The notes under the pieces are model-generated. The model made no database searches and was not told the DNA's origin. It saw only the letters and a program-made list of their open reading frames with translations. Of a stretch of DNA of 64,000 nt, positions 1-64,000 are shown piece by piece. Each line of letters starts with the position of its first letter. Position 1 is the first letter of the stretch. This DNA comes from Selaginella moellendorffii. Lineage: Eukaryota > Plantae > Lycopodiophyta. The DNA is taken from contig NW_003314294.1 in assembly GCF_000143415.4 (NCBI RefSeq), forward strand, positions 687,453-751,452, read 5' to 3'. Both the position numbers and the translations under genes were made by a program.

Positions 1-1787
1 GCACCTGGTCAAGGACAACACCCATTAGGATTATTTGTATATGAAAATGCTGAAGAAATGGCATATCCAAAACTATTTGGTAGAAAACCAAGACCATTAG
101 ACATAAAAAATAAATTTACATATCAAGAAATAATCCAATGGGAATTAATGAATGAGGATAGAAAATTTGCACGACATATTGAACATATATTTACAGCAGC
201 AGTAAAAACTGAAATCAAATTTGTTAATCAAAATGCAGGTTTTAGATTAAGAAAATTTACTTATGAAGGAAGAAAAATCACATCAAAAGATGTGCTTGTA
301 AATGGAAATATGGATAAAATATTAAAGTCAAATATAGGTTTTAGAGATTTAAAAAATCTAAGAACATCACCAGATAATTTGGAAGCACTAAAAAAAGATG
401 CATTTGCCATGATAAGACAATTAGGAACACCAACACTATTCTTAACTCTTAGTTGTTCAGAAAGACATTGGGAACCATTAATAAGTGCTTTAAAACATTT
501 AAATACAGATATATTACAAAAAGAAGAGATAGAAAATTTAAATGAAAAAGAGAAAATATATAAAATACTAAGAGCTGATCCAATCACCACAATACGATAT
601 TATGCACATAAAACATCAGCATTTAGAAAATTATTAATGTCTAATTATCACATATTTGGAAGGAAAGTAAAAAACTATGTATTTGTCACACAATTTCAAC
701 AATGTGGTACACCACATGAACATGCACTAATATGGTTAGAAAATCCACCACAAACATTAGAACAAATAAAAGAATATGCTAATGAAAATATATGTACTGA
801 TTCAGAGAAACTACCAGATAATATAAAAGATGTTCAAACTCATAAACATAGAAAAACATATAAGAAATATAAAAATATAAATTGTAGATTTAATTACCCA
901 ATTCCTCCAATGCCACAAATAGAAATCTTAGAGCCTATAAAAGACATTACAAAGCATGAAAAGGATTCATATACAATAATTTACAAAAAAAATAAAAACA
1001 ATACTAGAAGATAAAACTATACATCTAAAACATTTAGAGTTTGATGAATATTTAAAAATAATTGGAATAACATATGAGCAATATAAAGTTACAATAAGAT
1101 CGACAATAACAAATACAAAAAAAATTTATAAACGACAACCAAAAGACATAAACACAAATACTTTTAATAACAAATTATCAAATTTGTGGCAATCAAATGT
1201 AGATATATAAATTATTCTTGATCCATATGCAGCAGCATCATATTGTTTATCATACATTGCATGTATTGAAACAGAAATAACAAAGACATTATCAACTGTA
1301 TTTAAAAAATGCCAAGAAGAAGGAACAGATGCATTTAATAGAGTTCGGTTATTAGGAAATAGCTTCATACGTGGTAGGGAAATGCCAATTCAACAAGCAC
1401 TTTTTTTAATATTGTCAATCCCATTTCATCATATGTCTAGAACTGTAAAGTTCATTGATACTAAACCACAAGAAAGCGAACAAAACGTTTAAAAACAAAA
1501 AGACCTTGCAAAAATGCAAGAACATGAAACAGACATAGTAGTACCTGGACTAATTGAAAAATACATGCAAAGACCAGAAGAATTAGAAGATTTAACATTA
1601 GCAGAGATAACAACTGAATATATAGTTGAAAAAGAAGTAACAACACAAAAACATAAAAAAAAACAATATAATTAGATATATAAACTTTAGTAAAGAAAAA
1701 GATCCAGAAAAGTGGGCTTTTGAAAGATTAATCTTACATAAAAAATTTAGAAAAGAAGAAGATCTTAAAGAAATGTACATAACATAT
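1..1787 (+). pseudogene. Helentron Rep (HUH/Y2) domain region, frameshifted
   Basis: ORF 58-1014 plus downstream frames with HUH-like PHEH and YxxxY-type motifs; broken near 990-1110, about 1460 and about 1660. Confidence 0.85.
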
Positions 1788-2957
1788 TGTAAGGAACCGA
1801 CTCCCCGAGATGTCGTAGGCTAAAGGATCCCCAAAAGCTTGACCGAAATGACAAAGAGTTCATCGGATGGGACCAAGTCGAGGATCGAGTCCAAGACCGA
1901 CTCTAGGACCGAGTTCGAGATAGAGTCAGGATCGAGTCCAAGACCGACTCGGGGACCGAGTTCGAGTCCGAGTTCGAGACCGAGTTCGAGACGGAGTCCG
2001 AGATCCGAAATTGGGTCCGAGACCGAGTCCAAGGTCGAGTCCGAGGTCGGGTCCGAGATCGGGTCCGAGATCGAGTCCGAGATCGAGTCCAAGACCGAAT
2101 CCAAAGTCGGATCCGAAATCGGGTCCGAGATCGAGCCAGAGACTAAGTCCAAATACTAATACGGGTCAAGGGGTGAAAGCCCAAAGCGTGCATCTCCCAG
2201 GGGGGGGGGGGGGGGGGGGGGGCCCCCCGGGGTTCCCAAAATTTAATAGGGGAAGGGGGGGCCAGGAACCAGTCTTGAAGGAACTCTCCAGTGGTGCTTC
2301 CAAACTGACTTGAGGTTGAGACTGGGGCCAAGGGGCCTTGGGTGGGAGTGAGCATGGGCCTGAGTGGTGCCGGAGGGGCCACCCAGGGAAGTGCTCAAAA
2401 GCAACTCCCACTCCCGAAAGGGAAACCGACTGCGGTGCTCCCGGCTCAGGTGGAGTGGTGCCCCACTTGAGTACCTTGTGGCTCATTGGTCCTCGGCCTT
2501 CCTAGGGGCTTGGGCCTTCCCTTCGGGATGGAAGTGGGGGGGTAGAGGTACCCATACCGGGCCGTTAGGCCACGGTGTTTCGCCCCGACGTCCCGAAGCA
2601 AGTGCTGCACCCAAGGCTTGGGATTTAGAGGGTCCCATGATCAAGTCTTGTGGTACCTTGGGGTGTTAGGAATCTGGAGGCTTGGTGTGCTTGGCTGCTT
2701 GTGCCTGCGGGGAGTGTAACCGAACCTTAAGTCCAGTCTAACCCTGGGAGGGGGATTGGGAGAGATTTGGGAATCCGTAGATGGATGGCTAACACTCCGT
2801 TGCTCATGCAGTGAGTAGTTGAAACCAAGTAGGACCAAGTAGGAGCTGGTACCATAGGCGAGAACCTTGGCGAGGGAACTTAGCACAAGCCAGGGCAGAG
2901 TTGGTCGGATAGTCAAAGTAAGCTGGCAAATTGGAAAGGAAAAATTTGTGGCTTACA
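1788..2957 (+). repeat. LTR copy 1 (TGTAAG...CTTACA), flanked on both sides by CATAT
   Basis: Near-identical to 8490-9635; 6-bp terminal inverted repeat; CATAT at 1783-1787 and 2958-2962; no PBS follows it. Confidence 0.93.
1875..2150. repeat. Degenerate 6-bp-period tandem array (CCGAGA/CCGAGT/TCGAGT/TCGGGT) inside the LTR; second copy at about 8577-8841
   Basis: Visible hexamer periodicity; yields S/E/D/G-rich ORFs on both strands. Confidence 0.85.
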
Positions 2958-3746
2958 CATATATGAATGCATATGAAGCAAATATGGAACAAATAAATGA
3001 AAAACAACATCAATACATATATAAAAACATAACAAATGAGAGTGAATTTGATTGGGAGAATCCAGAACAAGAAGCAAATAAAATATTAAAAGACAAACCA
3101 AACAGATGAATTTGATATAGGGAAAGATTTATTCAAAATGAAAATTAACAAAAACTTAAATTTAAATATAAAAGATAAAATATTAACAAATACAACAATT
3201 ATAATACAAGATCAAAACCTTATGGAAACTAGTAAATATCACAAATTATTAAGAACTCTTAATAAAAAGCAAAGAATAATACATGATGACTTCATATTGA
3301 AAAAAATAAAACAACCTAACAAACAATTGTGCTTATTTTTAACAGGAGGAGCAGGAACTGGAAAATCAATGCTTTTAAATACACTTATAGAAACACTCAA
3401 ACGATATTATAAAACAAACCAAGATATAAATAATGAACCAGGACAAACAATATTAATAACAGCACCTACAGGAAAAGCAGCTTGTAATATAAATGGTTCA
3501 ACAATACATTCAGCTTTTGCATTTCGACCAGAAGCATCAAAACAACGTCAAACAATATTAATAAATGACATATTAGATAAATATAAAAGAAAGTTTTCAA
3601 CAAGAAAATGTTTAGTAATAGATGAAATATCAATGGTAAGTATAGAAATGCTACAAGATATAAATAGAAGATATGAAAGCTTCAAAACAACATATGGAAT
3701 AGACTTTGGTGGGATGGATTGTATATTTACAGGTGATTTCTATCAA
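2958..3746 (+). repeat. Duplicated Helentron helicase segment (copy of 9636-10453 with a 29-bp deletion)
   Basis: Direct sequence match from CATAT to GATTTCTATCAA; ACAGGCACAGTATATACAAGAAATAAACA is absent from this copy. Confidence 0.92.
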
Positions 3747-6700
3747 ACCGAAGCCCCCACCGGTCTTCAAGGGAGTGAACGACTATAAGGTGGTGGAGGA
3801 TTGGTTTTACGATATGGAGGACTACTTCCGAGCGTTGCGATTACCGAGCTCGGAGAAGGTCCCATGTGCAAAACCATACTTGGCAGATAATGCCAAGTCT
3901 TGGTGGAGAACAACGGAGGCCAACGAAGGACCGGTGGCCACTTGGGAAATGATGAAGGTGAGGATCCGCGCAACTTACGTTCCTCCGAATGCTACTCTGC
4001 ACCTAAGGGACGAGCTGAGTAGGCTGAAGCAGACCGGAACCATTCAGGAGTATGTGAATGGGTTTATGGCAAAGAGGATACTTGTCACGAATATGGGGGA
4101 TATGGATGCGTTCCATGCCTTCATATCAGGCTTGCAAACCTGGGCTCGCGGCGAAGTAATGCGGTGGAACCCGACCAACTACAAGGAAGCGTTGGATGCG
4201 GCCATCAAGGTGCATTTCAACGATAACCTGCGAAAGGGGAACACGACGGGGTCGGGATCCACATTTAGCAAAGGGGCCAAACCAAGGGGAACGTTTAGCA
4301 GAGGGAAATTCAAGAGGAGTTTCTCTAAGAATGAGTCCTCAGGGTTCCGGAAAGGCAAATCCAGGGGCCAGCGAGCGACTACGTGGGGGAGTCAAGCAAA
4401 AAGAGACAAACCCATGGATAAAAAGGTCAAGTCGTATAGCAGCGTGGGAAACAACGTATGCTACAACTGCGGTGAAGCGGGACACTTCTCGAGGGAATGT
4501 CCCTACCCGAAGAAGGCCAGAGCCAATATGGCCATCAAGTCGGGTGAAGTCCAAATGGAGGTATGTGATCCAGTCCCTAACTCAAAGTTACTCATTACAC
4601 GAGCAACTTTGGTAGAGAGTCGTTCGCGACATTTACTAGCCCTCCGAGGGAAGCTCGGAGGTAGCTTTGTTAAAATCCTTATTGACACGGGTGCTTCGGA
4701 TAATTTTGTGGCTGCAGACATAGTCCGGCAAGCTGGACTAACAGTGCAGCGGCTAGGCGAACCAAGGACTATAGAGTTTGTTCAAGGTAGCCAAAGCACC
4801 GATGAGGTACTTCGACAAGCGAGAGTCGAAGTGGGGACTTGGAAGGTGGACATGGATTTCACCGTGTTGGACATGGCGGGATTTGACGTGATCTTCGGAA
4901 TGGACTGGTTCAATCGATTCGTGGTAGCCCTGCATGGACAAGGTAGAAACCTTGTGGTACTGGCGAATGCCCAAGGAAGAAGATCTAGGGTGGAGGCCCA
5001 AGATCTAAAGGTAAGGCAAAGCAAAGCCAAAGATTCCTGCTTAAACCTGGTGTCCACGAGAGGACAACTCACTAAAGGAACTAAGGCGGCCTTTTTGTGC
5101 TTACTCTCGGTGAAGAGTGACAAAAAGACAGGAATGGAAGAAGTACCTTTAGTGATCCAGCGGGTGTTGGACCAATTCCAGGATACCATGCCGGAGGAGT
5201 TACCGGCGGGGCTACCCCCAGCACGACCGATAGAACATAAGATTGAGCTGGTCGAGGGTGCTAAGGCAGTGGTTCGTCCCCCTTATCGTCTGAACGAAAA
5301 AGAACTCAAGGAGCTCAAGTGCCAACTAGAGGAGTTGGTGGACAAAGGGTATGTTAGGTTGAGCAAGTCGCCGTATGGGGTGCCGGTGTTATTTGTGAAA
5401 AAGAAAGATGGATCTATGCGCATGTGCATAGACTACCGGTTGCTCAACAAGTATACAAAGAAGAACAAGTACCCTTTGCCAAGGATTGAGGACCTGTTCG
5501 ATAGGTTGGGAAAGGCAAAATACTTCTCGAGGATTGACCTAAGGTCAGGATACTACCAGATTAGGGTAGCCGAGGAAGATGTCGATAAGACAACCTGTCG
5601 AACGAGGTATGGGAGCTTTGAGTTTCTGGTGATGCCCTTCGGGCTATGTAATGCGCCGGCAACGTTTTCGGCGCTAATGAACCACATCTTTGTACCCTAT
5701 CTGGATCACATCGTGGTCGTCTATATCGACGACATCCTGATCTATAGCGAGACGCTAGAGGAGCATGCCGAACACTTGGCGAAGGTGTTTGAGAAACTAA
5801 GGGAACACAAGCTGTATGCTAAAGAGAGCAAATGTGACTTTGCTCAACAAGAGGTAAAGTTTCTCGGGCATGTGGTGGGCCAGGACAGGCTCAAGGTGGA
5901 CCCGGAGAAGGTCCAAGCGATCCAGGAATGGGAGCGACCATCCAATGTACACGAGTTGACGGCATTCCTGGGGCTATGCAACTACTATCAAAAGTTTATC
6001 AGACACTATTCAAGAGTAGCCCTGCCCTTAACGGACCAAACAGGAAAAGGGAAGATGGTGTGGACAGCAGAATGCGAGGCGGCATTCGTCCACCTCAAAG
6101 GGAAGTTGAGGAAGGCTCCCGTATTGGCATTACCAGACTTTGGTAAGGACTTTGAGGTAGAAACGGATGCTTCGGACTTTGCGTTAGGCGCAGTTTTGAA
6201 GCAAGACAACCATCCGGTAGCGTTCTTCTCGAAGAAGCTGGACAAGGCTCAACGGAAGTGGCCTGCCCACGAGAAGGAATTGTTTGCGGTGGTCAAGGCG
6301 CTCAAGGAGTGGTGACACTACCTTGGGAGACACTTCAAGGTTTACACGGACAATGTGGCAACGAAACACTTCTTGTCACAGCCCGACCTAAGAGGGAAAC
6401 AAGGTCGGTGGGCCAATGCCTTGGCCGAGTTTGATTGCGAAATTCTATACAAGCCTGGGAAGAGCAACATCGTGGCAGATGCGCTAAGTCGAAAAGCGAG
6501 CTTGAGGTTGGCAATATCCAGCGCAACAGCAACCTTCTGGGACGATGTGCGGACAGCATATGAGAACGATGGTCTAGCACAGGAAGTGTTGCTGAGGAAT
6601 CTAGAGGCGCGGGAAGCTCACCAGAGAGGTGAGTTGCTAACGGAAGAGAAAACGGGCTATGCGGAATGCAACGGACTCATTTATTACAAGCAAACGAGGG

Positions 6701-8229
6701 TGTATGTTCCAGAAGGGGAACTAAGGAAGGTGGCCTTAGAAGAGTGTCATGACGGACCTCTTGCGGGACACGGTGGAGTGCCCAAGACGATGGGCTTACT
6801 CAAAAGGAAGTACCATTGGCCAGATATGGCTAAGGACGTCCAAGACTATATAAAGACATGTCCAACATGTCAGCAGGTAAAAGACGTGACTAAGGCTAGT
6901 GGGGGCTTTTTGCAAAGCATCCCAATTCCAGATCGCCCGCGGAAATGTCTTACGATGGACTTCATCACAGGACTCCCCCCAAGCGAGGGGTTTGATGCGA
7001 TATTCGTGGTGGTGGACCGATTTTCGAAAATGGCACACTTCATACCCACCACAACGGAGGTGGATGCGGAAGGTGTGGCAAAGCTGTTCTTCGAACAAGT
7101 GGCTCGAGTGCGGGGAAGACCGGAAGAGATCATCTCAGATCGAGATAAGATCTTCACCAGTAGGTTCTGGAGGACTCTCCTGGAATAGTATCGCACGAAG
7201 TTGAAATTCAGCACAGCCTATCACCCACAGACAGACGGACAAACGGAAAGTGTGAATAGGCAGCTGGAGGATTATTTGCGATGCTATGTCTCGGGAGACC
7301 AGACCGATTGGGTAAGTCATTTGGGACTTGCGGAAATGTGTTATAACAACTCACCACATTCGAGTATCGGGGTGAGTCCATGGGAGGTCATCAATGGGCG
7401 AGCTATTGAAGGTCCTGTGGAACTCGGCGTGGCCGAGTATCATGGAGAGTTGCCCGCAGTGAAGGCATTCATGGCGGAAAGACTCAGCATTTGGAATCTA
7501 GTGAGGGATTCCTTGGAACGGGCTCAACAAAGGCAAACCAAATACGCGAACCAGAAGCGTCGGGATGTAGAGTTCCAAGCTGGGGAGAAGGTGTGGCTGA
7601 ACACCAAGAACCTCAGACTACCAAGTGGGATCAGCCGAAAGTTGACCCAAAGGTAAAGATGCATGTATTCCTGTAAATGAATTGATCTTGAGTTCCTTAA
7701 GCAGGTTCGTGGGGCCTTACGAGATTGAGGCACGAATCGGTAAAGTGGCTTACCGACTCTGACTTCCTCGAGAGATGGGGAAGATGCACCCAGTGTTCCA
7801 CGTGAACTTACTCAAGCCGTACTTTGAGGATCTGCTTCGCAAGGACCAAGTGAGACCTTTACCTGAGGTTATCCAAGGGGAAGAGGAATACGAAGTCGAG
7901 GCCATCCTCAATGCGCGCAAGAGCAAGCGACAAGGACGCGAGGTGAGAGAGTTCCATGTGAAGTGGAAAGGATTTCCACACTGCGAAGCAACATGGGAAC
8001 CAGAGGAGAACCTAGCGAACACGCGAGATCTAGTGGAGGAATTTCTGCAAGGCAAAACTCTATGTACTTATGCAAAATTCAATTAAAAATATCAATTTGC
8101 AAAGTTGAGCAAGTGGCGTATGTTGGGACCCGAAGGCGCGCCAAAGGTAAGCTAATTATCATGGGTTGGATAGGTCGACCAGGCGTAGGGCACTACGCCC
8201 GACTCCCCGCGGGGATGTCGAATCCGTAG
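3744..8229 (+). mobile_element. Ty3/gypsy chromovirus gag-pol (5'-truncated gag, CCHC knuckle, PR, RT, RNaseH, IN, chromodomain) with in-frame stops and intron(s)
   Basis: [14 protein letters not shown]; ILIDTGAS; [10 protein letters not shown]; [13 protein letters not shown]; HH-CC integrase finger, MDFITGLP, HPQTDGQTE; GPY motif; YEVEAILNAR..VKWKGFP..EATWEPEENL. Stops at 6313, 7186 and 7760 are each one C>T change from CGA/CAG. Confidence 0.95.
7653..7704 (+). other. Putative 52-nt GT-AG spliceosomal intron in the integrase GPY/F region
   Basis: AG|GTAAAG...TTAAGCAG|GT; removal restores KLTQRFVGPYEIEARIGKVAYRL in frame with the chromodomain ORF. Confidence 0.75.
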
Positions 8230-8477
8230 ACGTATTCTACGGAGGTTGGGTTCGAGTCCCAATCCCCTAGTAAAGCAAGGCTGGGTTCAAGTCCTGACCC
8301 CATACTAGGGCGTGGTGAGGTGAGGAGTATAGGGACACCTATATTCCGTTGTCATGGGCTCTTGGCCGGGGAGGCTAACTTAGGCACACCGCTAAGTGGG
8401 GGGATGCCCCCGGAGACATGGTCAACAAGTCGTAGGATAAAACGAGACGTTCGATGTGGGCATCGAACTTCTTCTAT

Positions 8478-8489
8478 GGGTGGTGGAGT
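8478..8489 (+). other. Polypurine-tract-like sequence before the 3' LTR
   Basis: GGGTGGTGGAGT immediately 5' of TGTAAG at 8490. Confidence 0.6.
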
Positions 8490-9635
8490 TGTAAGGAACC
8501 GACTCCCCGAGATGTCGTAAGCTAAAGGATCCCCAAAAGCTTGACCGAAATGACAAAGAGTTCATCGGATGGGACCAAGTCGAGGATCGAGTCCAAGACC
8601 GACTCTAGGACCGAGTTCGAGATAGAGTCTGGAATCGAGTCCAAGACCGACTCGGGGACTGAGTTCGAGTCCGAGTTCGAGACCGAGTTCGAGATGGAGT
8701 CCGAGATCCGAAATCGGGTCCGAGACCGAGTCCGAGGTCGAGTCCGAGGTCGGGTCCGAGATCGGGTCCGAGATCGAGTCTGAGACCGAATCCGAAGTCG
8801 GATCCGAAATCGGGTCCGAGATCGAGCCAGAGACTAAGTCCAAATACTAATACGGGTCAAGGGGTGAAAGCCCAAAGCGTGCATCTCCCGGGGGGGGGGG
8901 CTGCAGGGGGTTCCAAAAGTATAGTAGGGATAGTGAGGTCCAGGAACCAGTCTTGAAGGAACTCTCCAGTGGTGCTTCCAAACTGACTTGAGGTTGAGAC
9001 TGGGGCCGAGGGGCCTTGGGTGGGAGTGAGCATGGGCCTGAGTGGTGCCGGAGGGGCCACCCAGGGAAGTGCTCAAGAGCAGCTCCCACTCCCGAAAGGG
9101 AAACCGACTGCGGTGCTCCCGGCTCAGGTGGAGTGGTGCCCCACTTGAGTACCTTGTGGCTCATTGGTCCTCACCCTTCCTAGGGGCTTGGGCCTTCCCT
9201 TCGGGATGGAAGTGGGGGGGTAGAGGTACCCATACCAGGCCGTTAGGCCACGGTGTTTCGCCCCGACGTCCTGAAGCAAGTGCTGCACCCAAGGCTTGGG
9301 ATTTAGAGGGTCCCATGATCAAGTCTTGTGGTACCTTGGGGTGTTAGGAATCTGGAGGCTTGGTGTGCTTGGCTGCTTGTGCCTGCGGGGAGTGTAACCG
9401 AACCTTAAGTCCAGTCTAACCCGGGGAGGGGGATTGGGAGAGATTTGGGAATCCGTAGATGGATGGCTAACACTCCGTTGCTCGTGCAGTGAGTAGTTGA
9501 AACCAAGTAGGACCAAGTAGGAGCTGGTACCATAGGCGAGAACCTTGGCGAGGGAACTTAGCACAAGCCAGGGCAGAGTTGGTCGGATAGTCGAGGTAAG
9601 CTGGCAAATTGGAAAGGAAAAATTTGTGGCTTACA
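8490..9635 (+). repeat. LTR copy 2 (3' LTR), followed by TSD CATAT
   Basis: TGTAAG...CTTACA; matches 1788-2957; CATAT at 9636-9640. Confidence 0.93.
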
Positions 9636-12017
9636 CATATATGAATGCATATGAAGCAAATATGGAACAAATAAATGAAAAACAACATCAATACATATAT
9701 AAAAACATAACAAATGAGAGTGAATTTGATTGGGAGAATCCAGAACAAGAAGCAAATAAAATATTAAAAGAACAGGCACAGTATATACAAGAAATAAACA
9801 CAAACCAAACAGATGAATTTGATATAGGGAAAGATTTATTCAAAATGAAAATTAACAAAAACTTAAAATTAAATATAAAAGATAAAATATTAACAAATAC
9901 AACAATTATAATACAAGATCAAAACCTTATGGAAACTAGTAAATATCACAAATTATTAAGAACTCTTAATAAAAAGCAAAGAATAATACATGATGACTTC
10001 ATATTGAAAAAAATAAAACAACCTAACAAACAATTGTGCTTATTTTTAACAGGAGGAGCAGGAACTGGAAAATCAATGCTTTTAAATACACTTATAGAAA
10101 CACTCAAACGATATTATAAAACAAACCAAGATATAAATAATGAACCAGGACAAACAATATTAATAACAGCACCTACAGGAAAAGCAGCTTGTAATATAAA
10201 TGGTTCAACAATACATTCAGCTTTTGCATTTCGACCAGAAGCATCAAAACAACGTCAAACAATATTAATAAATGACACATTAGATAAATATAAAAGAAAG
10301 TTTTCAACAATAAAATGTTTAGTAATAGATGAAATATCAATGGTAAGTATAGAAATGCTACAAGATATAAATAGAAGATATGAAAGCTTCAAAACAACAT
10401 ATGGAATAGACTTTGGTGGGATGGATTGTATATTTACAGGTGATTTCTATCAATTAAATCCTACATTTGAAGCACCAATTTATTCAACAAAAACATATAG
10501 ACCAGAAAATGATTTCTCCATACACCACCCATGGAAAAATAATTTTAAAATCTATGAACTTACTGAAATAATGAGGCAAAAAGATTATATAATCTTTATA
10601 AAAGCTTTAAATAAAATAAAAATAGGAGAACAAACAGATAAAGAGCTAGAATATATAAATAAACAAGTCACCATAGATACATATAACACAAAATACTATT
10701 CTATATTTGCAACTAATAAACAAGTAAGAGAACATAATGAAAAAATAATACAACACATACAAGGTAAAGATATAATTATAGAAGCACAAGACAAACATGG
10801 AAATTCCTGTCCTACACATTTCACGCTGCCAAATGACACAAGAAAAACACAAGGACTACATAAAATATTACATTTGAAAAAGAAAATGACAATTGAAATA
10901 ACACAAAATATAGCAACAAAAGATGGATTAGTAAATGGAGTAGATGGAGTATTACAAGATATAACCCAGATTGAAGAAGAACAAATAATATGGATAGAAT
11001 TCCCAAATATAAAAACAGGTGAAAAAACAAGAGCTAAAGAAAATATAACAATAAAGAAAAATAATGAAAAAAACTGGACACCAATAAAAAAAAATAACAA
11101 GAACAATAAATATTACTAAAAATAAAAACCATGTTATAAGTAGAACCCAATTTCCAGTACAACCATGTGCAGGAAGAACAATACATAGAGCACAAGGATC
11201 AACAGTTATGCAATTAGGATATGACCCATATAAAACAAAATATCCAGGACAAGCATATACTGCATTATCAAGAGCACAAACATTAAAAGGGATACATTTA
11301 TATAGACCAATTGAACATAAACATATTAAAATCAATAAAGATGCAGCTAAAGAAATAATAAGAATGACAACAGAAGCACCATGGCAAATTGATTTAATAG
11401 ATTTACAAGAAGAAAAAAAAGCTAACCAAACAATTATACAAGTTCTAAATACAAGATCTATTACTGCACATCAAGAAGATATAAAGAGTGATTCACAATT
11501 ATTAACATCAGATATAATATGTATGCAAGAAGTAAGAACACAAAAACATGAGGATTTATATTTTAATAAATATAAATCATATATACATGAACAACCCCCA
11601 CACATAGCAATATTGCATACAAATGACTAGAAATCAGAAATAGTAAAACATTTAAAAACAGAAACAATGGCAATGTCATATGTATCACTAGAAAAAAATA
11701 AAAAACAATTACAGATAATAAATTTACATAGAAGACCTGGAACAAATATACATATATTCATAAAACAACTACAAAAATATATACAGAAAATAGATAATAA
11801 AAAACCAGTAATAATTGACTACCAAATAGAAGAAGTAAAACCACTTCAAACAATAATGGAGAAAGAAGGATATATACAAATAATAAAACACAATACACAT
11901 AATAATAAATTAATAGATCATATATGGATAAAAGATATAATATATACAAAAGCAGGAATAGCACCTGCATATTGGACAGATCATAACAAATTATATATCA
12001 TAATAAAAAATATTTAA
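9636..12017 (+). pseudogene. Helentron PIF1 helicase and APE-like endonuclease coding region, frameshifted
   Basis: ORFs 9545-11119, 11208-11630 and 11667-12017 carry consecutive helicase and EEP motifs; the GDFN-type motif appears deleted (KPVIIDYQ). Confidence 0.85.
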
Positions 12018-12034
12018 AAACAAAAGCAAACCAA

Positions 12035-12056
12035 GTGTTGCTACAATGCAACGCAC
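12035..12056 (+). other. Candidate 3' subterminal hairpin of the rolling-circle element
   Basis: GTGTTGC-TACAAT-GCAACGC stem-loop about 20 bp after the last ORF, at the end of the A-rich tract. Confidence 0.45.
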
Positions 12057-12675
12057 AGCAATTTATTTCAATTTAGATTTCCTTTGTAAAACTTTTAGTT
12101 GACTGTGTTGACTTGAGTTGACTTGTGCTGAGTTGAGCTCAACTCAACTTTGGACTATCCCCAACACTATCACTTTGCCCAAGAAAGAAGGATCCAAAGA
12201 TCACACATTTTTACACTTAGAGCAAAGCTAACCTATTTCTATGTGTGGTAGTGTAATTATCACTCCAAAAGAATGGTCATGGGGATCATCCAAAAGAGCC
12301 CAACTACTAACTCTCTACTTCCAAAAAGATCAATGCACTCGGGACTATCACGACTTTTGATGTCTCAACTACTTACTCCTGAACCTTCAGTCTTTGAAGA
12401 ATTCTATCGATTGAACAGTGGACAGATGTTGATGGAGCAACTGCGTAAAGAGGACGCCCCAATCTTGCAGTGGGAAATTCCAGAGCCATGCAAGATCCAG
12501 ATCGTTTGTGTATCGTTCTTGCAGAAAGTAGGCAAGCAAGTAGTCTCGATTGGGGCCACTTGTTGGCTGTCGAGAGATGTATTCTTCCAGTGCTCCAGAG
12601 TTGTGACCCCTTTGTCAAGATCACTTTTCTCAGTATCAGTCACCTAGACAAAGACAAGATTTACAACAAACCCAA

Positions 12676-12678
<3 letters not shown>

Positions 12679-12712
<34 letters not shown>
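12679..12712. repeat. (TA)17 microsatellite
   Basis: Direct reading. Confidence 0.95.
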
Positions 12713-12715
<3 letters not shown>

Positions 12716-13254
12716 GACATAGAATCTAGCACATCTGGTCTTCTATCCTCCGCTTAAGCTATGACAATTTAGCAAAGAGATCCATTCCAAAGACTCTGGG
12801 TCAAGTCCTCCATGGTCTTGGTCAGCGCGTCAGTCCTGCTTCCCGAGGAATCTGCAAACCCGTGTGCATGACACGCAGGAGCTCCTTGATCGCCTAGTTG
12901 CCTCCTCGTAAGCCTCTAGAACCGACTCGGCCCTGCTAACCAGCGCCGTCGCCAGTGCCACTGGCAATTCCCCGTCCTGGCCGGTATCTAATTGCTCTAG
13001 AATCGGCAGAAGCCGCTCGCAAAACCCCACAAAGCTCCGGACACACTCAAGCTTAGTCCCAGCACGGTGCTGGTGTCGATCCGATCAAGAACCTAGCCCA
13101 GACCGATCAATCCGCCGCTGTGCCGCAATCCCATCTCTGGCTATCAGGGCGTTAGGGCAGTTTTTCCCTACATCGTGAGGAGTCTCCCACGGAGTGTCCG
13201 CCACGCAAATTATTAACTGATTATCTTCTGATTTATGGTGCGATCAATTTTCAT

Positions 13255-15311
13255 TTAATATGAAGTCAAGTTTTGATATCTCGAGAGCAAAGGTTCTCTG
13301 CAATCCATATTAGCATCCAGCAAATTTACCACCTGAGAAAGTTAAGAAACTTGCATAAGAAATGCCAATGATGGAGATTTCTAAGTTCTTACTCGTTCCA
13401 TGTTGGGCCTTTCATCTGGCGCACTTCGCACACACAAAAATGCTGTGTACATCATTCTTCTCATCTCATGGGCATTGAGAATTGTCAAATTTGGATCCAC
13501 CAGCTCATGAGTAGCACCGGTTTTCTCAAGAAAATGTGCCTGTTTAACAAGTTATCATCAATTAGCACCTGTGAAAGATCCATACCCAATGTACCAAGCT
13601 TTGCTCTTTTGATGTAAGTGTGAAATCAATGGGAGCTCTTCCAGAAATTAGCTCTAAGAGCACCACTCCAAACGCATGAACATCCGTTTTTTCATTGCCA
13701 TATCCATGAACCATGTACTCTGGAGCCATATAACTACGAGCATTCACACATTTACAGGAAGCGAGTTTGTAAAGAAAATCTTACCCAAAAGTTCCAACGA
13801 GTCCACTGGTTACTTCGTTACTCCATCTTGCAAAGCCAAAATCTGAGATTTGTGCATCAAAGTCATGAGAGAGCAATATGTTGGAACTCTTCACATCTTG
13901 ATGGATTATATGATGAGGAGCAAGATTATGAAGGTGGTGAAGGCCTCTTCCAGCTCCAAGTGCTACTTTTTGCAGCTTAATACCTTTCTTTTACCTGGAA
14001 AACATATTATAAAAATGAAAAAAAGAAAAGGAAATAACTGACCATAAAGATGATCTTGAAGGCTCCCATTTTGCAAAAACTTGTAGACCAGCAGCCTGTG
14101 TGTTCCTTCAGAACAGAAGCCAATAAGCGATACCAGGTTCTGGTGACGAATGTAAGATATGAACTTGATTTCTCTTGAGAATTCTCGTTGACCGGAGTTG
14201 CTATTTAGCAAATGTTTCACCGCAACAATGGTTCCATGTTGAAGAGTTGCCTTGTAAACATGAGAACAACCCCCACTTCCAACCAAGTTTTCTGGAAAGA
14301 TAAAAATAATTATGGAAAATATCGAATATAAATAATTTGGTTACCCATTGCAAAGTTTCCAGTGGCTTGGAGCAACTCCTCGTATGAGAATTCTTTGACA
14401 GATACATTTTCTGATTTTGGATTTCTTGAGAGAGTTCGGTCTTTAAGCACCGTGGTGGGTGAGCCTGATTCTGAGGACCATGATAAATCAGAACTTATAT
14501 CAGCTGAGAAACTCAAGACTGTTTCCATAGAACATGAGCTTGATGATGCTCTGCTGCTCCGTCTTGAGTTTTGGCTCTCTTCCTTTTCTAACTTATTCTC
14601 CTTTTGAAGTAAGGATTTTAGTGTGTGATCTTTGCCTTTAAAACAAAATCATTAACAAGAGAAGCAAATGATATCTATACTCACAATTAGCACACCCAGA
14701 TTTGACTTGCATCACTTTTCCCTTGCGAACGACCATGACAGAACAGTAGGAAGGTAAATTTCTTACACAAGTTTTTCCAATTTTGCTCATGGTCCTGAAC
14801 AAAGAACCACAGATTTTTATAATGTAAACCGAAAACAAACCTGGAAATAAATTGCCTTTGCGAATTCCCAAGAACAACCAATGTTGCTTTGATTTTTCTG
14901 GCCTCTTGAACGATTCCATTGCAAATATCTGAGCTCTGGACTACTACTGATGAAACAGTCACCTGTTTTTTACAAATGCATCAATAGAAATTCACATGTA
15001 AAACTCAAACCTTTGGAGTTCTCAAATGAATGTCAAGCAAAGCTTGGCAAATGGCCCTGTCGAAAGATAATCCAGCTTGATACCTTTGCAAGTCCTCTGT
15101 AGTAGCTTTGAAGAAATAAGAGGCACTTGAAACTTGAGTGAAATTATTTACCTGAGCTTTGAAACACATGCAAGAAAGTGATGTGGTCTTTCCTCTGTGC
15201 AAACTTGGATAACAAGAGCTTGAGAATTCCATGAATCTCGCCAGTTTCCTTAACAACCACCAAGATTCTAGCACTCGAATTGAGAAACTGCTTCAACCTT
15301 TTAGATCCCAT
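13255..15311 (-). pseudogene. Receptor-like cytoplasmic kinase with N-terminal USP/adenine nucleotide alpha hydrolase-like domain; probable pseudogene
   Basis: Exons encode [70 protein letters not shown] and YMAPEY. There is an apparent frameshift near 13965 (VLSCKK* versus KVALGAGRGL) and HRD is changed to HQD. Confidence 0.7.
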
Positions 15312-15917
15312 TATTTCGATTATGGAAAGATTCACTACTCTTTCGTCGTCTTCTTCGTTGACACCATCCAAAATGCAGGCCAAGCCAAGACACCTGCCGG
15401 CAGAATCGAGGATTTTTCTCTCTTGATCTGAAAATGTAGCTCTACAAATGGAGAGGAAGAGTGAAAGATTGCTAGAACTTGAAGATCTTTTCCATGCTTT
15501 CATCATTACAACAGTTCGGAGCACAAATCTTTGTGACTTGAGGCTAAAGCCAAGAAAAAAAACAGATCATCTTAGAAAAAGCAGTGTGAATATACCACAA
15601 AGACTTGAGAGCATCATTCAGAGCACTAACACTCAAGAGCCAAGGACTCTCTCCTTGTTGGAATCGCACACACGCTCAAAGCTCTTCATATTTCCTTCAA
15701 ACTTGAATAGATAACTCTTAGAAAAACTTGACAACAGTGAAGACAATGCAACACTATAGCTCAATATATAGTCTTTCACAAAAGACTCAACAATAAGATG
15801 AGAATGTGAAGACGTAAACTAAACGAAACCTTTTGGTCAAGATTTGGTCAATCCTAAAATCATGCTCGGATATTCTTTTAGAATATTTTACGATTTGGAA
15901 ACTATATCTAACGACGC

Positions 15918-16370
15918 TCACTCGACCACGTGGACAGCCCAGAAAACATCTAATGTACCCGCGACAAGTGGCACATCGTGCGTGACGCTGTTCCTCCATG
16001 GCGGTGTGCCTCCGTTGCCTCGCAGGAGCGATCCATCGCGCGTCCGCAGCGCGATCAATCGATTGGGCACAATCTCCTCGGGCTTCCAGTCGCAGAGATC
16101 GTCCGATTTGGTGGGATTGGTCTGGATCACCTTCTTGCCCGTCATTCCCAGCAGAAAAGGGGTGCGCGATCCAGTGAGATAGCAATTGTAGCAGCTCCTC
16201 AGGCGAATCCTCTCCCCATCGCCCACCATCACGCGCCTCACCTCCCAGATCGCATTCTCACTATCGCTCTTGCGGCTCTGGGACACCCCGCGCTTGTCAT
16301 CGTCCGCCCACAGGAACTTGCCGTGGCAATTGCTTAGCTTCACCTTCCTGGCGCCGTCGAAGAACTCCAT
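15918..16370 (-). CDS. DUF569 (fascin/actin-crosslinking-like) plant protein, 150 aa
   Basis: MEFF..KVKL..HGKFLWADDD..VSQ, PFLLGMTGKKVIQ and LRGNGGTPPWRNSVTHD family motifs. Confidence 0.88.
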   Translation of the reverse strand: MEFFDGARKVKLSNCHGKFLWADDDKRGVSQSRKSDSENAIWEVRRVMVGDGERIRLRSCYNCYLTGSRTPFLLGMTGKKVIQTNPTKSDDLCDWKPEEIVPNRLIALRTRDGSLLRGNGGTPPWRNSVTHDVPLVAGTLDVFWAVHVVE

Positions 16371-16518
16371 CGATCGAAGTCTCGATCCCGCCCAGCTCGA
16401 TCGAGCTCTGTGCGAGCAGGATCGATCGATAGACCCAGAGACCTAAGCCTTTGAAGAAGAAAAGGGCGTGAAGCTTCCTCTTCCCGCGTTGCTATGCTGG
16501 CCAGCCACGTCACTAACG

Positions 16519-17202
16519 CTATTCTGACGTGTCATGACGCGTCACTTTACCGTTATGATGTGCCCGTGTTCCAGGGAAAATCTGTCGCTCATCCTCTAGA
16601 ACAGTATCCTCCGTGACTAAATCCTGTAACAAGCCGATCGCGGAGCTAAGATCGACCCCAAGAATCTCGCCAAAGCCCTGTGCCTTTGCCGCAAACCATC
16701 GCCTGTCGGGCAGCCTCGAGTCGATCTCCTGGAAGCAGCAAGCGCTCAATTCCTGGAGGCCCTCCAGAACTTCTCTCGCCCTCTTGAGCCACTCGCGAAG
16801 AGCATCACCGTGGCGACTCGCGGCATTGGCAGCCAAACCCAAGAGCTCCATCGCGAGAGCTCTGCACAGACTCATACTCGTTCGATGATCGAGGTGCTGG
16901 GCTCCTGGATGCGATTGGGTTTGATCATCATCGGTGCCTAGTTGCGGAGCCTCTGGGACTGGGCTGTGCTCCAGGATCATCCATATCCTGGACAGTGCAA
17001 GCACGCAAATGGCGGTGGAGAGAAAGAGGGGGAGGAAGAAGAGGATGGTCTTGTGTAAGATTATGATGCTGGCTAGCAACGCTATGCCAGTTGCTAAGCG
17101 ATTCTCACCAAGGAATGCTGAGACCTTATCCAGCGCTGTTTCTTCCTCCTCCTCGTCTTCCACTTGTTTTCCAATTTCCATGATCTTGGTCGGTGGCCGC
17201 AT
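16519..17202 (-). CDS. Hypothetical membrane protein, 227 aa
   Basis: ATG-initiated ORF with coding-like composition and two N-terminal hydrophobic segments; no family recognised. Confidence 0.5.
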   Translation of the reverse strand: MRPPTKIMEIGKQVEDEEEEETALDKVSAFLGENRLATGIALLASIIILHKTILFFLPLFLSTAICVLALSRIWMILEHSPVPEAPQLGTDDDQTQSHPGAQHLDHRTSMSLCRALAMELLGLAANAASRHGDALREWLKRAREVLEGLQELSACCFQEIDSRLPDRRWFAAKAQGFGEILGVDLSSAIGLLQDLVTEDTVLEDERQIFPGTRAHHNGKVTRHDTSE

Positions 17203-17334
17203 ACGTTCTAATGTTTCCGAGAAAAGTTTTGAACATGCGGTAAAGATCCTGCCACGTATGCTACAAACGACGGTTCGGATCTGAGCCGCAAATTCACTTT
17301 TAAATGGATATGCTGTGAATATCCATGCAAAAGG

Positions 17335-17691
17335 ATGAACGCGAACCTTTTTTTGGAAAAGGATAAACTGCTATATATATGTTACGATTGTGGTTTGATT
17401 AAAGGAAAGATGGAAGGCTACTTTACTGTGGAAGAACTAATGGCGAGACGAAGGAAGGGAATTGAGAAGTGGAAAGTTTTGTTGACGCCCGAGCAAATCC
17501 TGGAGAAGAGACGCCTGTGGGAGCAGCAAAATCACGAAGACTACATGGAAGAAATTGGCGACCAAGTCAAGGATACACAAGGCCAAGAGTTTAATCTTAT
17601 AAGAGCTTCACAGTCTCATCATGTCTTTGTGACTGTTGTCAAGTTTCTAGCGAAACTTTTTTCCATGCTTGTAAAATACGAAGGAAACTAG
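17335..17691 (+). CDS. Hypothetical charged protein (possibly spliced)
   Basis: ORF with helical charged stretch EELMARRRKGIEKWK..EQILEKRRLWEQQ; no family recognised. Confidence 0.3.
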   Translation: MNANLFLEKDKLLYICYDCGLIKGKMEGYFTVEELMARRRKGIEKWKVLLTPEQILEKRRLWEQQNHEDYMEEIGDQVKDTQGQEFNLIRASQSHHVFVTVVKFLAKLFSMLVKYEGN

Positions 17692-17770
17692 CTCTAAGTT
17701 GATGATCCAGTTGATGGATCCGATCTCACCGCAGAAGTTCTCGCAAGTTCTTCATCGACTATGAGCTGCC

Positions 17771-19819
17771 TCATTGCGTAGATAAGAGATCGAATTCATC
17801 TTCTAGAACTTCCTTGGTATCTGGATCGTAGCATGCGTCCTTTAGAAGCGAGTTAAGTCGGATTATCTTCTCGACTCGAGGATGATGCGAACGATCACCA
17901 CTCACAAACCTGTGCACGGATCCATCCTCCAGCCTCAGAAAGCTCTCTCCAGCTTGCTTCTTCACGCCTCGCTCGTTCATCAATCCTCTCACTCTCTCGG
18001 CCTCGTCGTGCATCCCAAGCTTTCCAAAAATGTTGGAGAGAAGAACGTAAGTTCCTCCATTGTTTGGCTCGAGCTCCAGGACTTTCTCGGCCGCGTACGC
18101 TGCTCGTTTCACGTCGAGATGGATCTTGCAAGCTCCCAGAAAGCTCCCCCAGGCCGCAAAGTCTGGACGATAAGGCATGGTTTCGACGAGCTCTAGCGCA
18201 GCTCCGAGCTTTCCAGACCGTCCCAGAAGATCGATCATCAGCCAGTAGTGATCTTTGAGAGGCTGGATCCCGTGGTCACTGCTCATCGACGTGAAGAGCT
18301 CCCAGCCTTGCTCTAGCAATCCACCATGGCTGCAACCATAGAGAACGCAAATAAAAGATATCTCATCGACTTCCAGGCCTTCGAGCTCCATAGTTTGAAA
18401 GATCGCTAAGGCGGCTCTTGCATGTCCGGCGTGAGCGTGAGCGGCCACCAGCGAGCTCCACGCTACGTGATTCTTCTCGGGGATTTTTTCAAACACCTGC
18501 TCGGTGCCTTGGACGTGACCAACTTGAGCGTAAGCTCCCAGGATTGTATTGTAAGCCATGGAATCCACGCTGGGCATTTTCTCAAAGACAAACTTTGCTT
18601 CTTCCAAACGACCATTTTGGATGTAGCCCCGGACGAGAGAAGTCCACGAAACGTTACACCGGTTTGGCATCGCAGCAAACAGTTCTCTTGCGAGGACTAA
18701 GTTTCCAGCTTGAGTGTAGGCCGTGACCATCGCATTCCATGAGACTGTGTTCTTCTCTAGACAACGATCAAACATCTCTCTTGCGTTTTCTAGGCTACCA
18801 TTTTGAGCGTAGGCAATCAGCATTGTGTTCCACGACATGGTGCTGTGCTTGCTCATTCGATCGAGCATCGCTTTCGCTTCTAGAATCCTCGCGTTCTTCC
18901 CGTAAGCCAGCATTAGAGACGTCCACGACATGACACTTCGCTGTGGCATCACGTCAAACACCAGTTTTGCTTGCTCCAAATCGCCATTCTCGGCAAGAGC
19001 GTGCAAGAAGCTCGCCCACGATATCAAATCCCACTTTGCCATTCTCACAAACATCTCCTTTGACCTTTTTGCATCACCTTTTTCTCCATACGCGGCCGCT
19101 AAAGCGTTCCAAGACACTTCGTTTCTTTCAGGCATTCTTTCAAAAGTTAACTTTGCAAGCTCTAAATGCCCAGACTGGGCATAAGTTTGGAGCATAGTAG
19201 TCCAAGAGACAACATTAGGCTCCGGCATTTTATCAAACACTTTCTTTGACTTTTCAACATCTCCAGAAAACGCGTAGGCTTGCATTAACGTTGACCACGT
19301 TATAACGTTTCCTTGCGGCATCTTATCAAACGTAGTCTTGGCCTCCTCCAAATGCCCGCTTTGGGCATATGCGTAAAGCATTGAGCTCCACGATACAACT
19401 TTTCTTCCTTTCATTCCATCAAAGGTTAGCTTTGCGTTTTGGAGCTGAAAATTCTGTGAGTAAGCCTTTATCATTGTTGTGCACGAGACTTCGTTGGGAT
19501 CAGCCATGGATTCGAAGAAACTCTTGGCTTGATCCAAGCACCCGTTTCGTGCTAACGACGCGAGCATGATGTTGTGAGAGATGAGATTTGGGCTGCGAAT
19601 GCTGTGGAAGAGCTGCTGCGCATCTTCGAGGCTGCCACATTTGCCATACATGTCGAGCAAGAGATTGGCGAGGTAGAGGCTGTGCCTATGATCGCTGTGG
19701 AGAATCCGCGAGTGGATGCGCCGGCCCTCTGCTAGATCCCTCGATTTCGTGCAGGATTTGACGAGATCCGCGTAGAAGAACACCGATCGCCTCGCGAGAT
19801 CGCCGAAGGAGACACACAT
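17771..19819 (-). CDS. PLS-class pentatricopeptide repeat protein with E/E+ domain (no complete DYW), 682 aa, intronless; likely organellar RNA editing factor
   Basis: Many 31-aa repeats (e.g. NVVSWTTMLQTYAQSGHLELAKLTFERMPER), CSHGGLLEQG, HY..MIDLLGRSG, WGSFLGACKIH, YVLLSNI and a PG-box-like GVKKQAGES. Confidence 0.95.
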   Translation of the reverse strand: MCVSFGDLARRSVFFYADLVKSCTKSRDLAEGRRIHSRILHSDHRHSLYLANLLLDMYGKCGSLEDAQQLFHSIRSPNLISHNIMLASLARNGCLDQAKSFFESMADPNEVSCTTMIKAYSQNFQLQNAKLTFDGMKGRKVVSWSSMLYAYAQSGHLEEAKTTFDKMPQGNVITWSTLMQAYAFSGDVEKSKKVFDKMPEPNVVSWTTMLQTYAQSGHLELAKLTFERMPERNEVSWNALAAAYGEKGDAKRSKEMFVRMAKWDLISWASFLHALAENGDLEQAKLVFDVMPQRSVMSWTSLMLAYGKNARILEAKAMLDRMSKHSTMSWNTMLIAYAQNGSLENAREMFDRCLEKNTVSWNAMVTAYTQAGNLVLARELFAAMPNRCNVSWTSLVRGYIQNGRLEEAKFVFEKMPSVDSMAYNTILGAYAQVGHVQGTEQVFEKIPEKNHVAWSSLVAAHAHAGHARAALAIFQTMELEGLEVDEISFICVLYGCSHGGLLEQGWELFTSMSSDHGIQPLKDHYWLMIDLLGRSGKLGAALELVETMPYRPDFAAWGSFLGACKIHLDVKRAAYAAEKVLELEPNNGGTYVLLSNIFGKLGMHDEAERVRGLMNERGVKKQAGESFLRLEDGSVHRFVSGDRSHHPRVEKIIRLNSLLKDACYDPDTKEVLEDEFDLLSTQ

Positions 19820-19871
19820 GAAACATTTGGCGCCAAGAAGATTTTCATAACATTATTTCGTAAATAGCATA

Positions 19872-21408
19872 TTAGCGCTTTAGCACTTCTAGCGGAGTTT
19901 TCGCCCAGTTCACAGTCCCAGTGGTTTCTTCAACTCCATACTCTCGCCCCGGGATGAGAGCCCACTCAAAACGATGGATCAAATTTGCTAGTACGAGCTG
20001 GACGTTCCTAAGACCAAGGATCATCCCGGGGCAAGTTCTTCGCCCGGATCCAAAGGGAATGAGCTCAAAGTTTTGTCCTTTGACGTCAATCCTGGAGTCT
20101 CCAAGGAATCTCTCGGGACAAAACTTTGTTGGATTCTCCCACACATTTGGATCTCTTCCAATGGCATATAAGTTGACAATGGTTGTGGTTCCTTTAGGAA
20201 TGTCAAAGCCTGCGATTTTGCATTCTACAGTTGACTTGTGGGGAACCAAGAGTGGTGCTGGTGGATGGAGCCTCATTGTTTCTTTGATCACAGCGTTCAA
20301 ATAAGTTAGCTTCGGAAGATCACCCTCGTTGACTGTAGAGTTGGTCAAGTCAACGAATTTGACTAGCTCTTCTCGAGCTTTAACCATGGTGTGTGGATTG
20401 AGAAGAAGTTCCATGAGTGCCCATTCAATGCTCGAGGCACTTGTATCGGTTCCTCCAGCAAGTAATTCCTGAGATAACAAGAAAGGAGGATAATATTAAC
20501 TTAATAAGCTCGAGAAACTTTAATCATACCATTGTGAGTGCTTTGACCGTGTTCTCAGCTTTAAATGACTGCTTGTTTGATGAATCTGTGAAGCTTTCCA
20601 GCATAACATCCATAAAATCTTTGGTCTTTCTCGAGTTTTTGCTTCTCTTGTGCTCTTGGACAATTTGCTGCATAAACTTGTCCGACTTTGCTTGGAGAAT
20701 TTTCACTTTTGGAATGTTCCAGTCGATCCACCTCAAATAAGACGGGACAAACTCACTAATATGAAACTTGAGAGCCATCTCTACAGTCTCGATTGAGACT
20801 TTCTTGAACTCTCTGGCTTGATCAGCATCCAGCAAAGCTCCGTTCTCGCAGAAGAATCTCTTGCTCATCACAGTCTCAGTCATAACGTTAAAACCATACG
20901 TGATCAAGAGATTTCTTATATTGATCACGCCATTCGTATTCTCAATAGTTGATATCATTCGAGAAATCTCCTCCTTTCTCACCCATTCAAACGAGTCAAT
21001 TCGATTTATGGTGAAGAGCTCCGTGGCACACAACTTTCGCAAGTTCTTCCAGTGCTCACCACCAGGAGTGAATCCCATTCCGCAGTAACCATATGAGAAA
21101 TACTCTCCAACGAGAAAGTAAGGCCTGGAAGAAAACTTTGCATCGTGTGTCTTGAGAATCTCTCTCGCCATATCGGGGCTGCTCACCACTATAGTTGGAA
21201 CCATTCCCAGCTTGAGATAGAGAATTGGGCCATATTTATTCGAGAGAACCTGGAGAGATTGGTGAGCCATTCTTGCTAAGAGATGGAGATGGCCGATCAA
21301 AGGTAGGCTCAGTGGGGATGGAGGCAATCGCTGGCGAGTAAAACTCAATCTCTTCGTCAGGACAAAAAGCACCAAGAACACGAGAACTCCAGCAAAGATG
21401 GTCGCCAT
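19872..21408 (-). CDS. Cytochrome P450, CYP71 clan (A-type); exons 21408-20530 and 20468-19872
   Basis: N-terminal anchor, LPPSP hinge, AGGTDTS I-helix, KETMRLHPP, PERF and heme motif PFGSGRRTCPG; conserved intron M position. Confidence 0.93.
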
Positions 21409-21689
21409 ATTGTGGTAATATACTCGAGAAATGACTGCTTCTACAAGCTCCCCTGAAGGTGGCCTCTTATAGTTTCCACGTTCAAACTTAGCGGCATGCA
21501 AATTAAACTCGAATACATCAATAACGTTCTTACGAGCTTCGTGAGCAGTTTCCTTTCGGGAGAACGTCACACTTAACAGTGGTCAACAAAACGTTCTGAG
21601 GAGTTTCTTCTGCCGCGGTCTGATTTTGTCAATTTCGGACGCATGGCATACTGCGATCGTGCCACGTCTCTTACATGCAGTTATTTCTG

Positions 21690-22000
21690 CGGACTTCTTA
21701 CAAGGTCGAGAATTCTTTGAATGAAAGTTCTTTCTTCTCTTTGAATGGTTTATAGAGTGACCATTCAAAGTGTGTCAAGGATTTGAAGCCCAGGGAGCTC
21801 AAAAGTGTGTTCGGGATGGGTGACCATGAAGACGCCAGCATTGCCGCTGGAAGAATCAGTATGAAGCCGAGTTTTTTTTATGCCGGCATACGTCGATAGT
21901 GATGAACCCAATGGACAAGGCGAACGTTGTGACGCTGTGTAGGGATATACGCAAACGTTACACGTACAAGGACTAAGTTTCCAGCTTAAGTGTAGGTCGT
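21690..22000. pseudogene. Mosaic remnant: cupin 5' fragment (+ strand, about 21690-21900) then PPR fragment (about 21950-22000)
   Basis: GACGCCAGCATTGCCGCTGGAAGAATC matches the reverse complement of the cupin exon 1; GGACTAAGTTTCCAGCTTAAGTGTAGG matches 18694-18720. Confidence 0.75.
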
Positions 22001-22741
22001 GATCATCGTGATCCTGTGCCTTGGCCGACGCGAGATGCTCTAGGCTCGTTTCATGGGCTACAGTGTGAATCCTGGGTCTACGCAAGCCTTCTCCGGGAGG
22101 ACTGCGACTGCACAGACCATAAATCGGATTTTTTCTTCATAGATTTCTAGAAGATTCTACGCGTGGATTTTAGAGGGCAATCAAGGTGGTCAATCCTTAC
22201 TTCCAAATTTGTTTGGGAGCGAGCCCAGCTGCAGGCGAACACACGCAAAAGTTGTGCAAACCAGAAGGGGTGACATCTGCTTCACTCTGGGAGCTTGATG
22301 ACTGATTGAGAATGTAGAGATCAAAACTAGCTTTACAACAGCATACTTTACATGGATAAGAATCATGAGCAAAGTTTTGTCTTCGCATTTGCTTGCGTTA
22401 ATACAGGTTTTGCAACAAACAGCTTGAGGATTCCAGGAAGAAAGAAAGAAAGAATCAGAATCAAGAGTAGCGATCCCAAGTAGATGGATCCCAGATGGTG
22501 CCGTCCTCAGCATTTTCTTCGTTGTCGTCGCGATCATCTTGCGGTGGTGGTGGCAGTGGACACTAGCAAAATAAAATTAAAAATTAAAAAAACTAATTTA
22601 AAAAACATTTTCACCATGCAAACTAATAATATCTAAATTAAAAAATTAAAATAGAATTAAGAGATAATATTCTGGGAGCTTACGTTCAAAATGACTCGGA
22701 CGGCTCATATAGCAATCTTTCAAACTGTAGAGCCCTTCTTT

Positions 22742-26786
<4,045 letters not shown>

Positions 26787-27199
26787 TTCAAACTAGAGTA
26801 ACACCATTTGAAGCAATTCCTCTTCTTCCTCCTCCTCCTCCTCCTCCTCTGCTTCTTCTCCTTGTCGCGCCTAGGAGATGGGAACAAAGGCTGAGACTAG
26901 CCCAAAACAAAAAAAGTTTTGCTCACCAGATCACAAGCAGCGCATTCCCAACGCGGTCGCTTCTTGATCCTGTTGCTCCGGCGATCCAGCAGTGGTCATC
27001 CATCTCCCTCGAACTGTCCGCAAGCCGCTTGTCGCCTAGCACCGCCATTCCAGCGGATATGCCCGCCCTGGGCATCATAGAACCCTAAAATGCCCCCTTC
27101 AAAAGTATACTCGAATATCCTCATTAAGTTAATGATTGTTTTATTGATAGGTTCTTATTGCGATGGAAGCTCGAGGCTTGCAGCTATGATCTTTCTTTT

Positions 27200-28795
27200 T
27201 CATGGTTGACCGCTGGTTTTGGGAGGCACAATGACCATGCTTGTGCTTCCAGATTGCTGGAGAGTTTTGGTGATGGAAAGATCGATGTTAAACGCTGCGG
27301 ACACTACGTCTTGTGGCATGGCGCTGTAGATGGAATTGTTCCCGGCCAAGAACGACACAATTGGCCTGCGTTGAAACAAGTAATCAAACAAAGGCAAAGA
27401 ATGCCAAGGATTGTTAGAATGATCCCAGACATTACACAAACAAATAAGAGAGTTTGGACGACGACTTACGTGTGGGTGGTGAGAATGGAGACGAAGTCCA
27501 TTCCATTAGGACCAGCGATGGCGGTCGAGGGGAACGTTTTGGGGATGACAGCCACGGAACCCTCCTGGAGATCCAAGTCGAGAGCCCGATCACCAAAGCT
27601 ATTCACGACTTGGAGCTTGCCATTTCCTGCGTGCACGTAGATAAATTGGTGGCCATTGAGGAACCAGTTTGGAGCCACCATTGCACCCTGAAAATTCAAA
27701 TAAAAATCATAACAAGGAAATAAAGGTGGTACCTTGCTCAATCGCACGCATTCAGCACCCAACCCAACGTATTTAAGGATTGGCATCTTGAGGCTGTTGA
27801 GCTCACGAACTTCGCCACCTCGATTGACCTGGTAATCAGGAGTGGCATCTGCATAGTGGTAGACAAAACCCGCATTCTTCTTGCTCTGACCTTGATCTTG
27901 CCCAGTGCCTGGGTTTTGGCTTTGACGGTTCTGATCCTGGTTCTGGGCCGATGAACTCTGGTTCTGGTTTTGGCTTTGGCTGCCTGAGTTATCCCTTGAA
28001 AGATGATTAGACATGAATTTGGAAGATTTGGGTGGCATCACCAATCCACTCTCTTGCTGACTCTCAAGTATCTTTTTCACAACCCCTTCTGAAGTCTCCC
28101 AAGCCTGAGAAAGGATCTTGCTGCTGAATCCCCGGACAACGCTTCCCGATCCACCCTTCTCCTTGCCTTTGTTTCCAGCCAAGAAGAACACCTAAAACAA
28201 AAGTGTCAACTTTTTGCAAGGATTTCAACAAGTATATATTGTCACCTTTTCTGAGATGCGCTCAAGGTTGAGCTTCATATCTCCCACACAGATCACAATC
28301 GCGTCGCTGGCTCCATTATTTCGCCACCATGTTGCAACACCCGGAGGAAGAGCCACAACATCTCCTTTGTCGAGCTTGTAAACGTTCTCCTTGTTGTTCA
28401 TATCCATTGGGTTGATCACTCCAGCATCCACATTTCCTGGTTTTCATTACAAACACCAATGCATAAAAACATATATGCACGAAAATCTAAAATCCTTGGA
28501 AAATGGGGATCAAACCTTGGATTACGACTTTAATTGCCGGGATATCCACGTATGCCGGCATCAAAAGCGCTCCCGGCTTGATTGTGATTCTTCCAGCGGC
28601 AATGCTGGCGTCTTTCATGGCAGGAAATGATTCCCCTGTCCACATCTCGATCATTCCCCCATTTCCTCGGAACACAGTCTTGGGCTCCTTGGGCTTCAAA
28701 TCCTTGAAACACTTGACATCCTCGAATGGATCGCTACTTGCAACAGCAGCAGCAATCGTCAAAACCAGGAAAACCACTATAAATCTCGCTGCCAT
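27200..28795 (-). CDS. 11S globulin/legumin-like bicupin storage protein with signal peptide and Q/N-rich linker; 5 exons
   Basis: Two cupin domains (PGALLMPAY..; KGDVVALPPGVATWWRN; GAMVAPNW..FIYVHAGNGKLQVV; SFLAGNNSIYSAMP..VVSAAFN); GT-AG introns. Confidence 0.88.
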
Positions 28796-28878
28796 CTTGA
28801 TGAATCCAACGAGAAGAAAGAACTTCTATTAGAAGAATTCAAGAACAACAAGTCAGCCTGGTATGTTTCAAATAAATG

Positions 28879-28952
28879 TATTTATACCGGAGATAGGATG
28901 CATGGGTTAATCATGTAAGAGACTTGGCACAACCACAGTATGCCACGCGGCA
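28879..28952 (-). promoter_or_regulatory. Cupin promoter: TATA box, RY element and CE3/ABRE-like motif
   Basis: TATAAATA (reverse 28879-28886), CATGCAT (28898-28904), GCCACGCGGC (28942-28951). Confidence 0.5.
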
Positions 28953-29309
28953 GAAATGGACAAAATCCTAGACTCCAGGTGAAAAACACCGCTTCCAGTT
29001 AGGTAGTCACAAGATGTGTAAGAGCAGCGAAGAGCGGTCACATTTTGCCGCGGCCCACAATCTACGACGTTTCTTGTCACCACCTTTAAGTTCGATTAAC
29101 TTTCTCCATAAAGGAAATCCGCTCGAAGCTCAAACGATATGGGCGTGAAAGCCAGCAAATCGTAAGATTATTCGTTCGCAAGTCCAGTTTAAATTGTGTT
29201 GCCGCGAATTTTGTACGTGGAAGTTATAAGAGGACATAGAAACATTTTTTAAGTTCTGACGAAGAGGACTCGCCAGTAGTTGCCTCCATCCCCAATGAGA
29301 TCGATCACT

Positions 29310-30212
29310 AATCTTCTCGAGAAAATATGGCCTCGTTCTCCATCTTAAGCTGGGAATGGTTCCAATTGTAGTGGGGCAATAATTCCAGCCGAAACGATAG
29401 CCCCTCACCATTCAAAGTTCTTCCAGGCCTTACGTTCTCGTTGGAGTATTTCTCTTATAGAACTTTACTGCGGAATGGGGATTCACTCCCGGGTGAGCAC
29501 TGGGAGAACATGCGAAATTTGTGTGTCACGAAGCTCTTCATCATGAATCGAATTGACTGATCGTTTGCAAGAAAGGAGGAGATTTCTCTAATACCAAAAT
29601 ATTGGGAACACCTGAGAAATCTCTTGATCATGTATGGTTTTAACGTAGACTGTGAGTTCTTCAGCGAGAACGGAGCTTTACTGGATGCTGATCAAGGGAG
29701 AGAGTTTAAGCAAGTTTCAAAGTAGACTATAAAGAGGCTCTCAAGTTCCATACTAGTGAGTTATTAAAACGATTTTATGAATATACGTTTCTTAAGATTC
29801 ATAGCAATTTTAAATTGCTTTACTTGCTGATACAAGTCCCTAATGCAGGAATGACAGCTGATACAAGTGCCTCAAGAGGGTCAAATGGGTTCTACCGGAA
29901 CTTCTTCTCAATCCACATGCCATGGAATGTTGAGAAGAGTTAGTCAAATTAGCTGGCCCAACTCAGTCAACAAGAAAAATGTAATTTGCATGCTGTCATA
30001 AAGAGATAATAAGGCTCCATCCACCAACATGCTCTTAGTTCCCCACAATTCAATGTTGCAAAATTGCCATTCCTAAAGGAACCGAATCCAAAAGTTTGGG
30101 ATAACCAAGATGTCCAGGATTAAAGGCCAAAACTTTGATCTGGTTCCCTTTGGATTCGGGCGAAGAACTTGCCCCAGAATGATTCTTGGGCGTAGGAACG
30201 TCCAACTTGTTC
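29310..30212 (+). pseudogene. Degenerate inverted copy of the P450 gene
   Basis: AAATATGGCC..AAGCTGGGAATGGTTCCAA, CTGGATGCTGATCAAG and CCCTTTGGATTCGGGCGAAGAACTTGCCC match the reverse complement of 19872-21408, with many deletions. Confidence 0.85.
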
Positions 30213-30980
30213 TTCAAAGAAACTTTTGGCTTGATCCGAGTGCTCGTTTCCTGTCACTGACGAGAGCATGATGTCGCGAGAGATGAGATAATGCCGTGGA
30301 AGAGCTGCTGCGAATCTTCGGGGCTGCCAACTTGCCATTAAGAGATTAGGGAGATAGAGGCTGTGCCTGTGCGAGTGGATGCGCCCCTCTGCAGGATTTG
30401 ATGAGATCCGCGTAGAAGAACACCGATCGCCTCCCAAGATCGCATGTGAAACATTTGGCGCCAAGAAAATTTTCAACCATATTCGTGCCTTCAGCCGCAT
30501 CTCCATATTAGAAGTTTCGTGATAAACGTTTACTCACAATGTTCAGCTCCTAGAAGCAAAGAGATTGACGAGAGGACAGTCAAGGAAATGTTATAACGTG
30601 GTAATGCGAGCTTCCGCGTTTCTTGAAAATTCGAAGATACTTGGACTATTATGCTCTAAACTTCAGTTGAGCATTTAGAGACTGCAACGCTAACGTTTGA
30701 AAGAATGCCTAAGAGGAGCGAAGTCTCTTAGTACGATTGAAAGAAAGGAGATGCCAAAACATCAAAAGAGAGTTTTGTGATGGGGAATTAATATCGTAGC
30801 TTCTTGCATCCTCTTACCGGGAATGGTGATTTGGAGCAAAGAAACTGGTTCTTGATGTGATGCCTGTAATGTTGTAATGCTGGCTTACATGAAGAACACG
30901 GGGATTTTAGAAGCAAAAGCGATGCTCGATCATGCCGTGGAACACAATGCTGATTGCCTACGCTCAAAATGGTAGCAAGA
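30213..30980. pseudogene. Degenerate PPR copy: 5' part on the minus strand (30213-30480), remainder on the plus strand (30520-30980)
   Basis: GAGATCCGCGTAGAAGAACACCGATCGCC matches 19763-19791 directly; TTTGAAAGAATGCCT and other stretches match 18800-19480 in reverse. Confidence 0.8.
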
Positions 30981-30999
30981 GTTTTAGTTGTGAAACCTA

Positions 31000-33400
31000 A
31001 GTGGAAAGGATACAAGCCTTGCACCTTTCACCAAAAGCAGATCACCAGATACCTGTCACCTATTGTATATGCAACCGACCCCATCAACTGACTTATGAAC
31101 AAGGTGATCTCCGTCTCACCTCCCGCTTGCCAATGCGGGCATAATTTCTGTTGGCATTGTTGGCACCTCTGCCCATATTCCTCATCCTCTACGTTTTCGT
31201 GTTCTCAGCACATTCCGCATTCGGGAGCCTCAACATGTTTGCGGAAGATCCCAATTTCAAGCTTGATGCCACCACGAAGCAGGTCGTAGTTGCTCGATTC
31301 TCCTCTCTCATAGATAAGGAAATCCCTTTGGGGCTAGACTATTCTATGAGCCTGTCTTTCTTTAACACTGTTCAGCTTGCAAACAGCAATTCGATTGTCC
31401 TGAGCATGCTTGTGCGGGATCCTTCCATTTGTCAAGCTGCTTCCAAAGTCGTGAATTCGAGCATGCTGCGGGATGAACGTTGGTCTCAGAGCTGGAGCTG
31501 CTTATGAACAGGACCTATGGAGCTGCATATACCATCTCGGGACAGCTTCAAGTCGGTTACCATATCAAGGGTATCAGTGCTAGAGGAAATGATGGTTGCA
31601 CTTGGCTCCGGCAAATTCCAGGATTGATTATAACTGCGATGGCTACACATAACACGATACTCTGGAAAGCCGCACCATCCTCAACACGTTACACGCCAGA
31701 TGCAAGCTCACCTCACGGGATCAGGCTTACGAGCTGGAGATGCAACAGGACTGCAAAGTGTTGTTGCGGGATTTGACTTTCAACAGGAGCATTTGGCCAC
31801 CAGTTTTACTCACTGCTTATACGGGCCCTGGCTGCTCTTTAGTTCTTGGACCCGATGGTCATGTGGTATTGCATGGTCCCACGGGAAATCGGTTGTGGAG
31901 TAACCCAGGTACATCTAGTCCCAATATCTCTACTATATTGAGAGTGCAGAACGATGGGAATCTAGTAGCATACAGGCTTCATCAATCAGAAGGCTTACGT
32001 GCGATATGGAGCACTGGAATACCGAGTGAGCCATTTTGATGCTATAATTTTTCTCGCTGACAGCGTAAGCTCCAGGTGCACCAGGTCCACGTGGGTTGAG
32101 TTCACCAGGTGCATCTCCAGAATCACCACGCAAAAAATCACGGACCCAGATAATACTGATCCTGTCGTTGGTGCCTTTTACTGCATCATTATCATGCGTT
32201 CTGATCGTCGTATATTGGATACACAATAGGAGCAAGGCAGGCGCAGGTACTTTACCGTTCATGAATGTTGTTTCATCTCTGAAACTCTTCGTATATGTTC
32301 ATCAGCAACGCGTATAGAACTTGCGGAGACCAAGGCATACTCTTACCAAGAACTCAGTGAGGCGACAATGGGATTTAACGCCCAGAATGAAATTGGAGAA
32401 GGGGGATTTGCAGTTGTCTATAAGGTAAATCTAAAAGTTAACATCCTTCATTGTTTCGTTTACATCCCAGTAAACAGGGAATGTTGGAGGGACAGACCGT
32501 TGCAATTAAGTACCTGAAGTTCCATTCTGAAGAAATTCAGTGCCATTTTGTTAGAGAGGTCAAAACAATTTCTGCCCTCCATCACACAAATCTCGTTAAG
32601 CTGCAAAACGACTATCAACTATTAGTGTACGAGTACATGACAAGAAAAAGCCTCCGACATGCTTTGGATGGTAAGCCTTAAATTTCTCGTTTTAGATTCA
32701 GTCTCTACAATATTTGCAGAAGCAGAAATGTAACTGTTCGGAAGACAAGATTTGAAATATGTCTTGGAGTTGCAGAAGGATTGGCGTATTTGTGCTCAGG
32801 GAAAAACATTGTTCACAGGGATATAAAACCTGGCAACATGCTACTTGACGAAAGGTTTCAACCGAAAATTACAGATTATGGCCTGGTGGAGCTCATACCG
32901 GATGGCAAAACTCATTACACCATAACACCAGCAGGAACCCGTGAGTGCATTTTACACCTTATGAATCTTCTCTCTGACTATTTGTAAGTTTTTCAGTGGC
33001 TACATCCCTCTGGAATATGCACAAGGATAGCTAACTTTCAAAGCTGATGAATACGCATTTGGGCAATTTATACTGGAGGATGAAACACTAGAAAATTATA
33101 GAAAGAAGTCACTCATTATATATTGATATGGAAATGTCTCTTAAAGATCACGGTGAAACAGAGATCACCTTGTTTATAAGTCACTTTAAAGTAGGTTCTT
33201 GGGGTTGCATGGTGACTGATATATGGCAAATTGCTTTTCAGGGAACAGGTGGAGTCTTGTCTCCTTTTAAGCCATCGATATGCCCACCACTACCAAACTC
33301 CACTCATGCATTTTGTTTGCTCGCAGCCAAGCTTTGTCACCAGAGATCTTTAGAATTGTGTTTGGAACCTGCATCCTCAATTGGGAGCTTTCTTTATGTT
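31000..33400. pseudogene. F-box gene 3' fragments flanking the lectin kinase (31000-31126 minus; 33148-33278 plus; 33285-33400 minus)
   Basis: Translate to GETEIT...PFKPS and MHEWSLVVVG, homologous to 37902-38110. Confidence 0.7.
31133..33080 (+). pseudogene. Bulb-type (G-type) lectin receptor kinase pseudogene
   Basis: Signal-like N terminus, LVLGPDGHVVL and LRVQNDGNLVAY B-lectin motifs, TM, YSYQELSEAT..IGEGGF, IVHRDIKPGNMLLD; frameshifts and an in-frame TAG near 33028. Confidence 0.8.
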
Positions 33401-35722
33401 TGAGAGTGTGAAGTGGAGTGGCTTGAGGCTTGCAACACCCCATGTAAATACATTCAGCTGAGAGTTTTGGTGTTGTTATTGACACTTTCAGGGGTAACAC
33501 TTTCAGGGGTAACGGTCCTTATTACTTTAGAATTGATAGATAGATAGATTTAGCATAATGTCATGTCGTCACACTCTCTTGGAGGTCAAAATCCATTTTA
33601 TGGGCAACTTTATATGCTAGGTATATAAGAAGTCACAAATATAAGGCATCAAAACCCATTTAATACAAGTTATTAATGAGATTTATTATTATATCTTGAT
33701 ACACTCCTCCATCATATTAATTTATATGCATAAGCTTATAGAATGATGTATGAAATGGAACAAAAAGAACTTTATGAAATAACAATTACAAGCTGTTCTT
33801 TATGTGGTGTTTATATGTTACTAAGGAATGAAGGAATTAATTATTAATGCTATAGTATACCACAAATAAATGATGTTACTATTGTTTTTATTAGAAGAAC
33901 CATGAAAGTTATATATATCTTATGGCAAATATTTATAGAAAGATTTTAAAACACTTGATGTTAATTCCCTTGATATTTCCTTTTGGTAAGATACACAATG
34001 ATAACCACATTACTTCTAGATTATGCATATTGCTTATTTAAAAGAGACACATTACAATTAAGTTTTGACCAAATCTTGTAAGCCAACAACTTTAATTAAT
34101 TTTGGTTAATCAAGTGCTTAATTCAGGACCAGGATGATCCAACAAGACAAAGATAAAATAAAACCTGCTTAGCCACCTATGTAGAATATTATTTATGAGG
34201 CAGCAGCATAGCCTATGGCATGCTTGATCGTAAGTTTCTCAGGGGAATTCAAGGGATTTGATTGATAGGCATGTGTTTCCAGGTGAAATTCAAGGCACTC
34301 ATCCTCCCGAATCCTAGGTGCAACTTGTAGATGCGATCATGGAAAGGGCAATGGCTATGGTTTTTCATCCAATTCTTCACGACACAGAAGTGTATAGACC
34401 AGTGCAATACTTTGTAACAGCGAGACCTTGGCTGGGTAAGCATACTATTCTTTGCTTGAGGATTGGAACTCCACATTTTCTTTGTTTTTTTTTTCTTGGC
34501 TAGATCTTTACAATACCAGGATACGTCCTGTTACTCAAAGCTACCAGATCGAACTTGATCCTTCTCTAGTACATTAGAAACTTTCCGAAGATATACTTCA
34601 TAAGGAATGTACCATCTAAAGCTCCATTTTTTTCTTCATTTGCTGTTCTAAGTTTGCTGCTTACAGATTTTTATGTCTATCTCCCTACACACTGGGAAAA
34701 GTGTCGTGTGTGTGCAGGAAGTGGCAATATGCTATTTGCAATCCCGTCTTTTGGCACTTGGCATGCTTGAGGACATGGCAGGCAAGAGCTCTTCTTTCTT
34801 CTTTCCACCTTTTTCATGATTTTGCTGTGATGGCCTAACTTCATGGCGTTGAAGAAAACAGAAAGATATTGAGTCAGGACTATGATAGCTCTTAGCGAAA
34901 AATGTGGCATCATCGTCCCAAGCTTCACTTGGTGGTTTCCTTGCAGTTACTCTTAAGATCTTCGAGTGACTGATGTGCTTCAAAAGCTAGGGATTAAAGT
35001 ACAAAACACGTCACTCCAAGGACCTTTGAGTCCTACTTTCACCATCAATACAGTGTATAAGGAGGTTTTATATTAAATATTTTCACCTCCACCAATTTTC
35101 TATTGAGTGTGATTCTTGCTCCATGCATTGTTTGTAGTGCTGAAAGAAATTCTTGATATAAGTCTAATGAACAAATAAAAAGGCCTGTCTAGAATAGTCC
35201 AATTCCAATTCCAGAAATGGTTTTGAGAGACTTATATTATAACTATGACATTCAAAACAGTATTTGTTAACAATATTTTCAATAATGAGGAGTTGCTAAA
35301 CTTTCTAGGCCACCAAATCCACTCAATGGCAGCCAGGGTAATTGTCAAAGGGTTATTTATATAATCACATTTTAACACTGATGTTTACTCTTAACCAATG
35401 GAAGCAGAAAAGAAAGTGTTATGACGTATATCACATACAAAGTGTTGACCAGCATTGATATTCAACCATTTTGCAGTGGAGACTAGTTGTTGTGTTACTT
35501 GGATTTGATAATTCTTTTTAATGAATTTGATAATTTCTTTTGAGGAAGCACATCCTTATAATTATTTCATCATTTTTTCTTTCAAAGTGGAATTCAATAT
35601 TTTTTGTTTTGATATTATTCCAATGTAGTTTTCAATTTAACAAAATCAATCAAAACAGTAATTTGAATATTCTTTTTTTAACTGGGTGAATTCTAACGAA
35701 GAACCCTAAATATTTTCCCACT

Positions 35723-36909
35723 ATGATGCGAGCTATGGTGCTTGAAGCGCCTGGAAGCGCTCTCAAGCTCACGGAGCTCCCGATTCCAGAGCCTCGCGAC
35801 GGCCAGGTCCGCGTCAAGGTCTCGGCGTGCGCTGTGTGCCGCACGGATCTCCATGTGGTAAGCGCCAGGCTTTGATTTCCTTCCAAAAATCGCCGCGCAG
35901 GTCGACGGCGAGCTCAAGGAGCCCAATCTTCCGATAATCCCTGGTCACGAAATCGTGGGACTGGTGGATAAGATCGGGCGAGGCGTGGATCCTTTGCATT
36001 TTTCAATTGGAGCTAGAGTGGGAATTCCTTGGCTGGGGAGAACTTGCGGGAGCTGCAGCTACTGTGTGGATGGAACTGAGAATTTGTGTGACGAGCCAGG
36101 CTTCACAGGTGAGAAAGCTTTCAAGTTCTTTATTCTTCGTTCCAGTTCTTCTTTGCATGGAAAAAGATTCTTTCTTGCAGGCTATACGATCGATGGTGGC
36201 TATGCCGAGTACGCCGTTGCGAACAGTGCCTACTGCTTCTCCCTTCCGGAGAATTACCCGGACGTGAAAGCCTCTCCACTCCTTTGCGCCGGTCTCATCG
36301 GCTATCGATCACTAAGGATGGCTGGATTCACGCCTGGAATGCCCAAACCCCGCAAGTTTGGAATCTATGGATTTGGAGCTGCTGCTCACATCGCTGCTCA
36401 GGTACACCGAGCTCTTCGACCGCTCTCGAATCGTACAAAAGCTTTGGATCTTCCAGGTGTTGAGACACGAAGGTCATGAAGTGTATGGTTTCACTCGACC
36501 GGGCGACGTAGAGGCACAAGCTTTTGCTCGAAAAGTTGGAGCCACTTGGTCGGGCGATTCCACCGCGTCGCCTCCACAACTCTTGGACGCCGCCATCATC
36601 TTTGCTTCGGTGGGATCGCTGGTACCGCTCGCTCTGGCAGCCATTCGCAAGGGCGGGGTGGTGGTTTGCGGCGGGATTTACATGACTCCAGTCCCCTCGA
36701 TTCCATACGCGGCGATCTGGGGCGAGAGGAGAGTGGTGTCGGTCGCGAATCTCACGCGCTTGGATGCCATCGAGTTCTTGCGAGTGGCTTCGAGCATGGA
36801 GATCAAAACGGAGACAGTGGAGTTCAGATTGGAGGAGGCAAACGAAGCGCTGCGAGCTCTGAGGGAAGGGAAGCTCAATGGGGCAGCAGTTCTTGTTCCA
36901 GGGATCTAG
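35723..36909 (+). CDS. Zn-dependent alcohol dehydrogenase of bacterial type (MDR, CAD2/AdhA-like), 338 aa; exons 35723-35857, 35901-36108, 36181-36401, 36457-36909
   Basis: VCRTDLH, PGHEIVG, RVGIPWLGRTCGSCSYC..ENLC, PLLCAGLIGYRSLR, GIYGFGAAAHI and LDAAIIFA..GERRVVSVANLTR; three GT-AG introns (43, 72, 55 nt) give one open frame. Confidence 0.92.
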
Positions 36910-36912
36910 GTG

Positions 36913-37810
36913 GAAGTGATCTCGTTTGACGGCACGGGCTTTGACAACCTGACGGTATTAAGACGACTTTGCTACGACTGTGTACCATATGGCTTAATTG
37001 TTTTTCTCCAGGCATCTCAACAACGGTGTGATTCCCACTGCGCTGTCTACGATGCCAAAACTATTTCACCTATACGTGATTTTGCGAGTTGCCACTGCTC
37101 ATGATAGTTTTAGTCTTCGCCTTCGTGACAGACTGCTGGAAGACAACAACTTTCCAGGAGCCATACCTCCAGAAATCGGCAGCTTGCCACAGCTGAGAAT
37201 CTTGTGAGAGTTCTCTCTGTTTTCTTTCTTTATGGAGTTGATTGAGCTGCAGATTCTAACTTTTGCTAACTGACAACGACATAGTAATAAACTTGAGGGC
37301 CTCGTACCTGAAACCATCAGTCGCCTGGCTTTCCTCCTCGAGCTGTATGATGGTTTTGATTTTGATTGTCTTACGCTAACTGATGAATATTTGACCATCT
37401 TGTCTGCTATGCAGGTTGCTCCTGCTTTTTCTTCTCTGATACCGTTTTACCAGCGATCAGCGATCAATAGTTTAAACCTTGTCGGACAGATTCCGTGAGG
37501 CAGCGTGAAAGTTTTAAAGACAAAACTTTTTCTTTGTGACTCTTGACATGGTCAACATGCCGGTTTCTGGAGAACCACTTGAATGGTTGCATCGACGCCA
37601 GCCATTGAAACTGCGGTGGAAGAATATGAAGAGTTTTGTCTTGATAGATTTCTTGGCAACTCCACGATTGACCGTCAAACGCCAAAACTTTGAGCTGTAT
37701 CATGTGTGTGTCAAAGTTGGCACCCTGGTGCTCGGATCAAGCCAAGAATTTCTTTGTGATCACAACAAAGTTTTGTGAAAACGCTTATTTACGATGTTCA
37801 ACTCCAATCC
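36913..37810 (+). pseudogene. Collapsed remnant: LRR-RLK fragment (36913-37610), P450 fragment (about 37630-37697), PPR fragment (about 37725-37806)
   Basis: Matches the reverse complements of 24960-25920, 20060-20125 (FCLDRFLGNSTID..QNFEL) and 19440-19545 (GGATCAAGCCAAGA). Confidence 0.75.
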
Positions 37811-37901
37811 CGACAGTTACAAGTGAATGTGTAGCTGAGTTGGTTATGAAGGAGCACATTCTTTCTTGGTTTTCGGCTGCACAGTCTTCCTTGGGATATT
37901 G

Positions 37902-39197
37902 TCATAGTGGATTGAATGATGGCTTAAAAGGATACAACGCACCACCCCTTTGGTGAAAAGCCGTTCGCCAGATACCAGTCACCTCATTGTAAATGCCACC
38001 CGAACACCCTTCAAAGTGAAGCATCAAGAAGGTGATCTCCGTCTCACCTCCCGCCACTACCAAACTCCACTGATGCATATTGCTTGCTAGCAGCCCAACT
38101 TTTCTCAGATTTGCCGGCAGAATCTCTCTAGGCATTGTTGCCAAGGGTCGCCATTGTCTGGATGCTTCGTCCAGATAGACAAAACCAAGGGTTTGTGCAT
38201 CCAGTATAAAGTTCGCAAGCACCAGTTTTCCTGAAACCCAGTGAACACAAAACCAAGCATAAAAAGAAAAAGAAAACATAAACTTACCGGCACAGTAAAC
38301 AAGTGAGGTGTTATTGTTTCGGCATCCGTTGTATGGTTCTTGATGCAAGCCCATGGGAAGACTCGTCCAGGTTGCCAAAGTCGCCACCTTGCCATCTGAA
38401 TCCCACACGTTGACGCACTTGAGTGATCTGGTGTTGTTCTTTGCGATCGTGATAAAGTAGAGCTTGTTCTCCCGTAGAAGCATGCAATCGTTGGCGTCAT
38501 CAAAGGAAGTCTGGGCAATCTCATTCCCGTTTGTGAATACTCGACAAGACGAGACCCATTTGTGAACTCTGGAATCATAAACTTGTAGAACTAGATGGCG
38601 TGCACCTACATACGTTGTCTTGATTCCCTGAACACAAACCACGGAAAACCAAGGCCTGTCGTCACTACCAACTGAAGATTGGATAGCCACGAAAATTATG
38701 GTTGGCTCAGAACCAGGTGGTGGAGGCAGCTTCACCAGGGAACTTAAATCTAAGGGGTTGCAAACCACAGCAGTCCCTAAGGTGTTCAAGGGGAAGTATG
38801 CAAGAACAAGCCCGGCAGAAGACACACAGATACTTGCTGTTTCCATCGTTGTAAACATCTCGATCATCTTTCATGAAAGAGGCCTTGAATTTCCATCACA
38901 GAGACCAACACTGCAAAAACCATCCATGATATACCACTGCCCATTGCAAAACCTGTGAGCTTTGCTATATCCCAAGCCCTGGATTGCGGACTTCCAAGTC
39001 TTGCAGACGCTCTTTCCACGGCAAAGTGCCGGCAGTGGCAAGAAGTTTAGAATGTGGAGCTGGAGTTCCAAAGGCAGCTGGGACCAGCTGGGATGATCCA
39101 GAGCACCTGTAGTTCTACGCCTCACCTTGCGATTCGTGATCATACCATCCCAGTGCCGCTTTTGCTTCTTCTCCGAAATATTGATAAATGGATCCAT
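37902..39197 (-). pseudogene. F-box protein gene with a single in-frame TGA (38873-38871)
   Basis: WSQLPLELQLHILNFLPLPALCRGKSVCKTWK F-box motif; ORFs 39197-38871 and 38867-37902 are in the same frame; one probable short intron at about 38230-38287. Confidence 0.75.
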
Positions 39198-39699
39198 ACC
39201 CTAGCGCAAGGATAAATGATAAAAAGGTAGAAAGAGGAATCTGTCCGGCTCTAGGATGATCCTTAAGTACTGCCCTAGCCACATAAACTTATGCCCCTTT
39301 TCTATGCTGGTAATGGGATGGGAATCGAGTGCAAGACCTCTCATAACTCTGTACCCATTGATTGTGATCAATCTTTTTCCCTTGCTCGGAATAGTTCATT
39401 GAGAGATTAATTCATCTAAAATAGCAAAGACATTATTTCTTCTTTGATCGATCAATGAATCCATGGGTGAAGCATGGAATTTGGATGGAAAAGAGCGATT
39501 GATAAAGAGGTAAATGTTTTATTTTGTATATCTTCTCAGAGCAAAAGAAGGAAGTTTCTAGAATTATGCCTAAATTTAAGCATTTAAAGAAGAAAAACTT
39601 GATCTAGGCAAGAAGTAGTTAGAAATGGTTATAAAATTATGTAGTATATAAGTAACATTTAGTTGGAAAACAACTTCTATTCATTATTATATACATTTT

Positions 39700-42600
39700 C
39701 ATTGAATTAACCATCTTTTCTCCTGCAACCCCTATTCACTATTGTATGCATTTGCATTGAATTAACCATTTTTCCTCCCACCTATGACTATTTTTTATAA
39801 AGTAGAGTTAAGAAAAATAACACATACTTATCCTTACTTATGCATTTGGGGTTTGAGGTTGAGTTCTATTTTATTCTCAATTTTCTATTTTTTTTTCTTC
39901 TCTTCTTCTTTTATGTTCTCGTCTCTATTTGTTTGTCATTGTTTTGCAAGCAGGGGCAAGAACACAAGTACAGGTAGAAAAACCTTTACTTATTTTTAGC
40001 AACCACGGTGGGATAAATTGTCACTTTTTGGCTTGAAAAACAACTAAGAGAATCATTTGTGAATTCCAAACATGCCCAACACTATAAATCACAAGTAGCT
40101 CTCTTTAGTAATTGCAAAAGCCTTGAGCTTAGACAATACTAAATGAAGAAACTCTTCTTGCGATTGTAATGACTTAGTGTTTAGATAACACAAAAAAGAT
40201 AGTTTTCAATTGTCACCAAAGCCACAGAGTATGAGACTAGTTTGAAATTGAAGTATTAGATACATTGCTAGGAAACTCAAGTTTAAATTGCTTTGCTAGC
40301 AATTTTTTGACAAAAATCCAAAAGAAAAAGGAATGGAGTTTGTTTGATGTGGAAAACACAATCAACTATTTTAGAATTCTTTCCTTCTGAGCAAGCTTTT
40401 ACTTAGGTTTTTAGAGAATATATTTTTTAGCAGTGTATCACAATTTTTCTAGGTATACACAAGTAAGAAAATTGGGCACCTATAACTTTTGTCTTTGACT
40501 CCAATTTAAAGAGAGTTAAAGTCAATTTTAGTGAAGAACAAATTGGGGAATTATTCACCCAAATCTTACAAGGCTTTAATAGATAAAACATTATGCTGTT
40601 TCAAGGCTTTGATCCAAAATCCTTTAGCTTAGACTACTACTTAAATATGGTTTGAGAGTAGATTTGTCCCAAATTTAAGTCTCCTATGCATACTGCAAGA
40701 GTCTATGAGACTCAAATAATACTCATAAGTCGAAAATTTACAAATGGTTATTACAAATCGCTTTACACCTAGTACACATAAGCAAATTAATCAAGGCTCA
40801 TATCTTATACATAAAGAGCTTATAAACACTGCTCAATGTGAAAAGTGTTATTCTTTTATATATTTTGAGAGCACTTACATCACATCTAGCCCCATAAAGA
40901 GGAATCAAGGGAAATCATGTGAAACACACCCCATATCTCTTAAAGTGAGGCATAGATAAAGAGCAAATATACAAGTGAATACGTGTAAAAATCCATCTTT
41001 CAAATCAATTGAGCAACACTTAATTGCTAAGGGAAATACTCATCACTTTAGGCCTGAAAAACCCTTTGTAAGGTGTGAACCACCCTTTATATGGCATAAT
41101 CCACATGTGTATGTACCTCCTCATAAAAGAGAATTTCTATATAGTGAATATTTTCCATATAGGCAAGATTATATAACTACTTTAGTAAGAGTTGTAACTC
41201 AATTTTTGCCTATATTTGGAACGCATAGATCACCCTATGTGCTAATTGAGCTTTTACCAAATGAAGTAGTTGAGAGGCTTCACATTATAAATGCAGAATA
41301 AAGAGTTGTAAAGCTTGCTACTAAACATTGGTATTGTCACTTTGATCTCTGAAGAACAAAACAAGCTTAAAGATATTAGAAAAGGGTTTTGTCTAAAAAT
41401 GAAATAACCTTAAACACTCCCAAAATTTTTGAAATACATTACAAAGCTAAAAAATCTATCATACAAGCTTGAGCAGAGACTTGTATTGACCATAATCACC
41501 CATTGGCGAAGAGGCTAAAGAGAAATTTGCCTTGAAAAGCAATTTTTGTTTACATTTGAAGTAAAATCTTCCACGAATTAGTTATCACATATTTGAAAAA
41601 TTACCTAATGTTATTCCATAATCAAATTAACCTAGAATAGGCTATTATGTACTACTAGACAATTTGACTCTTATGTTGATTCCACAGGGCAATTTCATAA
41701 ATTAGTCTTTATGTGCTGTTCAAATTAATCCTTAATATTAATCCAATTTGCCTAAAATTTGCCAAGAATAATAGGTCACTTTTTTTAATTCCATAGTTGT
41801 AAGGGCAAGATTGGCTATAAACTAGAGGGTAAGACCCATTATGAAGTAAGCAAACTATTTTGGAATTTGCTATCATACGCCAAAGTCCTTGCATTGAATT
41901 AATCTTAACCACATTAAGCACGGATAGAAAGGAAAGGACCTTTTGCACACCTAGGTGGAAAGATTGAGAATTGATGACCTTTCATTGTCTTAATAAAAGT
42001 TGAACGAAGGAATTGGGGTAGGCAAGATAAGAATATTTACTAATAATCCACTATACCTATCATAAGATATATTTTGCTTATAAACCTAAACAAAAGTTGG
42101 GTGATCACCACTCTGTATAACTAGACAAAAGTATAAGAAAGCAAAAACTAAAGTATTATGTGTGTCTAACAAGGCTAACAAATGATAGATTTAACGAAAT
42201 TGCTTAAAAAATTCCATAAATTATTGAGCGAAATACTTAACATTATTTTGCTCAAGGTATACAAAAGTCTGACCCTTGGTACTTTTACTATTGTCAAAGA
42301 AGGTGTGATAATACACTTAGATTACTTTGTAGATACATAGCGTAAACAAGACTTATATCTGTGGAGTTACCCATACAAAAAGAAAATAGTATTAGGATTC
42401 TTCCTAGAGAGAGAGATAGTTTGCTTATCCGAGCTAGACACAAATCCTAAGTATTATAACTTGCAAAAGATTTATAAAATTCTGTCTACTAAACAATTGC
42501 TACAATTTTATACAATCTTAAACAAAGAAGCTATTGTAGAAACTTTAATAGTTCACAATAAAGTTTAGATACCCATAAATAGAAATATAATGGTTAATAA

Positions 42601-43560
42601 TTGGGTTAATAAACATTAGATGAATTCCAAATTTGGATTGATAGGCAACAAAATTTTGTGGAGTAAAAATCTTCTAAAGTGGACCACACCTGAGTAAGAC
42701 AGATATGTTGTGAAAAATAACATTTGTTGCTCAAGAAATTTTTGGGACTTTCATATAAAAAATGTTCTAGACATTTAGCTTTTATAGGAAAGTCATCCCT
42801 ATTTCAAAATTGATTGGGAAACTAAGTGCTTGCTTCTAAGAGTGACTGATAAACTAATTTAAAAGGGGAATACATTGATACCAACATTTTGTACCATTCA
42901 CTCCACAAACAAGGCATAATAACTAAACTTGCTATACTAGCAATACCAACAAACCTCGAAATATATAAGTATAGACCAACAATTAATCTTATCTATAAAG
43001 CTTTAGAGGGCATAATCTTTATGCATAAAATTGTTATTGTCTATATCAAACAAGGTTATAGATATACAACATTTCCCTCATAATTTAATGAGTGGAAGGT
43101 AGTCTAAAAAGAAGTATTCACAATATCTAAAATGAAATTATAGATCATTTGCTCGTGATATTTGCGATCTTAACCTCCTTTCAGAACAAACTAAATCATT
43201 ACTTAACTACTCTAGAAAAAAGATTAAAAGAGAGTGAGCTAAAAGCATATTAGATACACCTTAATGAAGAGGAAATCAAAATTCTCAATACGACTTTGAC
43301 AATCATCTAGAATACGTGAATCCATATGCTACTCCTCCTTGGTAGCATTGGCACATAGAAAATATTTTTGCTTCAGCTGAGAATAGTGGAATACAAAACA
43401 ACTAGAGTGATTCCCCACAAAAGGAAGAAGAATTAAATTTATAGTTCTTACCCTTTGATAGTGATCCATGTTCCCCTATGAACTAAACACTTATTTTGCC
43501 TATATTAGTTGCAAAATAGAGCATTTCCTATCAAATTGTAATGAGCATGATGACAATTGC
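39700..43560. mobile_element. AT-rich decayed sequence, probably the LTR or extra-ORF part of the retroelement block
   Basis: Same composition and decay pattern as the adjacent gypsy remnants; no clear motifs. Confidence 0.35.
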
Positions 43561-44684
43561 AAGAACAGTAATAAGCATCATCATCACATATCCATCCTTT
43601 TCTGGAATTAAAGGAGAAAACTCACAATTGTATATTGAGTAATACACAGAAGCAATTAAACTCAATCAAATAGATGGGCAGAAAATAATTTTTTCCTTAT
43701 ACACTTAAATATTGCTCAAATACTTAAATCCTACTAAGCATAACTACACAACCACTGAAAAAGAAACTTTAGATATAGTTTACGCTTTACAAAAATTTAG
43801 GCATTATTTTTTGGTAACAAAATAATTGTCTTTGCTAACCATAAGGCTCTTTTATATCTCATTAATAAGCCATACATATCTACTTGATTAACTAAATGGT
43901 TTTTACTATTACAAGAATATAATCTTTAAATAATACATTGACTTGGAAAATTACATGAATAGGTCGATTGCCTAAGTTGCATCATTACAAAAGAATCACA
44001 TAATACTAAAGTAAAAAAACTTTTATATGCGCATTTATTTGCAATCTTCATGCCCACCATTTAGTTAAAAAATATACAAATCTATCTTTTTATACACAAT
44101 TTTACCCCACTATAATTTGCTAGAAAAAAAAAGTTGTTTGTTTTGAGGACATAACATTACTTTATTATGGGGAGTGCTTATATAAATTAGGCATCAATGG
44201 AATACTAAAGAGATGTATTCATAAATATGAAGAAAGAGATAAAATCCTAAGGAAAGCTCACTCAAGCACATTAAAAGGCCATTTTGTAAATGAAATCACT
44301 ACTAAAAAAGTCTTACAAGTAGGGTTATGGTGTCCTACATTTTTATCTTAAATGGTCAAGCTAATTAACATAAAAATGAATATGGAGCTAAATCATCAAA
44401 GTATAAGATTTTTTATTAATATCGGGAAATCAAGTCTTCCCGAAAAAGATATATTCCCTATTCTTTTCACAGATAAAATTTTGGATTCGATAGTAGGTTA
44501 TAAGATGTATTCATTTTTAGATGGATTCTTTAGTTATAATTAGGTGGACATAACACTTGAAGATCAACACAAAATGACTTTTATAAGCCTATGGGGAGTT
44601 TATGCCTATTGCAAAATGATTTTTAGCATATATAATGCTCATTTTATATTTCAAAGAGTTATTACGGACACTTTCAGAGAATAT

Positions 44685-44831
44685 CTCACTAGTTCTATGG
44701 TACTATAGTACATTTGTATGGTACATTTGCACTTGGCCGAATAAGCATAAGGACAGAATTTCCAAATGTTTATTTAGCCAAGCATACTTAGCCCCGGCTT
44801 TTTAATTCTCTTTTGCTCTGTCTTGCACTAG
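44685..44831. mobile_element. 147-bp insertion just before the RT xDD motif; second copy at 49258-49404
   Basis: Removal rejoins EYL-DKN..(V/I)F(I/M)DDF; the element ends in CACTAG. Confidence 0.6.
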
Positions 44832-47800
44832 CTTGACAAGAACCCTCACGTTTTCATAGATGATTTTAGTGTCTTTAGCTTCAAAAGAAAAAATTTAGCT
44901 TACTTGCAAAAATGTTTGCAAAAATACATAGAATATAACATTTCTTTTAATCCAAAGAAATATACTTTCTTTGTAAATTCAGGCATACTTTTAGGCATAT
45001 TATATGCAAGGAATGTATCATTATAGACAAAAACAAAGACAAAACCTAAGTGATTGAGATAATATTTTCACCATACGATTTAAAAAGTCTTCATTGCTTT
45101 TTAGGCAAAGTTATCTATCACAAGCAATTTATAAAAGTTTATGCAAAAATTGCCAAACCACTTACTAATCTTTTAAAAAAAGATACTTCATTTATATAAA
45201 AACAAATTGTCAAGAAGCATTTCTAAGGCTTAAACAATGCTTTAAAAAGGCACTTATACTTATTAAACTCGATTGGACATAAAAATTTCACTTACAGGTG
45301 GATATTTTTTATATTGCCACAGGTGTAATATTATCCTAGACACAAGGTGATCAAAAAATCATCCTATTTATTATACTAGTAGACACTTAAATCTTGCTAA
45401 GCATAACTACACAACTATTGAAAATAAAACCTGAAATGTAGTTTACGCTTTACAAAAATTTAGGCATTATTTTTTGGTAACAAAAATAATTGTCTTTGTT
45501 AACCATAAGGCTCTTTTATATCTCATCAACAAACCATACATATATGCTTGACTAACTAAATGGTTTTTACTATTACAAGAATATAATCTTCAAATAATAC
45601 ATTAACATAAAAAATTCTATGAATAGGCCGATTGCCTAAACTGCGTCATTACAAAAGAATCATATAATACTAAGGTAGAGAAACTCTCAGATGCTCATTT
45701 ATTTGCAATTTTTATACCCAACACTTGATTAGAAAATATACAAATTTATCTTTCTATACACAATTCTACCCCACTATAATTCACTAAAAATAAAAAAGTT
45801 GTTTATTTTGAGGACATAACATTACTTTATTATGAGGAGTGTTTATATAAATTAGGTATCAATGGAACACTAAAAATATGTGTTCATAGATATAAAGAAA
45901 TAAATAAAATCCTAAGGGAAGCTCACTAAGTCTTCTCTTCCCCAAAGTATTCAAGAATCTTAATACACCTTTCAAGATCTTTTGGGAGAGACTTTTTTTA
46001 TAAATAGATGATGTAACCTAATTTCCACTACGGTTTATAATTGTCATCACTAGGCCAAACGGAGTAGGAGCGAATGTACTGCTGATCAAGAATTCTCTAC
46101 TTCCAAAAGATGGTCTTCAATGGGATTCCAAAAGTGTGCAAATGGAAGTTCATGGGTATGGTGTGTTCCACGTCAACTGTAGCGAAGAAGAGCCTTTAGC
46201 ATCGTTGAAAAGACACTGAAACGATCACACCATTTGTTACCTATGAATTAACTAGGGAGTGACGATGACAATCAACTAAGAGGTCCAGGGGGTGGGTGTG
46301 GCAATGAACCAAGGGGTGTTGATTAACCAAAACCTGGGCAAGAAAATAATTTTTTCCCCTATACGCTAAAAAACAAAGCCAAAGACTGGTATTATGACAA
46401 TGATGTCAAAAAGCTTAGCACATTTGATGAGCAGACAAAGTTTTTACTTAAAGTTTTCTCCATGGAAATAAATCCAAAAGAAAACTATGATGAGTTGCAA
46501 GAACTTTATCAAGGAAAATTTGAGACAATCGAGAAATATACAACTCTATTCAACAAGTGTTATAAGCATTGTAAAGATTTAGTGTCAGATAAAATATGCT
46601 TATACTTATATATACAGGGTTCAAAAAAATTTATTATGAATATGCGATAAAGAGAGCTTATATAGATTTTGATAACTTGAAAAAAGCCATAATTGCCTAT
46701 CAAGATCTCATAAAACAATATGACATGGTAAATATGGTGAAGTCATAAGAAAAAACGACCCCTATAAACAAGGAAATCAGTCATCTAAGAAGCCTCAAAT
46801 TGTAAATCAATATCAAATAAAAGATTTAGTGTACCAGATGCAAAAATGAAGGCTATAACAAGGAAAAGTGAGAACTCTAGTTGATCAAGTGCCAAATTTG
46901 TGAAAAAAAAAACATACAACTAAGGAATGTAAAACCTTGTTTAAAACAACCAAGAGGACAACAGATAACTTGAGTTAATAAAACAACACATAGGGAAAAC
47001 TATCGATTTGATAATAGAAGCTATCATAGAAAAAATGATTACAATAATTAGAGCTCTCTAAACAATGCAGCTCTAATGTAAGGTGGTATAATGAGAAGTT
47101 GGTCTAGAGTGAATGTAATTCTTTGCCTTTCACTACCTTTTTCTCATTTTTGCCATTTAGCTTTAATATAGGATTTTCTATGGCACGCACTCTACCATTG
47201 AGGAAGTGGCATAGGAGATTGATGCCAAGAATCTCATGGCAATCATAATGGGAGTGGTGAGCAGCATCAACGTGGCAGTGGTATGCGTTTCTGCAAAGCA
47301 GAGGGCCAAGGTTGTGTCGCCTTTTGCGTTAGTGGTAAATTTATATCAGTTTGTAAAGGTGTAAAACTTTTTGTATTAGAATCACCATCCTCCAAATTGA
47401 CTTATAGTTGCAAATGTTGGAGTTGTTAAGTGATTTTTGCACTGATCTTTTTCTTTTGGTGCCATTGAGAGTTAGGGATGATTTCTACTTCATCATCACT
47501 TTCCTCATCTTAGCATTCAGATTCAACTCTTTTTTGTTGAGTTTTAGTTATGACACAAATGTTAGGTAACTTTTCTATATCTGACCATTTTACTTTAACG
47601 TGCCTAGCTATAAGTTGCATATCTTTATGGGGCCTATCATTCTTGTTTGATGATTTAACTTGATTATATGGCCTAGGATAGTGAGTAGGAATCTTAGCTT
47701 GATCATAATCTTTTAGCTTTTCATACTCTCTAGGTCTATTGTAACCTCTTGGCTGATTATATTCTCTAGGCTGATTATAGTCTCAAAGCTTATTTTCCTC

Positions 47801-50445
47801 ATAGCTAGGTGGATAGTCTAAAAAATTACCCATAGGGGGATAATCCCAATGGTTATCTTGCCTTTTAGCATATAGGTATTCATGTTTGATGCTTTGATTC
47901 CTAAAAAGGAAGAAATTTTAATCATATCTATAGCCATTATAATTGAGCTAGGAGATTGTGAATATGAAGATCCTAAAATTGATATAAAGATTAGCAAAAA
48001 TTTATTATTCAGAACTCTCATTGATAGTGGCTCAAACGTTAATATTCTAGAAGAGAGTATTTGCAAAGAATTAGGCCTAAGTCTAATTCAACTAGTCTTA
48101 TTTAATGTACGAATGGTAGATGACTAAAGCATCAGGCCCATTAAAATTATTAGAAATGTTTTAACCAATGTGGTTAAGATAAAATACAAACTCAATTATA
48201 TTATGTTTAAAATGACATGACGAGATTCTACCTATAAAACCTTACTAGACACACTTGGCTAAAAATTACTTGTATAAACCAAGACTGGAAAAATAGTTTT
48301 TTGTGTATAGAGTAGATCAACCAAAAAAGATCTGTACCCATTACTTCTACTATACAATTGGAAAAGAAAAATCAACCCCTCAAAATTCAAAATTCAATTT
48401 TATGATTGGGAGGAAGGTCTAGATGATTTCCAAAAACAACAAATCTTATAAGATTTCCCTAAAGCTGAGTTAATTTCAAAAGTTGATCTCTATTCAATAC
48501 TCAAAGAAGTACCTAAGCAAAAAGTTTCTAGATCAAAAATTGGTATTGCTATAAAAGATTTCTCTGTAAAAGAGGATCTTGCCTATAAAATTAATCAATA
48601 GAGAAACTATGTTTCACATGTTTTTTTATGATCAACCACTTAAGTAAATCAATTTAGTAGATGAGAATAATTCTCATACTATCACAATGCTTAAAGATTG
48701 CACATTGAATTTCATAATCAACCCATAAATTTACTAAAATACTACAAGGACATTTTTGCTTAGTCTTACATAAATTTAAAAGGCATCCCACTAGAACTTT
48801 GTACACACCGTATTGAGATACTCTTGGGAAATATATTAAAATGCAAATTCCCTATAGAATGAATTCTAATTATCAAGGTAAAGTTAAGGAAAAAATCAAT
48901 AAACTTTTTCAAGTATGATGCATCTATCTAATCCAGAATACCTAATAACTTTCACCACTTGTAAAATGGTAAATTACGAGTTTGTATGAATTATAAAAAG
49001 CTAAATGATGTAACAAAAAAAAAAATGTTCCCTATTCCTTTCACAGATAAAATTTTGAATTTAGTAGTAGGTCATGAGATGTATTCATTTTTAAATAAAT
49101 TCTTTCGTTATAATCAGGTGAAAATAGCACATAAAGATCAATACAAAATGGCTTTATAAGTTTATGGGGAGCTTATGCCTATTGCAAAATGTTTTTTAGC
49201 CTATGTAATACTCTTTTTACATTTCAAAAAGCTATTACGAACACTTTCAAAGAATATCTCACTAGTTCTATAGTACTATGGTATATTTGTATGGTACATT
49301 TACACTTGGCCGAATGAGCATAAAGATGGAATTTCTAAGTGTCTATTTAGCCAAGCATACTTGGCCTCGGCTTTTTAATTCTCTTTTGCTTTGTCTTGCA
49401 CTAGCTTGACAAGAACCCTCGCATTTTCATGGATGATTTTAGTATCTTTAGCTTCAAAAGGAAACATTTAGTTTACTTGCAAAAATATAGAGAATATAGC
49501 ATTTCTTTTAATCTAGAGAAATGTACTTTCTTTGTAAATTCAGGCATATTTTTAGGCATATTGTATGTAAAGAAGGTATCATTGTAGACAAAAACAAAAC
49601 CCAAGTGATTGAAATAATGTTTCCACCATACGATTTAAAAAGTTTTCATTGCTTTTTAGGCAAAGTTAGCTATCACAAGCAATTTATAAAAGTTTATATA
49701 AAAATTGTCAAACCACTTACTAATCTTTTAAAAAGAAATACTTCATTTATATAGAACAAAATTGTCAAGAAGCATTTCTAAGGCTTAAAAAATGCCTTAA
49801 AAAGGCACTTATACTTATTAAACCCGATTGGACATAGAAATTTCACTTACAGGTGGATATTTTTTATATTGCCATAGGTGTAATATTATCCTAGACACAA
49901 GATGATCAAAAGATCATCCTATTTATTATACTAGCAGACACTTATATCCTGCTAAGCATAACTACACAACTATTGAAAATGAAACCTTAGGTGTAGTTTA
50001 TGCTTTACAAAAATTTAGGCATTATTTTTTGGCAACAAAAATAATTGTCTTTATAGGCTCTTTTATATCTCATTAACAAACCATGTATATTTGCTTGACT
50101 AACTAAATGGTTTTTACTATTACAAGAATATAATCTTCAAATAATACATTGACATAAAAAATTCCATGAATAGGCCGATTGCCTAAATTGCATCATTACA
50201 AAAGAATCATATAATACTAAAGTAGAAAAACTCTCAGATGCTCATTTATTTGCAATTTCATACCTAACACTTAGTTGGAAAACAATAATTCACTAAAAAT
50301 AAAAAATTTGTTTATTAATGGAACATTAAAGAGATGTGTTCATATATATGAAGAAAGAAATAAAATCCTAAAGGAAACTTACTCAAACCTATTAAAAGGC
50401 CATCTTGCAAATGAAATATTGTGAAGAAAATTTTACAAGTAGAGT

Positions 50446-50735
50446 TATGCTTTATTTCGTTAAAGTGGGACTTATTCAGTAAAGTGGGACATTAATTAGC
50501 ATGTGTCCACATGCCATTTCCTAGTACTTAATTAATATTTATTAATATTTCTATCAGTTTTTTAATTTATTTTTTTATATTTCACAATATTATAACACAA
50601 AATCATATGAAAAGTTTTTAATTTATAAATTATAAAGTTAAAACTTTAATTTTTTATTGTTGTTATAAAAATGGCATGTGGCCACACACCATAAGTGGGA
50701 TAATGAAAAGTCCCACTTTAACGAAATAAAGCATA
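50446..50735. mobile_element. MITE, 290 bp, with 28-bp perfect TIRs, inserted in the integrase remnant
   Basis: TATGCTTTATTTCGTTAAAGTGGGACTT ... AAGTCCCACTTTAACGAAATAAAGCATA; the empty paralogous site is at 44315-44340. Confidence 0.9.
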
Positions 50736-51949
50736 GTTATGATGGCCTACACTTTTATCTTAAATAGTCAAACTGGTTAACATAAAAATGAATATAGAGC
50801 TAAATAATTAAGGCACAGAGTTTTTATCAATACTGAGAAATTAAATCTTCTCTTCCCCAAAGAACTCAAGAATCTCAATACACCTTTCAAGATCTCTTGG
50901 GAGAAAGTTTTTCTACAAACAGATGATGCGGCCCAATCTACACAACGGTTTACCACTAGGCCAGATGGAGTAAGAGTGAATGTATTGCTAATCAAGAATT
51001 CTCTGCTTTCAAGAGATGGTCTTCAATGAGATTCTAAAAGTGTGCGAATGGAAGTTCATGAGTATGGTGTATTCCAGCTCAACTGTAGCAAAGAGGAGTC
51101 TTTAGCATCATTAAAGGCACTGCAAAGATCACACCATTTGATACCTATGAATCAACTAAGGGGTAACAATGACAATCAACCAAGGGGTCCAAGGGGTGGG
51201 AGTGGCAATGAACCAGAGGGTGGTGATCAACCAGAACTTGGGGTTGACAATCAACCTGATGGTGACCATGATCAACCAAGAAGGGGCAATCGGCAACATA
51301 TAGTATCATCTAGTAGCAGTGGAGACAAGGAGCAGCCAATCTGGAGGAGGCAGCCAATCAGATGGATCTTGTTGGAGATGAGCGAGGAAGAAGAGAGAGC
51401 TGTGATACCGCTGCCTGTGACGAGTGCTATTGTTTGGAGGTGGCTAATAGTCTCAACAGGCAGCAGTGGCGAAGATCAATCATTCTTAGAGGCACATGAA
51501 GCAGTAGTAGCGATATCCGACGATGCTGCACAAGATTTGGCGAATTTTGTGAGTTGTTTTTTCATTGAAATCCCAAAAGTACTAACAATTGAAGTTGGAA
51601 GGCTTTTGAAGCAGCAGTGACTAGCGACGCAGCACAAGCAGTGGTTGCTTTTGGAAGTTACTTTCCTTAAATTCCTGATGACTTACAGTTTGCGTTTGAA
51701 GGCCTCGGAGGAAGTTTGAGGGCCTCAACAGCTGCAAGCCGAAACTTTTCCCTCTGTACGTATTAGATTTTTGTCAACGCAGCTGAGGGTCTAGATAGAG
51801 TGAGTTGATGTGCTGAAATTTCTAACTTGTTCTTTCTGACGACAGGAACCTCGCTCGTAATAAAACTTGTGCACCTTTGTCTCAAAGCTGGTGCCAACTT
51901 GCGGGTCATCTACCAGTATCCAACGATGGTATTTTTACCTCGACTTCTT

Positions 51950-52505
51950 CTTTGGCTTGAGAGGAGAAGATTATCGTCGTCATGCAAAGATTTTGAATAC
52001 GATTTTGGTGCGGATTCCGTTGTCTCTCTCCAATGCTAATGCCAGTGTGAGGTCAGTACTCTTCAATTTTCCTTAGTCTTTTTTCTTCCGCGACGAAGAA
52101 CTCCTAATCATGTGGTTGCAGGCAGGACAAGTCTCGTGCTCCTGGCTGCACCTAGCGATGGAAGAAGCCATCCACAAATAAAGCGAAAATGTATAGAAAA
52201 ATGAGTGGAGAGAATAGGAAAAATGCTATGGCCTGGTCGGCTGGGAAGACATCACACACAGAGAGAATGGCAATGCCTCTGAAAGAAAGAGTCTCTCCCA
52301 CTGGAGGTGTGCTGTGATCCAGATCCCGGGAGTTTGCTTGTTGGATCGAGCAAAGTTTCGAAAAGACAGAAACACTTTGATCCATCTTGCTCGTCGCAAT
52401 CTCTGAGTATATATGACTCGACTGTTCCTCATTGCTCTCCAGATATCTGTGTTTATGGAAAAGAGCTCTTTTCCTGTTTCATATATCATCCTTGCTCGAT
52501 CTCTA
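51950..52505 (+). repeat. Shortened copy of the 55770-56910 segment
   Basis: Shared AATGCCAGTGTGAGGTCAGTACTCTTCAA, GGGAGTTTGCTT..GGATC.AGCAAAGTTTCG and TGTGTTTATGGAA.AGAGCT blocks. Confidence 0.7.
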
Positions 52506-52699
52506 GACAGTTTTTAGTCTTCGACTCTCGAAAAAGTTTTCTCTTTTTCGACAAATGGAAGTATAAGAATTTTTTTGTCAAGGTTTTAGGGCTCTGTATG
52601 ATGATGCCAGAATGAGGCTTGCGGAGGGCGATTGAGGTCTGATATTTTTTGCTACTCTCTCCAGCACGCAGATCCGGTGGATTGCTATAGATTGTAAGT

Positions 52700-55600
52700 T
52701 GTTTTTCTTTTTCAAAACTTTGTTTTGGTCCCAATCGTTGCTGCTGTTGGTATAGCGGAGATCCCTGTGATTTAGAGTTACTTGCCATGATAGGAAGACA
52801 AGAATTACGGGAATGTATGGGTAAACCTCTCTTTTTTCTAGATGCACGCTAAGTTTTTCTCTGTTTCTTTCTTTTGTAGAACGCTGATCAACACGAGATT
52901 GAGCGGTAGCTTGCCGGAATCTAACAGGCCTCCAGCTCTTGTAAATTTCATTTAGATCGAAGCCTGATAGCCTCAAGTATCTTTGGATATACAAAATCAA
53001 GTAACTGGTAATTGTGCTAGGAATCTGCAAACCTGTGGTTTCAACGGGAGTATTCTCTTATTTCTGTAAGTCAAGATATTCCCATTGTTTCCTTTTGGTG
53101 TCTAAACAGATCTGCGAACTTATGTTTCTAGAGCTTTGAACGGAAACTTTCTGGATGGAAGGATTCCCCCAACTGTTGGCGAGCTCCCAGTGATCTCGTT
53201 TGACGGCACGGGCTTTGACAACATGACAGTATTAAGACACATGTACGACTTTTGCGACGACTGCGTACCATATGGCTTAATTGTTTTTCTCCAGGCATCT
53301 CAACAACAACAATCTTTCCGGTGCGATTCCGACTGCGCTGTCTACGACACCAAAACTATTTCACCTGTACATCTTTATTAGATTTTGCGAGTCGCCACTG
53401 CTCATGATATCTGTTCTCTTCGCCTTCGTGACAGACTGCTGGAAAAAAACAACTTTCCAGGAGCCATACCTCCAGAAATCGGCAGCTTGCTACAGCTGAG
53501 AATCTTGTGAGAGTTCTCTCTTTTTCTTTCTTTAGAGTTGATTGAGCTGCAGATTCTAACTTTTGTAAACTGACAACAACAGGAGACGCGATAATAATAA
53601 ACTTGAGGGCCCCCGTACCTGAAACCACCAGTCGCCTGGCTTTCCTCGAGCTGTATGATGATTGTCTTACGCTAACTGATGAATATCTGCAGACATTTGA
53701 CCATTACTCTACTTGTTGGGAACTTGCCAGACTTCTGCTTTGCAAAATCTACAGCTCATGTGAGTTGCTCTTGGTTTTTCTTCTAATAGGCCTCTGATAC
53801 CAACGATCAGGTTAATCAATAGTTTTCCAAGGGAAACCTTGTCAGACAGATTCCAACGGGGCTCTCCTGCCTTGAGGCGCCGTAAAAGTTTCAAAGACAA
53901 GAATGTTTCCTTGTGACTCTAACCTGCAGGTTTCTGGAGAACCGCTTGAATGGTGGCATCGGCCGCGAGTGATTGGAACTGGTTTCGGTGGAAGAATCTG
54001 TGCCAATCACAGACGGTCAGGTAAGAGTATGGATACGCACAAACTTTTTTCGTAAGTGGCCTTTGGCTGAGATACTACTCTTGTACATGTCTTACAGGAA
54101 GTTCTGTTTGCAACGACAACAATCCTGACAAGTTTGTGAGAGTGATAGAATATAGAAACCTTCAATCGGTGCGGTATAACGAGAAAACTTTGCTACCAGC
54201 TTCTTTGCCGAGAAGAATGAAGTGGTAAAGTCTATTCTGCATATCAGTGGATATGCGCTATACAATTCATCACTCCATTCTTCTTAGACAGGGTTGACAA
54301 CGATACGGGGCAACATTCCTCGGCACTTCACACTACTCTGGGCGACTTATAGCTTCGTCATGACGAACGCAAACCATCCATAAACAGGTCCTTTTCTTCT
54401 TCGTTTTTTTGTTTTCGTCCTGGAATGCTAGTGTTCTTTTCTTTATTTTCCTCAGGTGATAGCCAAACAAACAAGTTTATGTTTGTTGCACTCTCTGCAT
54501 CTACGTCGGAGTTTCAGTTGCGATAGCGGGTCTCTGTATCTTTTTTCTCGTTATGAACAGAAAGCGGACGAGGAGCCCATGGTGAAAGCTGACTTTCTCA
54601 TTTTTCTTTTTCTCCTTTGGTTTCAGCAGCTTTGGGAAGATTTCTCCCAAGTTCAAAGGTGGCTTAAGAAACTTCTCCAGCCACCACTTGATTGGTGTCG
54701 GTGGCGATAGCAAGGTACGGAGCCTTCCTTCTCTTACAAAATGCGTGGAGTGGGAGTTGAATTAAAAAAGGAGAAAAATGGGTTACAGGTATACAAAGGA
54801 CAGCTGCACACAGGATCAGAAGTTGTGGCAATCAAGCGAGCCCAGAAAGAATATCTACAAGGCGTCGAAGAATTCCGACCTGAGATCGAGCTGTTTTCAC
54901 GCTTGCACCACAAGAATCTGGTGAACCTCATCGGCTTTTGTACAGATGATGGAGAACAGATGCTCGCGTACCGGACTTTTAAGAGACCATCTCTAGGGTA
55001 AGTGCTGCTTCTCTTCACTTTGCATTTCTTGGTTGGGAATAAGTTGTATAGACTGACAAGACAGCCTCTAATGCTGCAGAGCAAGCTCTCAACTGAAAGA
55101 CACGTTTCTCCATCGCACTTGGCTCTGCAAAAGGGAAATACCTTCACGAGCTGGCGGATCCTCGCATTATCCACTGAAACATCAAATCCTCCAACATTTT
55201 ACTGGACAAGAACTTGGTGGCCAAAGTCGCGGGCTTGGGCCGCTCAAAGCTGGCGCCAACTTGTAGCGACAAGACATATACCAGTATCCAAGTGAAGAAA
55301 CTCTGGTATGTCTACTTTTCTACATCTATCAGCAAAGAGCGATGTCTACAGCTTTGGAGTGGTGCTCATCAAGAAGCAGCCGATTGTTCATCGTGAAGGA
55401 GATCAAGGAGTCGCTCCCCTGGGGTGGTGTTGCCTTGCTGCTCTCTTTCATGGACAATCCGGCTGTGCATGGAAGATTCTGACCACAAGATGAGAGCTTG
55501 AGGAGATGATCAAGCTGCAAGAGGTGCATGGCTGATCACGAACAGAACTGTGACAGTGACGGGAACGAGGCAGCCGAATAGAGCAGCTTCAACGTTGGTC

Positions 55601-55710
55601 TTGAATCTGAAGTGTTCAGCGATGAGCTCCCAAGCTTTCGCTTTTACGGCAGCTGAGGAGGGAAAAAGGCGAGCCGGATTGGACCACCGGTGTACAGTGG
55701 AGGATTAAAA
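52700..55710 (+). pseudogene. Near full-length LRR-VIII-1 RLK pseudogene (inverted paralog of 22742-26786), introns retained
   Basis: [44 protein letters not shown] and [24 protein letters not shown]; many deletions and frameshifts. Confidence 0.88.
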
Positions 55711-57177
55711 CGGGGAGGAGGAGATATCGCGACAGTGGAGAAGAATAAAATACTCGAGGAGAAGAAGATCATCACCGTCACCAAGCTGGCTTGCTGAGGA
55801 GAGATTTGGGAAGAACTTCCAAGCGACTGGTGCGGATTCCTTTCATCTTTAGGATGGTACACTACTGCAAAATGCCAGTGTGAGGTCAGTACTCTTCAAA
55901 CTTTCCTTTTTTCTTCTTCCGCGATGGAGAGCTACTTCTAATCATGTAGAGAGGTCTGGTTGCAGGCAGGAGGCTGGCGCCAAGCATCGTGCTCCTGGCT
56001 GCGAGCGTGAACCACAAAGAAAACGAAAAAAGAAAGTATAGAAAACAGGAAGAAAGATCCAACACTATGGCCCGGAAGGGAAAATATCACCAGCTTTGGT
56101 GCGTCGGCTGGAATGACATCATGCACGAGCTCGTTTGGCGACGTCACGTACTCGCCGGGAAGAGATGGGAGCGATGAAAAGATCGGCTGCGAGCTTTGTC
56201 TCCAAAGGACGAGCGAGAGAGAGACGAGAGAACTGCGGCTCCATCTTTTCATCAATGCGAGACCGAAAAGAAAGAAAGGATTGGAAGATGGATCACTCCA
56301 ACCTTGAGACACTGAACTGGACGAGCAGGGAAAGGAGAGCTTGACAATGCTGTGATGCACATCCTGGGAGTTTGCTTTTGTTGGATCTAGCAAAGTTTCG
56401 AAGTTTGCGTTGCGGATAGAAACTCTTTGATCCATCTCGCTCGTCGCAATCAGTACATGACTCAACTGCTACTTGATGGTTCCTTTTTTTTTCCTTCGCG
56501 CTCTCTAGCGTGATCGTATGCCCATCATTTGAGCTGTTAGCTAGCTGCTTGCTGCTCATCTGTCAAGCTATCACTCCAAAATAAAAAATCTCTAAAAAAA
56601 TTAAAATATCGTGAAGAATCAAGGGAAAAGTTCCAAGAAAAAAAGGGACTCTGATATTTCTTATCTTTTTTTCCTACTTTTTTTCTTCTTCTACTATAGC
56701 ACCGAGAGAAAGAAGTACTTAAGCTCTTAACGCACGCTTAAGAAGGTAGAAAAAAAGTAATAAAGTAGCAAGCAAGAGGTACTTCTATAAGCGATCCTTC
56801 CTTTCCAGCAAATTTCCAGAGCTTGTGTAGCTACGATTGTGATGGAAGCTTGCTCTCCAGATATATGTGTTTATGGAAGAGAGCTTTTGATATACCATCT
56901 TGCTCGATCTCTTCTCTCTGTCAAACAAAGCTGGAGGAAAAGCCCAGTTTTGATCTTCGATCCCTCGTCCAGATCGAGGAAGAACCAAGCCTGACGATCG
57001 AATCTGTAAGTGAGCTTTAGTGTCTTTGCTCCTCTCCAGCCAGCCAAGTAAAGAAAAATATAAAAAGCAGCCATAAACTTCGCCTCGTTGTCCATCCACC
57101 CTGTTCTAGCTATGGATGATGATTTAGTGTTGCATTGGATCTCTTCGTTATCTTCTCTTGTTTTTTGTCTCGAACCG

Positions 57178-59797
57178 TCAGTGCTTTGGAGGCCCTGTCT
57201 TGTTGGGAGGGCACTGGTAGCACTTTGCGAAGAGGCCGAAAGTATCAATCTGGTGGACGAAGTTCGTCACGCTCGCCCAGCCTCCAAATCCCACTCCAAT
57301 CACCGCAATCCACACCACGATGAAGAAGTTTACCAGGTATACCAGCGTCCAGCTCGGGAGAAAAAATGGTGGCTTCTCGACAGAATTCTGGCAAGCCAAA
57401 ACAAAAAACGTGTTAGCAACAGCACAATCTCACGAAGATCTAGAGAAACAAGCAGATCTTTGGCACTCGAAAAAGCAAAGGAGATGAGAAGTGAGAAGAA
57501 AAAGTGTTAGCTCTCACGAAAATCTAGAGAAACAAGCAAGAAAAATAATCTCATCTCCGGCACTCAAAAGGAAACGAGGAGTGGAAGAACTTCCAGAAAA
57601 ACGAGATTTTGCGAGAAACTTACCGCCCTGGCGAAGGCTGTTCTATACGTGATCATGTGTGCGAGCGAGGGGATGATATAGACAGTGAAGGTGACGAGGA
57701 GCGCCCCGACCGCGGAGTTGATTGGGCCGAAGAATGGAAAGATGATGGCCAAAAACCAAATGGGGAGCACCACGGGGACTCTGGCCAGCGCTCGCACGGG
57801 GAGATTGGCCGTCTTGTGAATGCCCAGAATCTTCTCCCACACGATGTACAGCGGCGTGCATGCGAATCCAAACGTGATGAACTGTTTTCCATCGCGAGAA
57901 TCGAGGAATCAGAAGAAAGAAAAACTTGGCAAACTTTCCTCTTTCTTTCTTCTCGGGAAGAAGAAGAAGAAGAAGTAAAGAAGAGCTCGAGGAAAGAAAA
58001 AAGCTTGCCTGATGGATGAGCATGAGAACGACGGCGATGTCACGGAAGGCGTTCTTGGGAAGAAGAGCAAGCGCGTTGGATTTCGTCAAGAGATTGTCAC
58101 CGAAAGCCCAGTAGACTGCCGTGGCGGACGGGAGTGTCAAGGTGAAGACGTAGATGGTAGCGACGAGATAGACCCACTTGAACTTTTGGGGCTTCCACAT
58201 CGCGTGCATGATCTCCCTGGGAAGATCAAAGTTTATGAGAAAAGATGACAACATAGCCTATCGATCCATGCAAGAACAGCGAAAGAAGCGAAAGCTTACA
58301 CAGTCACCGCATGGCCTCCAAATGTATAGAGTATGTTTGTGGCTCCAGTGAAGTAGAGCACCAGTTTGCTCGCTCCAGTGTGCTTGACATTGTCCGCCTA
58401 TGGCAGGAGTTCCAAGAGATTAGCAAAGATCGAAAGAGCTCTCGTGATAGTGACAGAGCTCACGAAACTATACTCGCCCCCCTCCCTCCACTCACACTTC
58501 CGTGTTGTGGGGAGAAAGGAGAGAACGAATAGCGCGAGAGAGAGGAAGACAAGACAAAGTGGGAATTTGGGAGATTTTTCTTTGTTCTTCTTCTCTACCT
58601 GGCCGTGGACGATCGCAGCGATGGTCATGTACCAGGCCGTGTAAGTGGTCATCCCCAAGCCGAGGAAGGACCACACTCGATAGTTGTGAAAAGACGGGAT
58701 GAGCACTGTTGTCATGCAGCAAGCACCGAAGATATATGTCCATGTCCGCTTGGACAAAGAATCGTTGATGTAATAGATGTTGCTGCAAGAGAAAACAAGC
58801 GAGCCCAAGAGCTTCAAATCAGAAACAGTCCTTTGAAAGGGAACTTAGAAGAGGATACATCCCACAAACACCAGATGCCGCAGCAAGGCATTTGCTGGGA
58901 TATCGACGTACCTCGCACAGGCGATGAGCTGAATCACGGAGCCAAAGAGCAAGAAGGTGCAGTTAAAACCGAATCCTATCGCTTTCCAGTAAGGCCCGAG
59001 CAAGCCATCCAAGACCTCGAACCACTGCAACAAGAGAAACCATCGCTCGCGACTCAAGAACACCAAAGATGGAAAAGATGGAAAAGATGGAGAAAGATCG
59101 ATCTTTGCTTCTTGCTTCTTACCTGGATGATGTGGTTCTTGAAGCTCACATTCTCCTTCTCCTTGCGATTGCGGTACTCGACGTAGAGCCAACTGATGAG
59201 ATAGGCGGTCCAGGCCCCGAGCAGGCCATAGAAGATCTGGAAGACAATGCCCGACGCGAATCCCAGCTGCGAGAAGGAGTATGGCAGCGTGAGCAGCACT
59301 TGAGCCACCTGGAAATCACCACAGAAGAAACCGTGAGGCGAAGATCACAAGCACAACAACGAAGAAGAGGAAGAAAAAAAAAAGTCCCAAAACTCTGTTT
59401 GTCCTCACACAGGGCAATCAATCAATCAATCAAGCCGAGGACTTTGCCAGCACGCAACGATGGCTGTTCTTGCTGGCTATGGCCGCCAGGGAGGAGAGAA
59501 AATATCACGCCCACTCTTGTCTTCCTCCACCAAATCCATGGCGGACGCATTAAATGAGGAAGAGAGGATGTAAGATCGAAGAGGAGAGATTTCTAGAGCA
59601 ATGCATTGGATCGATCTATCCACCTGATTGGAAGCGCAGCTAAACCAGGCATCGTAGACGCTGCCCCCGTGCCAAAAGAGAGCTTTGATTCCCTGGACTC
59701 TGTTCTGGTTGTTCTCCACGAGACCATCTTGCTCCTTTCGATCCAACTCCATCTCGGTGTAGTTGCCTACCATCTCTTCCTTGCCTTCCACCACCAT
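57178..59797 (-). CDS. LAX: AUX1/LAX family auxin influx carrier, 8 coding exons
   Basis: WHGGSVYDAWFSCASNQVAQVLLTLPYSFSQLG, WFEVLDGLLG, FHNYRVWSFLGLGMTTYTAWY, TNILYTFGGHAVT, EIMHAMWKPQKFK and DTFGLFAKCYQC; intron 58008-57882 is GC-AG. Confidence 0.97.
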
Positions 59798-61261
59798 GGC
59801 TCCAACTCGCGCGAAGAAGATCCAACGAAACAAATGTAGCTCTGTTCTTGGAAGAAGAAGACCAATGTGGGCTCGAGATCGCGGCTCCAAGGCGAGAATT
59901 TGGCGACTTGGGCTGGCAGGAATGCGTGGCGAGAGGCGAAATCCGGGGCCTCGGCGTGAGATTGGGAGCGATCCACACGATTCACAAGCTGTGCTTGGAG
60001 TGTCTGTGTAGTGTGGAGCAGCGAAAAGATGGAGAGAATGGAGAAAAAGGGGGGATGGAATCAAGAGAGAGTAGGAAGAGGGGCCGCACAGGCAATACCA
60101 TCATAGCGCACTACTACAACCATCTCTCCTCTTCTTCTTCTTCTCTCCCTTTTGCGGCGAGAATCTTTCCCTCTTTTCTCCCTCCCCTGCGCGAGGAAAG
60201 CAAGAAAGAATGAATGCTCTGTTTTCTGGGAGAGGAGGGGAGATAAATCGATCGCGATTGGAATGCGAGTGGATCCGGAGCACGAGAGATCGGGAAGCGA
60301 GGTGGAAGCAAGCCCGTAAAAGCTGGGAGTCGCGAAAAACTGGCAAGCAATTCGTGGAATGGATGGAAGAATTGATCGAAGCTTTCGCTCTCAATGTTCT
60401 TCCATGGGAGGAGATATGGATGACGAGAAAAGAGAGAATGGAGAGCCCTTTCCCTCCTCTTCCTCTTCTTCTTCTCCTTTCTTCTTTCTCTCTGCACAGA
60501 TGCCTAGGCGATGGATTTATTTGCACAAACTCTCTCCTCCTCCTGTCTAGCTATGGATTACAAAACAAAGAGAGAAATAAGGACACCGCCCCTGCCAGGG
60601 ACCCAGTGTGAACGCACTTAGGGCAAACCCACACTTACCACCTTTTCTTCCTTGATTAGGGCACCCCCATTAGTGACTAACCCTCCCCCCGTTTTCGTTT
60701 TTCGTTGGTTGGTTTGCCTTCTCTCGTGCCGAGGTGGGGGCATTCATTGCAATACCCAAAGTTTGCCCCACACGAGCGTGCCATTTAATATAAAGGAGAA
60801 AGCTCCCATTCTTCTTCTTCTTCTTCCTTTATTTAATTTCTATTTCCGCTAAAATAATATTGTTTTCTATATATCTCTTCACATACGCATACATAGCCAT
60901 TCATACGCCATGCATTAAAAAAACAAAACAGAAAAATTGATTAAAAAACATTGAAATAGGGTGAGGTGTGAACGAGGTATCTGGAATCTACTGGAATCCG
61001 ACAAGCTTTCATCCAAGTGCCAAGGAGGCCAGTCATTGCCCATATCCCCTGCATTGGCATTTGCTGCTACTTGACAGAGGCATGCCACCACCACCGCCCT
61101 TTCCCCTTCTTTCTTGGCATGCCATCTTTTCTGTGTGCCAGGCATCATACTAATCAATTAGAAATCTAAAAACACATTAATATCAATAATCAATACTATA
61201 CTCATACACTATTCTATCCTGTTATCGATAATTTTTCTAATGTTTGTTCGTATCTATACGC

Positions 61262-61279
61262 CCGACAAGCTAGCCGACA
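61262..61279 (-). promoter_or_regulatory. Paired TGTCGG auxin-response elements upstream of LAX
   Basis: CCGACA-AGCTAG-CCGACA (direct repeat, 6-nt spacer); another CCGACA at about 60998. Confidence 0.35.
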
Positions 61280-62484
61280 AAAGCGACGATTCCAACAACA
61301 AATGCCCACGCTGGGTAAATTTGCTGACCACCTTTTTTACCCTCTCAAGTAACGCACAGAAGGGAAGAGGCACTTTTTTTTTTCACTTTTGGGGCCTTCC
61401 TTGCGGCAGTCGCATTGTAAGAGCTCTGGGTGTGTGTTGCGTTTGTGGATGGCCACTCACCGCGCGGGTGTACGGCACCCAGTGATCGCGGGGTACGGAC
61501 CCCACATCGTACGCGCTCATACGGTGCTTAGCTTTGGGATCTTAGTTAGATCTGGCGGTCAACGCAACACAAACGATGCGATGCCACGGCCGGATTTGGC
61601 AGACCACCTCCATTTCGTCCTTTCGCCAAACTTGTCAGCGAGGAGTGTGTTCCTACATATGCGTTTACACTACCGTATATGCGTACGCCATCGTCAAGCG
61701 TATGTGTGGACCGCATGACGCCATGCCAGGATTCCCCACATGGAAAGGAAAGATTCCCGTCGGAGAATAATGTGTGCGATGGGGATGACCTAGTCATATA
61801 TACCAATGTTCTCCGTACTTGGTCACGTACAGTGTGATTTATATACTTGGTTCGTGGTGATTGATGTAGCTTAAACTCCAAGCGTGCTGGAATTGAATTG
61901 TTGTTTTGTTCAGGTGCCTTTGATCCCACGGAACTGGAGACTGGATCGAGGACACACGGGCAAAGTTATCATGGTCTTTGCCAAGCGTGGGCATTTGCCT
62001 AGATAACGGCAAATTAAATGGCTTGATCGAGCAAACTTGGGGGCAAACTTGACGTAGTTAAGTGACGATCAAGCTGCTGCTGCTGCTGCTGCTGAAGTTA
62101 AAAAAATCCGCGGAACGAGATTCCTTGACCAATCTAAGTTTCTAAGAATGGAAATTGGAAGGGGTTGATTGACCAAGTTTAAGCAAATGCAGGGTGGCGA
62201 GAAAAATATAACTGATCCCGTGTGGATCCGCTGTAGATTCTTGAAGCTTTCAAACTTATCCTCGCCTCAATCAATCATCACAATCTGGGGCACAGCATGG
62301 GAGGGAGACCTAAACAATGGAAGAAAAAGCGGATTATACAACCCCACCACCCAATCCAAAACGCCACCACCGCAAGCAATCCCACATCATTGGGACCGGA
62401 AAATGCCAAGCGGATGGGATTCGAACCCGGCCTGGCACGCCGAGCAAGCATCCTGACCGTCGGATCTGGACGAGATGGAACCGT

Positions 62485-62595
62485 TGGCATGTCACGTGCG
62501 GGGCTCACGCGCGCATGCGCATGCATCATGGCATGGCTGGCATGCATGCATGGCAGATGTGACACGTGGCATGGATGATGCATGCACACGTCATT
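62485..62595. promoter_or_regulatory. Dense cluster of G-box/ABRE (CACGTG, ACACGT) and RY (CATGCA) motifs
   Basis: TCACGTGC..CACGCGCGCATGCGCATGCATCATGG..GCATGCATGCATGG..GACACGTGGCATGG..ATGCATGCACACGTC. Confidence 0.4.
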
Positions 62596-64000
62596 TTTTA
62601 AAATGTATTTTAGGGTTAGGGCTAACACCGTCAGCTTACTGGTAAAAGTAAATCCTGGTAGGAGTCAAAAGCGAGCACTTGCGGATTGGAATCAATCAAG
62701 AACACTGAGAATTGTCAATGCTTATATCCGCGAAGATTGTTTTGCTTTACAATTGTTTTTCAAAGGGGTGTCAGTACAAGCACAAGTTTCATTGCGAATG
62801 CAGTGAACAAAACCCCTCCTCCGCTGCTAAAGTTCTATCCTCCACTCAAAGGGGGCGGGCCAAAGCTTCCATTGATTCACATTTGCCCTTTCATTTGGGC
62901 GTGATTGGACTACATTCCTTGCTCCAAATGAGAACCATGTCACGGACATTCTCGCCTAGAGATCTCTACACCGCCCCTCCCCAGGAATCTTTGGGGCATC
63001 TCAAGAAATCAAAACCTGGTGGTGGATTTGGAAGCCAGCAGCACACCACACAATAGAGCACCACCACATTTGTACCAAAGCAATCAACAAGCACAGGAGG
63101 AGGAAAAATTGCCACCTTTTGCAATATATCTTGTTTCTTGGGGCCTTGTGTGAAACCGTTTGGGCTGCCAACTTGCTCTTTTATGATCAAGAAATGTTGA
63201 GCTTGTGGATGTTGTTGTACAGCTGGAAATAAGAGTGTCATAAGTGGGTGTAGATCCCTCCATTGTTTCAGATGAAAATTGCAGCTTGGATTGTTGGAGG
63301 AGAGTTTTCAGCCCCACATGAGAGAGGGGCTTGAATCTTTTCAAGTTTTTCAAATATACATGCTAGTTTTTGAAAATAAAGAAAAAAGAGTAAATGTAAG
63401 GAATATGGTGAAAGACACCTTTCACTCATTAAAATTTCTATCTTTTGAGGCCCAGTGTGTGATTGTAAAAGAAGAGAGAAATGAAAAGGAAGAGATTGGG
63501 GTGTGGCATGCTTTTGTTTGTTTTTTCAGTGGGATGGTCACTTCCAACCAATAGTTGTTGTTTTATGTTATTTATATAGTGGCTTGCACCATAAAAGAAG
63601 TGAGTGTGACCTTGTGTTTTTCCCCACACTGGTGCAAGATTGGAAGAAGCTGCAAAACAAGGAGCTCTCAACAAGAAAAGAGAGATGTTGATAGTAACAA
63701 AGAGCAAACCTGATCAAATTAATATCAAATCAGAGCTTCCTTCGCTTTCACCATAAAGCCCAAGGTACTTAATTCCAATCCTTTTTCTTGTTTCATGGAG
63801 CAAAACAAACATCACGAAACAACAAATCTGGGTTTTGTTTGGACACTTTGGTCTGTTTCACTGGAAAGCAAATGATCATTGTCGCATGCCTGCCTAAGCA
63901 ACAAAACTAAACAAAAACAGGTCTGGCCGGTTTTCATAGTCAATACAGTAATAATAGTAATAATAATAAAAATAAGCACTCAACCAACAAGCTAATGATA

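Follow-up and report, generated by a model that had tools for sequence, protein, structure and literature searches.

Yue et al. (2012) list 57 families transferred from bacteria to plants (PMC3493653), and these are the described cases that most resemble the gene reported here: bacterial-type metabolic enzymes with later intron gain and vertical inheritance. Most documented bacterium-to-plant transfers map to nodes older than the vascular plants, either early land plants or streptophyte algae (PMC3493653). The same study describes a zinc alcohol dehydrogenase (ADH) family that was found from a moss genome, is represented in Arabidopsis by the orthologue AT5G63620 and had its origin traced to high-GC Gram-positives (PMC3493653). 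The spikemoss family described here is a different one, with neither a moss nor an angiosperm member among the matches listed.

At the level of the enzyme, the closest relatives are the bacterial members of NCBIfam TIGR02822 (adh_fam_2), a family that is equivalent to CDD cd08298 'CAD2' and whose members are often auto-named 'propanol-preferring alcohol dehydrogenase' by JGI. To our knowledge no TIGR02822 member has been characterised, and we know of no enzymology for any of them. A search for a solved structure within the subfamily found none, and the closest solved structures are those of the AdhP-type tetramers 1RJW (Geobacillus stearothermophilus ADH) and 1LLU (Pseudomonas aeruginosa ADH). 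The NADPH-dependent aldehyde reductase Ahr/YjgB (NF047908) and the plant CADs have the same fold and zinc chemistry.

The gene analysed here is LOC9638964 (SELMODRAFT_417113), a nuclear gene of Selaginella moellendorffii that is already annotated, as an uncharacterised protein; a literature search found no paper on this gene and none naming TIGR02822 as a plant transfer. It lies in a stretch of 64,000 nucleotides that we refer to as the window. A sequence-only reading of this DNA had proposed a bacterial-type ADH that was transferred to a plant and then acquired three introns. Our analysis supports the bacterial affinity and points to a far older event than that proposal implied.

Gene structure and expression

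The ADH gene consists of four exons on the plus strand which, when joined, give a CDS of 1017 nt that encodes 338 aa plus a stop codon with the frame intact upon local translation, so that the open reading frame proposed from sequence was re-derived in full. Exon 1 (35723-35857) provides 45 codons, including the catalytic-zinc ligand Cys39 together with Thr41 in CAVCRTDLH, and exon 2 (35901-36108) encodes His61/Glu62 (PGHEIVG) and the structural-zinc residues Cys 94, 97, 100 and 108. Exon 3 (36181-36401) contains the catalytic Cys150 (LLCAG), a plant-only insert of six residues and the cofactor loop GFGAAA, whereas the remainder of the Rossmann domain, with Thr201-Arg202, is encoded by exon 4 (36457-36909), which has 150 codons followed by the stop at 36907-36909. 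All three introns are GT..AG introns on the same strand: intron 1 (35858-35900) is 43 nt long and in phase 0, intron 2 (36109-36180) is 72 nt and in phase 1, and intron 3 (36402-36456) is 55 nt and in phase 0.

In transcript contigs of runs X1, X5, X6 and X13, each from a different public study, precisely these 43, 72 and 55 nt are missing. Intron 1 is spliced out in the X1 and X5 contigs, intron 2 in X5 and X6, and intron 3 in X1, X6 and X13. The gene is real and expressed, and all three junctions are present in RNA, which was one of the checks that the sequence-only reading had called for. The X1 contig keeps intron 2. This intron is in frame and stop-free, and readthrough adds 24 residues, giving the form represented by RefSeq isoform X2 of LOC9638964 (P0271). 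Retention would place these 24 residues in the catalytic domain, and the intron-2-retaining isoform is probably unproductive.

The 5' ends of the contigs fall between 35719 and 35724 on the plus strand, with X1 starting at 35719 and X5 at 35724, right behind adaptor letters, implying a very short 5' UTR. Given these contig starts, at about 35719-35724, and a stop codon in the same frame five codons ahead of the first ATG, the protein has no presequence, in agreement with the earlier statement that a targeting peptide is missing. The telobox-like AACCCTA that had been pointed out just upstream of the gene does occur, at 35702-35708, but we reject it as evidence. It carries no weight because the heptamer is not above chance frequency (four occurrences in the window versus 6.75 expected) and the full telobox octamer AAACCCTA, sought in the whole window, is absent. 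The G+C content is 57% in the ADH CDS versus 29% in the region upstream.

Genomic copies and neighbouring genes

A search with exon 4 gave a 100% match to P0151 (EFJ21696.1, 334 aa), which is the present model from residue 5 onwards, i.e., from the third ATG at 35735. There are two further copies in the Selaginella assembly. LOC9633654 (SELMODRAFT_406708) is 99% identical, lies on another scaffold of 4.1 Mb and is probably the other haplotype. LOC9633393 (SELMODRAFT_429997), on a third scaffold, is degraded, with scrambled, frameshift-like stretches in its protein model, and is likely to be a pseudogene. The protein records of these other-scaffold copies are P0387/P0388 and P0152/P0389/P0390.

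The neighbours in the window include a plant-type Cupin_1 gene (27466-28191, minus strand), a weak B_lectin-like ORF (31740-32039, plus strand) and an F-box gene (37902-39197, minus strand) in which the F-box domain scores 36 bits and is accompanied by a big C-terminal ORF without a Pfam match. Immediately downstream of the ADH gene, beginning 6 nt past its stop codon, is a fragment of about 700 bp of an LRR receptor-kinase gene (36915-37628, plus strand). Its paralogues at 53189-54000 (plus strand) and 25911-25406 (minus strand), with 74.5% and 80% identity, contain introns, and the fragment seems to be without their upstream exons. Upstream LRR exons, which would place the ADH gene inside an intron, were sought by tblastx and none were found. 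The ADH transcript contigs stop at 36944, within the stretch shared with LRR kinases; this contig end may reflect the assembly graph and not where the transcript really ends.

Family membership and predicted chemistry

P0151 scores 318.7 bits against the TIGR02822 model, for which the curated cut-off is 283.5, and its plant kin score 355.4 (Cryptomeria), 352.2 (Ginkgo), 348.2 (Psilotum) and 343.8 (Diphasiastrum). When each exon is searched singly, TIGR02822 is the best NCBIfam match every time, with 30, 62.4, 71 and 106.9 bits for exons 1-4. The Pfam domain ADH_N (PF08240), also precomputed for P0151, is matched by exon 2 alone with 50.5 bits versus a gathering threshold of 23.5. The Rossmann domain PF00107 is at 18.6 bits with exon 4 alone versus a gathering threshold of 31.8, and many bacterial members of the subfamily are likewise without a PF00107 call; the cofactor domain aligns with that of 1RJW end to end.

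The catalytic-zinc residues Cys39, His61 and Cys150 and the structural Cys94/97/100/108 match the ligands in 1RJW and are invariant in an alignment of plant and bacterial sequences, and Thr41, Glu62 and the GFGAAA (GxGxxA) cofactor loop are conserved across both groups. Judged from this alignment, the catalytic residues are all intact. The bacterial TIGR02822 members have the same length and zinc ligands, many are 63-68% identical to the spikemoss protein, and they have in common with it the motifs CRTDLH, GIPWLG, LLCAGLIGY, YGFGAAAH, FTRPGD and SVANLTR; the motifs quoted in the earlier reading are all present as well. In contrast to the bacterial genes, the plant gene is nuclear and has three introns, and every plant member contains inserts of two and six residues, the latter within GFTPGMPKPRK (36324-36356), that no bacterial member has, as well as an EGH motif that is absent in bacteria.

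The AdhP-type structures 1RJW and 1LLU, at 185 and 167 bits, align end to end with the spikemoss protein and have both zinc sites, yet they belong to another subfamily: on the corresponding model NF006940 the spikemoss protein reaches 138 bits versus a cut-off of 344. The second-best NCBIfam match, NF047908 (Ahr/YjgB), is at 155 bits versus a cut-off of 470. True plant CADs (2CF5, 5VKT and 1YQD) are at 95-108 bits, far below the 185 bits of the AdhP-type and the approximately 470 bits of bacterial TIGR02822 members. We therefore reject an identity as true CAD or plant ADH1 on these scores, and the assignment to a bacterial zinc ADH subfamily that had been made from motifs holds.

In medium-chain dehydrogenases, an Arg following a Thr that replaces the NAD-selecting Asp goes with a preference for NADP(H). 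Since Thr201-Arg202, an Arg after a Thr as in the family at large, stands where 1RJW and other AdhP-type enzymes have this Asp, the sequence suggests that NADP(H) is preferred over NAD(H), a preference likely to be common to Ahr. The predicted reaction is most likely aldehyde or ketone reduction or alcohol oxidation, and the protein is a cytosolic zinc-dependent medium-chain dehydrogenase/reductase of the TIGR02822 subfamily, made without a presequence.

Orthologues in other vascular plants

With exon 4 as the query, every match listed after Selaginella comes from a bacterium or a metagenome, at 64-68% identity, and exon 4 searched against cluster representatives also gave only Selaginella and bacteria. 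The first of these searches is limited to proteins no longer than 1.75 times the query. Its length window was widened by using a stop-free reference (36316-36906) of which residues 48-197, corresponding to exon 4, were scored, and the ceiling was 345 aa. The plant kin are 351-421 aa long and, because they exceed this ceiling, the blank result for other plants is not evidence. The full-length protein is itself 68.5% identical to its best bacterium, i.e., as similar to it as to other plants, and fast evolution in the Selaginella lineage explains why a simple search makes it look purely bacterial.

The full-length search with P0151, from which the 120 best matches were listed, has plants on top at 494-528 bits and the best bacterium at 479. 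The plant matches are P0272, a Logan cluster with 40 members (528 bits); P0273, Cryptomeria japonica LOC131041209 (526 bits); P0274, a transcript from run SRR32617114 (519 bits); and P0275, Diphasiastrum complanatum O6H91_12G071400 (494 bits); P0293, a EukProt transcript, is also among them. Cluster members include Ginkgo biloba Gb_12798, Picea sitchensis ADE76966.1, Taxus chinensis, Wollemia nobilis and Psilotum nudum. When the plant proteins are combined into a profile (alignment A1), a search with it recovers the same plant clusters at 625-727 bits, followed by a gap and then by bacteria from 564 bits down. Orthologues are found in Diphasiastrum, Psilotum, Ginkgo, Picea, Wollemia, Cryptomeria and Taxus, a distribution that takes in a second lycophyte order, Psilotum, Ginkgo and four conifer families, and the Selaginella protein is 66.7-70.3% identical to these other plant proteins. 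Those of Cryptomeria and Diphasiastrum sit on chromosome-scale plant assemblies.

No angiosperm, bryophyte or alga is among the best 120 matches listed in the word-filtered full-length and plant-profile protein searches, and it is from these protein lists of 120 best matches that the gene is judged here to be absent in bryophytes, algae, angiosperms and most ferns. The database searched includes NCBI nr, UniRef and EukProt and is the source of the Selaginella, Ginkgo and Psilotum records. No other eukaryote appears among the listed matches, and a look-up in the ESM Atlas returned bacterial clusters only. P0274 (351 aa; L087-L089; runs SRR32617114, SRR32617127 and SRR32617133) is a spliced transcript that falls in the plant clade and branches near Psilotum and Diphasiastrum. 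In gymnosperms the first exon also encodes an N-terminal extension of 50-85 residues that the Selaginella protein does not have, and this extension may be a targeting peptide.

Protein-to-genome mapping indicates that the Cryptomeria (L085) and Diphasiastrum (L086) loci each have four exons, with introns at the same positions and in the same phases as in Selaginella: the first past ...CRTDLHV in phase 0, the second within the codon for Gly in FTG/Y in phase 1 and the third past ...HIxxQ in phase 0. The two internal exons have 69 and 74 codons in all three genera. Introns 1, 2 and 3 measure 43, 72 and 55 nt in Selaginella, 363, 334 and 421 nt in Diphasiastrum and 18,835, 236 and 174 nt in Cryptomeria, so that the first intron of Cryptomeria japonica, 18.8 kb long (L085, 3289-22123), occupies the position and phase of an intron of 43 nt in Selaginella. 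With the same positions and phases in all three genomes, the introns must be older than the divergence of lycophytes from euphyllophytes.

Phylogeny and bacterial relatives

Three trees were computed: a FastTree tree of 388 family members, an IQ-TREE tree of 100 rows under LG+C20+F+G4 PMSF with a quick search, and a tree of the same 100 rows under LG+F+G4 in which support was assessed by SH-aLRT and 1000 ultrafast bootstraps. The 11 plant rows group as a single clade in each of them, with support of 99, SH-aLRT 99 and SH-aLRT 99.1/UFBoot 100, respectively. The gymnosperm part reproduces the species tree, Ginkgo,(Picea,(Wollemia,(Cryptomeria,Taxus))). Selaginella is on a long branch as sister to all other plants, with weak support, such that the gene tree does not unite the lycophytes, and the overall plant topology is roughly that of the species tree.

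With the family rooted on divergent members of TIGR02822 itself (P0082 and P0142) rather than on a true outgroup, the plant clade is nested in successive bacterial groups with UFBoot values of 82, 94, 95, 92 and 95 (LG+F+G4). The enclosing bacteria include Hyphomicrobium spp., an alphaproteobacterial MAG and metagenomic sequences; the immediate bacterial sister of the plants varies between trees (UFBoot 82). P0351, the nearest bacterium, is 70.9% identical to the non-Selaginella plants, whereas its identity to bacterial members has a median of 67.1% and goes down to 49.8%. Relatives in GTDB at 53-63% identity are spread over at least 12 phyla. The sequence-only reading had expected a gene nested in bacteria with a patchy distribution among plants; the nesting is found, and among the matches listed the plant clade spans lycophytes, Psilotum and gymnosperms. 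It had also held that a vertically inherited clade across green algae and land plants would speak against transfer. Half of this picture is seen, since a vertical eukaryotic clade exists but covers only non-flowering vascular plants among the matches listed.

The ADH genes of the nearest bacteria lie on dense, intron-free, ordinary bacterial contigs. In the contigs closest to the plant clade, a DUF502 gene (PF04367) is located upstream of the ADH gene and overlaps it by 4 nt (L090, 5390-6984; L091, 5390-6987; L092, 2640-4237), forming a conserved operon-like pair.

Origin of the plant gene

We consider it probable that this zinc-dependent ADH reached plants by an ancient, single transfer from a bacterium into an ancestor that preceded the living vascular plants, and that intron acquisition, vertical descent and loss in angiosperms followed. 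The capture of one bacterial gene would predate the last ancestor shared by living vascular plants, and the three spliceosomal introns and two inserts would then have been gained on the vascular-plant stem. The gene would have been inherited vertically in lycophytes, Psilotum and gymnosperms, accelerated in rate in the Selaginella lineage and apparently been lost in angiosperms. The order of events in the sequence-only reading, transfer first and intron gain later, fits the bacterial nesting and the later introns; the recent, Selaginella-level timing that it implied does not, given orthologues with the same introns.

Several other origins can be weighed against these data. A recent transfer into the Selaginella lineage with fast intron gain is what the exon 4 search would suggest, as it yields only Selaginella and then bacteria at 64-68%, and the protein is as close to its best bacteria (68.5%) as to other plants. 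However, that search is blind to plant kin above its length ceiling, each of the three introns recurs in Diphasiastrum and Cryptomeria at the same position and in the same phase, and plant monophyly is supported at 99-100 with the two- and six-residue inserts common to plants, so that such an event is hardly credible. Independent transfers into separate plant lineages are excluded alongside a Selaginella-specific transfer and contamination. Bacterial contamination or an assembly artefact, which a bacterial-type protein and a CDS of 57% G+C amid upstream sequence of 29% might bring to mind, has next to no chance of being correct: the three introns are spliced in four studies, a 99%-identical copy lies on another scaffold, the flanking Cupin_1, F-box and LRR-kinase genes are of plant type, and orthologues with common introns lie on chromosome-scale plant assemblies. 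The argument from introns and plant neighbours that had been made against contamination holds.

Descent without horizontal transfer, from an ancient eukaryotic or an endosymbiont (mitochondrial, alphaproteobacterial) gene with many losses, could draw on the observation that the nearest named bacteria, Hyphomicrobium, Geminicoccaceae and Benzoatithermus, are Alphaproteobacteria. It is nevertheless very improbable, as it needs losses in nearly every eukaryotic lineage when no other eukaryote is among the matches, and the plants sit shallowly within one bacterial subgroup, at approximately 70% identity, in a family whose bacterial members differ by up to 58%. A transfer that predates vascular plants altogether, into early land plants or streptophyte algae, followed by loss in bryophytes and angiosperms, is unlikely but deserves more weight. 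Most documented bacterial-to-plant transfers are at such nodes (PMC3493653), and the absence of the gene elsewhere is judged from ranked match lists; against this, no bryophyte or algal protein stood out in the plant-profile search although nr, UniRef and EukProt were covered. As a tentative refinement of the ancient single transfer that we favour, the capture may have fallen on the vascular-plant stem itself, with a soil bacterium as the donor. The gene would then define tracheophytes, with its introns and surface insert fixed before the lycophytes split off, although we hold this narrower version to be somewhat less likely than even.

Were capture on the tracheophyte stem correct, the transfer would be dated to a node with few documented examples, the gene would represent a reductase step kept by non-flowering vascular plants and dispensable in flowering plants, and it would offer a first biological handle on TIGR02822. 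A practical lesson is that a length-limited search with one exon concealed all of the plant orthologues. What appeared to be a fresh bacterial import is in fact old: three introns common to lycophytes and a conifer show that the gene has descended vertically for more than 400 million years. Ancient bacterial genes in plants are a known type of event, and the case is a further example, unusual in its distribution. It adds a well-delimited member to the set of ancient bacterium-to-plant transfers and highlights an enzyme family that counts thousands of members in bacteria and whose gene non-flowering vascular plants have kept under constraint.
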